From a virus (Duplodnaviria; Caudoviricetes): DNA of 64,000 bases. Within the stretch, counting starts at the first letter, position 1. Each line of letters opens with the position of its first letter. A program made the position numbers and the translations under genes. Under the pieces are notes generated by a model, which was not told the origin of the DNA, did no database searches, and saw only the letters and a program-made list of their open reading frames with translations. Location: positions 64,001 through 128,000 of the IMG/VR virus record IMGVR_UViG_3300011429_000087. One strand, written 5' to 3'. Below are positions 1-64,000 of this stretch, piece after piece.

Positions 1-1
1 T

Positions 2-169
2 TTAGAATTAATGACCGCTAATAGCAAGATGTCATTACAAGATTGGCGTAAGATTTGTCGGCGGGCCGGTGATCTATTTTTTGGCCCTGTTGAAGCGTTA
101 AAATATGGCATTATTGACAGAATAGAAAAAGACAATATCTGGAGCGGGAATAATGGCGAGAAAAAGTAA
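2..169 (+). CDS. ClpP-like protease, C-terminal fragment (runs off window start)
   Basis: My translation of frame 2 gives ...RRAGDLFFGPVEALKYGIIDRIE..., matching the ClpP C-terminal pattern D-x-F-x-x-x-EA-x-x-YG-x-ID; TAA at 167-169. Confidence 0.6.
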   Translation, partial: LELMTANSKMSLQDWRKICRRAGDLFFGPVEALKYGIIDRIEKDNIWSGNNGEKK

Positions 170-782
170 GATATATTCTTGTGAAAAAGGTCATAAGATT
201 TTATCAGACACAAAGAATGAACGAAGATTCTTAGCTGGTAAGATGGTCTGTGGCGTATGCGGCAACAAGTTTATAGAACATAAGTCTGCCTCATGGAGTG
301 CAGATAAACACTTTCTGTGCGAGAATGGGCATATTATTACTATCGCCGCGTTTAAGAGCAGAATGTGCAATTTCTCCTGGGGTAACGGCCAGCAAGAATT
401 TGTTAACGTCGAAATGTCGCCAGAGGCTTTATCAGATAAATTAAAAGCTGGAGAGGTTGCTTGTCCTGCTGGTGACGGTTCATGCAATAAGATTCTAGTT
501 GCTTTAGAGGATTGTAATTTACAAATCCCACAAATTATGGGTATTAAAACAAAAACCCGTGTAGGCGATATATGGGATCGTAGCGGATGCCCGGAACCTA
601 AAGCCGGTAGATATGACAAAAACTACAATTTCAAAGAATCTACTTTCACCAAGGTTAATAAAGAAAGAGTGAAAAATCTTCGAACGACACGGAATACTAG
701 ACCGGCCGGAGAAGTTATCAGTCGCCCAACTAAGCGAAATTATCGTAAGGGCGTCAGTCGCCCCACTAAAGAAGACCTATGA
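153..782 (+). CDS. hypothetical Zn-ribbon protein with basic C-terminus
   Basis: CEKGH, CGVCG, CENGH and CPAGDGSC motifs; ATGA overlap with dnaE. Confidence 0.7.
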   Translation: MARKSKIYSCEKGHKILSDTKNERRFLAGKMVCGVCGNKFIEHKSASWSADKHFLCENGHIITIAAFKSRMCNFSWGNGQQEFVNVEMSPEALSDKLKAGEVACPAGDGSCNKILVALEDCNLQIPQIMGIKTKTRVGDIWDRSGCPEPKAGRYDKNYNFKESTFTKVNKERVKNLRTTRNTRPAGEVISRPTKRNYRKGVSRPTKEDL

Positions 783-3700
783 AATCATTCACTCATTTGC
801 ACGTTCACTCTAGGGCGTCCTTTTTGGATGCGTCATGCTCTGCCGAAGCTCTAGCAAAACAAGCTAAAACGCTTGGCATGTCTGCGATTGCACTCACGGA
901 TCATAATAATCTATTTAATGCGATACCTTTTTATAAAGCGTGTCAGAAAAATGGTGTTAGGCCAATTCTAGGGGTAGAAATCAATTTCGTTGAAGATTGT
1001 GCGGAAAGTATTCAGTTAAAGAATAAGACGACTTATCATGTTGTGCTTCTGGCAGAAAATAATACTGGATGGCATAATATCGTTAAGATAGTTAACTTAG
1101 CTAATGATGAAAAACATTACTATTATACTCCACGTATTGATTATGCAACGTTAGAGGCTCATAAAGAAGGCGTTATTCTTCTTACCTCATGTCATGATGG
1201 CATTCTTGCTAGCCATCTAAAGCCCGGCGATGACGGACAGATTAATAATACATTCAAGGCCGATGCCATCGTACGTAAACTACTGACGGTTTACGACCGC
1301 GACCATTTCTATATCGAAGTTCAGGATATGGGCGACCCACTTTATCAGGTAATTAATGCTGCCTTACGAAAAGTGGCAATGAAGTATGGAGTTAAGACGG
1401 TCGCCACAAATGATATACATTATACCTATTCAAAGGATGCAGAAGCCCACAAGGCACTAAGAAGAATGGCCGAATTTCAGCGTTCTAACGCTAGTGGCAG
1501 CACATTTAATACTGATGAATATTTTATCAAGTCCAGAGAAGAAATGGATAAGTTATCCTTCTTAGATAGTGAAAAGGATCTATCTACAGAAATTGCTGAT
1601 CGGTGTAAGGTTGATATTAACTTCTCAGAAAAGCGTTTACCGTCTTATGGATTCTTGCCAGAAGGCAAGACCGCCATGCAGTATCTACGAGATGAAGTAG
1701 ACTCGAATACATCAGATTGGTCAGCGGAATATAAAGCCAGAATCGAAAAAGAATTAACAGATATTGAAGCACTCGGATTCGCCGATTACTTCTTAATTGT
1801 GTCTGACGTTGTTGGTTGGGCAAGACAGCAAAATATCATGGTTGGGCCGGGCCGTGGATCTGCTGGCGGTAGTCTTGTTAGCTATGCTCTTGGCATTACT
1901 AATATCGACCCAATGAAATACGGACTCATTTGGGAACGTTTCTTAAACATAGGTCGCAAAAGTCTACCTGATATTGATACAGACTTCCCACGCTCTAAAC
2001 GTACTCAGGTCATCGACTATATTCGTGCCAGATTCGGCCACGGAAAGGTAACGCAACTTGCGACCTTCAATAAACTGGCCGCCCGAGCCGTTCTAAAAGA
2101 AGTCTTTAAGATTTACGGCATGTCATTCGAAGAAGCCAATGCAATAACTTCGCTTGTACCACTAAAGAACGACGAGCACAGTCAAATCTCGCTTGACGAA
2201 GCGATTGAAATGGTTCCCGAACTTAAAACCTATGAAGAAAAATACAAGGCTTGGTTCGCGGTGGCTAGAGCATTAGAAGGCTGCTACAAATCGCTTGGCA
2301 CGCACGCCGCAGCAGTTGTGATCTCCAACAAGGATTTCTCTGAAGGCGAATATCCCCTTTGTAGGGCTTCAGATAACAAATCACTGATTTTTGCTTGGGA
2401 TATGCAGAGCGTAGACGATCTAGGACTTCTTAAGCTAGACGTTCTTGGTCTGTCTACTCTTGATATCATTCAAGATACGCTAGATATTGTTAATAGGCGT
2501 CACAAACTTAGTCTTACGCTTGACACAATTCCGCTCGATGATGCAAAGACGTTTACTTTGATGGGTGAAGGTAAAACGGTTGGCGTGTTCCAGCTAGAGA
2601 AACAGTTGGGTAAGACTTGGAGCAAGCAACTAAAACCTCAATCGCTCGAAGAGATATCAGATTTAGTTTCACTTATACGTCCGGGACCAATGGAGAGCCG
2701 GATGCATGAAATGTATCGAGACGTAAAGGCCGGCGAACGAATGCCAGACTATGTGCATCACTCCCTGAAGCCAATTTTAGACTCGACCTATGGTGCTCTC
2801 CTATATCAGGAACAGGTTATTGAGATTTGTAAAGTCTTGGCTGGTATGTCTCTAATCGACGCCGATCTTGTACGAAAGGCGATGGGTAAGAAGAAACCAG
2901 AGGAAATGCGAAAGTGGCAGAAGACATTTGTGGATGGTTGCAAGGCCAATCATATCCCGGAAGAGGCCGCAGACCAAATCTGGTCATATATCGACAAATT
3001 CTCTGGATACGGCTTTAATAAATCACACGGCATTGGATATGCTCTCCTGGCATATTATACAGCTTTCTTAAAAGCAAACTATACTATAGAATTTATTTGT
3101 GCCAATCTGAAGAATAGCGAAGGGGCACAGGATACGATGGAAGACATTAATCAATTTGTGCATGATGCAAAACTCTTCCATATTGAAATAATGCCGCCAA
3201 AGATTGAGGTTGGCAATTCTGGCTTTGACATTATCAACGATAAGCAGATTGCATTTGGACTCTCCTCCCTTAAGGGGGCGGGCGAGAAAGGCATAGATTC
3301 AGCCAGGAAGGCCCTCTTGGAGACAGAGAAGAAAACCGACTACAATAGCTTTTTGTTCAAGACTTATGAAGTCGGCGTTAATCGCCGCGTCATGGAAGCT
3401 TTAATTTATGGCGGTGCTTTTGATTCTTTTAAAATGTCACGTAATCAAATGTTTGCACACTTTAATCTTTATGAGTCATTAACAGATAATGAAAGGAAGA
3501 TTATTACTGATCATCCCAAGTATAATTGGATAGAAATTATTAGGGCATTATCTGACGACACCAGATCACAAACCATGAAGGATCAGTGGCAAATAAAAAT
3601 TCCAAATATTCGTCGTCGGGCGACTCTTAAAGAATTGCTCAAGACTTTTGATGGCAGTGATGCATTTGATAATTTCGTTTCCAAGCTTGCCTGGGAAAAG

Positions 3701-4033
3701 GAATTCCTGGGAATTTCACTCAGCGGAGACGAAACTAATTTATTTAATTCTAAGCATAAATGTAGTGATATTATTAACTTCGGTGGTGAAGATATGCCAG
3801 TAGAGGTTATTGTGCGTGTCGAAGGTATTAAGAAACATATGACCAAGAATAAAGAAGAAATGGCATTTTTAACTGTGGCCGATAATACTGGTAAATTAGA
3901 TAACTTTGTTGTGTTTCCTAGAACATGGGATTATGCAAAAAATCTGATAATCGTTGGAAATATTGCCAGAATATATGGTAAGGTTGATAAACGCGGATCA
4001 GTCTTGGTTAATAAAATGGAGCGGATGAGATAA
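779..4033 (+). CDS. dnaE: DNA polymerase III alpha subunit (PHP, catalytic, HhH and OB domains)
   Basis: HLHVHS, ALTDH, NDIHY, GRGSAGGSLVSYALGIT, PDIDTDF, KLDVLGL, YGFNKSH. Confidence 0.97.
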   Translation: MKSFTHLHVHSRASFLDASCSAEALAKQAKTLGMSAIALTDHNNLFNAIPFYKACQKNGVRPILGVEINFVEDCAESIQLKNKTTYHVVLLAENNTGWHNIVKIVNLANDEKHYYYTPRIDYATLEAHKEGVILLTSCHDGILASHLKPGDDGQINNTFKADAIVRKLLTVYDRDHFYIEVQDMGDPLYQVINAALRKVAMKYGVKTVATNDIHYTYSKDAEAHKALRRMAEFQRSNASGSTFNTDEYFIKSREEMDKLSFLDSEKDLSTEIADRCKVDINFSEKRLPSYGFLPEGKTAMQYLRDEVDSNTSDWSAEYKARIEKELTDIEALGFADYFLIVSDVVGWARQQNIMVGPGRGSAGGSLVSYALGITNIDPMKYGLIWERFLNIGRKSLPDIDTDFPRSKRTQVIDYIRARFGHGKVTQLATFNKLAARAVLKEVFKIYGMSFEEANAITSLVPLKNDEHSQISLDEAIEMVPELKTYEEKYKAWFAVARALEGCYKSLGTHAAAVVISNKDFSEGEYPLCRASDNKSLIFAWDMQSVDDLGLLKLDVLGLSTLDIIQDTLDIVNRRHKLSLTLDTIPLDDAKTFTLMGEGKTVGVFQLEKQLGKTWSKQLKPQSLEEISDLVSLIRPGPMESRMHEMYRDVKAGERMPDYVHHSLKPILDSTYGALLYQEQVIEICKVLAGMSLIDADLVRKAMGKKKPEEMRKWQKTFVDGCKANHIPEEAADQIWSYIDKFSGYGFNKSHGIGYALLAYYTAFLKANYTIEFICANLKNSEGAQDTMEDINQFVHDAKLFHIEIMPPKIEVGNSGFDIINDKQIAFGLSSLKGAGEKGIDSARKALLETEKKTDYNSFLFKTYEVGVNRRVMEALIYGGAFDSFKMSRNQMFAHFNLYESLTDNERKIITDHPKYNWIEIIRALSDDTRSQTMKDQWQIKIPNIRRRATLKELLKTFDGSDAFDNFVSKLAWEKEFLGISLSGDETNLFNSKHKCSDIINFGGEDMPVEVIVRVEGIKKHMTKNKEEMAFLTVADNTGKLDNFVVFPRTWDYAKNLIIVGNIARIYGKVDKRGSVLVNKMERMR

Positions 4034-4272
4034 TGCAATACGAATATAAAATTATAGAACTAGCATTGCCAGCCGAATTAACGGCGGCTATTACTAATAG
4101 TTTCTTAGGAAATCCTCTTCCAACAGAAGTCCGCAAACAAATTAATATTGTTGTTCAAAATGAATTAAACGAATTAGGTAAAAAGGGTTGGCTACTGCAT
4201 AATAGTGGGTTAGCTACTTTACCAACTTTACTGGTTTATAAAACCAAAGGAGTAAGAAAAAATGTCAGATAA
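4033..4272 (+). CDS. hypothetical protein (DUF4177-like)
   Basis: QYEYKII...LNELGKKGW pattern; coupled to both neighbours. Confidence 0.6.
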   Translation: MQYEYKIIELALPAELTAAITNSFLGNPLPTEVRKQINIVVQNELNELGKKGWLLHNSGLATLPTLLVYKTKGVRKNVR

Positions 4273-4675
4273 GATTGCACAGACACTCACCGGCCGCATC
4301 TTCAAAGAGGTGGTTGTAGGTGAAAAGTCAATTCGAGTTGAGGTTGTATCAAACCTCTACCAGAAGTCAGAAGACCCGAAGAATAACACGCATCCACTCT
4401 TCACAACGGTTGTTTTAACCGGCGGCCTTATGAAGCTCTGGTCCGGCCGTCTAGGCGAGCTAGTGAAGGGTGCAAGAGTCTTTGTTCACGGGGATTGGAA
4501 CTTCTCTCTCTTTACAAAGAAGGACGGCACGGCCGGTTTTTCAGGGTCGATTTTCCCTTCTATTCTTGAGGTAAATCCTCCACGATCAGCGGGTACAGCC
4601 CCTTCGTCTGAAGCGGCTCCTGCGGTGCCAGCTACGGCACCAGCCGTAGGCAAGGAAGATGATCTCCCGTTCTAA
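4262..4675 (+). CDS. ssb: single-stranded DNA-binding protein
   Basis: OB-fold-like core (KGARVFVHG), Pro/Ala linker, acidic tail EDDLPF. Confidence 0.8.
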   Translation: MSDKIAQTLTGRIFKEVVVGEKSIRVEVVSNLYQKSEDPKNNTHPLFTTVVLTGGLMKLWSGRLGELVKGARVFVHGDWNFSLFTKKDGTAGFSGSIFPSILEVNPPRSAGTAPSSEAAPAVPATAPAVGKEDDLPF

Positions 4676-5075
4676 TATTGTTCGGCCAATCGCTTATAAT
4701 ATATGCCGCTTTAATCACTGTTCCGGTCTATTTGATGATTTATGTCAGATAGGTGAATTAATAGCAGATCGACTAGCCCATAGATCGAGTTCTTATATTG
4801 CCAAAGCAGTACGTCGTGCCATGTTAAAAGCAGTCCCTAAGAGACAACCGGAGTCTCTTCGGGACTGCGATTTTCCTATGACTAGGGATATTGAATTGAG
4901 GCCAGAGTTTTATATTGAGGAGTTATCGGCCTCCAAACAAGAACAGCAAATGTTTACAGACCATTATATTAATAATATTTCAGTAAATCAAATAGCAAAA
5001 AACAACAAAATATCTGTGACTGCTGTTTATCGTATTCTATTAAGACTGAGGAAGGATTTTGCTAATGTCATATAA
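4659..5075 (+). CDS. small sigma-70-like / HTH regulator
   Basis: Region-2-like DDLCQIG...SYIAKAVRRAM and region-4 HTH SVNQIAKNNKISVTAVYR. Confidence 0.6.
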   Translation: MISRSNIVRPIAYNICRFNHCSGLFDDLCQIGELIADRLAHRSSSYIAKAVRRAMLKAVPKRQPESLRDCDFPMTRDIELRPEFYIEELSASKQEQQMFTDHYINNISVNQIAKNNKISVTAVYRILLRLRKDFANVI

Positions 5076-6870
5076 AACCCGTATCTTGTTTGTTGGTGAA
5101 GCCTCATGTCTATCTACAGGATTTTCCACTTATTATCGCGAACTCTTACCGCGTCTTCATGCAACAGGAAAATATGAAATTGCAGAATTAGGAAGTTATA
5201 TTCGGGCAGATGATCCAAAGGCTATTGACTTCGTAGCTGGAAGATGGAAGTTTTATGGTGTTATGCCGACTAACGAGCAAGAAGCTGGATCGTATAATCA
5301 AGCGTCTAGTCATCCCCGAGATCGTGGCCAAAATATTAATCAATTCGGGGCTGGCAAATTTGATTGGGCGGTCGCAGATTTTAAGCCAGATATTGTTGTT
5401 GATATTCGCGACAATTGGATGTTGACTTGGCAGCTTCGCTCACCATTTCGTAAATGGTTTAAATTAGTATGGATGCCAACAGTGGACGCCGAACCACAGC
5501 ACGAAGACTGGATTAGTGATTACGAACAGGCTGATATTGTATTAGCATACTCAGATTATGGTATTAATACTCTGATGCGTCAGAGCCAAAAAATTAAAGT
5601 TTTCCCACGCCCAATGCGACCCGGCGTAGATATCAATGGCTTTAAACCAGAAGATAGAGAAATAACTCGTGGCAAATATGGCATTAAAATGGATGTGCCT
5701 ATCATCGGCACGGTCATGCGTAACCAATCTCGAAAACTATATCCAGACCTAATTGATGCGTTTGCCAGAATGAAAAAGAAATTTCAGGGCGAGTCAGTAG
5801 TTGATAAATCGGTTTTAATGTTACATTCCTGTTGGCCCGATAACGCATATTCGTACGATTATCCTAGACATGTGATGCGACTTCACGCATACTCTTGGCT
5901 ACCTAATCATTTTAAAGGATTAAAGAATTCCGTCCTACAGACCTTCATGTGTCATAACAAAGACTGTGGCAAGACCCACATTGGTTTTGCAATGGCTATT
6001 TATGGTCGTCCTATTCAACAGAATGTAGTTCCAATGCCTTGTCCACATTGTGGTAAGAATAGTGCCACTTGCCCCACGACAGGGCAAGGATTTAATCGTG
6101 AGCAACTATCCGAGATTTATAATCTCATGGATCTTTATGTTCAGTGCTCTATTTGCGAAGGTGACGGAATGCCAATTCAGGAAGCAAAAGCCTGTGGAGT
6201 ACCTACGCTTGTAATGGACTACACTGCAATGCGTGAGAAGGGCCGTTTTCCACAGGAATATATGCATTTTGCAAAGCATAAGATTACCGAGGAAAATTAT
6301 GGTGCCCATCGGGGAGGCGAAGTAATTAGGGTTGATAGATATTACTATGAGCCAGAAACGTCTTGTATGCGAGCATTACCAGACCTAGATGATATGGCTC
6401 AAAAAATGAGAGATATTATTACAAATAAAGAACGTCATGCCAAAATGGTAACTGATGCAAGACAATGTGCAGAAAATGTGTATGATTGGGATAAATTATA
6501 TAAGCAGTGGGAATTTTTGTTTGATAGTATTAAAATAAAAGATCGTACCAATACTTGGAATTCTCCAGTTGTTGTACACGAGACTCCAAAACCGCCGACG
6601 CCTCCAGATAATCTAGACGATGAAAAATATGTTGATTGGCTATATCTAAATATTATGAAATATCCTACGGTTGATACGAATGGTGCTCAAATGTGGCTAC
6701 ATCATTTAAAGAATGGTCTTTCAAGGCAACAGCTTTTCGACCAATTTGTAAATCTATCAAAGCAGCAAGATGATGATGAAAACTCTAGACAAAAGATTCG
6801 TGCTAGTGTCGCTCTTGCTAAGGGTGAGGCAGTAATAATGCCCACAAAGCCGAAGATGGAGTTCGTATAA
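5065..6870 (+). CDS. GT-B (GT4-like) glycosyltransferase with Zn-ribbon insert and DUF4214-like C-terminal domain
   Basis: TGFSTY, VMRNQSRK, EGDGMPIQEAKACGVP; CxxxxC/CPHC insert. Confidence 0.88.
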   Translation: MSYKTRILFVGEASCLSTGFSTYYRELLPRLHATGKYEIAELGSYIRADDPKAIDFVAGRWKFYGVMPTNEQEAGSYNQASSHPRDRGQNINQFGAGKFDWAVADFKPDIVVDIRDNWMLTWQLRSPFRKWFKLVWMPTVDAEPQHEDWISDYEQADIVLAYSDYGINTLMRQSQKIKVFPRPMRPGVDINGFKPEDREITRGKYGIKMDVPIIGTVMRNQSRKLYPDLIDAFARMKKKFQGESVVDKSVLMLHSCWPDNAYSYDYPRHVMRLHAYSWLPNHFKGLKNSVLQTFMCHNKDCGKTHIGFAMAIYGRPIQQNVVPMPCPHCGKNSATCPTTGQGFNREQLSEIYNLMDLYVQCSICEGDGMPIQEAKACGVPTLVMDYTAMREKGRFPQEYMHFAKHKITEENYGAHRGGEVIRVDRYYYEPETSCMRALPDLDDMAQKMRDIITNKERHAKMVTDARQCAENVYDWDKLYKQWEFLFDSIKIKDRTNTWNSPVVVHETPKPPTPPDNLDDEKYVDWLYLNIMKYPTVDTNGAQMWLHHLKNGLSRQQLFDQFVNLSKQQDDDENSRQKIRASVALAKGEAVIMPTKPKMEFV

Positions 6871-7535
6871 TGCGTCTGGACAATAAATGGACGGACGAAG
6901 AATTAAGATTTTTAAGACTATATTATCCTAATACTATCAGGAATGTTTTAATTGAACATTTTCCTAAAAGAACATACGAATCTATCAGGTCAATGGCTAA
7001 ACATCTTGGAATTAAAAGAGACAACGGTTTTAGAGATACTTCTATTTGTAGACGTGGACATCAAAAACTATTAGGATCTAAATGTATTGTATGTTATGAT
7101 GAATATCAAATTAATCTTCGTAATAAAGATCCTAAATTTTTTGCTAGAGCACAAAGAAAATATAAACAACGCCATCCAGAAACAGTTAAGGAAAAACATA
7201 TAAAACATAAGCAAGATTATCGCAAACAATGGTTGTCTTATCTTAGATTGAAATATAGTGATAATCCACATTGTGCAATATGTAATATTGAAGTTTTTTG
7301 GGAACATCCAAAACATAGAAGTCGAGCATGTTTAGATCATAGACGCGGCAACGAAATTATTAAAAAATCTCCAAGAACATGGATACAAAATAAACCATGT
7401 AACGAAACGAATATTAAGATATTTGAGTCATGTGACTTTGGTCTACTCTGTAATCAGTGTAACTTATTATTACCATCAGATCAAAACTATAGATTGACAA
7501 TGGTAAATAATCTTTTAAAATATTTAAGGCAATAA
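6870..7535 (+). mobile_element. putative homing endonuclease, Endonuclease VII-like, with N-terminal Myb/HTH-like module
   Basis: CAIC...LDH...GLLCNQCN; AT-rich; inserted between two GT genes. Confidence 0.7.
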
Positions 7536-7536
7536 T

Positions 7537-8799
7537 ATGAAAATATGTTTCGCCTCTCCGTGTCTGGACTTCTCAGGTTTTTCCTCGGCCTCTCGTAATT
7601 TTTTACATGCGTTATACGTCGCATCACAAGATCCAGGTAGTAATTTACAATTAACTGCTAGACCTCTGCGATACGATATGCCAGACCCGGGTGCGGAATT
7701 TAGACCAGAACCGTGGCTCTCTAAGTTGTTACAAGCATCTCTACAAGATGTTGATTGTTTAATTCAGGCAACTACTTGTAATATTGAAGCTGTGCCAAAG
7801 CCGGGCATACTTAATGCCCTATATACATTTTTTGAATTAGATAGAATACCCGGACCCTGGATAGACAAGGCGAATGAATTTGATTTCATTATTGTGCCGT
7901 GTCAATATAATGGCCAAATGTTAGTAAGATGTGGTATAACAAAGCCAATTTTTATTATTCAACCCCCGACAGACTTATCACGATATGACACATTTATGAA
8001 ACCGGTTGCAGATCCAGAATTGCCCGATCTATCTGGTAAAACCATCTTCTATAATATTTGTCAGCTTTCTGGTAAGAAGGGGATTGATTCATTATTGAGA
8101 GCATATTATGCGGCATTTGCAGATATGCCAGAAGAAGTCGTGCTAGTTCTTAAAACATATATTAATATGGGATTCCGTGGTAATGACCTGAAAACGGTTA
8201 AAGATTTTATTCAGAGAGTTAAACAGGGCTGCAATATTCCAGCAGAAAAGTTGCCGCCAGTATTGCCAATAGTTAATATATTTAGCGATAATCAGATTCG
8301 TGGACTACATACAAAATGTGATGTTTATGTAAATTCTTCTAGAGCAGAAGGATTTTGCTTGCCAGCGTTTGATGCTCTCGGATTTGGCAAAACATTAATC
8401 AGTAATAATTTCGGTGGTATGGCAGAATATGTAACGAAAGATACTGCACTTATATATGGCGGCTGTATCAGTAATGTTTATGATCAGCCACATCCCGAAC
8501 CATTCCTATATAGCGGTCTTTCAAGATGGTTTGAACCATCAACTGCACATATGGCCGATGCGATGCGGTCATATCATCTATTAAAAAAGGGTGCTGCGGC
8601 TGGTACGCTAGATGAAGAATCTAATAAGATATGGACATCTATTGCACAGCAACGAGAAAACGGAAAACAGTTGGTCCAAAGATATTGTCTTCAAAAGAAC
8701 GGCCCGCCTATTTTCGGACTTCTCAAGCAGGCTTTCGATAGTTGGAAGGTCAATGGAAGAGTTATATTAAGTCAGCCAGAGGCAAAGACAAATGAATAA
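7537..8799 (+). CDS. GT4-like glycosyltransferase
   Basis: SGFSSASR, KKGIDSLL, SRAEGFCLPAFDA. Confidence 0.9.
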   Translation: MKICFASPCLDFSGFSSASRNFLHALYVASQDPGSNLQLTARPLRYDMPDPGAEFRPEPWLSKLLQASLQDVDCLIQATTCNIEAVPKPGILNALYTFFELDRIPGPWIDKANEFDFIIVPCQYNGQMLVRCGITKPIFIIQPPTDLSRYDTFMKPVADPELPDLSGKTIFYNICQLSGKKGIDSLLRAYYAAFADMPEEVVLVLKTYINMGFRGNDLKTVKDFIQRVKQGCNIPAEKLPPVLPIVNIFSDNQIRGLHTKCDVYVNSSRAEGFCLPAFDALGFGKTLISNNFGGMAEYVTKDTALIYGGCISNVYDQPHPEPFLYSGLSRWFEPSTAHMADAMRSYHLLKKGAAAGTLDEESNKIWTSIAQQRENGKQLVQRYCLQKNGPPIFGLLKQAFDSWKVNGRVILSQPEAKTNE

Positions 8800-9829
8800 T
8801 ATAATGTATGTGCCACAAATGGCATCAGTAGTAGAAAGAATAAATTCGCCTCCCAAACTTGTTCAATGTATTCAGTGTTTGAATGAAGAAGAATTTATTG
8901 GAATAACTCTTAAGTCTATCTATGATGAAGTTGATCAGATTATTGTGATTGAGGGGGCAGTTACTAATCGTCCCAAATCAACTCCAGACGGCCACTCAAT
9001 AGATAAAACGTGGGAGATTATTCAGGACTTTGTAAAGAATCACGATCCTAAAAAGAAGATATTGCCAATTAGAATTAAAAAATTCTGGAAGAATCTGGAA
9101 GAATTAAAGCAAACCTTTATTGATCTCACGAACGATGGCGATTGGATCATTATTAATGATACTGACGAGATTTATAAGCCAGAGGATATTCGAAGGGTGC
9201 GTCGAGCAATAGAGCTACATCCGCACGCCTGCGAGATCATTCCTACTTTTCTCCATTTCTATAGAGATTTTAAGCATTTATATGCTCCTGCCGCAGAGTG
9301 GCAGCCGCAACATCAGCGTATTTTTAAGCGTATCAATGGTATGAAGTATCATAGTCATCCTATCGTCACCTTACCTGACGGTCATTGTAGTTACTTCTCT
9401 ATGCATATGCAACATCGTCGATATGTTCTCGACAAGTTCTTCGTCTTCCACTATGGCTATGCTCGTTCTGGCATGGATGAGACAATGAAAGAAAAACAAG
9501 AATTCTATAAAAAGGAACTTGCAGGACACGGCCGAGCCGACATTAAATTCGATACCAAGGTCAGTGAATGGATTAATAGGGCAGAAATGAATTCACACAT
9601 TCTTGAGTTTCCCTTAGAAGAACACCCTGCTGTCATTAGGGAACATCCCATGTTCAACTTTTCAGATGCAGTTTTTGCTACACAAAAATTTGCTTCTTGG
9701 ACAGAAGACAGATTATATTCTAAGGTGCTTACTAATCAACCATACGGCAATATTTGGCTATGCATGAACCAAATTTCCGCACCAGCACTTCCATTCTTTC
9801 ACAACCAGATTAGTTTATTATCTCCCTAG
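8792..9829 (+). CDS. GT2-like glycosyltransferase
   Basis: CLNEEEFI, SIDKT, DTDE (DxD), HYGYA. Confidence 0.85.
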   Translation: MNNIMYVPQMASVVERINSPPKLVQCIQCLNEEEFIGITLKSIYDEVDQIIVIEGAVTNRPKSTPDGHSIDKTWEIIQDFVKNHDPKKKILPIRIKKFWKNLEELKQTFIDLTNDGDWIIINDTDEIYKPEDIRRVRRAIELHPHACEIIPTFLHFYRDFKHLYAPAAEWQPQHQRIFKRINGMKYHSHPIVTLPDGHCSYFSMHMQHRRYVLDKFFVFHYGYARSGMDETMKEKQEFYKKELAGHGRADIKFDTKVSEWINRAEMNSHILEFPLEEHPAVIREHPMFNFSDAVFATQKFASWTEDRLYSKVLTNQPYGNIWLCMNQISAPALPFFHNQISLLSP

Positions 9830-9840
9830 CACCACAACCT

Positions 9841-11238
9841 ATGGAGAAAAATATGTTTTGCACAAAGCTGGCACCAAAGTTTACTATAGAAATTGACGAC
9901 ATTAATCTATGGATTACTTTTGCCGATACGGATAATGGTTTTAAGTCCGTTTATAATATTGACAAAGTAGCCAAACTTGCAGAAGACGGATTTCTAGTAC
10001 AACCGCACTGTGGACATACGATTAGTAATGGCACAGGTCTATTGCCAATCACGTACGCTCTAAGCTTTGAAAATAGTCTTGCCAGACTTACCGGTCCTCC
10101 TTCAAACCTACAAGGCGGAGATTGGCATCAGACACGTTCCAGTCACGCTACCGGCGACAATGATAGATTCTTTATTTCGGTGGGTGGCGAAAGATGTCAA
10201 CGCGGATTCATAGACGGTCTAATGTCCCTCAAATCTAGAGCGATTGACCAAGAAAATAGACCTGTAGCTTGGTGGCCTTTTACATTTAAATATAATGGCT
10301 ACTATGGCACACTTGATAATGGTGTAGATACGTGGAAATACGATCAGGCTATGCTAAATGGCGTGAGCGATCCTTCAAATGGATGGGACATCTTTGATCC
10401 CGCTCATCTTGAATCCGCATGTCTATTCTATGGAGCGGCTATAGGCGATCGTCAATGTCTAGCTAACTTCTTCATGCTTGCTGCATGGGTCTACTCAACC
10501 TTCCCGGGCGGGGGACCAAAAGCTGGTAGCGTCCAAAAAGGATGGCACGGCAGTAATCAAGAACGGGCCAGAGGATGGCGTTATTGGTTTGACGCCCGGG
10601 CCATTATGCTTGGTTTTGATACTGCCGATGCAGCCGTCACAGATATTTTCTTTGCCGGTCGGGGCCCCAAGAAACATGCCGTAGCTATTTTAAAAGATAC
10701 ACTTGATAATCCTCAACCGCTTGGAGGAGATCATGCCGATGAACGAACAATGGTTGATTTTAAAGATGGAAGTGGCGAAATTAAGGGATTCTATCCGTGG
10801 GCAAACGGCATTATGGTTGGTGGTTGGGGCTATTTCCGCAGAACAGGCATTGTCAATGATCCATTAAAGACACAAGTGGATACGTGGATGTTAGATCGTG
10901 CGACAGAAGTTATTAAAAGAACGGTTAGCTTTAATGGGACATCTTATGCAGCTTCTAGCACCAGTACATTTGTCCAGGCGGATGTAGATAAAGCCAATGC
11001 CCTAGAAAAAGATAAAGGGCATTTCTATGAGTTAGTTGATTTCGGCGGCGGCGTAGGCGTCATTAGAGATAAGCCCCGCAAGGCTGATTCTGAAGTAATG
11101 GCTGGAGGTCTTGCTTTACTTTATAATTATGATAATTTGACCGTACAGACTTTATTAAATGTATGCGATAAAGTTGGATCAACCGATTATGATAAGCGGG
11201 CTAAATATTTGGATGTCGCATACGGACAGATTTCTTAA
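9841..11238 (+). CDS. hypothetical protein, possibly an alpha/alpha-barrel carbohydrate-active enzyme
   Basis: 465-aa Trp/Gly-rich ORF with DPAH and QERARGW motifs; the fold is a guess. Confidence 0.55.
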   Translation: MEKNMFCTKLAPKFTIEIDDINLWITFADTDNGFKSVYNIDKVAKLAEDGFLVQPHCGHTISNGTGLLPITYALSFENSLARLTGPPSNLQGGDWHQTRSSHATGDNDRFFISVGGERCQRGFIDGLMSLKSRAIDQENRPVAWWPFTFKYNGYYGTLDNGVDTWKYDQAMLNGVSDPSNGWDIFDPAHLESACLFYGAAIGDRQCLANFFMLAAWVYSTFPGGGPKAGSVQKGWHGSNQERARGWRYWFDARAIMLGFDTADAAVTDIFFAGRGPKKHAVAILKDTLDNPQPLGGDHADERTMVDFKDGSGEIKGFYPWANGIMVGGWGYFRRTGIVNDPLKTQVDTWMLDRATEVIKRTVSFNGTSYAASSTSTFVQADVDKANALEKDKGHFYELVDFGGGVGVIRDKPRKADSEVMAGGLALLYNYDNLTVQTLLNVCDKVGSTDYDKRAKYLDVAYGQIS

Positions 11239-11265
11239 GTAAGATGAATCATTACTGACATAATG

Positions 11266-11302
11266 GAGACGTGGAGCACCGGCTCTGCGTCTCTTTTATT
11301 TT
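11266..11302 (+). terminator. rho-independent terminator
   Basis: GAGACGTGGAGC-ACCG-GCTCTGCGTCTC 12-bp stem (2 G-U) followed by TTTTATTTT. Confidence 0.8.
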
Positions 11303-11313
11303 AAGGTCACACG

Positions 11314-12174
11314 ATGATATCTTATCTAGTTTCGTCCTATGATAGTGGACAGTACCTTGACGGACACTTACGTAATCTTCTGGAAGAACAGACCAGCAAA
11401 GATTTAGAGGTTATCGTAGTTGTTCCAAATTCGCCAGGGATAGATGCGGTTATAGCCCATAAATGGGCCAAGCAAGATTCCCGTGTTAACTTTTTAGAAC
11501 TGTCATATAGAGAACCATATGGGGCTTCATGGCTCCGTGCCTGGATGGAGGCAAAAGGTGAGTTCGTATGCAACTCTAATGCGGATGATTTTCATCACCC
11601 TAAGTTTAATGAAATATTCTATCAGATGGCTCACGGCGAAATGCATCATGAAATTCCTGGATATAATTCACCAAATGAAGATCCAGCATTTTGGTATGGC
11701 GGAATAGTTGTAGTAGACGAAGATACTAAACAGGTCAAAGGCGTTGGGAAGAGACAACCATTTGATCGCGTCAGATTTTCTTACGAGTGCGATGGTGGTC
11801 CACAGGTCTGTTGGCGAAACGATCTTGTTTTTACCCAAAGACTTAATTGGGATCTTATGTGGGAACGTTCTAGACAACATACGTCGGCATTTGATTACTG
11901 GTTATGGCTATATTTTATGTCATTAGGATATCGTGGTAGCGTCATAAACGAATGCTTAACTTATTATACACAACGTAAATTCTCTATTGAGAACCGCAAC
12001 AAAGGGCAGAATACTTACGAAGCTCTTGCGTCAATTGCCGAGTTCTTCCCGCACAATTTTAATCCTGGCGGGCCTCGCTACAAAGAGCATCCAGAATTCG
12101 GAGATTTTAAAAATCTTCCTCCAAAGGAAGAGTGGGTCCAGGCTCGTAATGAGGGGCGTCAATGGAAAGCATAA
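11314..12174 (+). CDS. GT2 glycosyltransferase
   Basis: SYLVSSYDS, NSNADD, AFDYWLWL. Confidence 0.85.
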   Translation: MISYLVSSYDSGQYLDGHLRNLLEEQTSKDLEVIVVVPNSPGIDAVIAHKWAKQDSRVNFLELSYREPYGASWLRAWMEAKGEFVCNSNADDFHHPKFNEIFYQMAHGEMHHEIPGYNSPNEDPAFWYGGIVVVDEDTKQVKGVGKRQPFDRVRFSYECDGGPQVCWRNDLVFTQRLNWDLMWERSRQHTSAFDYWLWLYFMSLGYRGSVINECLTYYTQRKFSIENRNKGQNTYEALASIAEFFPHNFNPGGPRYKEHPEFGDFKNLPPKEEWVQARNEGRQWKA

Positions 12175-13298
12175 AACGCAAAGCGAGAGTAGTTCACCTA
12201 ATGAAAGACCTGGGCTTAGGTGGCACACAAAAGACCGCACAACTATTCTGCAAAGCATTGGTGAAGAAATATGCCGATTTCTATGATGTAACCGTTCTTT
12301 ATAATGCTGCCCACGATATGACTCGCTATAGGGATTTCCTAGAAATCCTTGGTTCAGAGGAACGTATGGTTCCTTATCGGTTTGATAACCAAGGGGTCGA
12401 AATCTTGCAGTCTTTGCGGCCAGACATTACACATGTATATAGGGCCGGTATACCAGAATGGCCCATCCCGGGCAAGGATATCAAACAAACCATATTTGTT
12501 GAAACTAATGTTTTTGGTTTTCTAGATCCAAATCCCAACGTGAATAAAACTTTATTCATGAGTAATTGGCTCACGGAATGTTCTAAGAGACAGCACGGCG
12601 AAGGAATATTTAATACGCTTGATAAGCAGGGCAGATTTGATTTCATCAATAATCCAGTTGATAGTCCTGCCACAGATGAAAAGCTGATTTTAAATCTCGA
12701 TAAAGATTTTGTAGTTTTGGGTAGATGCGGCAGACCAGATGACGGCATTTATGATGACGTCAATGTAAAGGCGGCTCTAATTCTTCAGGCCAAAGGCCAT
12801 AAAGTTTTCTTTCTTTCTTTGGCTCCGCCGCCTAGAATGATGGACGATTTAGATAAGTATGGTATTCCGCACATCAATATAGCTCCAACGGTCGATCCAA
12901 TCGTTCTCAGTGCTTTCTATAATTCTATTGATATCCTCGCACATGCCCGGGCGGACGGGGAAACGTTCGGAAGTAATATTGCAGAAGCAATGATGCACGG
13001 TAAGCCAGTTGTTACGCATATTGCAATTCCGAGCCATCCTAGAATGGGAGTTTTTCAGGCTCAGACGGAATTGGTTAAGGATGGAGTTACCGGATTTGTG
13101 TGCGAGCATAATGCCGCAGCGTATGCGGAGCAACTTGAAAAGTTAGTGATTGTTAAGCCAGCAAGAGCAAAATTTGGACAGGCCGGAAAAGAATGGGCCG
13201 TGCGGAATTGCAGCACAGAAGTTTGTGGAGCGAAATTGCACGAAGTATATCAGAATTTATTATATCGTTGGGGCCATACTATTAGACCGAGGAGTTAA
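12162..13298 (+). CDS. GT4 glycosyltransferase
   Basis: LGLGGTQK, ETFGSNIAEAMMHGKPVV. Confidence 0.9.
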   Translation: MESIKRKARVVHLMKDLGLGGTQKTAQLFCKALVKKYADFYDVTVLYNAAHDMTRYRDFLEILGSEERMVPYRFDNQGVEILQSLRPDITHVYRAGIPEWPIPGKDIKQTIFVETNVFGFLDPNPNVNKTLFMSNWLTECSKRQHGEGIFNTLDKQGRFDFINNPVDSPATDEKLILNLDKDFVVLGRCGRPDDGIYDDVNVKAALILQAKGHKVFFLSLAPPPRMMDDLDKYGIPHINIAPTVDPIVLSAFYNSIDILAHARADGETFGSNIAEAMMHGKPVVTHIAIPSHPRMGVFQAQTELVKDGVTGFVCEHNAAAYAEQLEKLVIVKPARAKFGQAGKEWAVRNCSTEVCGAKLHEVYQNLLYRWGHTIRPRS

Positions 13299-13305
13299 CA
13301 AAGTC

Positions 13306-14982
13306 GTGATCAAAGATAATAAAACTTTAGATGGTAGAAATATTATCCATATTACTAATGAATCTCACGCTAAAGTTATAAGGATATGTGATTTATGTCA
13401 AAAAGAAGATATAGTTAATTGGAGAGATATTATTAGGTCTAGAAATAAGAAAAAAAACATGAATTTGTCAGAACTAGATACGTGTAAAAAATGTTCTTAT
13501 AAAATATTTCCTTCTTACATAAAGGGAAAACATTTGTCTTTAGAAACTAGGAAAAAATTATCAGAATTTGGTAAAACAAGATTTAGTAATCCGAAAAATA
13601 AAGAATATCTTTGTGACAGGAATAAAGAAAATAATCCAAACTACAAAAGTGGATTTAGATTAAGACGTGGTGGCCATATATCCAGAAGAGAATTAGGCAA
13701 AGAAATACAAGTTCATAGAGAGATTTATGAACAATATAATAATATAAAATTATTAGATACTGACATCATACATCATATTAATTGTAATCCAATAGACAAT
13801 AGAATAAATAATCTTGCATTATTCAAAACGACCGGCCAGCATATGCATGCACACAGACAATTAGAAAGTATAGCGGCAAAACTTGTAGAGAGAAAAATAA
13901 TTCTTTTCAATCATGATACTGGAGAATATTATTTAGATCCATGCGTTGATTTAAATACATCTCCAATTAGTCTTGGTTTTGAAGATATAGCCATTACACA
14001 ACAAAAAAATATATGTCAGTCTAGACTTGATGTTAATATATCATCTAAAATAACAAAAAAAATTATTCGCCCCGTCCCATTTCTTGCATCAAATATGTCT
14101 ACGGTTATTAATGAGCAATTTTATATTAAATTGTACGATCTTGGAGCACTTGGAATTATGCATCGTGTTTGGGATATAGACGATAATTATATTTTAACTA
14201 TGAAACGAATTTCTAGTCACTGCAACATTGTGGCGGCGTCGGTTGGTGTAGGAGATCGTCAAATCGAACTAGCCAAAAGATTAATAAAAGATGGAAATGT
14301 TAATGTATTATGTATAGATGTTGCTCATGGTTTTTCTGATGTTATAAAATATACGGCAAAAGCGATTAAATCTTTTGATAAAGACGTGCAATTGATTATT
14401 GGTAATACAACTAATCCAGATATTATATATGATATATATCAATATGCCGATTCTATAAAAGTAGGAATTGCCCAAGGACTTGCCTGCGAGACTAAAAATA
14501 CTGCCGGTTGTACAGAAAAACAATTCTCTACTATCTTAAAATTTAAGCAAATCTCGAAAGACTTTGGCATTCCTATTATTGGAGATGGCGGAGTACGTGA
14601 GGCATCAGATTTTGTTAAAGGAATAGCAGCCGGGGCGTCTGCTATAATGGCCGGTTCTACTTTTGCATCTTGTCCCGAGTCAGCCGCAGAAATAGTAGAA
14701 ATAGACGGTGTAAAAAAGAAACTTTATGCGGGAATGGCTAGTCGTTACGTTCAAGAAAAATGGCGTGGTGGACTAAAGCCGGGGACTTGTTCTGAAGGAA
14801 AGATTGTGTATCTTGATATAAAACGTCCCGTCGCGGAATTAATTGAACGTTATGCAGGAGCATTAAGAAGTGGAATTACGTATAGTGGGGCGACTTCTAT
14901 TAAAGAAATGCAAGACAGGGCGGAATTTATTCGTATTCCAAATTTGGAGGGAACCCCACATGTGGCTAATCGTTTGGTTTAA
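13306..14982 (+). CDS. NUMOD3-HNH endonuclease fused in frame to an IMPDH/GMP reductase-family TIM barrel
   Basis: GTG start after GGAG; KGKHLSLETRKKLS (NUMOD3), HHINCNPIDNRINNL (HNH); then LGFEDI, ASNMSTV, IDVAHG, KVGIAQGLAC, IIGDGG, GMAS, LRSGITYSGA. Confidence 0.85.
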   Translation: MIKDNKTLDGRNIIHITNESHAKVIRICDLCQKEDIVNWRDIIRSRNKKKNMNLSELDTCKKCSYKIFPSYIKGKHLSLETRKKLSEFGKTRFSNPKNKEYLCDRNKENNPNYKSGFRLRRGGHISRRELGKEIQVHREIYEQYNNIKLLDTDIIHHINCNPIDNRINNLALFKTTGQHMHAHRQLESIAAKLVERKIILFNHDTGEYYLDPCVDLNTSPISLGFEDIAITQQKNICQSRLDVNISSKITKKIIRPVPFLASNMSTVINEQFYIKLYDLGALGIMHRVWDIDDNYILTMKRISSHCNIVAASVGVGDRQIELAKRLIKDGNVNVLCIDVAHGFSDVIKYTAKAIKSFDKDVQLIIGNTTNPDIIYDIYQYADSIKVGIAQGLACETKNTAGCTEKQFSTILKFKQISKDFGIPIIGDGGVREASDFVKGIAAGASAIMAGSTFASCPESAAEIVEIDGVKKKLYAGMASRYVQEKWRGGLKPGTCSEGKIVYLDIKRPVAELIERYAGALRSGITYSGATSIKEMQDRAEFIRIPNLEGTPHVANRLV

Positions 14983-15220
14983 AAATCTAAAATGGATTAG
15001 GGCCATCAGAGATTATGATGGGTTAGTAAATTCAGTAAACGTCGGATTAAAACTTCAACGTGAATGTGATAGATTAAAAGAAGAGAATGATCAGGTGCGA
15101 CAAGTATTTCATGCACATAGAACTGCCGCCATACAATCAATAGTTGAAGCTCATAAAGCCGAACAAGAATACAAGAGAAAACTTTTAGATGACAAAAATT
15201 CGAATCGTCCATCATTCTAA
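14960..15220 (+). CDS. hypothetical coiled-coil protein
   Basis: ATG at 14960 downstream of GGAGG; fills the gap between neighbours. Confidence 0.6.
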   Translation: MWLIVWFKNLKWIRAIRDYDGLVNSVNVGLKLQRECDRLKEENDQVRQVFHAHRTAAIQSIVEAHKAEQEYKRKLLDDKNSNRPSF

Positions 15221-16274
15221 AACAGTAGGATATTCTGGTACAGATAGAACTGCACAATTAATGTGTAAATATCTAGCAAAAGATCCTCGTTTCGAACCAT
15301 TTTTGGTTTATAGAACTGATGGTGATAATTCTCGCCTAGAGATTATGCGTGATATTCTAGGTGATAGCCACGTAGTACCCTACGAATGGGTGCCAGGAAA
15401 GAAGGGACGAAATTCGCCATATCTTCCAGAGTCCGATAATCTATACGAAGTAATTAAAAAGATCAATCCTGATATCATGCACGTTCATAGGTCTGGTTAT
15501 CAGGAATGGCCTTTACGATATATCGCTCCTAAAGCAAAATGGGTAGAAACAAATATTTTTGGATTCGGAGACAAATCAAACGATATTGATCGGCACATCT
15601 ATATATCTGATTTTATTCGTAACACCGCCCTTAAGTGTGGAAATCCACACGGCCCAACACTATACAATCCTATTGAATCACCCGTCCCACATAACGAATT
15701 GTCGCCGATTTCATTCAAGCAGGAATTAGGATTCTGGCACGACACCATTCTTTTGGGTAGAATTGGAAGACCTGACAACTTTGACCCGATTGCCTTACGG
15801 GCATTTGCACAACTAGAACAGGAGAATCCGAACGCTCATTATCTCGTAGTTAACGCTTGCCACAACTGGATCAGCACCGCTAAACAACTTGGTATCAAGA
15901 ATATTACGTTCTTACCGGCCATCATTGACGATAAATTACTGTCTCGTTTTTATCAAAGCCTAGATATTTATGCACACGCCAGAAGCGATGGTGAATGTTG
16001 TCCGTGCAATATTCAGGAAGCCATGATGCATGGATTACCAGTTGTCTCACATAGGAGCACCATCTATAATGGACAGTCTGAGATTATTGGGGATTCTGGT
16101 TTCGTAGTTCCTGTGGGCGACAACGAAGCTTATTATCAAGTTCTTAAAGCACTTGTGGAAGACGCTGGATTAAGAAAACAATTCGGCGAAAAGGCCGCAA
16201 CTCGGGCGAATCAATTCTTTAGAGCGGATATTATTGTTGACAGACTTAAAGAGATTTATTATGAAATCATTTAA
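15189..16274 (+). CDS. GT4 glycosyltransferase (paralog of 12162)
   Basis: GRIGRPD, AHARSDGE, EAMMHGLPVV. Confidence 0.88.
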   Translation: MTKIRIVHHSKTVGYSGTDRTAQLMCKYLAKDPRFEPFLVYRTDGDNSRLEIMRDILGDSHVVPYEWVPGKKGRNSPYLPESDNLYEVIKKINPDIMHVHRSGYQEWPLRYIAPKAKWVETNIFGFGDKSNDIDRHIYISDFIRNTALKCGNPHGPTLYNPIESPVPHNELSPISFKQELGFWHDTILLGRIGRPDNFDPIALRAFAQLEQENPNAHYLVVNACHNWISTAKQLGIKNITFLPAIIDDKLLSRFYQSLDIYAHARSDGECCPCNIQEAMMHGLPVVSHRSTIYNGQSEIIGDSGFVVPVGDNEAYYQVLKALVEDAGLRKQFGEKAATRANQFFRADIIVDRLKEIYYEII

Positions 16275-16455
16275 TTATAGTGATGAAATGAATGCATTTC
16301 AGGCACTGATTGTATCTATGCGAACTCTTCGTCAAAGATATTCCTTAAAAAATCCAATAATATATGTAGAGTTACCAGAAATTTTACATGATTCGTTTTA
16401 TGAGTGCCACGAATGGATAGATAGACTCGCTGGATGTAGGAGTAAATTATTATGA
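16261..16455 (+). CDS. hypothetical protein
   Basis: Tiles between neighbours with overlaps. Confidence 0.5.
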   Translation: MKSFNYSDEMNAFQALIVSMRTLRQRYSLKNPIIYVELPEILHDSFYECHEWIDRLAGCRSKLL

Positions 16456-17180
16456 CCAAAATAATCTCTTTTTGTTTATTTGGGGATAAACCCCAATATA
16501 CCATCGGTGCTATTAAGAATGCAAAACTTGCAAAAGAAATATATGACGGTTGGGAGTGTTGGTTTTATTTTAATTCACAAGAGCTAGACGAAAGAGAAGA
16601 TAAAGACGATCCAATATACATCGAACTTTCCCGTATGAACCATGTTAAGTTAATTGGTGTTAATAGAGAACAACACCATTTAATGTTAAGTAGATTTCAA
16701 GCAATTGATTGGAAGTGTAATCCCGAAAAACTTTATCCACCATTCGAAGAAAATGTCAGTGTGATGCTTTCTCGCGACTGCGATTCTCGTCTCTCTTTAA
16801 GAGAAAAGTTAGCGGTTGATAAGTGGCTGGCAAGCGACAAACAATTTCTAGTTTTAAAGGACCATCCCTGGCACGCGGGCGTGCCCGTCCTGGGCGGGCT
16901 ATGGGGCGTTAAAGCTGGTCTTTTGCACAACATGAGCCAAATGATTAATGACTTTATCCTGGAAGATCCTACGAACGCTTGGCAGTGTGACCAAAAGTTT
17001 TTAACCGACAAGATTTGGCCCAAAGTTGCCCACACGGCGATGGTTTTTGATCCCTTTTATGGCGGACTTAATTATCCTATTCCAAGGGATAGTTTTGAAT
17101 TCTGTGGTGCTACTCATGACGAAAACGATAAAATCCCTCAGAATCAGATAGATGAACTTGGGAAATATTGGAGAGCTTAA
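16452..17180 (+). CDS. putative GT-A fold glycosyltransferase (KIISFxLxG family)
   Basis: KIISFCLFG, SRDCDSR (DxD), KDHPWH, GGLWG, DQKFL. Confidence 0.65.
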   Translation: MTKIISFCLFGDKPQYTIGAIKNAKLAKEIYDGWECWFYFNSQELDEREDKDDPIYIELSRMNHVKLIGVNREQHHLMLSRFQAIDWKCNPEKLYPPFEENVSVMLSRDCDSRLSLREKLAVDKWLASDKQFLVLKDHPWHAGVPVLGGLWGVKAGLLHNMSQMINDFILEDPTNAWQCDQKFLTDKIWPKVAHTAMVFDPFYGGLNYPIPRDSFEFCGATHDENDKIPQNQIDELGKYWRA

Positions 17181-17551
17181 TGAAAGAATTCATTGATAAA
17201 CAGTGTCCAGATTGTAAAGCTTGGATGGATGATCTTAAGGGACATTTATGTGACCCCGAAGAATCTAAGAGATTAAATGAACTGGCGGAAAGCATGGGCG
17301 GTCATTGGAATTATCGTGTTTGTACCTTTATCTCTAAAGAGGGGCACCCTAAAATTGGCGTCTTTGAAGTTTATTATAATAAAGATAATACGCCTAAAAT
17401 GCGAAGTGCCGAACCTGAAATTTCATGGTTCGTGGATAATTGTGGCGACGAGAATACTCCTGAATCTTGTAAGAAAACCGCTCAATGGGATCTTAAATGT
17501 ATGCTTAAGGCTTTTAGGGCTCCAACTTTAGACGGTGAAAAGGATTTCTAA
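17180..17551 (+). CDS. hypothetical protein
   Basis: CPDC and WNYRV...EVYY motifs; coupled to neighbours. Confidence 0.65.
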   Translation: MKEFIDKQCPDCKAWMDDLKGHLCDPEESKRLNELAESMGGHWNYRVCTFISKEGHPKIGVFEVYYNKDNTPKMRSAEPEISWFVDNCGDENTPESCKKTAQWDLKCMLKAFRAPTLDGEKDF

Positions 17552-18147
17552 TGGTCGACGGTTATCAGTATAACGAGGGAGAAATAATTACCGAATTCTT
17601 CGGTAAACCTCCATATACCCAAAAGGAAGATTGGAAGTATCTTGTAGATATTGGGGCCGCCGACGGTGTAGATAATTCTAACTCGCGAGAACTTCTTAAA
17701 TGGTCTTGGAATGGATTATTAGTCGAACCAAATCCTCAATATTTCCGCGACCTTTTAAAACTCTATTCTGGCGATGCCATACACGGATTAACCCGAAATG
17801 TTAAACTTTCTCACTACGCCATCTCTGATGTTCCTGGCCGCAAACGTTTCTATTTAAATAATCAATGCTCGTCTTTAGTCTATCCTATCGGCCCAACGGT
17901 TGAAGTTGAGGCTGTTACCCTCACCGATCTCTTTACTCTTTACAAGGTTCCAACATATTTCGAGTTTATGTCAATTGACTGTGAAGGTCACGATATGGCA
18001 GTTCTTCGTTCGCTAGATTGGAAACGTTGGTCGATAGATTTGGTATGTATCGAGCATAGTATGGATAAGAAAGAGTTGGACGATTTTATGAAATCGGTAG
18101 GATATAAATTACACCGAAGGACACAAGGAAATTCATTTTATGCTTAA
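17551..18147 (+). CDS. FkbM-family methyltransferase
   Basis: DIGAADG, VEPN, SIDCEGHD. Confidence 0.9.
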   Translation: MVDGYQYNEGEIITEFFGKPPYTQKEDWKYLVDIGAADGVDNSNSRELLKWSWNGLLVEPNPQYFRDLLKLYSGDAIHGLTRNVKLSHYAISDVPGRKRFYLNNQCSSLVYPIGPTVEVEAVTLTDLFTLYKVPTYFEFMSIDCEGHDMAVLRSLDWKRWSIDLVCIEHSMDKKELDDFMKSVGYKLHRRTQGNSFYA

Positions 18148-18400
18148 AAGAGTGAAAGAATTATTTGAAGTTATTAAGAATGCAGAAGCGGAACTAAAAG
18201 AGATTCGGGATAAGTGCAAGCACAAAAAGACGTTTGTTGGTAATTGGAGCAATAGGCCAGGACAGATTTGTACTGCCAATATTTGTGAACGATGCCAAAA
18301 CTTTGTTTCTCTAGCTCCTTCACAGGATCTTAATATCTTTGGCTGTTCTGACACGTCGTGGAATAACTATACAGCCGGAAACAAGTTGTTCGGTCCATGA
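18140..18400 (+). CDS. hypothetical Cys-containing protein
   Basis: CKH...CERC; coupled to neighbours. Confidence 0.6.
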   Translation: MLKRVKELFEVIKNAEAELKEIRDKCKHKKTFVGNWSNRPGQICTANICERCQNFVSLAPSQDLNIFGCSDTSWNNYTAGNKLFGP

Positions 18401-19257
18401 AAATTCTAATTAGTTATCGCGGTGCCCCACGCATTCGCGGATGGGAAACCGGAGCTTTAGTGGCTAAAGCCTTTCGTAAATTAGGTCACGAAGTAGATGA
18501 ATATGCTAAAATTTATGAACATGATCTATGGCTATCTGCTCATGAGGACGTACTATCCAAAGAATATGATCTACATATTTACTGCGAATGCAATGATAAT
18601 GATAAACAATATTTTGAACTTAAATATATAAATGCCAAACGTCACGTCGCGTGGTTATTTGATGTAGCTATGAATCCTCAAGGTTATAAGGATTTAGTTA
18701 CCTACATGGAATTTGACCATTGCTATGTGGCGAATCCAGATTTCTTAACAGCGTTTTCATGCCCCGCAAGTTATCTTCCATATGCCGCCGATCAAGAATT
18801 TTTCTATCGTCCTCTAACTACGTTAAAAACGATAGATGTTTGTCTGGTTGGATCTGATCGTCCAGAAAGACGAGACTTAATTGCCGTTCTTAAAAAGAAC
18901 GGTATAAATGCCGAACTAATTTCTGGAGTCTTTAAAGAAGACTATATTAATATGCTTGCAGCGAGCAAAATAGTTATCAACGATATTGCTGGGGGCGGAG
19001 CAAACCTACTTTCCATGAGGACTTTTGAAGCTCCGGCCGCAGGAGCATTATTACTTCAGGCAATTACGCCAGCACTTTATGGTGTTCTAGAAGATGGTAT
19101 TTGTTGTGCCACCTTTAGAGATCAAGCTTCGCTCGTTGGTGGATGCAAATATTATTTAGAACATCAAAGCGACCGTACGATCATGACAAAGAACGGACAA
19201 TATTGGGTACTCAATCACGAATCCTATACAAATAGAGCATTAAAGATATTAAGATGA
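18397..19257 (+). CDS. CgeB-family (Glyco_trans_1_2) glycosyltransferase
   Basis: LPYAAD, SKIVIN, MRTFEAPAAG, YYLEH. Confidence 0.85.
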   Translation: MKILISYRGAPRIRGWETGALVAKAFRKLGHEVDEYAKIYEHDLWLSAHEDVLSKEYDLHIYCECNDNDKQYFELKYINAKRHVAWLFDVAMNPQGYKDLVTYMEFDHCYVANPDFLTAFSCPASYLPYAADQEFFYRPLTTLKTIDVCLVGSDRPERRDLIAVLKKNGINAELISGVFKEDYINMLAASKIVINDIAGGGANLLSMRTFEAPAAGALLLQAITPALYGVLEDGICCATFRDQASLVGGCKYYLEHQSDRTIMTKNGQYWVLNHESYTNRALKILR

Positions 19258-19943
19258 CAGTTGATACATTAATCTGTGTACATAGCACAACACCCAAGAA
19301 CGACTCTCTTCTTCAGGGGGCCGTACGTTCTGTCTTAGGATCTTCTGTTAGACCTGATAATTTAATCATTGTCTATGATGCTTGTTGGGAAGATACACAA
19401 AAGACTCTAGAAAGTGTCTTTGATGACTCGATTCATTATTGGGATTATGTTGAACTAGGACCAACACGTTATATACCAGTAAGTAAGCCAATAAAGCAAG
19501 GTTTGGCTGTAGCCAAAAATTTTGGTCTTAAGTTTTGTACTAGCGATATAGTTACATATTGTGATGCAGACGATGAATGGATGAATAGTAAGCTAGAACT
19601 TCAGAAAAAATTCATAGAAGATTCTGGAGTAGATTTCTGTTTTACTCAATCATGGGATATTCGTTCTGATTATGCACTTGTGCCGAACTGTTTTCCAGTT
19701 GGCTATGCCAATACTCACGAAAAGATTGCCGAGAAGATATTTACTGAAAACTGTCTATGCCACGGCTCGATGGCCGCAAAAAGATCGGTATTAGGGGCTC
19801 TGGAAGGGTATAATACGGATAGACGATTTTTGGGCCGCGAAGATTGGGAATTATGGCAAAGAGCATTCCAGGCTGGCTATAAATTCTTCAATATCCCGGA
19901 AAGATTATATTGTTACCGTTTAGGTACAAGCGTGGAGAGATAA
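19254..19943 (+). CDS. GT2 glycosyltransferase
   Basis: GLAVAKN, DADD, EDWELW. Confidence 0.9.
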   Translation: MTVDTLICVHSTTPKNDSLLQGAVRSVLGSSVRPDNLIIVYDACWEDTQKTLESVFDDSIHYWDYVELGPTRYIPVSKPIKQGLAVAKNFGLKFCTSDIVTYCDADDEWMNSKLELQKKFIEDSGVDFCFTQSWDIRSDYALVPNCFPVGYANTHEKIAEKIFTENCLCHGSMAAKRSVLGALEGYNTDRRFLGREDWELWQRAFQAGYKFFNIPERLYCYRLGTSVER

Positions 19944-19944
19944 A

Positions 19945-20232
19945 ATGTGCGTTGTATCAATGATCGGAGATCATTTCGGTGGAGAATGGATTAAGAAACC
20001 CTGGATTATTTGGCCGATGCTTCCAGACCAGCCCTATCAGATCAATATCTCTAATATTTCTAGGGAAGAATTTGAAACTCTTAAAAAAGAGGTCCAGCTT
20101 TTGAGAGACTTGTTAATTAAGGCGATAGCTTATGATAAGGCAAATGGCGAACCTCATTGTGAGAAGCCAGAGAAAGTTAAATTACTTAAAGATATTGCGA
20201 AAGCATTAGGAGTAGAATTAAATGGATTTTAA
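19945..20232 (+). CDS. hypothetical phage protein
   Basis: MCVVSMIGD start; coupled to neighbours. Confidence 0.65.
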   Translation: MCVVSMIGDHFGGEWIKKPWIIWPMLPDQPYQINISNISREEFETLKKEVQLLRDLLIKAIAYDKANGEPHCEKPEKVKLLKDIAKALGVELNGF

Positions 20233-20554
20233 AGATTATCAGGAAAAAACTGCCACCACGGCTATTTATCCTGGACGGGGTACAATCAATGGGGTGCTTT
20301 ATACAGCCCTAGGACTTGGCGAAACTGGCGAAGTACAGGGTAAGGTAAAAAAGATTCTACGAGATAATAATGGTATTATTTCAGCGGAAACAGTTTCAGC
20401 CATTAAAGGTGAATTAGGCGATTGCCTCTGGTATATTTCCCAACTTTCAAGCGAACTAGGTCTTGATTTAAATACAGTTGCTCAAGAAAATTTACAGAAA
20501 TTAGCAGATAGAGCGGCGAGAGGAACTCTTAAGGGTTCTGGAGACAATAGATGA
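20222..20554 (+). CDS. MazG-like nucleotide pyrophosphohydrolase
   Basis: GETGEV...KK...ELGDCLWY...ENLQKL. Confidence 0.88.
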   Translation: MDFKDYQEKTATTAIYPGRGTINGVLYTALGLGETGEVQGKVKKILRDNNGIISAETVSAIKGELGDCLWYISQLSSELGLDLNTVAQENLQKLADRAARGTLKGSGDNR

Positions 20555-20949
20555 GAAATAAGTTACCACCTAGGCTAAAATTACAACTTATATGGTTTAA
20601 GATTAAAAAACATATTTGGTGTCGGTGGTTTAAAAAATGGCATCGACGCTGTTATCCAGAAGTTTGGGTTGGTGGAGATATTACTCGATACCATTGTTTT
20701 GATTGTATGCCATGTGGATTTTTCATGGATCACTTATCAGAGATTATTAAATATAATGACCACGGACCAGAATGTCGAGACTGTCTACTTCCTTATATAA
20801 ATTTTGATTTAGATACGACGCTACCTGATGATCAGTGGCGAGAAGTAAGTAAGGGTGTTGACTTATTATGTGCTAATTGTATAGTGAAGCGAGCTTCTAA
20901 ATTACCTGGAGTAGTTGCGACACGCATGGTAATAGAGATTGTAAAATGA
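20551..20949 (+). CDS. hypothetical Cys-rich protein
   Basis: Several CxxC motifs; ATGA overlaps at both ends. Confidence 0.6.
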   Translation: MRNKLPPRLKLQLIWFKIKKHIWCRWFKKWHRRCYPEVWVGGDITRYHCFDCMPCGFFMDHLSEIIKYNDHGPECRDCLLPYINFDLDTTLPDDQWREVSKGVDLLCANCIVKRASKLPGVVATRMVIEIVK

Positions 20950-21917
20950 TACGCCTAATGTATGCAGGTCTTCTTTATGATTATGGAGAGCCCGATAAAG
21001 GCTACTCTTACGAGCATAATAATATCGAAGCTGGTCTACAAGATTGCGAGGATAGAAAACTAATATCGCTACAACGGTTTCATATTGACGCATTTCGTAA
21101 ATCTACTAGTCGAGAAGCATCTTATAAATGGTTAGAGAATGAGATTAGAAATAAATCATTCGACATCTTATTTTATGTAGCCTTTAATGAAAGCTATGAT
21201 ATTCCTACCGAACTATTAAACTTGTGCCGCGACTTCGGTATCAAGACTGTTCAGTGGGATTGCGATTCTTCGTGGCGTTTCCAAAACTGGATTTTACCAC
21301 GCAAGAATTTATTTGACTACTTTATTACTACTCATTCACAAGCTGTTCCTTGGTATCAAGCCGCAGGTATGAAAGTGATCCATTCTCAGTGGGGTGGATC
21401 GCCATTATACTCGGAAGACTTTAGTGTATTTAAAAAGCATGATATTTCTTTCGTCGGGCAATTGCATGGTGTGCGTGGACAAATTATGCGTAAATTAATG
21501 GACGCCGGTTTAAATATAAAGATTTGGGGCAATTATTGGAATAATTATACGAATTGGCAAGGATATTTAACCGATTTTGGAGCGATGCTTAAAGTTTTTC
21601 AGGAATCTAAAATCTGTTTAAATCTATCTAATCCTTGGCACGTTGGGACGATGTCTCAGATAAAAGGTAGACACTTCGAAATTCCAAAAGCTGGAGGATT
21701 TCAATTATCTACTCCGGCTGATAATTTGGAGAACTATTTCGTTCCTGGAAAAGAAATTGTCCTTGCTAATGATATCAATGAACTTGTTGACAGATGTAAG
21801 TATTATCTTGACCATGAAGAAGAAAGACAATCTATAGCGATAGCTGGTTGGGAACGTACCCAAAAGGAACATCTTTGGCATCATAGATTTGAAAAGATAT
21901 TAAAGGAAATTGCATGA
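20946..21917 (+). CDS. CgeB-family glycosyltransferase
   Basis: ISFVGQ, SKICLN, KGRHFEIP, YYLDHEEER, HLWHHR. Confidence 0.9.
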   Translation: MIRLMYAGLLYDYGEPDKGYSYEHNNIEAGLQDCEDRKLISLQRFHIDAFRKSTSREASYKWLENEIRNKSFDILFYVAFNESYDIPTELLNLCRDFGIKTVQWDCDSSWRFQNWILPRKNLFDYFITTHSQAVPWYQAAGMKVIHSQWGGSPLYSEDFSVFKKHDISFVGQLHGVRGQIMRKLMDAGLNIKIWGNYWNNYTNWQGYLTDFGAMLKVFQESKICLNLSNPWHVGTMSQIKGRHFEIPKAGGFQLSTPADNLENYFVPGKEIVLANDINELVDRCKYYLDHEEERQSIAIAGWERTQKEHLWHHRFEKILKEIA

Positions 21918-22687
21918 GTTGGACTAAAGAAGAAATTGTAATCTTAAAAGATAGTTATGGAAAAATGCCATCTACTAAAATGCCATTAAATAAAAAATCG
22001 GCTACGATTAGGGCAATGGCAAATCGTTTGGGATTAGAAATTAATACACAAAAAAGCTATGGGAAATATTTCTATGATACTGACTTCTTCTCAGAACCTA
22101 ATATTATCAACTCTTATTATGCCGGTTTTATAGCTGCCGACGGTTGTATTACACAATATAGTAAAAAACGTTATGGATTAGAAATTAAGATTCAAAAACG
22201 TGACGAAAGAATATTGCAAAATTTTAAAAAAGATGTTCATTTTACTGGGCCAATATCATTTGTCAAACGAGCATTACCAAATTATCAAGACTGTGTTCGT
22301 ATTAGAATATCATTGGACGATAGAACCTTGAATGATCTAAAACATCACTTTAATATTACGCCTCAAAAATCAAATATCTTAAAACCTCCATTAATTAATA
22401 ATATCAACGCTCTATCTTTTATTATTGGATATATTGATGGTGATGGCTGGATTTCAAAAAATCCAGACGTAGTTGGGGCAATTGGCACATATGATTTATT
22501 AGGTTGGATAAAGGAAAAATTTGATATATTAGTACCAAATCAACATTATAAGATATCTAAAGTTAATTATAAATATAAAAATCAAGGACATTATATTGTT
22601 GAAGGGGAACGTGCCAGAAATTTGGTTCGCAATTTAAATAAAATTAACGTACCTATCAAATTAGAAAGAAAATGGAATAAAATATGA
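21914..22687 (+). mobile_element. two-motif LAGLIDADG homing endonuclease
   Basis: YYAGFIAADGCI and FIIGYIDGDG; ends LERKW; AT-rich. Confidence 0.88.
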
Positions 22688-22691
22688 AAAT

Positions 22692-23138
22692 ATTAAAATT
22701 GATCTGTTCGGTAATTATTGGGATGGTTATCCTAACTGGAACGGCTACCTCACAGACTTTAGTGCGATGCTCAGGGTATTCCAACAATCTAAAATCTGCC
22801 TCAATTTATCCAATCCCTGGCACGTTGGGACTATGCCTCAAATCAAGGGAAGACATTTTGAAATCCCACAGTGCGGAGCTTTTCAGATTAGTACACCCGC
22901 AGATGACATCAACAGTTATTTTATCCCCGGGAAAGAAATTGTCATTGGCAACGATATTGAATCGCTTGCCGCCGCCTGTAAGAGTTACATTAATGCAGAC
23001 GGCGAGCGGGAGATTATTGCAAAAGCGGGTTATGACAGGATGTTGCGGGACCACCAATGGTTTAATCGTTTTGAGAAAATACTAAAATGCATTACCTTGT
23101 CAGTGAAACCCTTAAGGCTATCGAACAGGCCCCACTAG
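22692..23138 (+). pseudogene. displaced 3' half of a CgeB-family GT (duplicate of the 3' end of 20946)
   Basis: Frame of 22767 reads IKIDLFGNYWDGYPNWNGYLTDFSAMLRVFQQSKICLNLSNPWHVGTMPQIKGRHFEIP; no N-terminal domain. Confidence 0.85.
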
Positions 23139-23740
23139 GACTTAAATTTGTTCTTCCAGATGAAGTAGCAGGATGGTGTCCTATAGAACTAGGATCTGTT
23201 CTTGGTACACTTCTATTATCTGGTGATAGAAAATACTTAGAAGTTGGTACTTTTTGTGGACGAAGTTTAATTTATGCACTTCGTACAAATAAAAATACTA
23301 AGGCGTATGTTATAGATCCACTATTAGATTCAATGAAGGTCGCCAATTCTAATGTCTGGCTTCATTGGAGTAAAAATGTCGTTGACTATGAGATTAAAGA
23401 TCAAATAACTTTATATCGCGAGCGTATCGAACATTTTCAGGGAGAAATTAAAGATATTGATATAGCATTTGTAGATGGTAATCATGACTCCGGCCACACA
23501 TACGAAGCACTTAAAAAAGTACAAAATTATCTTGCCGATAATGCCATAATAATTGTAGATGATTATGAAATCTTTGGTGGTCCCGGACAAACTCCATTTC
23601 CAGGGTATGAGGTTGATCTTGAAAAGCCCGTAAAAACAGATGTTCATAAATATCTAGCAGATACGCCGGAAGTTACGGTGATTGCCTATACGCCGTGGCT
23701 CAATTCTCAAATCTATTTACATTTTCAGAGGGCTAAGTGA
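23087..23740 (+). CDS. class I SAM methyltransferase (Methyltransf_24-like)
   Basis: LEVGTFCGRS, FVDGNH, IVDDY. Confidence 0.88.
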   Translation: MHYLVSETLKAIEQAPLGLKFVLPDEVAGWCPIELGSVLGTLLLSGDRKYLEVGTFCGRSLIYALRTNKNTKAYVIDPLLDSMKVANSNVWLHWSKNVVDYEIKDQITLYRERIEHFQGEIKDIDIAFVDGNHDSGHTYEALKKVQNYLADNAIIIVDDYEIFGGPGQTPFPGYEVDLEKPVKTDVHKYLADTPEVTVIAYTPWLNSQIYLHFQRAK

Positions 23741-24363
23741 GTAATTTAATATTTATGGACGTTGGGGCGAATACAGGACAATCTTTAGAAGCTGCCCTTC
23801 TATATCCTTTTGATACTATATATTGCTTTGAACCAGTAAAGAAGTTTTATTCTGAATTAACTAAAGTGGCACGGAATAATTTTAAAGGATCTGTAATATT
23901 TAATAACTTTGGCTTATATAATGACCATAAACGATTACCTATCTATGGACCAGTAGATGGTCCAGATGGATATGCTGCCAGTATTTATTCCGACCATCAA
24001 GATGTAAAGGATGGCATAGAGATGTGTACGTTTCTCGATGTTAATGACTGGATGAGAACAAATCTATCTTATGGTGATGCAGTAATTATGAAGTTAAACT
24101 GTGAAGGTGCAGAAGTTGATATTGTTAATAGACTATTAGATACAAACATATTTAGATATATGGCAAATGTAATGATAGATTTTGATGCAGTAAAAATTCC
24201 ATCTAAAAAAGCTGAAGTAGCACCACTAATGACACGCTTAAAACCATTTAAGAATTATGTACTAGCAGAACAGGTTATGCACGGTGCAACTCATAAAGAT
24301 AGAATCTGTAATTGGCTCAATAAATTAGGATTAAAACAAAATGAACAAGTGGCGAAATCGTAA
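23737..24363 (+). CDS. FkbM-family methyltransferase
   Basis: DVGANTG, CFEP, KLNCEGAE. Confidence 0.88.
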   Translation: MSNLIFMDVGANTGQSLEAALLYPFDTIYCFEPVKKFYSELTKVARNNFKGSVIFNNFGLYNDHKRLPIYGPVDGPDGYAASIYSDHQDVKDGIEMCTFLDVNDWMRTNLSYGDAVIMKLNCEGAEVDIVNRLLDTNIFRYMANVMIDFDAVKIPSKKAEVAPLMTRLKPFKNYVLAEQVMHGATHKDRICNWLNKLGLKQNEQVAKS

Positions 24364-24982
24364 AGACAATCACGACTTCATGAAACCAGATCATGTTGCT
24401 CAGTTCCTTCGCAATCATAATACTGGTGTTAACAATCTAGGCAGACTTTATTTAGCTTCGATCATTTCTCAACACGGCCCTGGCACGACAGTTCTAGATG
24501 CGGCCTGTGGCTCATGTGTCAATTATGAGGTATTTAAAAATCATCATGTCAAATGTCACTATACCGGTCTTGATCGTACTGAAAAACTTCTTGAAGAAGC
24601 TAAGTGTCGTTATCACGACGAGATTACGCTTATTAAAGGATTTGTTCAGGAAATCCCCCTTCCAGACGAAAGCCAAGACATTGTTATCCTCCGTCATATC
24701 TTAGAGCATCTTGAGGAAGGATATGAATTAGCTATTAAAGATGCACTTCGGGTGGCGAAAAAAGAAGTTATCGCCGTGTTTTTTCTAACGCCCAATACTG
24801 GCGAAACCGACCAACTAGAACAATCATCGCCAGACGAGAATGGTTGCACGTATTGGTGGAACACATATAGCTGGAATAAGTTTGTGCGATTCGTGGCTTC
24901 ATTAGGCCATCAAGTACAAGTCAGATATGTGCTAACGCCCGGGGCCGCACACGCGGACACAATCGTTAGGATCATCAAATAA
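24341..24982 (+). CDS. class I SAM methyltransferase
   Basis: VLDAACG, YTGLD, HILEH. Confidence 0.88.
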   Translation: MNKWRNRKDNHDFMKPDHVAQFLRNHNTGVNNLGRLYLASIISQHGPGTTVLDAACGSCVNYEVFKNHHVKCHYTGLDRTEKLLEEAKCRYHDEITLIKGFVQEIPLPDESQDIVILRHILEHLEEGYELAIKDALRVAKKEVIAVFFLTPNTGETDQLEQSSPDENGCTYWWNTYSWNKFVRFVASLGHQVQVRYVLTPGAAHADTIVRIIK

Positions 24983-25491
24983 TGGGCGTGCATCTTCTAC
25001 AATATCCTATTTCCAAGTTCCCATTCTACGATTATGCAGATGTGAACGGGATGGACAAATTTATTTACGCATCACAGAATGGTGTTCCATTAGTTCCCTC
25101 GGACGAAGACTGTTCCAATTTCGTTAATGCGTTAATTCGCGACAAGGGATTCGGCGAATTCCACGACAAATATACTAAGTATGTTTCTGCACTCTTTAAC
25201 TCTGCCGGTACATATCCCTTTGAATTGCCAGGATTCAGAATTCACAAACGAGACAGTCTTCCATTTTATTCTGGCGTGCAGGCAGCTAAATATGTTATTT
25301 ATACTCCACTAACTCCGATGTTCTATACAAATTCCATCGCCGTAGAAAATTATGGAGCTGGCGACTACAACTTTATCAATATGAAAATAGGCGATCTTTA
25401 CATTCTTGAAACACGGCATAAAAAAGTGATAGATAGATTTCATAATAGTATGGGTCAGTTATCTATTTGCATGATGAGTTTCTTAGGATGA
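24982..25491 (+). CDS. hypothetical protein, degenerate StrG/2OG-Fe(II)-like fold
   Basis: PGFRIH...PLT...TNSIAVE...GDY...GD pattern with no HxD...H triad. Confidence 0.45.
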   Translation: MGVHLLQYPISKFPFYDYADVNGMDKFIYASQNGVPLVPSDEDCSNFVNALIRDKGFGEFHDKYTKYVSALFNSAGTYPFELPGFRIHKRDSLPFYSGVQAAKYVIYTPLTPMFYTNSIAVENYGAGDYNFINMKIGDLYILETRHKKVIDRFHNSMGQLSICMMSFLG

Positions 25492-26198
25492 CTCCATGGC
25501 CTTGGACATTTGGTGTTATAACAGACGGCTCTAATCCGGCCCGCTTAGAACAATGCGTTGGTTCTATAGTAAGAGAATCAGCGGTAGAGGATGAGATAAT
25601 TGTGGTGGGGGGAACTCGGCAGCCATACCCATCTATAACTTGGATTCCATTTGATGAATCTATTAAGGACAAGTGGATTACTAAAAAGAAAAATATTATT
25701 GCCGAGACTTCGCATTACGAATGTTTATGTATAATGCATGATTATGTTTCTCTAATGCCGGGCTGGCGACAAGGCGTAAATAATCTGCCCTATTCTACTC
25801 ACGGTCCAGACTGGTTAACGGCCACCAATAAGATACTCAATGCCGACAATACTCGTTTTAGAGACTGGTGTGTTATTTATAATGACGCATGGATGAATCC
25901 GCCCATTGATGATCAGAAGCCGCCATATAATATAAATGGACATCTATTGAATTATACTAATAATACTATGGGCAGATGGCAGTATTATTCAGGAGCATAT
26001 TTCTGTGTTACTAAGAGTATATTACTCAACATTCCATTAAATGAATCCCGCTGTTGGGGTCACGGAGAGGATGTAGAGTGGTGCAGACGTTTATATCGAG
26101 AGTACGGACAAGAGGCATTTTTATTTAATGCCTCTTCAACAGTTAAATTCCTCAAACAAAAGGATAGAGCCCCCTGGGAGGGGTTTTCACCAATATGA
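25488..26198 (+). CDS. GT-A fold glycosyltransferase
   Basis: FGVIT, WITKKKN, MHDY, GEDVEW. Confidence 0.75.
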   Translation: MTPWPWTFGVITDGSNPARLEQCVGSIVRESAVEDEIIVVGGTRQPYPSITWIPFDESIKDKWITKKKNIIAETSHYECLCIMHDYVSLMPGWRQGVNNLPYSTHGPDWLTATNKILNADNTRFRDWCVIYNDAWMNPPIDDQKPPYNINGHLLNYTNNTMGRWQYYSGAYFCVTKSILLNIPLNESRCWGHGEDVEWCRRLYREYGQEAFLFNASSTVKFLKQKDRAPWEGFSPI

Positions 26199-26902
26199 AT
26201 CAAGAAAAATATTCGGATATGCAGCGTAGGCAATATGAAATAGAAGCTTCCAGATGGTCACTATCCGAACGCGATCATGTGGTTGGCTCTTTCGAAGCCC
26301 ACAATAATCATAAAGATTATGAGGACTTCTTGTTATTTGGTTTTGATAGGCCGAACCTAATCGCCCTGGATTTCGGTTGCGGCCCCGGACGCAATCTCGT
26401 TCATTTTGGTCCACAATTTAAACGTATGGACGGAGTTGATATTGCTCAAAACAATTTAGAGAAAGCCAAGTTATGGCTAACCCATAATAATGTTTGGAAA
26501 GATGATATAAGACTAATTATTTGTAATGGTAGAGACTTAGCCAATATCGAAAACGATTATTACGATCTTGTGATTAGTACAATTACTCTACAGCATATTT
26601 GCGTTCATTCTATTCGCTATAGCTTATTTCAGGAATTTCATAGAGTCATAAAGTTGGGCGGATGGATTAGTCTACAAATGGGATATGGGCCAAAAGTAGA
26701 TATGCGTCAGAAAGCAGATTATTACGACGATTACGTTGATGCCGAAGGTACAAATGGTCACGCCGATACTATGGTAACTTCTCCAGATCAATTGTCTGGC
26801 GATCTAACAAAGATTGGTTTTAAAAATTTCTATCATGATATTAGGCCAACTGGTCCGGGCGATAAACATTCCGCTTGGATTTTCTTTAGGGCACAAAAAT
26901 GA
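26195..26902 (+). CDS. class I SAM methyltransferase
   Basis: LDFGCGPGRN, GVDI, ITLQH. Confidence 0.9.
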   Translation: MNQEKYSDMQRRQYEIEASRWSLSERDHVVGSFEAHNNHKDYEDFLLFGFDRPNLIALDFGCGPGRNLVHFGPQFKRMDGVDIAQNNLEKAKLWLTHNNVWKDDIRLIICNGRDLANIENDYYDLVISTITLQHICVHSIRYSLFQEFHRVIKLGGWISLQMGYGPKVDMRQKADYYDDYVDAEGTNGHADTMVTSPDQLSGDLTKIGFKNFYHDIRPTGPGDKHSAWIFFRAQK

Positions 26903-27549
26903 TTAGAGCAATTCTTTATGATTTAGATGGTGTTTTAGTAGATGCTGTCAATATACATAAGAACGCCTTTAATAGTGCCATCCAACAAATTGTCGGCATC
27001 ACTTTAACAGACAAAGAGCATGAAGAAGAATTTAATGGTTTGCCAACTAAGAGAAAGCTAGACATTCTTCTACAGCAAAATAGAATTTATGCGGCACACG
27101 TTCCTTTTATAGAACGTCTTAAACAAGAAATAACCATATCGGCCATCAACGCTTTTTTTACTGTAGATTATACAAAAACCACGCTTCATTCGTGGACAAA
27201 ACAACATAATATTAAAATAGCATGTGTCACAAATTCAATTCGTGAAACTGCCGAACTGATGTTAATTAAGACGGCCCAACTTAGATATATGAACGTCTTA
27301 ATCAGTAATCAAGATGTTGATTATCCTAAGCCGAGTCCAGAAGGATATTTTAAGGCTATGGCTCTTTTGGGTGTTAAACCGTCTTCTACATTAATTGTAG
27401 AGGATTCTGAAAAGGGCGTTTCGGCAGCCATTAAGACTGGTGCTTACGTAATGAGAGTGCATTCACCGGCCGATGTTAATATAGATTCTATTAGGAGCCA
27501 AGTAATTGAAAACAGCTTTGGTATTATCAGGCCAACCACGTTGCCTTGA
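26899..27549 (+). CDS. HAD-superfamily phosphatase
   Basis: DLDGVL, VTNS, KPSPE, VEDS. Confidence 0.92.
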   Translation: MIRAILYDLDGVLVDAVNIHKNAFNSAIQQIVGITLTDKEHEEEFNGLPTKRKLDILLQQNRIYAAHVPFIERLKQEITISAINAFFTVDYTKTTLHSWTKQHNIKIACVTNSIRETAELMLIKTAQLRYMNVLISNQDVDYPKPSPEGYFKAMALLGVKPSSTLIVEDSEKGVSAAIKTGAYVMRVHSPADVNIDSIRSQVIENSFGIIRPTTLP

Positions 27550-28213
27550 TCAATGTTTCGATTCTTTAAAGAAATTCATCATCGCCCCTCTTGAGGCCGA
27601 TGTATTTTTTCATTTCTGGAATACATCATTTCTTCCGTTTGAGGATCGTATAACTAAGGTTTTATATGGCACAGAATATATACCAGAATGGAAAGCGTTT
27701 GATGGAGAATATGCCTCCAAGTACATGCCCCTTCTTAATCCGAAAAGATTTATAGTTGAGCCACAAATCTATATTAATGATTCTCATTTTCGTCAAGCTT
27801 GTAATCCTATGAATAGTAGGATGCAGGCAAAAGCATTCTTGCATGTGTTAAGCATGTTTTACTCTATTAATCGGGCTCATCAATGTATGACGGAATGGAC
27901 AGAAAAGACTGGCATAAAATATGATATTATGATTCGATGCAGAACGGATATGTTGTTTTGGCAAACGCCAGATATTAGTGGTGCCAATAACATTCTGATT
28001 CCAGAGAATGACGGTTACGGCGGATTAAACGATCAATTAGCTATTAGTGATAATTGGAACCATATGAACGTCTATGCTTCTTGCCTAGATAATATTCAGA
28101 CTTTATTTGACGCCGGAACTAATTTTCATCCAGAAACCATTTTAAGAGATCATCTCAAGATGCATAATATACCTGTGAGGCTTATTGGTCAAAGTTATGG
28201 ATTAATCAGATGA
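27506..28213 (+). CDS. putative GT-A-like protein (SGQxR family)
   Basis: LSGQPR, YDIMIRCRTD, NDQLA, HPETIL. Confidence 0.6.
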   Translation: MKTALVLSGQPRCLDQCFDSLKKFIIAPLEADVFFHFWNTSFLPFEDRITKVLYGTEYIPEWKAFDGEYASKYMPLLNPKRFIVEPQIYINDSHFRQACNPMNSRMQAKAFLHVLSMFYSINRAHQCMTEWTEKTGIKYDIMIRCRTDMLFWQTPDISGANNILIPENDGYGGLNDQLAISDNWNHMNVYASCLDNIQTLFDAGTNFHPETILRDHLKMHNIPVRLIGQSYGLIR

Positions 28214-28944
28214 AACTACTCGTTCCTATGTCGGGTCGCGGACAGCGATTTAAAGATAAGGGCTATACATTCCCAAAACCATTAATAGATGTTAATGGCA
28301 AACCCATGATAGAAGTTGTATTAAATTCGCTACCAAAAGCTGATGAATACATCTTTATTGTTCAATTAGAACATGAACATCAATATGGCATTAGTAATTT
28401 ACTTAACAGGCTGACGAACGATAGAGCCGTCTGTATCGTGACTGATAAAATAACTGAAGGTGCGGCGTGTAGTGCTCTATTGGCTCGTGAACTTTTATTA
28501 GATGATGAGCCACTTTTAATTGCTAATTCCGATCAATTTGTTGAATATAGCATAGACAATTTTAATCTTATTACTAAGATTGCCCAACGCGACACGCAAC
28601 TGGTTCCACCACACGCAATGGCGGGCATGATCTTTACGTTTCATGCAACACATCCTAAGTGGAGTTTTGTTCAAGTCAGAAATCATTGGATTACTAGAGT
28701 TGCCGAAAAAGATCCAATCTCTAACATTGCTACCTGTGGCATTTATTATTGGACTCGTTCAGCCGACTTTGTGAATTCTGCCGATGCGATGATTGCGGCG
28801 AATGATCGGGTTAATGGAGAATTTTATATAGCTCCTACTTTTAACTATCTCATTAAAGATTATCAATGGATTGCCCCATTCTTTGTTGATAAGATGTGTG
28901 GATTAGGAACTCCAGAAGATTTAGAAGCTTTTCTAAATGAATAA
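28210..28944 (+). CDS. sugar-phosphate nucleotidyltransferase
   Basis: PMSGRGQRF...PKPLI, TEGAA, ANSDQ, AEK, NGEFYIAP, LGTPEDL. Confidence 0.88.
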   Translation: MKLLVPMSGRGQRFKDKGYTFPKPLIDVNGKPMIEVVLNSLPKADEYIFIVQLEHEHQYGISNLLNRLTNDRAVCIVTDKITEGAACSALLARELLLDDEPLLIANSDQFVEYSIDNFNLITKIAQRDTQLVPPHAMAGMIFTFHATHPKWSFVQVRNHWITRVAEKDPISNIATCGIYYWTRSADFVNSADAMIAANDRVNGEFYIAPTFNYLIKDYQWIAPFFVDKMCGLGTPEDLEAFLNE

Positions 28945-29632
28945 TCTACAACAAATTATGGTGGCTAGTTTACAGCCATACGCACCAATCAAATATAAGT
29001 TCACTAATCAAAGTTTACAGATGGATATGGCGGGCAGTCCTCTATCCATTCGCGAAAATGAGTTTGAGTTCTTAAAGAAATACATTATTATTAATAACTT
29101 GAAAACTGGCTTTGAATTAGGTACTGGTTTTGGAATATCTACAGCAGCCATTGGATTGGGTTTTAGAAGAACCGGCGGCCATTTAATTTCTATGGATGCG
29201 TATACAGAAGAAAAATTTCAGAGCTATGAATATGTAGCATCCAATAAAGACGTATATCGAGATGCGATAGGATATAAATCCGCCAAGTTTCTTATGAAAG
29301 AATTAGAACTAGAAAATACCGTAGATATTGTTTGTGGCTGGAGTCCTACAGACATACCTACAATACTTAAACCGTACCTTCAACAGTCTCGTCAATTAGA
29401 TTTTGTATTTATAGACGCAATGCATAACGATGAATCAGTGATGAATGACTTAACTGCCATCTTTCCGTTTATGTCGAAAAAATTTGTATTATTCTTACAT
29501 GACGTTCATTGCTTTTCGCAATCTACAAAAGACCATATTAAAAGTTTATTTGGCAAAATATATGCCGTTATCCCTAGCTGTAGTTTAGATATTGGGTTAG
29601 GTTATAATCTGGCCATAGTTAATAGGTTATAA
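28937..29632 (+). CDS. class I SAM methyltransferase (Methyltransf_24-like)
   Basis: ELGTGFGIS, FIDAMH, LHD. Confidence 0.85.
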   Translation: MNNLQQIMVASLQPYAPIKYKFTNQSLQMDMAGSPLSIRENEFEFLKKYIIINNLKTGFELGTGFGISTAAIGLGFRRTGGHLISMDAYTEEKFQSYEYVASNKDVYRDAIGYKSAKFLMKELELENTVDIVCGWSPTDIPTILKPYLQQSRQLDFVFIDAMHNDESVMNDLTAIFPFMSKKFVLFLHDVHCFSQSTKDHIKSLFGKIYAVIPSCSLDIGLGYNLAIVNRL

Positions 29633-29633
29633 C

Positions 29634-30569
29634 ATGTCTACAATCCTTGTAACTGGTGCCGGTGGATTCGTTGGTAAGAATCTAATTAGATATTGGATGG
29701 CTAATAATCCAGATTATGATAGATTGCTTACACCATCTAGCAAAGATGTCAATTTAGTATCATATGGAAGTACTTATCAATTTATACGTAGGATTGGTAA
29801 ACTAGATGGTATTATCCACTTAGCGGCACTATGTGGCGGCATAGGTATTAATAAGGAACGGCCCGGCGATTTTATATATCAGAACATGATGATGGGTGCT
29901 AATATATTAGAATCCGCTCGACAGAACTCCATTCCCAAGGTGCTTTTATTGGGCACAGTTTGTCAATACCCAAAATTTGCCACCCCTCCATTTAAAGAGG
30001 ACGATATTTGGAATGGTTATCCAGAGGAAACAAACGCACCATATGGTATTGCCAAAAAAGCAATTATGGAAATGGGGCAAGCGTATCGTCGTCAATTTAA
30101 AATTAATATTATCACGCTTATCCCCACAAATCTTATTGGCGAATTTGACCATTTTGAAGAGGATAGATCACATGTTGTTCCCGCCCTCATTAAGAAGTTT
30201 GGTGATGCAATATATAATAAGCTTCCTTACGTTACCGTTTGGGGCGATGGAACAGCTAGTCGTGAATTCCTCGATGCTAGCGATTGTGCTCGTTCAATCT
30301 ATCTAGCATATAAAAATTATAATGGAAATTTACCAGTTAATATTGGAAACAATAAAGAGGTCACAATTAAAGAACTTGTCTATATGATTGCCAAGTTAAT
30401 GAATTATCGTGGCGACATTATTTGGGATAAAACAAAACCTAACGGGCAGCCGCGTCGTTGTCTAGACGTTTCTAGGGCAAAAGCACTATTTGGTTTTGAA
30501 GCCAAAATCACTCTAGAAGAATCGCTAAATAGAGCTATAGAATATGCGAAGGAGAATGGATATGCATAA
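29634..30569 (+). CDS. fcl: GDP-L-fucose synthase (GDP-4-keto-6-deoxymannose epimerase/reductase)
   Basis: GAGGFVG, LAALCGGI, YGIAK, SHVVPALI, WGDGTASREF, KPNGQPRR. Confidence 0.92.
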   Translation: MSTILVTGAGGFVGKNLIRYWMANNPDYDRLLTPSSKDVNLVSYGSTYQFIRRIGKLDGIIHLAALCGGIGINKERPGDFIYQNMMMGANILESARQNSIPKVLLLGTVCQYPKFATPPFKEDDIWNGYPEETNAPYGIAKKAIMEMGQAYRRQFKINIITLIPTNLIGEFDHFEEDRSHVVPALIKKFGDAIYNKLPYVTVWGDGTASREFLDASDCARSIYLAYKNYNGNLPVNIGNNKEVTIKELVYMIAKLMNYRGDIIWDKTKPNGQPRRCLDVSRAKALFGFEAKITLEESLNRAIEYAKENGYA

Positions 30570-31053
30570 ACGTCGTCTTTTGCCAAGTAAAATACCTATA
30601 ATAGATAAATTTAATTTATTGATAAATAAGAATTCCGGTATATTCGGCGAGAGTAACGATTATCTCACAGAATGTTGGCAGTGGTGTGGCGAAATACTAA
30701 ATAATGGTTATGGCCGAATGACATATATGCATAGCCGATTCATGGCTCATAGATGGTCATACGAATATTTTAATGGTCCAATCCAAGACGGTATGCAGAT
30801 AGATCATCTCTGTAGAGTTAGAAGATGCGTGAATCCAAAACACTTAGAACAGGTTACATGTTCTGAAAACTTGGCACGCGGCAATACCGTTAATGCAATT
30901 AATAGGAAGAAAACACATTGTATTCGTAATCACGAATTTACTGAAATTAATACTGGTATAGATTTTCGTGGCGATAGATATTGTAGAGAATGTGCTAGAC
31001 AAAAGGCTCTAAAATTTAGAGCCAAAAAGAAACTGGAGAATCCTTCATGTTAA
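30562..31053 (+). mobile_element. HNH homing endonuclease
   Basis: CWQW, AHRWSY, IDHLCRVRRCVNPKHLE, KTHCIRNH. Confidence 0.9.
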
Positions 31054-32057
31054 AAGCTGTTATAACTGGCTGCACTGGGCAAGATGGATTTTATCTAACT
31101 AAACTACTTCTCAATAAGGGTTATCGAGTTATAGGCGTGCGTCGCCGAACCTCTCTACCCACGGATCGCCGCCTTGCGGCTTTTAGAGGGACTCCAAACT
31201 TTGTTTTGGTTGATGGGGACGTAACTGATCAGGGCAGTATTGAACAGGTCATAGGTGACTTTAAGCCCGACGAATTCTATCATCTAGCCGCACAATCCCA
31301 CGTTCAGAGGTCTTGGGATTATCCCACTATGACGGCACAAGTAACTGGCCTCGGCACATTAAATTGTCTTGAGGCAATTCGTCGTGTCTATCCACAGTGC
31401 AGATTTTATTTCGCCGGTTCTTCTGAGCAGTTCGGCAATTCTGCCGAAGGGGGCGTCCAGCTAGATGAATCGTCACCCATGATTCCAGAATCTCCATATG
31501 CCGCAGCTAAAGTCTTCGGCTATAACATTTCTCAGGTCTATCGCAGATCCTACAATATGTTCGTTAGTTGCGGAATATTATTCAATCATGAATCGCCAAT
31601 GCGTGGCGAAGAATTTGTGACTCGTCGCATTACAATGGGATTAGCTAGAATCAAACACGGCCTACAGGCACATTTAACGCTCGGTAATCTAAACGCAAAG
31701 CGTGATTGGGGATTCGCTGGTGACTATGTGGAAGCGATGTGGAAGATGCTCCAAATCGACCGCCCAATGGATTTCGTTATTGCCACCGGCGAAACCCACA
31801 GCGTTCAGGAATTCGTTGACGCGGCCTGTGAATTCTATGGACTAAATGCTGCCCAAGTGATTCAGAGCGACCCTAAACTATTTCGCCCCAAGGATGTTAA
31901 TGTCCTCATCGGGAATTCGCGACTCGCTAAAAAGCATCTACAGTGGGAAGCAAAGACGCATTTTAATTCTCTTGTTACCGGGATGTGTGCATATGATTTA
32001 TATTATACATCGCCAGATCCGGCCATGCGTGGTTCTGCCGAAGATACATTGGGATAA
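31047..32057 (+). CDS. gmd: GDP-mannose 4,6-dehydratase
   Basis: GCTGQDG, LAAQSHV, SSE, YAAAK, FNHESP, FVTRRI, RDWG. Confidence 0.95.
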   Translation: MLKAVITGCTGQDGFYLTKLLLNKGYRVIGVRRRTSLPTDRRLAAFRGTPNFVLVDGDVTDQGSIEQVIGDFKPDEFYHLAAQSHVQRSWDYPTMTAQVTGLGTLNCLEAIRRVYPQCRFYFAGSSEQFGNSAEGGVQLDESSPMIPESPYAAAKVFGYNISQVYRRSYNMFVSCGILFNHESPMRGEEFVTRRITMGLARIKHGLQAHLTLGNLNAKRDWGFAGDYVEAMWKMLQIDRPMDFVIATGETHSVQEFVDAACEFYGLNAAQVIQSDPKLFRPKDVNVLIGNSRLAKKHLQWEAKTHFNSLVTGMCAYDLYYTSPDPAMRGSAEDTLG

Positions 32058-32069
32058 TAAGGAGTATTT

Positions 32070-32645
32070 ATGATTACATCATTATCAAAAACCGACTTAA
32101 GAAAGTTTATTAAGTATTGTGCAGAAGACCGTAATTCTGGAGAATTCGAAGTTTATCTCGGTCTTTCACGTAACGAAGTGACTCGGATTAAAGCGTCTCT
32201 AGGGATTCAATCTCCATCTGATGCAAAAACTCTTTTAAATGATGTTATTGTTTTAGAAGAAAAAGAGGAGGCATTGCGTGCTATTGAACGACAGGCCATC
32301 CTTGTACAAGAACGGGAAGCTGCTCAGAAACGATTAGATGAGGCTAATCTAAGACGCCAGGAAGAGAAGCTTGCTCGTAAGAAAAAGGTGTTGAGTGTAA
32401 CAAAGGTTAAGAATCAAGATAAAAAGCGGCAAGAGAAGTTTGATAAACAAAATGCAAATAAAAAAGAAGTTAATCCAAAGGCTTGGAAGTTGCCAATCGG
32501 AGTAGAGATAGACAAGTTTAGGCGTGATGTTATGTCACGAGGAATTCGTTTTATATGCGACCAATATGGAATCACTAAGACCGACATAATGAATGAGGCG
32601 GCAAGGCTAAAACTTAAGATCAATTTTGATCTGGTTCCGAGGTAA
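32070..32645 (+). CDS. hypothetical coiled-coil protein
   Basis: AAGGAG RBS; charged helical core. Confidence 0.7.
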   Translation: MITSLSKTDLRKFIKYCAEDRNSGEFEVYLGLSRNEVTRIKASLGIQSPSDAKTLLNDVIVLEEKEEALRAIERQAILVQEREAAQKRLDEANLRRQEEKLARKKKVLSVTKVKNQDKKRQEKFDKQNANKKEVNPKAWKLPIGVEIDKFRRDVMSRGIRFICDQYGITKTDIMNEAARLKLKINFDLVPR

Positions 32646-32649
32646 TCAA

Positions 32650-33408
32650 ATGTCAACACCAGAATTTCCTTTTCAGCCACAGGACAATGGAGGCGGAATT
32701 ATATCGGCAGATTCGCCCACTAAATTAGTCGATTTTATATCCGTGAAGACTCGTTTGGGTACAGACTGGAAGGCCGAATTTCGTCCAGAAGAATTAGTTG
32801 AAAAAGGCGACGCTGGTAGATGTGTCCGTCTTCGCGGATTGCAACGTTGTGCCAATCTATGCGGATTGGTTAAGAGTTTCCCCGTCATGACGTATATCGA
32901 GGGGCGAAATGGAAGTCCTGGAATTATGCAGTGCGTCTACCATGTTATATTTAATGATGGTACTCACTTCGCTGGTGCCGGTGACGTAAATGAAAGAAAT
33001 ATTGATCCAAAGTTCGCGGCCTATCCAACGTCAGTTGCAGAATCCCGAGCAGAAGCTAGAGCCTTGCGTAAAGCTCTTAATATTACTGACATGCTAGCAG
33101 CAGAAGAAGTTGGCAGTTCTGAAGGCGGATCTACTGGACAACCGGAGACAAACGTGAATGGAAAGATTGAGCCGCAACAGGTTGCGGCGATTAATGCGAT
33201 TATTGACCAATTAAAACTTCCTATTGCCAATGTGCTTAACGAGGTTTTGCCTTCGGCGAGAGCAAAATCAGTATTCTCTCTAGACGAATTAACTGTCGCC
33301 GAAGCAGTTAGTATTTTACGAAATCTTAATGAAAAGCGGGCATCATTGGATACCCAGCCGCAAATGGGTAATGGTAAAAAGATTAATATAGATAAGAAAG
33401 GCGGCTAA
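32650..33408 (+). CDS. putative single-strand annealing protein (Rad52/Sak-like)
   Basis: AESRAEARALRKALNI...AEE core plus C-terminal helical domain (Q..AI...LT..EA...L). Confidence 0.55.
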   Translation: MSTPEFPFQPQDNGGGIISADSPTKLVDFISVKTRLGTDWKAEFRPEELVEKGDAGRCVRLRGLQRCANLCGLVKSFPVMTYIEGRNGSPGIMQCVYHVIFNDGTHFAGAGDVNERNIDPKFAAYPTSVAESRAEARALRKALNITDMLAAEEVGSSEGGSTGQPETNVNGKIEPQQVAAINAIIDQLKLPIANVLNEVLPSARAKSVFSLDELTVAEAVSILRNLNEKRASLDTQPQMGNGKKINIDKKGG

Positions 33409-33410
33409 TT

Positions 33411-33971
33411 ATGCGAGGAGTACAAATTTATCGTCCCAACAATGATATGTCAAAAGGATGGGCGATTCAGTTCAATCTAGGATTTGATCGGCGTGAAAAT
33501 ATTGTAGTGTTCGTGGAAGCGGCTCGCCAAATTGGGCCAAAACCGGCCCCGGGCAGCACTTCTTCGCCATTTGATTGGGATAATAAAATTCGTTTCATGC
33601 TTAATTCGAATGAACTAGGCGAAATTGGTGCGTGCATTCGCGGCATTCATAGAAAGAATATTAAGTTTATACATCAAACCGGTAAAGACGAAAGCACAAA
33701 ACTAGGCTCTTTGGTGCTGGAATATCCACAGTCAGATCAGGCCAAGCAATATGGCAATTGGAAGCTGGAAATTTTTACCCGCCAAAAAGGTGAAGATAAG
33801 CGAGTAAGCGGTTTTATTACTCCGTCAGAACTGTATCAGATTCTTATTCTGATTGAATTCTCATTCATGAAAAACTATGCGACACCGCCGCGAAAGCGTG
33901 TCAAGCCGGAGACAGCCGATGATATTAGCTCTACCCAAGAAGATAGCGGTAACGGGCCACAGGCCGGATAA
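33411..33971 (+). CDS. Whirly/PC4-like ssDNA-binding protein (putative)
   Basis: FDWDNKIRFMLNSNELGEI, FIH and ITPSE resemble Whirly YDWxxKxxFxLSxxExGxL, FFH and PITxAE. Confidence 0.5.
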   Translation: MRGVQIYRPNNDMSKGWAIQFNLGFDRRENIVVFVEAARQIGPKPAPGSTSSPFDWDNKIRFMLNSNELGEIGACIRGIHRKNIKFIHQTGKDESTKLGSLVLEYPQSDQAKQYGNWKLEIFTRQKGEDKRVSGFITPSELYQILILIEFSFMKNYATPPRKRVKPETADDISSTQEDSGNGPQAG

Positions 33972-34416
33972 ATTAGGCGGATACGACGAGTCTAATCCGG
34001 TCGCCATAGCGGTCAAGAAATATCTACATTCATTTCTCTCATTACCAGAGAATGGATTGGCTGTTGCTATCTCTGGAATGGCATTGGGTGTAGATCAATG
34101 GTATGCCGAAGCCTGTATTGATTTGGATATTCCATTCACTGCTGCCATTCCATTTGAAAATATGGAAATAAAGTGGCCGCGACTCTCGCAAGAGAAATAT
34201 AAATATATATTGTCAAAAGCTTGGAATATTATTTATGTCTCTGGCCCGGGGTATGAGCCCTGGAAAATGCAGATCAGAAATAAATGGATGGTTGACAATT
34301 GTACGGAAATATTGGCAATTTGGAATGGCACGTTAGGCGGCACTAATAACTGCATCCAGTATGCTAAATCAGTTAATAAACCAATTAAAATAATTGACCC
34401 AAGGACAATCACATGA
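33919..34416 (+). CDS. YspA/DUF1273 SLOG-family protein
   Basis: VTGHRP, SGMALGVD, RNKWMVD, GGT.NC. Confidence 0.88.
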   Translation: MILALPKKIAVTGHRPDKLGGYDESNPVAIAVKKYLHSFLSLPENGLAVAISGMALGVDQWYAEACIDLDIPFTAAIPFENMEIKWPRLSQEKYKYILSKAWNIIYVSGPGYEPWKMQIRNKWMVDNCTEILAIWNGTLGGTNNCIQYAKSVNKPIKIIDPRTIT

Positions 34417-34679
34417 TTACCTATGTACAACTTATTTGCCCGCAATGCTCTAAAAAGAGAATGATTCGTCCAGAGGGGCACGTTATATCCGACCGCAAAA
34501 TTCAAAAGGAATTACCTTCCGGGGAAACTGTGGAGCATTTTTACGATATTTGTGCTTCGTGCATTAAAAAATTAACCGCCCTTTATTACACTATTAAAAA
34601 GGGTGATGCCAAAAAGGTTCTACAGGCATTAGATGATGGTGGATCGTTAGGCGATAAGTCAATAGAGGAACTTCTATAA
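34413..34679 (+). CDS. hypothetical Zn-finger protein
   Basis: CPQC...CASC. Confidence 0.65.
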   Translation: MITYVQLICPQCSKKRMIRPEGHVISDRKIQKELPSGETVEHFYDICASCIKKLTALYYTIKKGDAKKVLQALDDGGSLGDKSIEELL

Positions 34680-35896
34680 TGACGACGCATTCTAACTTTC
34701 AATTTGAAGAATTTCCGACCCCATATTTATCAACGCACCTACCTAAAGAAGCCGATGTTATTATTGTCGGCGGCGGTCTTGCTGGACTTTTAACTCTTTA
34801 TTATCTCACAGTAGATAGCAAATTAACAGTCTATTTGTTAGAAGAAGGTGCTCTTGGATATCACGCCTCGGGCAGAGATATTGGAAGTTTACACTTATTT
34901 GATCATCAACTATCTAAGAAAATAATAGAAAATCCAGACAAATATATTTCATATCTGTCTATGATGCAACGAAATCAAGATTTGCTGCATCAATTAATTA
35001 CTGATGAGCAATTAGCTTGTAATTATCACAAGCCCGGAGGCATTTATGTCGCGGCCGACGACAAAGAATTAAATGCATTACTCAAACTGCAAGAGATTGT
35101 TTCAAAGAAATTACCAAATTCTGTTTGGCCGCTCACGTTGAACTCCAATGATACCGCCCAATTAACTAACTCGTCCTTCTTCAAAGGATCTTTGTTCGTT
35201 CCTAATGATGCCGTTTTATCTAACTATAGATTAATTCATGCGTTAGCTGCGTTATGTGAGAAGAACGACAGAAAAGTTTTAACTAATTGTGTCGTTGAAG
35301 ATATTACACAGACGCGGGAGGGCACAAATATTCACGTACGAAATCGTGGCGTCATTACTACGAAACATGTAGTGTATTGTACGGGGGTATACACAGGTAA
35401 AGTTGTTCCCGGTGTAAGTAAATTTTTACTGGCTCACAAACAGCATATAGTCGTAACAGAGCGTTTATCAGAAAAAGTTCTTGCTAAATTGCCACGGGCT
35501 GGCATCATGTTTAATGGCGTGAGAATTAAAACGACGAATGACCGTGTGTTTGTTCAAAACGCTCCATCTGCCATTCACGATAGATTTTATGATGGGGAAA
35601 TTAACGTGAGAGCTTGTCAAAATCTCTTAAAATTGTTGAAGATAGTTTATCCAGAACTAAGTAAAGCCGAAATTCAATATGTATGGAGTACAATTAACTG
35701 TACAGGCATAGATGGACTGCCGGTCTGTGGGGAGATTTATAATCGTCCCAAAGAATATGTAAATATTGGATTTGGTTCTAGCAACCTGAACGGTATCATG
35801 CTATCATCTGCCATGATTAAAGATATGATCGTACAAAATCCAGTTCCAGAACAACTTAAAAAATTATTTGACCCAAGAAGGATAAACAATGGATGA
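34679..35896 (+). CDS. FAD-dependent oxidoreductase (DAO/PuuB-like)
   Basis: IVGGGLAG, ASGR, DGLPVCG, GFG, FDPRR. Confidence 0.85.
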   Translation: MTTHSNFQFEEFPTPYLSTHLPKEADVIIVGGGLAGLLTLYYLTVDSKLTVYLLEEGALGYHASGRDIGSLHLFDHQLSKKIIENPDKYISYLSMMQRNQDLLHQLITDEQLACNYHKPGGIYVAADDKELNALLKLQEIVSKKLPNSVWPLTLNSNDTAQLTNSSFFKGSLFVPNDAVLSNYRLIHALAALCEKNDRKVLTNCVVEDITQTREGTNIHVRNRGVITTKHVVYCTGVYTGKVVPGVSKFLLAHKQHIVVTERLSEKVLAKLPRAGIMFNGVRIKTTNDRVFVQNAPSAIHDRFYDGEINVRACQNLLKLLKIVYPELSKAEIQYVWSTINCTGIDGLPVCGEIYNRPKEYVNIGFGSSNLNGIMLSSAMIKDMIVQNPVPEQLKKLFDPRRINNG

Positions 35897-37793
35897 GTCT
35901 CTTGTTCTCAGCGGATTACCGAAGGATATTTTTCTATCTAGATATGCAATGTCAAATGAGTCATCATGGGAAGAGTGTGCCAAAAGAGTTTCTGAATCTA
36001 TTTCTCAAGTAGAACATAATGATTGTAGAATACAGCACCAGAAAGCTTTCTTTGAAGCTATTGGTACGGGAGACTTCATGCCCGGTGGCCGCATTTTGTT
36101 TGGTGCTGGTCGTCCCAAATATAACATGTTAAACTGCTATAGATTGCATCCAGATGATACGATAGAATCAATTGGGCAAACTATTAAAGACATGTATCTT
36201 ATTTCCTGCGGCGGAGGAGGTATTGGCTTTAATTTCTCATCTATACGCCCCAAAGGGGATGACATCCAGAATATCAAGTGGAGTGCTCCCGGCTCTGTCT
36301 CTAATATGAAAATGATTAATGAGATTGGAGAACATGTCAGGGCCGGAAAAAATAGACGCACCGCCCTCATCAGCATTCTTAATGTTGATCATCCCGATCT
36401 TCTAGAATTCTTGCACGTTAAGTTGGATCTTCATGAACTAAATAATTTTAATATTTCTATTGGCGTGACTAATGAATTCCTTGAGGCCGTTAAAGAGAAT
36501 AAAGAGTGGAAGTTTAAGTTTAATAATCGCCAATACCACCTTTATCAAATGAAGCGTAAGTCCGAATTAGGCGACGATACTATCAAGGTGCCAGCCCTTT
36601 CTTCAGAGGACGCGATTGGGCGAGCCAAATATCATTTCCGTAAGCATCAGAATGATGAATTTCTAGAAGTTAAGTGCATTAAATTAATGGCCAAAGACAT
36701 TTGGGAATTAATGATTAAAAATTCTTGGACTTGTGGCGACCCAGGCATCTATAATATTTCTATGGCTAACTCATATACTAATGTTGGCTATTTCGAGACG
36801 CTTGATTCTCCAAATCCATGCGGGGAAATTCCTCTCCCGGCATATGGGAATTGTTGTCTAGGTCATGTTAATTTATCAAATATGTTTGATGAAAATAAGA
36901 ACGACGTTAATTGGAAGAAATTTGCCAATACTATCCGTATAGGCATTCGCTTTCTAGATGATGTGCTTTCTGCTAATCATTATCCAATTCCAGAATGTAA
37001 GATGGTTGGCGAAAAGAGTCGGCGTATCGGCTTAGGAGTTACTGGACTTCATTATCTCCTGCTTAAATTAGGTTTCAAGTATGGCGATAAGAAGTGTGTA
37101 GAATTCTTAGACAGATTATTTGCCACATTTAGAAATGAGGCTTATATAGCCTCAATTGACTTAGCTAAAGAAAAGGGGAGTTTCCCCGCATTCGACGCCT
37201 CTAAATATTGTAAGGAAGAATTTTTTAAGCAGCTTCCGCCGCGTATTCAGGCGGCCATCAAGAAAAATGGTATTCGTAATGCCGTTATGTTAACTATTGC
37301 TCCGTGCGGGACTAACTCAATGGTTCTTGGAGTGTCTTCTGGCGTAGAGCCTATTTTCGCCCCCATTTATGAAAGATCATTTAGAGACAAAACTGTATGG
37401 AAAAAAGAGATTGTCATTGATAGTCTCTTTGAAAACTTTTATCACAATAAAAAGTCGCTTAAACATTTCGTATCAGCCTATGATGTGAGTGTAGAACAGC
37501 ACATTATTGTTCAGGCAACAATTCAGAAGTATATTGATTCCGCCATCAGTAAAACAACTAACATTCCAGAGGATTATCCAGTCGATCAACTTGGGCAAGT
37601 GATTCTAGATTATGCCGAACATGTTAAGGGTTTTACGATCTATCGGACGAATAGTCGGGGATTAGAGCCGCTTAAGCCTATTAAGTTTACTTCCGAGGAG
37701 GAATTAAAGGATTTGATGGATAAAAACCATTCATATTCGGCAGAATCTATATCGGCGTGCAAGGATGGCGTTTGCGAATTCAAACCTAATTAA
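35889..37793 (+). CDS. nrdJ: class II (B12-dependent) ribonucleotide reductase
   Basis: PGGRIL, NC, NPCGE, CCLG, RRIGLG, TIAP, SSGVEP, ISKT, C-terminal CKDGVC; no R2 gene nearby. Confidence 0.88.
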   Translation: MDESLVLSGLPKDIFLSRYAMSNESSWEECAKRVSESISQVEHNDCRIQHQKAFFEAIGTGDFMPGGRILFGAGRPKYNMLNCYRLHPDDTIESIGQTIKDMYLISCGGGGIGFNFSSIRPKGDDIQNIKWSAPGSVSNMKMINEIGEHVRAGKNRRTALISILNVDHPDLLEFLHVKLDLHELNNFNISIGVTNEFLEAVKENKEWKFKFNNRQYHLYQMKRKSELGDDTIKVPALSSEDAIGRAKYHFRKHQNDEFLEVKCIKLMAKDIWELMIKNSWTCGDPGIYNISMANSYTNVGYFETLDSPNPCGEIPLPAYGNCCLGHVNLSNMFDENKNDVNWKKFANTIRIGIRFLDDVLSANHYPIPECKMVGEKSRRIGLGVTGLHYLLLKLGFKYGDKKCVEFLDRLFATFRNEAYIASIDLAKEKGSFPAFDASKYCKEEFFKQLPPRIQAAIKKNGIRNAVMLTIAPCGTNSMVLGVSSGVEPIFAPIYERSFRDKTVWKKEIVIDSLFENFYHNKKSLKHFVSAYDVSVEQHIIVQATIQKYIDSAISKTTNIPEDYPVDQLGQVILDYAEHVKGFTIYRTNSRGLEPLKPIKFTSEEELKDLMDKNHSYSAESISACKDGVCEFKPN

Positions 37794-37804
37794 CGGAGAC
37801 GGAT

Positions 37805-38131
37805 ATGGTCAAGGCTAGAGATGATTATAATATTGTTCATCCACAAGTTGGTAAAGACGGTAAAGTTGATAAGCAACTCGCAATAATTACATTAGGAAAA
37901 CGGCTAGGGCAAACTAATCTAGGCGACGCAAAGAATTTTATGAATCAATGTATAAGTATTGATGGTGTAGACGCAATCCAAGCACTTGGTCTATATACTA
38001 TTCAGATAGTTATTGCCAATACTTTTGATTATGAAACGGTCTTGACAGAGGTACGTGCCTTACTAGAACGAGCTATTTCTGCCATTATTATTCCGCTGAA
38101 TAAACATGTCCCAAAAATTACTGCTGAATAA
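37805..38131 (+). CDS. hypothetical protein
   Basis: GGAG RBS; in-operon ORF. Confidence 0.65.
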   Translation: MVKARDDYNIVHPQVGKDGKVDKQLAIITLGKRLGQTNLGDAKNFMNQCISIDGVDAIQALGLYTIQIVIANTFDYETVLTEVRALLERAISAIIIPLNKHVPKITAE

Positions 38132-38396
38132 GCCAGTACCGCGACGAGTCTTTCCATGTCTTTTCTGCAACGTATGCAAAAAAGATTCGCCGGTCATCGT
38201 TGTTTTATTGGATGGAACTCCAACAGAAGTAGAACTAATTTTCTGTCCAGTATGTCTTGACGTTTTAAGCTCACGATTTTACGGAAAAATCGAATGGCTG
38301 TCAAGACAGGAGTTAAAGAAACGAACTGATTATTGGGTTGCCACAAGACCAAATCGCTTTAACATTAAGAGTAAAATTAGTCTATATGTCGATTAA
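38106..38396 (+). CDS. hypothetical Zn-finger protein
   Basis: CNVC...CPVC. Confidence 0.6.
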   Translation: MSQKLLLNKPVPRRVFPCLFCNVCKKDSPVIVVLLDGTPTEVELIFCPVCLDVLSSRFYGKIEWLSRQELKKRTDYWVATRPNRFNIKSKISLYVD

Positions 38397-38835
38397 TCAA
38401 TGGGATCAACGATTTCTAGACTTAGCCTTGCTTGTTGCGTCTTGGAGCAAAGACCCAAGCACGCAAGTAGGTGCTGTTGTCGTAGATAATTTAAAGCGTG
38501 TAAAGGGCGTAGGTTTTAATGGATTTGCTCGTGGTATCAAAGATGCCGACCCGTTACTAAAGGATCGTAAAGCAAAATTGGATCGAATGATTCATGCAGA
38601 AATTAATGCCGTTCTAAATTCGCCTACGAATCTTGAAGACTGTACGATATATTTAACAATACCTCCGTGCAATATGTGTGCTAATTTTCTTATCCAGGCT
38701 GGTATTAAAAGAATTGTTTGGTTTGCACCGTCTGATGAATTAATACAGCGTTGGGGAGATAGTTGGGCGTTAACATATAATTTATTGCGTGAAGCAAATA
38801 TTAAGACAATGGAGTATGCCAAAGATGATATTTGA
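38386..38835 (+). CDS. dCMP deaminase
   Basis: SKDPSTQVGA, HAEINA, PCNMC. Confidence 0.93.
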   Translation: MSINQWDQRFLDLALLVASWSKDPSTQVGAVVVDNLKRVKGVGFNGFARGIKDADPLLKDRKAKLDRMIHAEINAVLNSPTNLEDCTIYLTIPPCNMCANFLIQAGIKRIVWFAPSDELIQRWGDSWALTYNLLREANIKTMEYAKDDI

Positions 38836-39367
38836 AATTACATTGAGTGCTTTGCTTACGTATATTATATATCTATATTTGACCAGAGAAATTATTAAAG
38901 AAAAAGATGGTGAGGCATATTTAATTCGTTACTTTCTTTGGAAACCAAAGAAGGGTGATAAATATTATTTACATCATATCGTTAGATCCGACCATGACAG
39001 ATCAGAACATTGTCATCCATTTAATTTTACAAGTTTTATTCTGTGGGGTGGCTATTATGAGATTGCCGATAATCAACAAGAAGATTTGCACCGTTTGTAT
39101 GATGCTATCAATCCTAGAAAAGCATATATTGGATTAAAGCCAGAATGGAAGCCCTATAATAATGAAGAAGTGATTAGATGGTTTGGTCCGTTTTCTATTT
39201 TACATAGAAAAGCGGCGTGGCGTCATAGATTATTATTAAAAAATGATAGGTCTGCGTGGACTATAGTTAAGCGTAGTCCTAAGTTACGAGAATGGGGATT
39301 TTATCCAAATTGGGAATTTTGTCATAATACAAAGTATGATACTAAAACAGGAGTATGTAATGACTAA
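38825..39367 (+). CDS. cupin-like metal-binding protein with N-terminal hydrophobic segment
   Basis: HCHPFNFTSFILWGGYYE...HRL...REWGF. Confidence 0.65.
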   Translation: MIFEITLSALLTYIIYLYLTREIIKEKDGEAYLIRYFLWKPKKGDKYYLHHIVRSDHDRSEHCHPFNFTSFILWGGYYEIADNQQEDLHRLYDAINPRKAYIGLKPEWKPYNNEEVIRWFGPFSILHRKAAWRHRLLLKNDRSAWTIVKRSPKLREWGFYPNWEFCHNTKYDTKTGVCND

Positions 39368-40040
39368 AGTATTAGATAATGGCTATGTTACCCTTAAAGA
39401 TATTTGGGGTAGCGATGAGCGAATTATTGAGGCTGCTCGTATGTCCAGCGGTAAAGGCTTCTTAGGATGGGGAACGCTAGAAAAACCCGGGGACGAAAAG
39501 CTTCTTAAGTATCTATGGAAAAATAAGCACACAAGCCCATTCGAACAGTGTGGTTTAACTGTTGAGGTGCAGGCACCCATAATGGTATTTCGTGAGTGGC
39601 ATCGCCATAGAACACAAAGTTACAATGAAATGTCTGGACGTTACACTCAGATTCCAGATATTCACTATTTGCCGGAACCTTCTAGAGTAAAGGCTCAGTC
39701 TAAGGCCAATAAACAGGGAACTGGTAATCAGGAATTACCCCCAGAGATTGTAGCAGAATTCCTTAGTCGTGTTAAAGCAGAACAAGAACAAATTTATGCC
39801 ACCTATCAATGGGCTCTTGATCATGGTATTGCTAAAGAAATTTCAAGGATTAATACTCCCATTTCCAGGTATTCCAGAATGGTGGCATCAGCAAACCTAC
39901 TTAATTGGTTGAAATTTCTTACACTTCGAATGCCAGAAGCGGCACAATACGAGATTCGTCAGTACGCAAATGAAGTGGCAAAGATCATAGAAGAGAAGTT
40001 TCCTCGAACGTGGGAATTATTTATAAATAAGGAAGTCTAA
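39360..40040 (+). CDS. thyX: flavin-dependent thymidylate synthase
   Basis: HTSPFE, RHRTQSYNEMSGRY, AQYEIR. Confidence 0.95.
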   Translation: MTKVLDNGYVTLKDIWGSDERIIEAARMSSGKGFLGWGTLEKPGDEKLLKYLWKNKHTSPFEQCGLTVEVQAPIMVFREWHRHRTQSYNEMSGRYTQIPDIHYLPEPSRVKAQSKANKQGTGNQELPPEIVAEFLSRVKAEQEQIYATYQWALDHGIAKEISRINTPISRYSRMVASANLLNWLKFLTLRMPEAAQYEIRQYANEVAKIIEEKFPRTWELFINKEV

Positions 40041-40041
40041 T

Positions 40042-42174
40042 ATGTTGTTATCAATTTTAATGGCCGCAATTTTAGCTCAATCCGTCAATATTCAGCCACA
40101 ACTTGTTCATATTCCGCCAGAAAAGACTTCTGCTGGTACTTGGCCTAATTGGGACATGACAAGTGTAGATTATACGACCTACACTATTACTTATAATACT
40201 GGCCCCAACGGTTTCTTGGCTAACGGCTTTATAGAAGTTGGTTTTGGTTATCAGTTAAAAGATGATGGCATCACTAATGATCCTCATTATACCAATAATC
40301 TCGACTATATCATAATTCCTAACGACGGTGCTAGAGCAACGCCAGTAGATCAATTTCAAATTACTACGCCAACCGCCGCCAACTATACTACCGTTTCCGC
40401 CCCCGTCAATACAACTATTTCGCTTGAACATAACGCTCATCCTGCCGAACGTATTCTAAAAATATTATTTAATTCCGTATTGCCCGGCAATAGCACCGTC
40501 ACTATTACTTTTGGCGACACTTCCCAAGGCGGCCCAGGAGCACTTATTCCGTGGAACCCCGGCAGACCGAGACTAGTTGTTTTTGAGAAGCGTAATCCCA
40601 ATGTGACTATGGTAGCTTCTCCCACGAATTTTCCCATTATTCTATTTACAGGAAAGAATGCGACTGCATTCGTAGTAAACGCACCGCTGGTTGTAGAGGT
40701 TGAAAAGCCGTTTGAGTTCATTGTACAGGCAGTGCAGGGGAGGGATTTAAACCCCGATGCAGGAATGACTCCTGTTGAAGATTTTACGGGCACTATCGCA
40801 TGGGCTTGTCCAGAAGCCACCCTTATAGGAACACAAACCGAACGCACCTACCTCCGTTCTGATCACGGGGTAAAAAGATTTACTGGTGTTTTTCACTATC
40901 TTGGCTTCTATACAATTGCCGTTAATTCTGATGGTAGTAATCAACTATTAAATCTTCCATCCAATTTATCACTCAGTAACCAAATTAAGGTAGTTTCGCC
41001 CGGCCATTCTGATCGAATTTATGTTGGTGATTTACAGAGACATTCTTGTGAGGGTGGACACGCCGCTATTCCAGATTGGCTATGTTGGCGAGAACTCGCC
41101 AGTCTCGGCGATGATTTTGGAACCGTCGTAGAACATTCCGAATTGTTCTTCTCTGGTTGGCGTCACGCAAATAAAATTGCCCAGGACGCACAACTTTCTT
41201 ATCCTAATTTTGTGGTATTTCCGGGATACGAATATGGATTACCAGGAGCACATCGTCATGTTATTTTTAAGACATTTACTACAGACCCCTCGTTGGCGGC
41301 ATCTGCTACTGCCTCGGCAGAACTTCCTGCCCCGATAGTTGCCCCGACAATTACCGACTTCCTTAATAATCTCCATAATCCACCCACTCCATCAATTCCA
41401 AGAATCGCTATTATTCACCATTCGCTTTGGGACAAATCTAATTTTCCCAACATTCCATTTGAATGGGGCTCTGATCTTGATGATTCCGTACAGAGGTTGG
41501 TAGAAATTTATAGTACGCACGGTTCATCGGAAGTTAATCATACTGGCACTGGCCTATTTGAGTATCCAATTGCCCACGATATTGCTAATGAAAGACCAGT
41601 ATCCGAAACTGCCTCAGTAAGAGACGCCCTAAGAATGGGTTATAAATTTGGGATTATTGGGGGTAGTGATCGGCATGGCTATTATAGAAGCCAGAGTGCC
41701 GGTGACGATGGTGCCGGTCCTTATACGCGGGCCGGATTAGGATTTGTTCATGGGTTTTTAACTACACCAGACCTGAGAGATCGTATTTGGGAAGGTTTAG
41801 AGAATCGGCATACTTACGCTACAACTGGCTCACGCATTTACCTGAATTTTACTGTGCTTGACTCATTTATCGGCATGGGAGATTTTTATTCTGCCGACAC
41901 TCCTCCAATTTTCCATATAGAATCCGCTTCTGCTGGATTAGCACTAAGTTCTCAACCTAAGATAACTGACGTATGGATTATTCGTGATGGCACTACTTTA
42001 GTTGGTTATTTTAGTTATGATCCTGGGCAAACTATTATTAATCAGAATTGGACGGATAATGCCCCAATACTCGACAACCAGTATCATAATTATTATGTTA
42101 AAATCCTTCAAGATGACGGTCAAACCGCATGGTCAAGCCCAATTTGGACTAGTGTTGGTCCTGTGGGTCATTAG
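40042..42174 (+). CDS. secreted PHP-fold metallohydrolase (DUF3604/CehA-McbA-like)
   Basis: Signal peptide; GDLQRHS, EH, GYE, HRHV, VEIYS.HG, GGSDRH, RHTYATTG, AWSSPIW. Confidence 0.8.
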   Translation: MLLSILMAAILAQSVNIQPQLVHIPPEKTSAGTWPNWDMTSVDYTTYTITYNTGPNGFLANGFIEVGFGYQLKDDGITNDPHYTNNLDYIIIPNDGARATPVDQFQITTPTAANYTTVSAPVNTTISLEHNAHPAERILKILFNSVLPGNSTVTITFGDTSQGGPGALIPWNPGRPRLVVFEKRNPNVTMVASPTNFPIILFTGKNATAFVVNAPLVVEVEKPFEFIVQAVQGRDLNPDAGMTPVEDFTGTIAWACPEATLIGTQTERTYLRSDHGVKRFTGVFHYLGFYTIAVNSDGSNQLLNLPSNLSLSNQIKVVSPGHSDRIYVGDLQRHSCEGGHAAIPDWLCWRELASLGDDFGTVVEHSELFFSGWRHANKIAQDAQLSYPNFVVFPGYEYGLPGAHRHVIFKTFTTDPSLAASATASAELPAPIVAPTITDFLNNLHNPPTPSIPRIAIIHHSLWDKSNFPNIPFEWGSDLDDSVQRLVEIYSTHGSSEVNHTGTGLFEYPIAHDIANERPVSETASVRDALRMGYKFGIIGGSDRHGYYRSQSAGDDGAGPYTRAGLGFVHGFLTTPDLRDRIWEGLENRHTYATTGSRIYLNFTVLDSFIGMGDFYSADTPPIFHIESASAGLALSSQPKITDVWIIRDGTTLVGYFSYDPGQTIINQNWTDNAPILDNQYHNYYVKILQDDGQTAWSSPIWTSVGPVGH

Positions 42175-42224
42175 TGTATTGATCAGACGGTATCTAGTAA
42201 GGTAGCGTCTGGTGAATTAAATCT

Positions 42225-42266
42225 GATTCTTCTCCGGTCGCACCCTGTGAATTAGAGGAGAGAATC
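42225..42266 (+). promoter_or_regulatory. RBS-sequestering hairpin upstream of 42267
   Basis: GATTCT(T)CTCC pairs with GGAG-AGAATC immediately before the ATG; inner TCGCA/TGTGA stem. Confidence 0.45.
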
Positions 42267-42749
42267 ATGAGAGAAGTCGCGTCATTAATGGGGTCTGGTA
42301 CGCTGCCATATACAGCGGCAATACTCCATACCACATTAGGTGGTACTTTCGCTGGTACTTTAAGTGCTGGTGCTTCTGATGGCCGAGGTGTCAGAAATGG
42401 CACACAGGTCGTAATATCAAATCCCGAAGATTTAGTTTCGGTGCCAGCTATTCATTCGTCTGGCATTACAGTTGGTACAACGCCAGTCAATATTCTCAGT
42501 CAAGCTAGCCACGATGCCCTATTAAAGCGTGGGCGAATGGCAGAAATCATCAATCTTGGTCCTGGCGACCTCTATATCGGCGGAACGTCAAACGTTACTA
42601 CTGGTCTTGCTGGCGAATCTGGCTTTAAATTAATCGCCCCAACGGCCGGAACGGTCCCACCTCAGAAGGTCAAGCTTCCAATCATGAACGGTTGTGATGT
42701 TTGGGCTGTTGCGAGTGCCGGTACGGACGTACGCATTCTAGTTTACTAA
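42267..42749 (+). CDS. putative virion structural protein
   Basis: Gly/Thr-rich; NxGPG..YIG motif shared with 42778. Confidence 0.65.
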   Translation: MREVASLMGSGTLPYTAAILHTTLGGTFAGTLSAGASDGRGVRNGTQVVISNPEDLVSVPAIHSSGITVGTTPVNILSQASHDALLKRGRMAEIINLGPGDLYIGGTSNVTTGLAGESGFKLIAPTAGTVPPQKVKLPIMNGCDVWAVASAGTDVRILVY

Positions 42750-42777
42750 GTCGCGTTCCAAATAAAGGAGGGCGACT
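42749..42777 (+). promoter_or_regulatory. RBS-sequestering hairpin upstream of 42778
   Basis: AGTCGC-G-TTCC / GGAG-G-GCGACT stem with AAATAAA loop; covers the Shine-Dalgarno. Confidence 0.5.
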
Positions 42778-43224
42778 ATGGCAAAGGAATACGTTGCCGT
42801 AATAGGCTCAGGCACTATACCAAATATAGGGCCATTTACTCCGTCTATGTCAGGAGCTTTTCCTGACGGACGATACCCACAAACCGCCCACCACGGTAAA
42901 TTATATGGCCGTATGGGAACGGGTGCGATTATTCTCAACCCCGAAGATTTTTCTGTCTTCTTGGGTATTCGCTCACAGGCAATCGCCGTTGGAGCGTCAG
43001 CTATTCCATTGCCCACTTCTCCATTGGAAAATCGTCGGGCATTAGCAATTCATAATAATGGTCCAGGTATTATATATATTGGCGATATCAATGTTACGGC
43101 ATTGACCGGATACCCACTTGCAGTAAATGAAAAGATAGGATTAGATATAACCGGAAATGATCATGTAGTTGTATATGGTGTATCTGATAGTACATCTGAT
43201 GCTCGCGTTATAGAATTGGCATAA
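42778..43224 (+). CDS. putative virion structural protein (paralog of 42267)
   Basis: NNGPGIIYIG...VT..TGYPL. Confidence 0.65.
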   Translation: MAKEYVAVIGSGTIPNIGPFTPSMSGAFPDGRYPQTAHHGKLYGRMGTGAIILNPEDFSVFLGIRSQAIAVGASAIPLPTSPLENRRALAIHNNGPGIIYIGDINVTALTGYPLAVNEKIGLDITGNDHVVVYGVSDSTSDARVIELA

Positions 43225-43226
43225 AC

Positions 43227-44408
43227 ATGAGTATTGGTCTAGGTGGATTAGTATCAATAGGTGGTGGAACTGGCGGTAGCAGTGGCTCCGGCGGTAGTGG
43301 CATTATTTCTATTAATGGTCAAACCGGACCAGCCATCGTAGAGATTGGCGTTAACGGTATTACTATAACTGCCGCAGGTAATCAAATTGTATTCAATGCT
43401 GCCGCCCTATCGGGACTTATCACGGCTAATCCGGGCAGTGGTCTTCGAGAGATCAATTCTCAAACAGGCCCCACCATTCAGGTCAGCGGCATTAACGGTA
43501 TCGACGTTTCTCAACCAAGATCAAACTTCATCCTATTAGACTATATCCCTCTTTCGGGGATTTTTGATGTTAATGGATTAGTTGGTCCATCAGTTATAGT
43601 TTCTGGTGTCAATGGTATCAACGTCTATCCAACTGGAGGAATTTTACTTGTTGACGGATTCTCTCTCGTCCCAACGAGTGGTGTATTCCTGATCAATGGA
43701 GAAGACGGACCATACATAACGATTGACGGTGTTAATGGTGCCACAGTCTTAACTGGACCGGACAAGATCACAGTTGATGTATCCGCACTATCTGGTTTGA
43801 TTCAGACATTTACTGGCAGCGGCATTACAAAGATTAATGACCAACAAGGTCCAGAAATTCAAATCAGTGGTATAAATGGTATAACTGTTACTCAGCCACG
43901 CAGTAACTTTATTCTCTTGGATGGAGCCTCGCTATCTGGCTTAATTGGGGCTGGCGGCGGCAGCATGAGCGGCAATGCCTGTTATACAACTACATTTACT
44001 GGTGTTCTAGAACAGACGTTTACGCATTCTCTTGGCACAAAAGCAATCATTGTACAGATTCAAGACACAAATGACGAATTTATATCCGCAGACTTAATCA
44101 CTGCAATAGATATTGATAACGTTAGAATTAGATTTAATGACATACAGTCTGGACGTTTAACCGTACTTTCCTGTGGGGATAATGCTCCAACTCCTAGTGG
44201 TGTTACTAAGTTTGCCGCCTCTTTCTTAGGAATAACTAGTGGATTATTTGTGCATGGTCTTAATACTAGGGATGTGTTGGTTCAAATATATGATGATAGT
44301 GGCCCTCCAAAACAGATGATAGCAGACGATGTTATCATAGATACCCTGGACGCGGTTAGTTTATTATTTAATCAGGCACAGTCCGGCAGAATTGTTATTA
44401 TGGGCTAA
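43227..44408 (+). CDS. Ser-Gly-rich tail fibre / decoration protein
   Basis: About five ~40-aa repeats (INGxxGP...GxNG...LSG) plus two C-terminal HxLxT..VQ..D...FNxxQSGR modules. Confidence 0.75.
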   Translation: MSIGLGGLVSIGGGTGGSSGSGGSGIISINGQTGPAIVEIGVNGITITAAGNQIVFNAAALSGLITANPGSGLREINSQTGPTIQVSGINGIDVSQPRSNFILLDYIPLSGIFDVNGLVGPSVIVSGVNGINVYPTGGILLVDGFSLVPTSGVFLINGEDGPYITIDGVNGATVLTGPDKITVDVSALSGLIQTFTGSGITKINDQQGPEIQISGINGITVTQPRSNFILLDGASLSGLIGAGGGSMSGNACYTTTFTGVLEQTFTHSLGTKAIIVQIQDTNDEFISADLITAIDIDNVRIRFNDIQSGRLTVLSCGDNAPTPSGVTKFAASFLGITSGLFVHGLNTRDVLVQIYDDSGPPKQMIADDVIIDTLDAVSLLFNQAQSGRIVIMG

Positions 44409-44424
44409 TTTATGGGGAAATTGA

Positions 44425-45192
44425 ATGACTAAAATCAATGGCGATCTTATTCCTAGTGCAAGTGGTATTGCAAATCTAGGCGTTAATGGTAATGCTGTCG
44501 GAGCATATGATATCGCTTCGATTGCTCCGTTTGCTCATATACATATGAACTCAGGAGTATTCCATGATACTCTAGCTGGCGAAAGCGGTGTTCTGCGTTA
44601 TAGCCGTGCGGCCAACGCCTTCCAAGTATCAGTAGACGGTGGCAAGACATTTAATAATATCTCTGCTGGGGCAGTAACATCTATCGGAGTTATTGGTGGC
44701 GTCGATCTCACTGGTGCGGTCGATCTTGCAACGGTCGCTAGTGGATTTATGACTATCCAAGACACTGGCGGAGCAAGTCCGCTTGTGTTTTCTGTAGACA
44801 ACCAAGGTCTTTCAGGTTTTTGGCGGTTCCCCGCCCAAGGTTTTAATGGTCGTGTAGTAAATGCTCTTACTGACTTTAATGGTACTGAAGTGCAGGGGGT
44901 CGTTAACGTAGTTGGAGCTTCTGGAATCGTTGCCGATATTATCGGACAAACACTTACAATTGCCGCAGGCAATACAATTCCACGTAGTTTTGCTGCTACC
45001 GTAGGTTCTTCAAATCCTTGGGTTGTCACTCATAATCTAAATAGTCTTAATGTAATAGTTCAGACATTTGATGCGACTGCTGCTAGACTACATATTGAAC
45101 CAGACGATATTGAAATTACCGATTCCAATAATTGTACAATAAGATGGAATCAAGCACAGGCAGGATTAGTAGTTATTTTCGCAGCCTTCTAA
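44425..45192 (+). CDS. fibre-like structural protein
   Basis: SG-rich; C-terminal HNLNS..VIVQ.FD module like that of 43227. Confidence 0.7.
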   Translation: MTKINGDLIPSASGIANLGVNGNAVGAYDIASIAPFAHIHMNSGVFHDTLAGESGVLRYSRAANAFQVSVDGGKTFNNISAGAVTSIGVIGGVDLTGAVDLATVASGFMTIQDTGGASPLVFSVDNQGLSGFWRFPAQGFNGRVVNALTDFNGTEVQGVVNVVGASGIVADIIGQTLTIAAGNTIPRSFAATVGSSNPWVVTHNLNSLNVIVQTFDATAARLHIEPDDIEITDSNNCTIRWNQAQAGLVVIFAAF

Positions 45193-45206
45193 TTAGGTGA
45201 TAGGAT

Positions 45207-46370
45207 ATGAGCAGATTAAATGGCTATCTTGATAGTTTCGTGGACCAAGCGGGTTATAGACAACACGCCGGAATTTGGAGCGGCATATCCCGGGGCGATA
45301 CTATTATCCAGTCTAGTGGCCTAATTGCTCTTAGCGGTTATTTAGGCTTTGAGGCTCGTGTATTGGGCGGAAGTGGGGCCCTTAAATATCAAGGTGGAGC
45401 ATTTGAAGGTTGGCAAGTTAAAATGGCTAATCTAAATCCAAATGCCGGATCTGGACGAGATGGATTTTTCCCTGTCGCCGTTTCTGGTATCTATAGTTTG
45501 CAAGATGTTTATTTTGCTAATCCTGATCTAATAATCCAGTCGAAGGCAAATCCTCGCGGTAATGATCAAATGACCGTTACCACGAATGATCGTAAATTAA
45601 TTTTTATTCAAGGACAAAGGGCACCGATTAATATTTCTGGTGCATTAAAAGTTCCAATCGTTGGTGGTGCAAACTTTAATGTCACTGGCGATCTTGCTAT
45701 GTGTCATCACGCACAAGTGATGCAGTCAAATTCATTTAGCACTCCGGCAGATGATGCCGAGGCTGATGCAAGAGCATTAGGGCCGGGTACGTTGACTCTT
45801 AATACTGGATCTGGTATTATTAATATTTCTACTGGCTCTGGTCTTTGTTTTGTTACTCTGAAAGCAGATACACAACTACCATATCTATTTGATAACTGGG
45901 CAAGAATAGGCATGTCTGGCCTAGCGGTCGAAGATAAAATGTTTACGCCCAATACGACTGGATCTGGTATTAGTTTTATGAATACCGGCATGTATATGGT
46001 GAACTATCATATTACACTACAAAAGACGCTTTCCACTACTTCTAGAACTGTTGCAATTAGAGCAGTATTGAGAAATGCAGGTTCAGAGGGTGAGCAAAAT
46101 AATGCCGGAGGAGCATTGAACGGTTCTGCTAAATTAGCAATCCCCGGAAGTATTGCTTATGGTACGGTTACTAATGTTACGACTCTATCATGGTTTACCG
46201 TTTCGGCCTCATTTATAGTGAATGCTGACGCTGGACAATTCTTAGGATTTGAAGCTGCTGCGGCTAGTACCGGCGGTGCGGCAGGTCAAACTGTTTTTGC
46301 TAGTGCATCTGGTAGTTATGCGATCGTTCAATACATAGGACCGAAGCGTACCTTTCCCGTTCTCGCTTAA
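45207..46370 (+). CDS. fibre / receptor-binding-like protein with C1q/BclA-like C-terminus
   Basis: SG-rich; GISFMNTGMYMVNYHI beta-sandwich pattern. Confidence 0.6.
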   Translation: MSRLNGYLDSFVDQAGYRQHAGIWSGISRGDTIIQSSGLIALSGYLGFEARVLGGSGALKYQGGAFEGWQVKMANLNPNAGSGRDGFFPVAVSGIYSLQDVYFANPDLIIQSKANPRGNDQMTVTTNDRKLIFIQGQRAPINISGALKVPIVGGANFNVTGDLAMCHHAQVMQSNSFSTPADDAEADARALGPGTLTLNTGSGIINISTGSGLCFVTLKADTQLPYLFDNWARIGMSGLAVEDKMFTPNTTGSGISFMNTGMYMVNYHITLQKTLSTTSRTVAIRAVLRNAGSEGEQNNAGGALNGSAKLAIPGSIAYGTVTNVTTLSWFTVSASFIVNADAGQFLGFEAAAASTGGAAGQTVFASASGSYAIVQYIGPKRTFPVLA

Positions 46371-46372
46371 GG

Positions 46373-46708
46373 ATGAACAACATGCTTTCTCTGCTAACAA
46401 GCTTCACTCTTGAAGAGTATGGAGTAATCGGGATTGTTCTACTCACACTGTTTGGGATTGTTCAAAAGCAAATTACTTTTAGTAATAAAATGGCTAGTGA
46501 TCACGCCAAACAAAGAGAAGAGGATCTTGATAAGATCAGTGCCGCCCTCATAATCATAAAAGAGGGTCAAGAGCAACAGACGAAGATGGCTGAAAAGGTT
46601 ACTGAATCTGCTCAGAAGATATCTGAGAATCAGAACCTATTGGCCCAAGATATGAAAACAATTAAAGACATTGTTATTCAGAAATTGCCCGACATTAAAC
46701 AATCTTAG
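46373..46708 (+). CDS. holin-like membrane protein
   Basis: One N-terminal TM segment (YGVIGIVLLTLFGIV) followed by a coiled coil; last gene of the + block. Confidence 0.5.
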   Translation: MNNMLSLLTSFTLEEYGVIGIVLLTLFGIVQKQITFSNKMASDHAKQREEDLDKISAALIIIKEGQEQQTKMAEKVTESAQKISENQNLLAQDMKTIKDIVIQKLPDIKQS

Positions 46709-46931
46709 GCCGGGCAGCTTGAGGATTTGATGTATCGCCCTGACGCATTCGGTCGCCAGCGACCGACGCTTCTTCTGTCATTACAGCCGCTCCGTTTTTA
46801 CGAGTTGGCTTCGGCGTCACTACATCAATAATATCGTCACGTAATTGACGCACCGTTTCATTCGGAACCTTAAATGGTTCAAGCCGTACCCTTAACAGAT
46901 TCATTAATTCAGCGTGAATATCAGTAACCAT
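46695..46931 (-). CDS. hypothetical protein
   Basis: GGAGG RBS before ATG 46931. Confidence 0.6.
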   Translation of the reverse strand: MVTDIHAELMNLLRVRLEPFKVPNETVRQLRDDIIDVVTPKPTRKNGAAVMTEEASVAGDRMRQGDTSNPQAARPKIV

Positions 46932-47385
46932 TCTTTCCTCCAAAAAATGAGTCTCGTAATTTCTGCACTCTTTTATTATGCTTTTTATTAAAAGACTGTT
47001 CCATCGAATTAACTAAAGATTGTTTGGCGGTAGGATCTAACATCCTTGTGCGACCACCCAAAAGCACCTTATCTAATTGTCCCGCTTCTTTCTTCTTAAA
47101 AAGGGCAATCCCGTAAAGACTAGACAACATTTGATTGCTAATACGTTTCGCTTCTCGTGTCCAATCATCTAATACAGTAACTATTCCACTCATATCATCA
47201 ATTAGTCTACTATCATTGAAGAATGTGATGTTATCCCTTTGAGCTTCTAGCTCTGGTAATAGCAAGATAAAGGCCCAATATGCCCGCCTAATTGGATCAA
47301 TTTCGGGATTAATAAGAGTGGAATATATTTCTATACCCTGTCCTACTATATAGTAGGAGTCTGCATTAAAGTAACAATTAATCAT
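46921..47385 (-). CDS. degenerate RNase HI-like protein
   Basis: CYFNAD, AYWAFILLL and NDSRLI..MSG resemble RNase HI motifs, with catalytic acids lost. Confidence 0.5.
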   Translation of the reverse strand: MINCYFNADSYYIVGQGIEIYSTLINPEIDPIRRAYWAFILLLPELEAQRDNITFFNDSRLIDDMSGIVTVLDDWTREAKRISNQMLSSLYGIALFKKKEAGQLDKVLLGGRTRMLDPTAKQSLVNSMEQSFNKKHNKRVQKLRDSFFGGKNGY

Positions 47386-47897
47386 TCTGCTTTAATATTA
47401 AGAGATTCGGCTTTAGTTCTCGCCGATTTATATGGAAGCGGCTCGTTACAGTCTCGACAGATTTGAGTTACCTTACTAGAACCAGACTCTATTCTCGCTG
47501 GGGTTCTATTCATATGAAGACATGGCTTACCATTCTTGTCAGTCCCTTTTGGGAGGGCATCATTAAAGACACCGGGGGTAGTTTCTACGTCTGGTTCCTT
47601 ATATGTTCTACTGGGGATTTTTCTTACAGAACCGTCTGGAAGTTCCAGTGTATCGGCGTCTGCCGTAGCCTCCGTCCGATTTTCAGGAGTGCCACGTTTA
47701 GCAACTGGAGCGGCTCCATTTAATTGGGCTAGCCCGTCACGCGATATGAAGACTTTTTCTAATAGTTCTTTGCATACAGAGCATATATCATAACTACGGC
47801 CAGTCTTTTTACCCTTGCTAGGTTTAATAGTTAACTGATTATCTAAATCGGCCTCTTTTTTACATAGATCACATTCTTCAACAAGTCTCTTAGCCAT
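47382..47897 (-). CDS. hypothetical Zn-binding protein
   Basis: CDLC, CSVC, CLH...CRDC. Confidence 0.65.
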   Translation of the reverse strand: MAKRLVEECDLCKKEADLDNQLTIKPSKGKKTGRSYDICSVCKELLEKVFISRDGLAQLNGAAPVAKRGTPENRTEATADADTLELPDGSVRKIPSRTYKEPDVETTPGVFNDALPKGTDKNGKPCLHMNRTPARIESGSSKVTQICRDCNEPLPYKSARTKAESLNIKAE

Positions 47898-48123
47898 TTT
47901 TATTATCCTCAAAATCTAGTCCACTATTTTCATCATCTTCTTGGGCCTCTTGATGCGAATCTCGCATGGCTTCCATTTCAGCTTCATAACTAAAAATAGC
48001 AATTGCTAGATTACTAGCGGCGATAATTACACTACCATTATCTGTGACACTAGGAATATTTGTATGAACAATCCCTAACGCCTCCTTAAAGGAGGCTTCC
48101 ATAATATCTTTTGCAGTACGCAT
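47890..48123 (-). CDS. hypothetical protein
   Basis: Coupled ORF with acidic tail. Confidence 0.6.
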   Translation of the reverse strand: MRTAKDIMEASFKEALGIVHTNIPSVTDNGSVIIAASNLAIAIFSYEAEMEAMRDSHQEAQEDDENSGLDFEDNKNG

Positions 48124-48746
48124 TATTTTCTCCGATTCATTCGCTTATGGATCTTAGCCATCTTGCGACGTTTTTCCTTTGCTTTATTGATACGGTAATC
48201 ACGTTCGTCATTGAGTCGCTCGTTCTTTTCCATTTGACGTTCCATATGATCATTAATCATACGTCCGCTTAAATGATCCATTTCATGTGCGACAATTTTG
48301 GCTTCGAGCCCACGAAACTCAGTCGTATGCTGCATTCCAAAAATATCAAAGTATGACAGAACGACGGCTTTTGGGCGGGCGATCATAGCAACCATGTTCG
48401 GGAGCGATAGGCAGCCTTCAGCCTTGCGTGTGACCGCTCGGCTAGCGGACACGATGGTTGGATTAATGCATTCGATTACGCTACCGTCGGTTCTCTTCAT
48501 AATAAAGAGGCTGCGTGCAATACCAATCTGAACACCAGCCAATCCCACGGCATCATCACCCAACTTCACTAACTCTTCCTTCATTTTTTGAACAATAGAT
48601 AAATCCTCTGGGGCCAAAGGTATATCGCACGGCAATGACTTTTGTTCTAGAACTGGGAATCGCATATCGAAGTGCGTGATAATAAGAGGTGGTACTGCTG
48701 CGGGTACGAGTTGTGTTTCGGTCGCTACTGGTTGGCTATCCATCAT
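48123..48746 (-). CDS. def: peptide deformylase
   Basis: GLAGVQIG, EGCLS, HEMDH. Confidence 0.95.
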   Translation of the reverse strand: MMDSQPVATETQLVPAAVPPLIITHFDMRFPVLEQKSLPCDIPLAPEDLSIVQKMKEELVKLGDDAVGLAGVQIGIARSLFIMKRTDGSVIECINPTIVSASRAVTRKAEGCLSLPNMVAMIARPKAVVLSYFDIFGMQHTTEFRGLEAKIVAHEMDHLSGRMINDHMERQMEKNERLNDERDYRINKAKEKRRKMAKIHKRMNRRK

Positions 48747-49492
48747 GAGATTACCTCTGTTCCATTTTCAGTAATTAATAATGTGTGCTCAAAATGAGCA
48801 CTGATAAAATCATATTTACTTGCCCAAGTCCAGCCGTCTGGAGAAAGTTCGTGACCCACCGAGGGTTGATCTAAGAAAATCGGTTCAACACAAATTGTAG
48901 TTCCAACGGCTAGACGTTGAGTTTGCAATTGTCTAATTGTGCCGTCATCCAGCCCTTTTAACGAATGAAATATAGTGGGCTCCATATGAACCGTTGTGCC
49001 AATTCCATGTCCACAAAAATCGTTTAAAATATAAATGTCACGACCAGCGGTTAATCTATCGCCTAACTCGGCTAATTGATAAAGAGAAAAATCAGGATGA
49101 ATATGTTGGATCATGATTTTGAATATGTCCTCACAATCCCGTACGAATTTTAACCTTTCTTTAGAGGCATGACCGATAATATCGGTCATTGCCGCATCAA
49201 CATTCCAACTATAATATTTAGTGCCAATATCAATAGTAAGAATATCACCATCTTCTATCTTACGATCATTTGGGATGCCGTGGACTATCTCCTCAGTAAG
49301 ACAGATACATGCTTCACCTGGGAAACCAAGATAGTGAAGAAATGCTGGTTCGCAGCCATGACTGCGAATAAAATCCCCGAGACGAGTTGACAGTTCTCGT
49401 TTAGTCATTCCGGGGACGGCGACTTCGAATCCGTATTCTATGGCGTCTCTATTTACCTTGCCAGCGTATCGCATTGCGTCCAGTTTATTCAT
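48743..49492 (-). CDS. map: methionine aminopeptidase type I
   Basis: HGIP, DIG, DAA, GHGIG, HMEP, VEP, AHFEHT. Confidence 0.95.
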   Translation of the reverse strand: MNKLDAMRYAGKVNRDAIEYGFEVAVPGMTKRELSTRLGDFIRSHGCEPAFLHYLGFPGEACICLTEEIVHGIPNDRKIEDGDILTIDIGTKYYSWNVDAAMTDIIGHASKERLKFVRDCEDIFKIMIQHIHPDFSLYQLAELGDRLTAGRDIYILNDFCGHGIGTTVHMEPTIFHSLKGLDDGTIRQLQTQRLAVGTTICVEPIFLDQPSVGHELSPDGWTWASKYDFISAHFEHTLLITENGTEVIS

Positions 49493-50409
49493 GTTGATCT
49501 ATGCTTGTCGTAAAGGCTACGCCCATTATATATCTCGTCAGTAAATTTATTGGCTAAAAACACTATACGTGCTTCAATAGTCATACACTGTTCTAGATTA
49601 TCTGCTAGACAGGCGTTTTGGAGGGCCAGCTTCTTAGCTTCGGGGATAATTAACTTTAAATCTGATTCTGTGCTAATTAAAATATGATTGGCCCACATAG
49701 CACTTAAATATCTAATCCCTAGCAAATGAGCGGAATCCTGTGGAATAAAATTAGTCCCGTTAGTCTGAAAACCCGATATAAAGCCTATATTCCTTAAGAG
49801 ACAGGCCGCGATTACAAGCGATCGGTCTATTCGGATGTCCACAGACGGCTCCCAACCCGTCTCAACCATTCCTAGGGCAACTTTGAGCGTTAGGGCCGTA
49901 TGCGTCAGTAGGCCGCCACGATGGGCTAGCGGGCCACTGTCACCGTAAGCATTACTAGACATCATGTCTATTAATCTTACGTGCTGACAAGTATTATTGA
50001 TAATATCCCTATAATGAGGGTCATCAATATCTGCTATGACTTTCTCTACATCCTCTTTAAGAACGCCGAGCACATGATCGTTTGGGCCGGGCACATAATC
50101 GGTTAAATTTTCAATCTGATCTTTGAATGCCGCTATATTCTTAGCTACAAATGTTCTCTCATTATTATACGATTCAACAACAATAGTCATACTAACGAAT
50201 TTTCCGGGCACAAAATCCTGTTCGGATTCATCAATTTGCAAATCCCAAACACAGCCACGGAGCGATCCTGTGACATCCTTTACCGTTATCAATACGAACT
50301 TTTTACCTTCGCTTTTCTTAGAAGTTTTGTTCGCAACGGCGGATATTAAGAATATCTGGCTATAAGTTTGACCGACTTGTAATGCCCGAATTGGGACATA
50401 CTCTTGCAT
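49489..50409 (-). CDS. YhaM-like OB+HD protein with substituted HD motif
   Basis: OB fold (DVTG..W); HRGGLLTHT; LLRNIG where LHDIG is expected. Confidence 0.75.
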   Translation of the reverse strand: MQEYVPIRALQVGQTYSQIFLISAVANKTSKKSEGKKFVLITVKDVTGSLRGCVWDLQIDESEQDFVPGKFVSMTIVVESYNNERTFVAKNIAAFKDQIENLTDYVPGPNDHVLGVLKEDVEKVIADIDDPHYRDIINNTCQHVRLIDMMSSNAYGDSGPLAHRGGLLTHTALTLKVALGMVETGWEPSVDIRIDRSLVIAACLLRNIGFISGFQTNGTNFIPQDSAHLLGIRYLSAMWANHILISTESDLKLIIPEAKKLALQNACLADNLEQCMTIEARIVFLANKFTDEIYNGRSLYDKHRST

Positions 50410-50411
50410 AT

Positions 50412-50600
50412 TTACTTTCCCGTAAATGGAATCTTTGGACCGGAAATAGTTCTTATCTGTTTCATCTTGCACTGACTACATTTTGCCGTTGTCAAAATCA
50501 CAATATCAAGTTCTTCGTCAGGATTTAAAGTGATCGACTTGTCTTCGTGTAAGAATTTAACATTACAACTGCGACATTCTTTAATCGTGAACGACTTCAT
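50412..50600 (-). CDS. hypothetical Zn-ribbon protein
   Basis: CRSC...CSQC. Confidence 0.5.
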   Translation of the reverse strand: MKSFTIKECRSCNVKFLHEDKSITLNPDEELDIVILTTAKCSQCKMKQIRTISGPKIPFTGK

Positions 50601-51133
50601 TTGCCCTCTCTTCGCATTGTTCTACGCATCTTTTCGATCGTCTTGTCTAGATGCTGACTAATGGTTGCAGATGAAACCCGAGTTATATTGGCGATATCCT
50701 TCACTCTTGCTTCTTTGAAGAAACGTTCTTCAATAAGTGTTCGCTCATGATCGGTCAATTCTGAAGTAACATACTCAATAAAGTCGCGACATTCGACCAT
50801 ACCAATACCAGAAATATTAGGTGGGTTGGCGTCGATGCGACCATCACAAATATCTTCATTAACAACAGTATTGACCTTGCCACGAAGTTTTGTCTGACGT
50901 TTGACGTATTTTAATAATTCGTGATACACGTATGTATATGCGTATGTTATGAACTTAACACCCTTAGAAGGGTCGAATCCTTTATTGGCCTTGAGCAACG
51001 CCAGCCATGCTTCCTGTTTGAGATCGCTATTGCTGCACGTAGCTTTATGTAATTTAGCAATATGGGAAAAGCCATTAGCCATTTTGTTTATGAAGGGTTC
51101 CCACTTGGTGGTATCGAATTGTTCTGTATGCAT
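50597..51133 (-). CDS. sigma-70 family RNA polymerase sigma factor
   Basis: DLKQEAWLALLKA..FDPSKG.KFITYA; region-4 HTH. Confidence 0.88.
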   Translation of the reverse strand: MHTEQFDTTKWEPFINKMANGFSHIAKLHKATCSNSDLKQEAWLALLKANKGFDPSKGVKFITYAYTYVYHELLKYVKRQTKLRGKVNTVVNEDICDGRIDANPPNISGIGMVECRDFIEYVTSELTDHERTLIEERFFKEARVKDIANITRVSSATISQHLDKTIEKMRRTMRREGK

Positions 51134-51558
51134 GTATGATCTTCCAGAATTTGTGTTAATAAAATGTTAATGTAGACTTCTCGTTGCGTGGTTGTTAAAT
51201 TCTTGAACTCTAGAACGATAGCTCCATTTCCGTTTACTGGCCTACTCTCTAATACATCTGAGGGAGTATCGTATTCGAAGAATGATGCACCGTCTTTACT
51301 AAGAGCGTTTACTTTTTGTATCTCCGTATGGCTATCGTATAGACGCCACATTGCCTCTAAAAATTGACCGAAACGAATTTTGCGTGTTACTTGATCTCCA
51401 TATTTGGGGGTAATATTTAAAGAGATCGGCATATCATCCGAGATATGCTGTTCTCCTCTAGCCTTTTCGAATTCCCCCTTGATTACAACCCAATTAATAT
51501 TCTTTAGCATAGCAGTTCCTCCAGGGTTGGGAGTGACGGGACATATTAAATAATACAC
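51088..51558 (-). CDS. hypothetical protein
   Basis: In-operon ORF; start could be 51510. Confidence 0.6.
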   Translation of the reverse strand: MYYLICPVTPNPGGTAMLKNINWVVIKGEFEKARGEQHISDDMPISLNITPKYGDQVTRKIRFGQFLEAMWRLYDSHTEIQKVNALSKDGASFFEYDTPSDVLESRPVNGNGAIVLEFKNLTTTQREVYINILLTQILEDHTCIQNNSIPPSGNPS

Positions 51559-52793
51559 TCATTCACGGCTGCCACCGTCCCGTCTTCAATATAAAAACCC
51601 ATTTTCCCCGAATCATCGACGCATTCTATCCATACTTGAAAGTCTCCATCTTTAGCGATTTCATCAATTAATACGAGGTTTTCCTTATCTAGCAGAGAGC
51701 CATCTTTGATTCGAATAACTCGTAGTTCTGGATTGGCGGCCATTGCCAATACCATAGAGATTTTAATCTGTTGAGACGTTGATAATTGTGATAATGGTTG
51801 ATCTTTAAAGGTCACGCCCTCATCACCGATTCTTAACCCATCAATAGGAAGTTCAGACTTTTCGATAGCGGTCTGACGTTCCATTTGAATAGCATTTAAA
51901 CCAGACTCTATTTCACTTACGCGATTCTGTATTGTATTGATCTTTGTTGTAATATCGTTATACGTCTTTATCTCACGAACTCTAGCATTAATTTCTCCTG
52001 CCCGACGGATTTTATCTTCTATTTCTGCTATCCTTGATCTTAGTGGGGAGCTATCTACTGGAGAAGTAGTGTCATATAATGCCTGTAGTCTATCTAATTC
52101 CGTTTTTAATGTATTGATTCGATTTGATAAATCAGTTCTATCAATCGTCTTCCGATCTGATTCGGCCAGATCCCTCTTAAGATTATTTAGTTCATCTAAT
52201 AGTGCGGCAGTATCTACCTCACCTAACGAAGCATCAGTTGGTGGGGCAATATTACTAATGTTAGCCGTGAGGGCTTTTGCTTCACGATGTAAGTCGGTAC
52301 GTTCGGTATATAAAGCTTGATGTTTCGCGTCTAGTTCTACTAGATTTAACTTACTAATCTCCGCGAGCATTTCTCTTTGTTCTTTTGGAGTCTTACGCAT
52401 AAACTCTAAAGGATCGAATGATAGGGAACCAATAAAGCTGTCAATCAATGCCTGGGGGCTCTTTACCGTGTCACCATTAGCTCGCTCAACCGTAAGACGG
52501 GTCGTTACTTCTTCTTCGCCGTTAAGGCGGAATTGTCGAGTAACGCGATAGTCGCCCATGTCAACAATAATCATGGCGTGATCTGTACCGTCCCTAATGG
52601 GCATGGGATTGATCTTGCTGGCGACAGACCACTTTAAGGCAAGCCAGAAAGAATCTAGGACGGAGCTTTTTCCTTGTTCGTTTTTGCCCGAAATAATAAC
52701 CGTGCTTCCTTTGGGGGAAATGTCAACGGCTTTCAGCCTTTTAATATTTTCGGCAAAGAGATTAATGATTCTGAGGGACACTCTTATCTCCAA
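51546..52793 (-). CDS. SMC/Rad50-like ABC ATPase (AAA_23)
   Basis: GKNEQGKS, coiled coil, LSTSQ signature, IKDGSLLD. Confidence 0.88.
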   Translation of the reverse strand: MEIRVSLRIINLFAENIKRLKAVDISPKGSTVIISGKNEQGKSSVLDSFWLALKWSVASKINPMPIRDGTDHAMIIVDMGDYRVTRQFRLNGEEEVTTRLTVERANGDTVKSPQALIDSFIGSLSFDPLEFMRKTPKEQREMLAEISKLNLVELDAKHQALYTERTDLHREAKALTANISNIAPPTDASLGEVDTAALLDELNNLKRDLAESDRKTIDRTDLSNRINTLKTELDRLQALYDTTSPVDSSPLRSRIAEIEDKIRRAGEINARVREIKTYNDITTKINTIQNRVSEIESGLNAIQMERQTAIEKSELPIDGLRIGDEGVTFKDQPLSQLSTSQQIKISMVLAMAANPELRVIRIKDGSLLDKENLVLIDEIAKDGDFQVWIECVDDSGKMGFYIEDGTVAAVNECII

Positions 52794-53398
52794 TAGAAAT
52801 TAAATGTAGACGCTTCCAGCACATCATCATCACAGTGTTGCGACATCTGATGATATAATTCTAGGTCGTGATCCTCCACATTCTTGCCGTTCCAGCCAGC
52901 GGTCTTTTTAAAGACATTAAGCGTGTGACTCATACCGCCACAGGTGACATTATCTACGATACCAATTCTTTTTGATTCCTTTCTGGAACTTCTAGGGCTG
53001 CGGTGTTTAAACTTCCAAAGATCGCCGAATGAATAGAATAGCTCAAATTTTGGGTTTTCCTCATTTAAGAGGATAAAATGATTGAATCTCTCTAATCTAT
53101 CTTTATGCCAAGTATCATCATCGTCGATATAGCAAATCCAATCACAGTCTGGTGGTACAAACTGTATTGCATAATTACGGGCCGACGCTCCACTATCCTC
53201 TGAGCAAACTAAATTGCCCGGCGAAATATGAACGATACGTTTGTCTATATATTGTGGAGCAATGCTTTCGAAGACGTTATGGCGGTCATAACTGATTATT
53301 AAAGTGAATTCTGGATAGGTCTGTACTAATACGGAGTCGATCGACTCTTTTAAAGATTCCCGACCAATCGTTGGCAGGATGATTGCAAACTTATTCAT
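52784..53398 (-). CDS. GT2 glycosyltransferase
   Basis: ILPT.GR, ARN, IDDDD, EDHDL. Confidence 0.88.
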   Translation of the reverse strand: MNKFAIILPTIGRESLKESIDSVLVQTYPEFTLIISYDRHNVFESIAPQYIDKRIVHISPGNLVCSEDSGASARNYAIQFVPPDCDWICYIDDDDTWHKDRLERFNHFILLNEENPKFELFYSFGDLWKFKHRSPRSSRKESKRIGIVDNVTCGGMSHTLNVFKKTAGWNGKNVEDHDLELYHQMSQHCDDDVLEASTFNFYWR

Positions 53399-53942
53399 GC
53401 TTACTCTTTCTATGTTTGTTTCTATTACACATTAAACAATATCTTTTATTATTATAAATTTTTGTATTGTCTATTGAATATTCGTGTCCTTTTGGACAAT
53501 GTGTTTTCTTTTTATTATCTTGTCCGACAAAATCTTTGTTTTTATGATACCATTGAAGACATTTAATTTTTTGACACTCTTTACAAATTCTATTACCGTT
53601 TGATTTTAATTTGAGATTGTCTCCACTAAATGGATGACCATATATACAGTGAGTTTTCTTTGCATTAATGGCCGGAGGTGCTATTCCACGTAATATATTC
53701 TCTTTATTTGAAACAGGTTCAAGATGTTTAGGATTGATACATTTAGTATTTCTACACAAATGATCTATTACTTTTCCATCCTTTATAATTCTGTCAGTAA
53801 ATAGTTCTATTGCTAATCTATGAACTGGGATAGTTATAATAGCATAACCATTTTTAATTCTATCTTGCCATTCCCAACATTTAGTTTGTTTATTTTTCTT
53901 TGCCTTTTTTAAGATACGTTTCTTAATATCACTTTTAGCCAA
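53391..53942 (-). mobile_element. HNH homing endonuclease with two KTHCxxGH modules
   Basis: CWEW, IDHLCRNTKCINPKHLE; AT-rich. Confidence 0.88.
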
Positions 53943-54423
53943 TCAATTTTCTCCATACGAACATTTGCGTTGGTACGCGATAACATTTTTTGCCACCCAT
54001 ACCACCCCAACTCACTATTTCACACATATCAATTATTTTTAACATCATGACATTTTTAATGAGAGTAAACTCTGGCATGTCGGTTTCCCATCCATTTACT
54101 ATTAAAATTGTTGCCTTCTGTTTAATATAGGATTTTAGTTGTCCAACTTTTAAGTGAAATCTAGTTTTTAGGAACGGGTTACAAAATTTTACTTCTATTT
54201 TTCCAAAATTTTCTACTTCGAAGTCGGCTGTAGAATCTACGTCGGCATCCTTAAGAAACTTACCATCTCTTCCAGCGGCTAAATTACTGTAGGACGGTCT
54301 AGTAAGCCCGTCCTTTTGAAGAAGGTCTATCCAAAGTTTTAGAATAGTCTCTTCGGTTTTTGAAGCTTCTTTAATGTCTTGTTTGAACTTATCTTTACTT
54401 CTTTTATCGAAGCGATAATTCAT
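53935..54423 (-). CDS. PD-(D/E)xK-like nuclease
   Basis: E...ADF...IEVK. Confidence 0.55.
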   Translation of the reverse strand: MNYRFDKRSKDKFKQDIKEASKTEETILKLWIDLLQKDGLTRPSYSNLAAGRDGKFLKDADVDSTADFEVENFGKIEVKFCNPFLKTRFHLKVGQLKSYIKQKATILIVNGWETDMPEFTLIKNVMMLKIIDMCEIVSWGGMGGKKCYRVPTQMFVWRKLIG

Positions 54424-54635
54424 TGTTTACCATATATCTTTCTCAGACGTTCTATACCATCAACATATGCACGCATCATCTCTACAACATTAGCAGAATT
54501 ATAATCGTGTTCTGGATAATAATGTAATGTAAGACTTAGTTCTTCACAGGCTTTATCAAGTCTATCATCATCAGTTAATGGTTTGTCTGGAGCACATCCT
54601 GTTGAGATTAGAAACGATAGCAACAACTTTTTCAT
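54420..54635 (-). CDS. small exported protein, possibly a lipoprotein
   Basis: MKKLLLSFLISTGC (imperfect lipobox). Confidence 0.5.
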   Translation of the reverse strand: MKKLLLSFLISTGCAPDKPLTDDDRLDKACEELSLTLHYYPEHDYNSANVVEMMRAYVDGIERLRKIYGKQ

Positions 54636-55198
54636 GCGGTTGCTCCTAATAACTGACGAAATTTAATAAGAAGTTTTGCAGTAGCAACAACATCGAATAA
54701 AGCTTGGTGATAACCGCCTTTAACTTCCTTCATGTCAATATCAAAGAATTTTACACATTGTTTAAGAGATGTGCCAGGAGGTGCTTTAGCTCCACCCATC
54801 ATTAGTTGGATACAAGGATATGTATCTAAGTAACGGTACGTCAGAATCCTATCAATATTCTGAGGTTCAACACCAAAAATCCAGTGGGCTAAGAATCTAA
54901 GATCAAAGTGTAGGTTATGACCACCAATTAATGAACATTGGTGAGTTACCCACGCATCCATTAATTTTTCCGCAATCTCTTCTGGAGTCATTCCTGTGGC
55001 CTGACACTCTGCCACAGATAGGCCGTTTACGGCCAAAGCTTCTTGCTCAACATTATAGCTAGGGAGTTTAATAAGAGTGGAGAACTGATTAAGAATCTCT
55101 CCCTTGTCTAGATCAACTACACAGAATGCTATTGACAGTGGAGAATGCTTCTTATAGTCTAATCCCCCACTTTCAAAATCTAGGATTAATGCCTTCAT
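54632..55198 (-). CDS. DEDDh 3'-5' exonuclease (DnaQ-like)
   Basis: DFESGG, GHNLHFD, LDT, HQALFD. Confidence 0.92.
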   Translation of the reverse strand: MKALILDFESGGLDYKKHSPLSIAFCVVDLDKGEILNQFSTLIKLPSYNVEQEALAVNGLSVAECQATGMTPEEIAEKLMDAWVTHQCSLIGGHNLHFDLRFLAHWIFGVEPQNIDRILTYRYLDTYPCIQLMMGGAKAPPGTSLKQCVKFFDIDMKEVKGGYHQALFDVVATAKLLIKFRQLLGATA

Positions 55199-55200
55199 TT

Positions 55201-55422
55201 TTATTCCTTTATTATAACAATTCGATTACTACAAAGTTTAATAGCATCTTCTACAATCTGTCCTATTCTAGAATATCCACCAAAACCGTTATAATATTTG
55301 ATAAACTCTGTAGAGACAGTATCTTGAAAATGTTCTTGTACTGGAACTCCGCGTAGTGACACAATGTTTCCATCACTAATTGCCAATAGTATTTGTTTTA
55401 TTGCTTGATCAACAGTTAGCAT
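55201..55422 (-). CDS. hypothetical protein
   Basis: AAGGA RBS; lies downstream of a predicted promoter. Confidence 0.6.
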   Translation of the reverse strand: MLTVDQAIKQILLAISDGNIVSLRGVPVQEHFQDTVSTEFIKYYNGFGGYSRIGQIVEDAIKLCSNRIVIIKE

Positions 55423-55455
55423 GTGGGGGTATCCTTTTAAAATCGCCTTGCAAGA

Positions 55456-55483
55456 AGTATATCACCAGAACTTAATTAGTCAA
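55456..55483 (-). promoter_or_regulatory. sigma70-type promoter with extended -10
   Basis: Minus strand TTGACT-16 nt-TATACT with TG one base upstream of the -10. Confidence 0.55.
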
Positions 55484-55812
55484 GTGAAATCATATATCTC
55501 TATTAAAGTGTGATCTGGTTTTATAATTCCTAGATTATAATATTGCCATGTGTGAGATATAGAAAAACACGTATAACCATTTGATTCTAAAGTGGTGGTA
55601 ATTTTGTTTATATTGGCGTGATGCCTTAATAGGACTGATGGAAATTTAAATGCATGGCCTTCTCCACTCTCACAAGAACCTATTGTATCAATTCCATTTT
55701 TTCTTAGGCATATAACTGCATGACGTATACCGGGGTCTATTTTATGTATATCAAAATTTTGATTATTCATTCTAACTTGTCGGTTCTCAATAAATGTATT
55801 CCACTCTAACAT
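55480..55812 (-). CDS. hypothetical protein (IDxxI...TxxSC, TYW3-like N-terminal motif)
   Basis: IDPGIRHAV..L...GIDTIGSCE.G.GH. Confidence 0.55.
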   Translation of the reverse strand: MLEWNTFIENRQVRMNNQNFDIHKIDPGIRHAVICLRKNGIDTIGSCESGEGHAFKFPSVLLRHHANINKITTTLESNGYTCFSISHTWQYYNLGIIKPDHTLIEIYDFT

Positions 55813-55860
55813 TTTGTGTATTCCCGGTATTATTTCAAAATTCTAGGAGTCCCACCAAAA

Positions 55861-56037
55861 TCAATTGGAACTAGGAGGTGATTGTGCGGGGGGCTGTACA
55901 TTACTTATGGCAATAAGTTGCCCAAAGATTATATATACATCGGGTAGCGAGCTACCCTTGTATACAACGTTCTCGTTAGTCATTAACTGAATGAGTAGGC
56001 GAGACTGATCGCCAGTTAAGCTTACATTATTTTCCAC
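55861..56037 (-). CDS. small hypothetical protein (58 aa, not in ORF track)
   Basis: GGAG then GTG; MENNVSLTGDQSRLLIQLM...PPSSN*; overlaps the kinase stop codon. Confidence 0.5.
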   Translation of the reverse strand: MENNVSLTGDQSRLLIQLMTNENVVYKGSSLPDVYIIFGQLIAISNVQPPAQSPPSSN

Positions 56038-56746
56038 GCAGCAATTCTCCTATATCGGCTGCTATCCTAGCGGCCTCTCTTTTAAGATCCTCTAATGTAC
56101 CATTATTATCAATAACGATATGTCTTGGTTTATTCCATTCATAGCTATCTAGTGCCGTCTCTGAGAGATGGTTATCTACATGTCGGGTGTTACGTTTTAT
56201 GCGGACAACTAGTCCGCCATTCTTTAAAGCTTCTTCGATTTCATTAGAAAATCTTAGATCGGCGATCAGTACCACGTCTGCCGGACAATTAATACCAGAA
56301 ATAGGTTCAATTATCTTCCACGTCTGTTTAAAGGGATACTCCGCCCACAAATTCTGATATACTCTTTCACGGAATATATCGCTACCCATGATTTGAAGTA
56401 ATTCGCGGTGAGTCATGGGGCCAGTTCTTAATTTATAATAGAATCGTTCCCCATCCCAAGATCCATCCTTTCCGGCCCTATCCAGGGTGTATTTCTCTCG
56501 CACCCCTTCTGGAAAACCGTCCCACATAACTTCTGTCAGTGTTTCCTTATCTTCATTGCTACCATATATCTTTGTCTTATCGAGTCCGAAAAGCTGAATA
56601 CATATTTCCTTAAGAGGATCTGCAAAGTGTGTAATGGCAACACCTAATTGGTGATCGCCAGCAAGCCGGGCCATTAATTGACGAGCTAGTTCATCCTTCC
56701 CCGAACCTTTTTTACCTGAAATAGCAATGAATAACGGCTTCTTCAT
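56027..56746 (-). CDS. deoxynucleoside monophosphate kinase
   Basis: GKKGSGKD, FADPLK, RELLQ.MG, DLRFSNE, H.SE. Confidence 0.9.
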   Translation of the reverse strand: MKKPLFIAISGKKGSGKDELARQLMARLAGDHQLGVAITHFADPLKEICIQLFGLDKTKIYGSNEDKETLTEVMWDGFPEGVREKYTLDRAGKDGSWDGERFYYKLRTGPMTHRELLQIMGSDIFRERVYQNLWAEYPFKQTWKIIEPISGINCPADVVLIADLRFSNEIEEALKNGGLVVRIKRNTRHVDNHLSETALDSYEWNKPRHIVIDNNGTLEDLKREAARIAADIGELLRGK

Positions 56747-57000
56747 AGGATGTCTCCGTTCTTTTCTATACACTCGTTTTCATAAATTACGGTTAGCCGC
56801 CGGTACAGTTCCAGCTTGGCACACTCCAGAGCCCCAATAACCGTATTGTGAGCGGCATAGTTCCCCCCAAGTCTCTTGACCATATCCCAGGCAAGGCGGC
56901 TAACGCAATAATTAAACTCGCCGGGAGAAATGATGTTGGCATTAAGAGAATCGAGATAGAAGTCAAAACGCTTACGATCTTTAATAGGAATGTATGGCAT
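56743..57000 (-). CDS. conserved phage protein (MPYI...GALECAKLELYRR family)
   Basis: Recognisable motif; usually found near nucleotide-metabolism genes. Confidence 0.7.
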   Translation of the reverse strand: MPYIPIKDRKRFDFYLDSLNANIISPGEFNYCVSRLAWDMVKRLGGNYAAHNTVIGALECAKLELYRRLTVIYENECIEKNGDIL

Positions 57001-57971
57001 TAAATGCTCCGCTTAATAGCTTCCAAGGCTCCATTAAAGTCATTATGCTCAAAAAGGAACTTCTTATTACGAATGCATCCTGCTAACCATATCGGTAGGT
57101 CGCGTGCTTTAAAGTCCTCCTCCAAGACGAAATAATTAGGAATGTTATAATCCACTGCGATTGTGGCCTCGCTCTTGGTCCCCGCACCCTTTAGGGCAGA
57201 TTCATTAATCAGTGTTAGAACAGCGTCGCTATTCTTAATAGCTCCTAAGTCCTTCTCAATAAAAAGACCTCCCGCTCCAATATACTCTTCAAGAGTTAGT
57301 TGAGATATATTTATTCCATAACGATCGTGTACGGCGAATCCTTCAAATACTGGATTGAAAATATCATAGCCCGCCCTATAAAGAGCCGGACTAACGATAC
57401 TACGCCAACTTGCTCCGCCATCGGGAGAAAACTGCTGGCCGCCCGAAAGATAAATCATCTTGTGCCTGCGGGGATAACATGCCGTAAACATCGGCGTCTT
57501 ATTGGGGGCGAACTCTCGTAAATAGCGTTGTGTTAAGAGCCAGAGATTAATCTCGTCATGCTCAGACGATGGCTCTAAATTAACTGGATCTAATAGAATA
57601 GACCACTTCTTGTTGAAGGATTCACAGAAATTAAACTTCTGTTTTGGTGTCCAAACGGTTGCAGTAAAGTTGGTGGCATTTGTAGCCAACCATATAGCAA
57701 TGGCTAATGGCGATAGTTTATCTACATACTCTTCTGGATAACGAGGGTCTTCGCTCTTGCTATTACTGAAAAACACCGACTCAATTTTTTGACGAAATAT
57801 GTCCCATTCCTTTCGGGGCACTCTCCGTCGCATTTCTCTTAGAACCGTCTCAATCCATTCGCTAGTTAAAGTTAAATCAAGGGTATGTAAATCATTTGGG
57901 CCGTCACATGAACCGCCGCTCATATGAAGGCCCACTAGTATTGCTTTATCGTGCGAGGTTAATTTAGTCAT
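57000..57971 (-). CDS. degenerate LAGLIDADG domain fused to a nucleoside 2-deoxyribosyltransferase-like domain
   Basis: ILVGLHMSGG and LSPLAIAIWL; then IYLSGG, WR, FNP, DL.AI..SD, GT..E. Confidence 0.7.
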   Translation of the reverse strand: MTKLTSHDKAILVGLHMSGGSCDGPNDLHTLDLTLTSEWIETVLREMRRRVPRKEWDIFRQKIESVFFSNSKSEDPRYPEEYVDKLSPLAIAIWLATNATNFTATVWTPKQKFNFCESFNKKWSILLDPVNLEPSSEHDEINLWLLTQRYLREFAPNKTPMFTACYPRRHKMIYLSGGQQFSPDGGASWRSIVSPALYRAGYDIFNPVFEGFAVHDRYGINISQLTLEEYIGAGGLFIEKDLGAIKNSDAVLTLINESALKGAGTKSEATIAVDYNIPNYFVLEEDFKARDLPIWLAGCIRNKKFLFEHNDFNGALEAIKRSI

Positions 57972-58189
57972 ACTTTTGGTGCTTTCGGTCGGGGAATCGG
58001 CCCCATCCAATATCCCCCTTCGGGGAATTTCTCATCAAACAGTTCCGTTCCCATATACATGATATACGCTTCTGCTGAACCTTCTGGATCTCTTGGCATG
58101 CTAACTTCGTAAATACTTACGCCATACGCATGAGCATGCCAGTAAAGTCCATTAATCTTCGGTCGTTCCTTTGTCCACTTTAGATTCAT
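57968..58189 (-). CDS. hypothetical phage protein
   Basis: WTKERP...GLYW...WMGPI.P. Confidence 0.7.
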   Translation of the reverse strand: MNLKWTKERPKINGLYWHAHAYGVSIYEVSMPRDPEGSAEAYIMYMGTELFDEKFPEGGYWMGPIPRPKAPKV

Positions 58190-58210
58190 TAACTAACTCC
58201 CGTTATATAG

Positions 58211-58366
58211 TCAATCCTCCAGCACGTTAAAAGCCGTGCCTACGCCAAGCAAAATCGTGACGCCAGCGAATGCTATAATAAGGACCGGCAAACCTATAGT
58301 ACAGCCAATCCAAAACAATATCTTTTCTTTTCGATCAAGTTTCTTATAGCGTAATCGAATTGTCAT
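58211..58366 (-). CDS. small membrane protein (51 aa, not in ORF track)
   Basis: AAGGAG RBS; MTIRLRYKKLDRKEKILFWIGCTIGLPVLIIAFAGVTILLGVG. Confidence 0.6.
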   Translation of the reverse strand: MTIRLRYKKLDRKEKILFWIGCTIGLPVLIIAFAGVTILLGVGTAFNVLED

Positions 58367-59444
58367 GTTTTAACTCCTTCACAAGTTGTTCTTCCGTCAT
58401 CTTCCATAACCACTCTGTTGGCTGTTTATTGGATAGTAATTGAAATACACCGGCCTGATATTCGTGCGGCACATTTGCCTGAATCCAAATGGCATGATAT
58501 TTACGCCATATTTTAGGATCATAGGTTGGCCCATCCGACGGGTTAAGGCCGCTTACTTTCTTCCACCATTCATTGATTTCTGCGTTAATTTTATTATAAC
58601 GATTCTGTACCAACGCAATTACATCGTCTAGGACCACTCGCCACGTTGGCGGGCACTGAGCGGCCACCGCCGCTATCGAACCGTCTCGACAGCCCTCTAC
58701 GACGCGAGGAATCGAGACATTAGTGAGGAAGCGGTGGGCCATTACGTAGACTGGCGACTTCGCCTTAACTCGGAGGCCCGACGCAAAGCGTATGACGTAG
58801 CCCTCTTCATTCTCTGCGAACGGAAGGTTGCCTAGATCGGTGTGTCCACAAATCTTGGGACGCCCGAAACCACAAAAGATGGCTAGATCATTTACCTGTT
58901 GCGTGGGCCATTCTGAGCCGTCTCGATTAAAGACAGTTAATAGAACGAGTTCACGCCGACCGGCGTAATCAACAACAATACGGTTCTCTGGATATAGGAT
59001 CTCTACTATTGGAGTTACGTTGTCTGGAACTGTAGATAGATCGTACTCCGAGAGCATCTTCGTAGCTTCGCGTGCCTGTGGCGAATCCATAGAGCCGGGT
59101 GTAGCTACGGCCCACTCGCCAGTAGGAAGCTTATACAATGACCCCATTGAGCCGTCTAGCTTCTCAAAGACTTCGAACGGCTCATTAGGAAGTTTTTCTA
59201 GGCTGGCTTCTGGACGCTCTCCAATATTGAAAAATTTTGGAAATGAGCGTGCGACAAGATCGCCGGTCGTAGTATTGAAAATAATGCCACGACACATGCG
59301 ATTGATTGGATTCCAGCCATCTTCGAAGGCACAAACGTCAGTATACTTAAAAATGCTTAGATGTGGAAATGCCGGATGCGTCTGTTCGCTTACGCGAGCA
59401 GCCGCAACCTCGGCACGTATCATATCAAGCAAAGCCATCGTCAT
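58344..59444 (-). CDS. RNA ligase, T4 Rnl1 family
   Basis: CRGII, FPKFFN, EKLDGS, NRIVV.Y, EGYVI, KAKS.VY. Confidence 0.92.
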   Translation of the reverse strand: MTMALLDMIRAEVAAARVSEQTHPAFPHLSIFKYTDVCAFEDGWNPINRMCRGIIFNTTTGDLVARSFPKFFNIGERPEASLEKLPNEPFEVFEKLDGSMGSLYKLPTGEWAVATPGSMDSPQAREATKMLSEYDLSTVPDNVTPIVEILYPENRIVVDYAGRRELVLLTVFNRDGSEWPTQQVNDLAIFCGFGRPKICGHTDLGNLPFAENEEGYVIRFASGLRVKAKSPVYVMAHRFLTNVSIPRVVEGCRDGSIAAVAAQCPPTWRVVLDDVIALVQNRYNKINAEINEWWKKVSGLNPSDGPTYDPKIWRKYHAIWIQANVPHEYQAGVFQLLSNKQPTEWLWKMTEEQLVKELKHDNSITL

Positions 59445-59746
59445 TAGATCACCTGAATCCATTTAGAGTTTTGCCAACGAACCCCATTCTTATTGAGGCC
59501 AACCACTAGCATATCACCGGCAGTCAAATTGTCAACCGCAACCGACCAGAAATCATTGACTGCTTGCTCTGGCGTCTTGCCGTGAGTTTTAGCAGAAACT
59601 ACATCAATTAGGCCGTTATCTGCTCTTTGCAGACGAATCTGCGTTGATAGATACCACGTATTCTTGGCACTGAGTTTAAGTGCCAAATTGGGATCAATCT
59701 GATTAAGCCGAGCGAACTTCTCAAGCCATGTTAGACTATAGTTCAT
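59444..59746 (-). CDS. hypothetical protein
   Basis: Coupled ORF. Confidence 0.6.
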   Translation of the reverse strand: MNYSLTWLEKFARLNQIDPNLALKLSAKNTWYLSTQIRLQRADNGLIDVVSAKTHGKTPEQAVNDFWSVAVDNLTAGDMLVVGLNKNGVRWQNSKWIQVI

Positions 59747-59994
59747 GGGTACATCTCACTTAAATGATCTTGTATACCAATATAAATTGGCTTAGGTATA
59801 GACTCTCTCATAAACATATCTTCATTTTCAAAGAGTTTAGCCGCCCTAGTATATTGACGCTTCAATAAAAAATTACATATCTTTAACATAGCATGTAAAT
59901 CATCGGCCGAATGATTTCGTAATCTTCCAGTGCCCTTGTTAATAGCCCTTAAGATTGTACGTCTCCAACCTCTAATATTTTGTGGATTAATCAT
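59743..59994 (-). CDS. hypothetical protein
   Basis: Coupled ORF. Confidence 0.6.
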   Translation of the reverse strand: MINPQNIRGWRRTILRAINKGTGRLRNHSADDLHAMLKICNFLLKRQYTRAAKLFENEDMFMRESIPKPIYIGIQDHLSEMYP

Positions 59995-60689
59995 TTGCCA
60001 AACTTTCCGGCAATTGCCTTAGCACATTCTCGACGAACTCTTTCGTCCAGTTTCGCCATTGGAACACCAGTGGTGAAACTATGGAAATAATCACCAATTT
60101 TGTTACGAGTTTCAAACACTATCTTGGCAGCGTCCATCAATGCTCGTCCCTGTGGGTATGGCCTATTGATAAATGTTGGACCACGTCCCTGAGCATCTGC
60201 TTGTGCCACTAACGCCACGCTATTCACATAATCACCAAGTCTTTGGATAAGATCAACCTTCTTTACTGGCCTAAGATCAAAAAATCTATGAACATTAAGA
60301 TGGTCGCGAGCACAAGCAACTGCCACATCCGTCCACTCTTGAGGCACATTAAATCTTGCTCCAAGAGCCATAGTAGGTTCAATACCCAAGAATTCGTGGT
60401 CGTAGTGGTGGGGAAGATTATCTGTAGGAGTTAATGCCTTACCAAGATCGTGACACATAGCCGCCCACAATTCATCCATTGTAACGTCGAGTTCAAATGC
60501 TCTATCCACAACCAATAGAGTATGGACGAACGCATCCCCCTCGGGATGATGTTGAGGAGGCTGGATGCGGCCTTTCAGGGCAGTAATCTCTGGCGGCAAA
60601 ATACCAAGCCGATCTGCTTCGAGTAGAACGTCACTAGGCTTTGGACGCTCCAGAAGGCCGTCAAAGAAGAAGTGGAAAAAGTTATTCAT
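59991..60689 (-). CDS. stand-alone HD phosphohydrolase related to the C-terminal domain of multifunctional CCA-adding enzyme
   Basis: QPPQHHPEGD..VHT, CHDLGKALTP, HYDHE, ADAQGR; no nucleotidyltransferase head. Confidence 0.85.
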   Translation of the reverse strand: MNNFFHFFFDGLLERPKPSDVLLEADRLGILPPEITALKGRIQPPQHHPEGDAFVHTLLVVDRAFELDVTMDELWAAMCHDLGKALTPTDNLPHHYDHEFLGIEPTMALGARFNVPQEWTDVAVACARDHLNVHRFFDLRPVKKVDLIQRLGDYVNSVALVAQADAQGRGPTFINRPYPQGRALMDAAKIVFETRNKIGDYFHSFTTGVPMAKLDERVRRECAKAIAGKFGK

Positions 60690-60697
60690 GGTTTTAC

Positions 60698-61726
60698 TTA
60701 GATCCGATAGAGTAGCGTAGTGTTACCTACTAGGTGACGATTATAAGAAGTGCTCTCAACGAAGAGGGTAAATTCGCCGTGCGTTCCAGGACGCAGCCGG
60801 ATATCTTGCCCTGCTGGCAAGCCAAGTTTCCGACGGGCCTGTTCACCACCATACAATGCTCCGGTCTGTTTGTCAAGAATCATAAGGTTCTTTGTTGAAG
60901 CAACTTTCTCTGGCTTTGTGAGTTCATAGAAGGCATGCCCCACAGAATAGGTTAGTCCTTTACTTCGAACGAAAGCTGCAATTTCAGTATTTTGATCCCT
61001 AGAATCAACCCGGAATCGTTTGAATTGCGTAGTAAGATCGGTCATGCGGTTAACATCACCCGGGGTGACGGCATCCATGTTAGCCATATAAGACTGAGTT
61101 GATTGACGCACGCTCTGACCGCTCCCACGGCTGGCAAAATAGCCCCGTGATCCGGCGTTATTTCTTACAAGATAGTCGGCCACACCTTCGTCTGTAGCTT
61201 CCCAGGGCCGAACATTGTAGGCTGGAATCCCCATGTCAGTTAGATAATGCTCACCCCCGGGCGGGCAGTTACCAACAATACTGATATTTTCATCGGCCAG
61301 AGCACGACCGATGAGTGTCCGGATAGCATTTAGATCATAGATTTTCGACTCATTCTCTTGACCGTCTGTAATCACTACGATAAGAAGACCGTCATCCTTA
61401 CGCTTCTGATTAATACCAATTCTAATGGCATCCGCCACGGCATCGTAAAGAGCCGTCCCGCCACCTGGATTATAGTTAGAAGCATTGAAGTTCGTTTCTG
61501 CCGGTTTTACCACGTTGCTAAAACGAATCGTTGAGAGATCGGCCCTCTGATTGGTATTTTTAGCTTCCTGTGTCAGCGTATCAACCTGATTCTTGAATGC
61601 ATTTCGGGCCGACTCACGAATACCACGCATCGAACCGCTCTCGTCCAATACAAGCTTAATGTAATTGATAGGACGACGCTTATGGTTCTTACGAGCCTTC
61701 TCTACTAGTTTGGCAAAGTTGTTCAT
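60698..61726 (-). CDS. vWA-domain protein
   Basis: DESGS (MIDAS), TALYDA, ITDGQEN. Confidence 0.88.
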   Translation of the reverse strand: MNNFAKLVEKARKNHKRRPINYIKLVLDESGSMRGIRESARNAFKNQVDTLTQEAKNTNQRADLSTIRFSNVVKPAETNFNASNYNPGGGTALYDAVADAIRIGINQKRKDDGLLIVVITDGQENESKIYDLNAIRTLIGRALADENISIVGNCPPGGEHYLTDMGIPAYNVRPWEATDEGVADYLVRNNAGSRGYFASRGSGQSVRQSTQSYMANMDAVTPGDVNRMTDLTTQFKRFRVDSRDQNTEIAAFVRSKGLTYSVGHAFYELTKPEKVASTKNLMILDKQTGALYGGEQARRKLGLPAGQDIRLRPGTHGEFTLFVESTSYNRHLVGNTTLLYRI

Positions 61727-62193
61727 TTCCCATTAACTCCATTTTTAAAGATTGACAAATCTGACCATTCGGTTTCTCCGTCCACCGGAATATAACGCAT
61801 GATCTGTTTTTTAAGCACTTCCAAGGGTACATTATGCTTGTTCCTGAGGAACAATTCGGAGGGAATCCAGGGACCGGGAGTGCGAATTACTTCATATTCT
61901 GCTCCGCACTTTTTGGCAACGTCGATGTAGGTATTGACCTCGGTAAGAGTTGTGGAGGTATTGGAAACGATCACGAATTCGTGGGATGAATTCTTGTCCA
62001 TAAGTGCTTCGATCGCCTTTGTCCGGCACCAGACGTGAGCTTGTCCGAGCTTACGAGGATCGAATTGATAATTGCCATTCTTGCTAAAAAAATCATCAGA
62101 CTCGAACCAATTGACTTTTGGTTCTCCACCAAGATGTTGGGCAATAGTGCTCTTGCCAGAGCCGGATGGGCCACGAATTATAATGAGTTTCAT
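61723..62193 (-). CDS. P-loop polynucleotide-kinase-like protein (AAA_33)
   Basis: RGPSGSGKST, AH.WC, VSNT, RNKHNVP. Confidence 0.82.
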   Translation of the reverse strand: MKLIIIRGPSGSGKSTIAQHLGGEPKVNWFESDDFFSKNGNYQFDPRKLGQAHVWCRTKAIEALMDKNSSHEFVIVSNTSTTLTEVNTYIDVAKKCGAEYEVIRTPGPWIPSELFLRNKHNVPLEVLKKQIMRYIPVDGETEWSDLSIFKNGVNGK

Positions 62194-62233
62194 GCTTTAG
62201 ATGTAATTTCGTAAACGCCAGGGCCAATACATG

Positions 62234-62521
62234 TTAATCCCCATACATTAATAGATTAAGAGTAGCTAAAACGTCTCGTAGCTGAGGTAATGTGCCTTCG
62301 CTAATTCTCTTGCAGTTCGCTAGGCGGTCTTTTAGATCACTATCTGATTCTTCTTTATATTTACGTTTACCGTCTGGTTCTAGCGTCTCTTTTGTTCTAC
62401 GTTGCCCGTTAGGATGCCACATACGCTCATGTCCAGACTCAAATAGAATGATAATGTCTTCAATAACCTTGATTCGCTCTGAAAGAGGCGAGGTTGGATA
62501 TACTACAGGAGGTTGCATCAA
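62234..62521 (-). CDS. hypothetical protein
   Basis: Coupled ORF. Confidence 0.55.
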   Translation of the reverse strand: MMQPPVVYPTSPLSERIKVIEDIIILFESGHERMWHPNGQRRTKETLEPDGKRKYKEESDSDLKDRLANCKRISEGTLPQLRDVLATLNLLMYGD

Positions 62522-62709
62522 AAATCCCCGTCATCATCCTCGTCTTCGTCATCGAAACGCTTTTTGTGGCGGCGACGATTAAGATCGTGTTTGGCGTCCT
62601 GTTTATGTGGCTGATTACCAAATCGTTTGCCGCAATTTGCACATTCAGGATCTTTATCGCCATTATAAGAGCCGCAATCTGTACACTGAATCAACTTCAT
62701 ATTACTCAT
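62518..62709 (-). CDS. hypothetical double Zn-ribbon protein with acidic tail
   Basis: CTDC, CANC; ATGA overlaps. Confidence 0.6.
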   Translation of the reverse strand: MSNMKLIQCTDCGSYNGDKDPECANCGKRFGNQPHKQDAKHDLNRRRHKKRFDDEDEDDDGDF

Positions 62710-63044
62710 TTTGACCAATCCACTGACAAGTTATGTTCCTTAATAAGAGCCATGCAATCATCACACGGCTTACTGAGCTTCATTTCGCCACGCTTGTTGA
62801 TACGAATCACGTAAATACTATAACCAGAAAGATCACTTTTATTCAGAATACTCAGAGCCTTAGCAACTGCCCTAACTTCTGCATGGCAAGTTGTATATGG
62901 GCCAGATCCTTTAGGGTGCGTCTTATAAGGGACGTTAAAAGCCCCGGTAATCGGACGCCCCCTCTTATGGATAACCGCTCCGTGCCGGTAATGTTCGCAC
63001 GGAGACTGAAGGGCCAACTTCATGGCGTGCTTCGTGTTTGTCAT
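62706..63044 (-). CDS. Zn-dependent cytidine/nucleotide deaminase-like protein
   Basis: HGAVI, CHAE, SKPCDDC. Confidence 0.82.
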   Translation of the reverse strand: MTNTKHAMKLALQSPCEHYRHGAVIHKRGRPITGAFNVPYKTHPKGSGPYTTCHAEVRAVAKALSILNKSDLSGYSIYVIRINKRGEMKLSKPCDDCMALIKEHNLSVDWSK

Positions 63045-63049
63045 GGCCG

Positions 63050-63367
63050 CTATTCTACAACGGGGCCGCTGCCAGTCAAGTTATTTTTTGAGGAATTTTT
63101 TTCGTAGCGGTTGCACTCTAGAACTTCTGAAAATTGCACCGGCTCTATCTCTGGATTCTTTACGGGATTCCAGAAACAAATGACCGTGTATCCTTCATTT
63201 CTAATTTCTGTCTGCTTAGGCTCTGGCTTAATAGTATCTTTATCTTCCCATTCGTCCTTATCCTCATCGTCAGAATCGGAAAGAAGAATAGTGGCTTTTT
63301 CGGTTTGACGGACGCATAGGCCGTGTATGCATGTAAAGCAAAGAGGACGAGCATTTTTATTAGTCAT
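63050..63367 (-). CDS. hypothetical protein
   Basis: CFTC.H...C; acidic loop. Confidence 0.6.
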   Translation of the reverse strand: MTNKNARPLCFTCIHGLCVRQTEKATILLSDSDDEDKDEWEDKDTIKPEPKQTEIRNEGYTVICFWNPVKNPEIEPVQFSEVLECNRYEKNSSKNNLTGSGPVVE

Positions 63368-63942
63368 GACTTTTCCAATTTCATTTTATATCTTTCTTTT
63401 ATGTCTTTTCTACAAGTTCTGCAAACTCGCCCCCCGTTTGGCAATACATAAGTATTTTTTATTGTAAATTCGTGAGATCGCTTACAGTGAGTTTTTCTAG
63501 CGTTTTGGGCACATATTCCGTAACCACGTAGTACGTTCTCTGCATTAGTGACCAACTCCATATGTATCGGATTAATACATGCCCTATTTCTACATAAATG
63601 ATCTATAGTCAGAATATCATTTATTGGACCGTATATTTGTTCGTAGCACCATCTGTGTGCTTGCCAAGTTTCACCTTCATAAGAGAAATTACCATAACCA
63701 TCACGATCTTTATAACCAGCCCATTCAATACATCGTATACCGTTAAATAATTTATCTGTAAATAAAAGATGGGAATTAAATCTTGTAATTGGATCTGTAC
63801 GAGATAATACACGTAATCTATACGTTTCTTTTCTTAAGCTTTTTTCTGTTCTTTTAAGTATATCTAATAAATCTTTTGTGGGAATGACGCCATAAAAATC
63901 TATTAATATCTGTTTGTCTTCATTTGTCCATGAACCAATCAT
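63364..63942 (-). mobile_element. HNH homing endonuclease with N-terminal Myb/HTH-like module
   Basis: AHRWCY, IDHLCRNRACINP, KTHCKRSH. Confidence 0.88.
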
Positions 63943-64000
63943 GATTTTAATAAGTAATCCGATCCAACTATTTTTAATTTAATTCTTCCATATTTTGGAT
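63939..64000 (-). CDS. C-terminus of an upstream gene, possibly a DRB0094/Rnl2-like RNA ligase
   Basis: PKYGRIKLKIVGSDYLLKS* resembles the motif-V tail GRxxxKxxxxxYL; only 19 aa visible. Confidence 0.35.
   Translation of the reverse strand, partial: PKYGRIKLKIVGSDYLLKS

What the first reader, a model, noticed from the sequence alone, without database searches (positions are those of the whole stretch)
20946..23138. LAGLIDADG element that carries its own replacement 3' half of a glycosyltransferase gene
Seen: an intact CgeB-type GT, then the HEG, then a second copy of only the GT C-terminal ~130 codons (GNYWNNYTNWQGYLTDFGAMLKVFQESKICLNLSNPWHVGTMSQIKGRHFEIP versus GNYWDGYPNWNGYLTDFSAMLRVFQQSKICLNLSNPWHVGTMPQIKGRHFEIP). 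The copies differ at many synonymous sites. By eye the upstream copy is more A/T-ending, like the HEG. Known: HEGs in fungal mitochondria invade genes while supplying a new 3' end. Inference: an intron-less insertion near 21510/22692 made a chimeric, cleavage-resistant GT and left the native end as a remnant. This would be a way to swap GT donor-binding domains and diversify the glycan.
Basis: partly seen in the sequence, partly recalled or inferred. Interest (0 to 1): 0.78.

Follow-up and report, generated by a model that had tools for sequence, protein, structure and literature searches.

The report
Homing endonuclease swapped glycosyltransferase gene end
In an uncultured 165-kb phage, a selfish DNA-cutting enzyme gene has entered a sugar-transferase gene while bringing a foreign substitute for that gene's last ~190 codons, leaving the original end stranded downstream; this trick is long known in fungal mitochondria and is seen here in a phage.

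Summary

- **Layout:** an intact 323-aa CgeB-type glycosyltransferase (GT, 20946-21917), then a two-motif LAGLIDADG endonuclease gene (21914-22687). Four bases after its stop comes a second, in-frame copy of the GT's last ~131 codons (22692-23138), which runs into the next gene.
- **Endonuclease-free relative:** L002 has the same gene order, and its GT end matches copy 2 (85% nt), not copy 1 (63%).
- **Hybrid GT:** residues 1-134 resemble L002. From about residue 138 on they resemble a different GT, P0122 (max chi-square, permutation p<1e-4). A shared origin of the two copies is rejected (AU p=0.001).
- **Recent movement:** an independent metagenome contig (L091) is 100% identical from its first base (window 21817, inside copy 1) through the endonuclease gene and the first 68 bases of copy 2. 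Identity then drops to about 80%.
- **Mechanism:** this is the phage counterpart of fungal mitochondrial "mobile ORFs with a carried C-terminus".
- **Wider pattern:** five of 79 related phage endonuclease loci show short gene-end duplicates.

The parts
20946..21347 (+). Native 5' part of the GT gene (residues 1-134), of the L002/P0123 type
   Evidence: At sites where P0123 and P0122 differ, 33 match P0123 and 5 match P0122. Residues 1-100 are 82%/72% identical to P0123 against 43%/58% to P0122.
21348..21509 (+). Co-converted foreign GT segment (about residues 135-188). It is donor (P0122) type and is not duplicated downstream.
   Evidence: The max chi-square breakpoint lies between residues 134 and 138, permutation p<1e-4. 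Residues 151-189 are 90% identical to P0122 against 50% to P0123.
21510..21917 (+). Copy 1: the foreign replacement 3' end of the GT (residues 189-323 plus stop), in frame with the native 5' part, giving an intact 323-aa hybrid
   Evidence: 83% aa identity to P0122, its sister in the tree (aLRT 90). A clade with copy 2 or with P0123/P0136 is rejected (AU p 0.0014 and 0.002).
21914..22687 (+). Free-standing LAGLIDADG homing endonuclease gene: 257 aa, a small N-terminal helix-turn-helix domain plus two LAGLIDADG domains. Its start overlaps the GT stop (ATGA).
   Evidence: Pfam LAGLIDADG_3. Both motifs and their acidic residues are conserved, and the native C-terminus LERKWNKI is intact. The PDB profile hit is I-Tsp061I (2dch), E 7.6e-17. 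The AlphaFold2 model has pLDDT 90 and its top Foldseek hits are I-AniI, I-HjeMI, I-SceI and I-OnuI. The gene is absent from L002 and GC is ~0.29.
22688..22691 (+). 4-nt junction (AAAT) between the endonuclease stop and the first native codon of the remnant
   Evidence: Alignment of naive alleles with the junction.
22692..22759 (+). First 68 nt of the remnant (copy 2). This stretch travels with the cassette.
   Evidence: 100% identical between the window and L091, in a tract that runs from 21817 to 22759 (943 nt). Identity drops directly after it.
22760..23138 (+). Rest of copy 2: the stranded native 3' end of the GT. It is still an open frame but has no start codon before the internal Met at 22767. 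Its stop codon is lost, so it runs 17 codons into the next gene.
   Evidence: 85% nt identity to the L002 GT end. Identity to L002 jumps from 0.4 to 0.8 at 22688. It sits in a clade with P0123 and P0136 (aLRT 98) on a long end branch, 0.21 against 0.04-0.06. The L002 stop TAA reads TCA here.
23087..23740 (+). Downstream methyltransferase gene: the native right-hand neighbour. It overlaps the remnant's end just as it overlaps the intact GT's end in L002.
   Evidence: Pfam Methyltransf_24. The orthologue is at L002 5957-6628.

Best explanation
This is a mobile cassette made of a free-standing LAGLIDADG homing endonuclease gene plus the 3' half of the glycosyltransferase gene lying just upstream of it.

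Shown here:
- The window's GT is a hybrid: native residues 1-134, foreign from about residue 138 to the end.
- The native 3' end sits, promoterless and startless, directly behind the endonuclease gene.
- The same cassette, base for base, sits in a second phage background whose flanks are about 20% diverged. The right crossover lies 68 nt inside the remnant.

Inferred:
- The enzyme cuts endonuclease-free GT alleles at or near the point where native sequence resumes. That is codon ~188/189, in the conserved motif G|IK(V/I)DLFGNYWDGY.
- The left end is resected and pairs with the donor GT in the conserved stretch of residues 100-150.
- Repair synthesis copies the donor's GT 3' half and the endonuclease gene.
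- The right end pairs with the donor's remnant. The recipient's own 3' end is thus kept downstream as the new remnant.
- The first such arrangement probably arose by a one-sided repair with an illegitimate join. This is documented for T4 intron homing.
- The hybrid allele reads LNIKIW where naive alleles read IKVDLF, and the remnant lacks the left half of the site. Neither should therefore be cut.

The side effect is a swap of the whole C-terminal (nucleotide-sugar-binding) Rossmann domain of a phage GT.
For: - Anatomy and frames.
- Endonuclease-free syntenic allele L002, with a copy-2-type end.
- Mosaic GT: segment identities. The max chi-square breakpoint lies at residues 134-138, with 33/5 against 9/48 informative sites, p<1e-4.
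- Trees and AU tests: (copy 1, P0122) aLRT 90; (P0123,(copy 2, P0136)) aLRT 98; copy 1 plus copy 2 as one clade rejected, p 0.0014.
- Divergence: copy 1 against copy 2 is saturated at synonymous sites, while copy 2 against L002 gives dS 0.43.
- L091: 943 nt are 100% identical across the end of copy 1, the endonuclease gene and 68 nt of copy 2, followed by ~56-94% identity. L091's remnant is a different native allele with its own stop.
- The endonuclease is intact: motifs, fold and native C-terminus.
- No intron RNA.
- Same habit in relatives: L021, L050 and L057 carry a 26-34 aa copy of the upstream gene's C-terminus just behind the endonuclease gene (in L057 overlapping its extended 3' end). 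L039 and L033 carry 5'-end duplicates.
- Control for that screen: 1 unrelated hit among 62 ordinary ORFs.
- Precedents: fungal mitochondrial mobile ORFs with a carried C-terminus (PMC3630166); one-sided illegitimate repair in T4 (PMC2988022); gene fragments in phage endonuclease islands proposed as recombination substrates (PMC10055350).
Against: - No cleavage data exist. The target site, enzyme activity and immunity of the hybrid allele are inferred only.
- The donor arrangement was not seen. P0122, the only close relative of copy 1, lies on a 1218-nt contig whose context could not be fetched.
- L091 starts inside copy 1, so the left end of the identical tract is unknown.
- An AU test on the N-terminal 100 residues could not reject a window plus P0122 clade (p 0.46), although identities differ (77% against ~50%).
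- The remnant looks young or constrained. It has no frameshift or stop, deviates at only 1 of 52 highly conserved columns, and has omega 0.26.
- Copy 2 is GC3-richer than this genome. It is also closer to L002 (dS 0.43) than the flanking genes are (dS >= 1.0). The 3' ends may therefore be exchanged often, or be under an unknown extra constraint.
Confidence: 0.85

Rival explanations
1. The GT 3' end was duplicated in tandem within this genome. The endonuclease gene inserted between the copies later, and the copies then diverged in place.
For: Both copies are in the same frame and orientation and are about equal in length.
Against: - Copy 1 plus copy 2 as one clade is rejected (AU p 0.0014, delta lnL 51).
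- Each copy has a much closer relative elsewhere: P0122 at 83% for copy 1, P0136/P0123 at 80-83% for copy 2.
- The foreign tract extends about 55 codons upstream of the duplicated part.
Confidence: 0.03
2. Copy 1 is the native end. The insert is the endonuclease gene plus copy 2, a GT fragment carried downstream of the endonuclease gene as cargo.
For: - Copy 2 is the compositional outlier: GC3 0.46 against 0.24-0.34 for the neighbours, while copy 1 is 0.27.
- Copy 2 is closer to L002 (dS 0.43) than the flanking genes are.
- The first 68 nt of copy 2 do travel with the cassette.
Against: - The N-terminal 134 residues belong to the clade whose members all carry copy-2-type ends, and the GT has a significant internal breakpoint.
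- Copy 2 continues into the methyltransferase gene with the same overlap as in L002.
- Beyond 22759, L091 has a different remnant allele, so most of copy 2 is not part of the mobile unit.
- High GC3 is a property of this gene end in all naive alleles.
Confidence: 0.06
3. The remnant is kept because it does something. One option is a second product: a stand-alone C-terminal domain from Met 22767, or the stop-free +1 frame ORF 22684-23085, whose ATG overlaps the endonuclease stop. Another is a silent cassette for endonuclease-triggered switching of the GT C-terminal domain.
For: - Copy 2 is intact in both genomes and keeps 51 of 52 conserved positions.
- The +1 frame has no stops where about 3.4 are expected (P 0.004), and likewise in L091, L002 and L003.
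- Barth et al. propose that such fragments serve as recombination substrates.
Against: - No start codon or ribosome-binding site lies at the head of copy 2.
- The stop codon is lost in the window.
- The end branch is 4-5 times longer than in functional sisters, and omega is raised to 0.26 against 0.04-0.10.
- The codon-position pattern does not fit coding in the +1 frame.
- All of this also fits a young pseudogene.
Confidence: 0.06

Closest known systems
Fungal mitochondrial mobile ORF elements (mORFs) with a carried C-terminus: Allomyces macrogynus atp6 (Paquin et al. 1994, as cited in PMC3630166); Glomus sp. atp6, atp9, cox2, nad3 (PMC3630166); C-terminal duplications of cob and atp6 beside degenerate endonuclease ORFs (PMC6279837)
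   Same: - A LAGLIDADG ORF follows an inserted foreign C-terminus that is in phase with the gene's 5' core.
- The native C-terminus is stranded downstream.
- The native remnant is much closer to endonuclease-free relatives than the inserted copy is (here 85% against 63% nt; in Glomus atp6 91% against 64%).
- No intron or intein is involved.
   Different: - The host is a dsDNA phage, not a mitochondrion.
- The target is an accessory glycosyltransferase, not a respiratory gene.
- The endonuclease is a separate ORF coupled by ATGA, not fused in phase.
- The same cassette is seen in two diverged genomes with a mapped right crossover.
- The swapped piece is a whole catalytic subdomain.
[quoted passage not shown]
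   Same: - A free-standing endonuclease gene lies between phage genes.
- It spreads by break repair with co-conversion of flanking markers.
- One-sided repair with an illegitimate join gives a route to the first duplication.
   Different: - Those enzymes are GIY-YIG or HNH, not LAGLIDADG.
- No carried replacement gene end or stranded remnant is described for them in that review (no 'duplicat' in the text).
Phage 'HEG-islands' (islands of homing endonuclease genes) with fragments of cargo genes (Barth, Dunham and Seed 2023, PMC10055350)
   Same: - Gene fragments homologous to full-length neighbours lie next to phage endonuclease genes and are proposed to act as recombination substrates for later homing.
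- Endonuclease genes mark boundaries of exchange between phages.
   Different: - That work concerns mostly T5orf172 and HNH endonuclease genes around essential genes of ICP1-like and other phages.
- Here a single LAGLIDADG gene, an in-frame hybrid and both crossovers are resolved.

Membership tests
LAGLIDADG homing endonucleases (monomeric, two-motif) | Two LAGLIDADG motifs, each with its conserved acidic residue | tested here: met
   YYAGFIAADGCI (D76) and SFIIGYIDGDGWI (D177) are invariant in a 14-sequence alignment. Pfam LAGLIDADG_3 scores 31.3 bits against a cut-off of 22.5.
LAGLIDADG homing endonucleases (monomeric, two-motif) | Tandem alpha-beta-beta-alpha-beta-beta-alpha fold like solved members | tested here: met
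   AlphaFold2 model with pLDDT 90.4 and pTM 0.78. All top Foldseek PDB hits are LAGLIDADG enzymes (I-AniI, I-HjeMI, bI3 maturase, I-SceI, I-Tsp061I), probability 1.00, TM ~0.5. The profile hit to 2dch has E 7.6e-17.
LAGLIDADG homing endonucleases (monomeric, two-motif) | Site-specific cleavage of the endonuclease-free allele | not testable with these tools
   This needs an enzyme assay. There is only indirect support: presence/absence polymorphism (L002) and an identical cassette in diverged backgrounds (L091).
Mobile ORF with carried C-terminus (mitochondrial mORF type) | An inserted foreign C-terminus in phase with the gene's 5' core, giving an intact hybrid ORF | tested here: met
   323-aa open frame with its breakpoint at residues 134-138. 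The C-terminal part is 83-90% identical to P0122.
Mobile ORF with carried C-terminus (mitochondrial mORF type) | The native C-terminus lies stranded downstream of the endonuclease ORF and is closer to endonuclease-free relatives than the inserted copy is | tested here: met
   Copy 2 against L002 is 85% nt and 80% aa identical. Copy 1 against L002 is 63% nt and 66% aa. Tree and AU tests agree.
Mobile ORF with carried C-terminus (mitochondrial mORF type) | The endonuclease cuts ORF-less alleles at the insertion point | not testable with these tools
   Inferred only.
Intron- or intein-encoded homing endonuclease | A group I or II intron RNA around the ORF, or an in-frame intein with splice junctions | tested here: not met
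   No Rfam family matches at E<=1 in 20000-24000. The endonuclease gene is a separate ORF in another frame, with its own start and stop. Copy 1 is ordinary coding sequence.
CgeB-type GT-B glycosyltransferase (Pfam PF13524 Glyco_trans_1_2) | A match to the family profile over the C-terminal domain | tested here: met
   Hybrid GT E 3.6e-31 (residues 180-319). Remnant E 6e-25. Enzyme activity and sugar specificity were not tested.

The most novel reading that the evidence does not exclude
This LAGLIDADG lineage habitually travels in phages together with a replacement gene end and leaves the native end behind as its own right homology arm. It would then act as a general engine that swaps C-terminal (or N-terminal) domains between phage genes. 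Here that would mean the sugar-donor domain of glycosyltransferases in a hypervariable glycosylation island, so selfish homing would directly generate glycan diversity. The remnants, or the stop-free +1 frame within them, could also be retained for a function.
Probability: 0.3. Interest if true: 0.7.

Novelty: new member of a known kind. Interest (0 to 1): 0.55.

Why it matters
It shows, with both crossovers mapped and a second genome carrying the identical cassette, that the mitochondrial "endonuclease plus carried gene end" strategy also operates in large dsDNA phages. Homing can therefore replace a whole catalytic subdomain of an accessory enzyme in one step.

It offers a concrete mechanism for mosaicism inside phage genes. 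It explains short orphan ORFs next to endonuclease genes as stranded gene ends that double as homology arms.

It also yields a candidate new LAGLIDADG enzyme with a predictable ~20-bp target, in the sequence encoding G|IKVDLFGNYWDGY, which can be tested directly.

Tried and rejected
The contexts of P0122 (the only close relative of copy 1), P0002 (the nearest endonuclease, 51% identity) and the other contigs with the identical proteins could not be fetched.
- Nothing came from blastn of the region against GenBank phages.
- tblastn of the endonuclease and the GT against GenBank phages gave only distant Lak-phage and gut-phage hits.
- IMG/VR scans with the endonuclease, P0002 and the junction DNA found nothing. 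A scan with P0122 found only ~50%-identity GTs.
- A search for shorter GT fragments gave two uninformative short-contig hits.
- The idea that copy 1 has a 2-codon deletion at the boundary was dropped. It is an artefact of the pairwise alignment. The family alignment shows equal length and a different hexapeptide.
- The AU test on the N-terminal part was not significant.
- GC3 was rejected as evidence that copy 1 is foreign.
- Intron, terminator and promoter scans and DNA repeat searches gave nothing useful.
- An overlapping +1-frame gene was considered and left unresolved.
Full report
**Setting.** The window is bases 64001-128000 of a 164.5-kb IMG/VR virus record, about 80% complete. It encodes a family B DNA polymerase, ribonucleotide reductase and RNA ligase. 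It also has a long island of glycosyltransferase and methyltransferase genes. Neither the GT nor the endonuclease has a close relative among GenBank phages, so this is an uncultured lineage.

**Anatomy.**
- The GT gene (20946-21917, 323 aa, PF13524) is intact.
- Its stop overlaps (ATGA) the start of a 257-aa LAGLIDADG gene (21914-22687, GC ~0.29).
- Four bases after that gene's stop, at 22692, coding sequence for the last ~131 residues of a GT of the same family resumes. It is in the same frame as the GT.
- This copy has no start codon before an internal conserved Met (22767). Its stop has been lost, because L002's TAA reads TCA here.
- It overlaps the start of the next gene, a methyltransferase at 23087, in the way the intact GT does in the relative L002.
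- The two copies are 67% identical in protein and 66% in DNA, with synonymous sites saturated.

**The endonuclease is a real, intact LAGLIDADG enzyme.**
- Both motifs and their acidic residues are invariant in an alignment with 13 homologues. Its C-terminus LERKWNKI is the family's native end.
- A profile search hits I-Tsp061I (E 7.6e-17).
- The AlphaFold2 model (pLDDT 90) shows a small N-terminal helix-turn-helix domain plus two alpha-beta-beta-alpha-beta-beta-alpha domains. It matches only LAGLIDADG enzymes in the PDB.
- Rfam finds no intron.

**Which copy is native.**
- IMG/VR contig L002 has the same gene order: GT2, small ORF, MazG, GT, methyltransferase, methyltransferase and onward. It has no endonuclease gene and no duplication.
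- Its GT end matches copy 2 (80% aa, 85% nt), not copy 1 (66% aa, 63% nt).
- Identity between the window and L002 jumps from background (0.4) to 0.8-0.9 at 22688.
- Among about 90 homologues, residues 1-100 of the window GT are closest to P0123 (the L002 protein), P0124, P0125, P0127 and P0135 (72-82% for P0123). All of these have copy-2-type ends.
- From residue 151 on, the window GT is closest to P0122 (77-90%). P0122's N-terminus is only 43-58% identical to the window's.
- A max chi-square scan of 95 informative sites puts the switch between residues 134 and 138. The counts are 33/5 on the left and 9/48 on the right, permutation p<1e-4.
- In a tree of the C-terminal part, copy 1 is sister to P0122 (aLRT 90). 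Copy 2 sits with P0123 and P0136 (aLRT 98).
- Forcing the two copies together costs 51 log-likelihood units (AU p 0.0014).
- The expressed gene is therefore a hybrid. Its foreign tract starts about 55 codons upstream of the duplicated part, the signature of co-conversion during break repair.

**Evidence of recent movement.**
- The one metagenome scan found contig L091 (Ga0137452_1015649, 2320 nt).
- From its first base (window 21817, inside copy 1), through the whole endonuclease gene and the first 68 nt of copy 2 (to 22759), it is 100% identical to the window (943 nt).
- From 22760 on, identity falls to 56-94% through the rest of the remnant and the methyltransferase. L091 also lacks the window's gene 23737-24363.
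- L091's remnant is a different native allele, intact and with its own stop.
- One cassette therefore sits in two backgrounds that differ by about 20%, with the right crossover inside the remnant.
- The simplest reading is homing in which the donor's remnant serves as the right homology arm and the recipient's own gene end becomes the new remnant.
- The identical hybrid GT and endonuclease also occur on 4 and 5 contigs across three repositories. This, together with L091, excludes an assembly artefact.

**State of the remnant.**
- It has no frameshift or stop, and only 1 deviation at 52 highly conserved columns.
- Its end branch is 4-5 times longer than those of its functional sisters.
- Omega against L002 is 0.26, against 0.04-0.10 for neighbouring genes.
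- It carries a few more private substitutions than its sisters, and its stop is lost.
- This fits a young, no longer translated gene end.

**Inferred target.** Naive alleles share the motif G-I-K-(V/I/L)-(D/H)-L-F-G-N-Y-W-D-G across the point where native sequence resumes. The hybrid allele reads G-L-N-I-K-I-W-G-N-Y-W-N-N there, and P0122 reads LDIKIW. It thereby departs from residues conserved in 93-95% of the family. The remnant keeps only the right half of the motif. This is what a cleavage-immune carrier should look like, but no cleavage was tested.

**Generality.**
- An alignment-based scan gave 79 phage loci encoding this endonuclease family.
- A screen for similarity between the 1.5 kb upstream and the 1.5 kb downstream found five loci with short gene-end duplicates.
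- L021 lies in the same kind of glycosylation island. There, 26 residues of the C-terminus of another CgeB-like GT are repeated directly behind the endonuclease gene, ending at the next gene's start.
- L050 and L057 carry C-terminal remnants of 34 and 29 residues.
- L039 and L033 carry duplicated 5' ends of the downstream gene.
- The same screen around 63 ordinary ORFs of the window hit only the endonuclease gene itself and one HNH-containing ORF flanked by full-length paralogues.

**Comparison with the known.**
- The architecture is that of fungal mitochondrial mobile ORFs with a carried C-terminus: Allomyces atp6, and Glomus atp6, atp9, cox2 and nad3. There too the native end is closer to ORF-less relatives than the inserted one is.
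- For phages, one-sided illegitimate repair in T4 gives a route to the first event.
- Barth et al. noted gene fragments in phage endonuclease islands and proposed them as recombination substrates.
- I found no paper describing a LAGLIDADG cassette with a carried gene end in a phage. The library is not complete.
- I therefore file it as a new member of a known kind, and a clean one.

**Limits.**
- Enzyme activity, the cleavage site, immunity of the hybrid and any change in GT specificity are all inferences.
- Three observations about the native-type 3' ends are unexplained. They have high GC3. Copy 2 and L002 show low dS. The +1 frame in copy 2, L091, L002 and L003 is free of stops.

Noticed in passing
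window 13150-14982 (+), with 12162-13298 and 15189-16274: One open frame joins an HNH endonuclease match (residues 109-263) to an IMPDH/GMP-reductase-like domain (residues 273-598). It is flanked by two 31%-identical full-length paralogues. L021 has the IMPDH-like gene without the HNH. This may be a second endonuclease invasion in the same island.
   Followed up: partly
window 22684-23085 (+1 frame of copy 2); L091 874-1270; L002 5449-5976; L003 5527-5973: The +1 frame of native-type GT 3' ends has no stop over ~131 codons, where synonymous shuffles expect 1.6-3.4 (P 0.004, 0.027, 0.07, 0.006). In the window it starts with an ATG overlapping the endonuclease stop. Copy 1 and five other alleles have the expected number of stops. 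The codon-position pattern does not support coding in that frame.
   Followed up: partly
L021 2097-3709: A second case in a glycosylation island. A 212-aa LAGLIDADG gene (2989-3627) lies between a 300-aa CgeB-like GT and a GT2 gene. About 26 residues of the GT's C-terminus are repeated at 3632-3709, ending at the GT2 start.
   Followed up: partly
L050 2853-3818; L057 2792-3884: C-terminal remnants of the upstream gene (34 and 29 residues, 59% and 48% identical) lie behind endonuclease genes of the same family. The upstream genes are LpxH-like in L050 and a 428-aa gene in L057. In L050 the remnant starts right at the endonuclease stop; in L057 it overlaps the extended 3' end of the endonuclease ORF.
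   Followed up: partly
L039 2941-3745; L033 ~2590-3665: The opposite geometry. In L039 the endonuclease ORF begins with a copy of the first ~16 codons of the downstream fibre-like gene. In L033 a 27-residue copy of the downstream gene's N-terminal region lies upstream of the endonuclease gene.
   Followed up: partly
window 23737-24363 (+): A 208-aa gene between the two methyltransferase genes is absent from both L002 and L091. This is a further presence/absence difference in the island.
   Followed up: no
window 22692-23084 versus L002 5562-5954: The stranded GT end is the most L002-like stretch of the neighbourhood (dS 0.43 against 1.0-3.4 in flanking genes) and is GC3-rich in all relatives. 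This suggests frequent exchange of this gene end between phages, or an extra constraint.
   Followed up: partly
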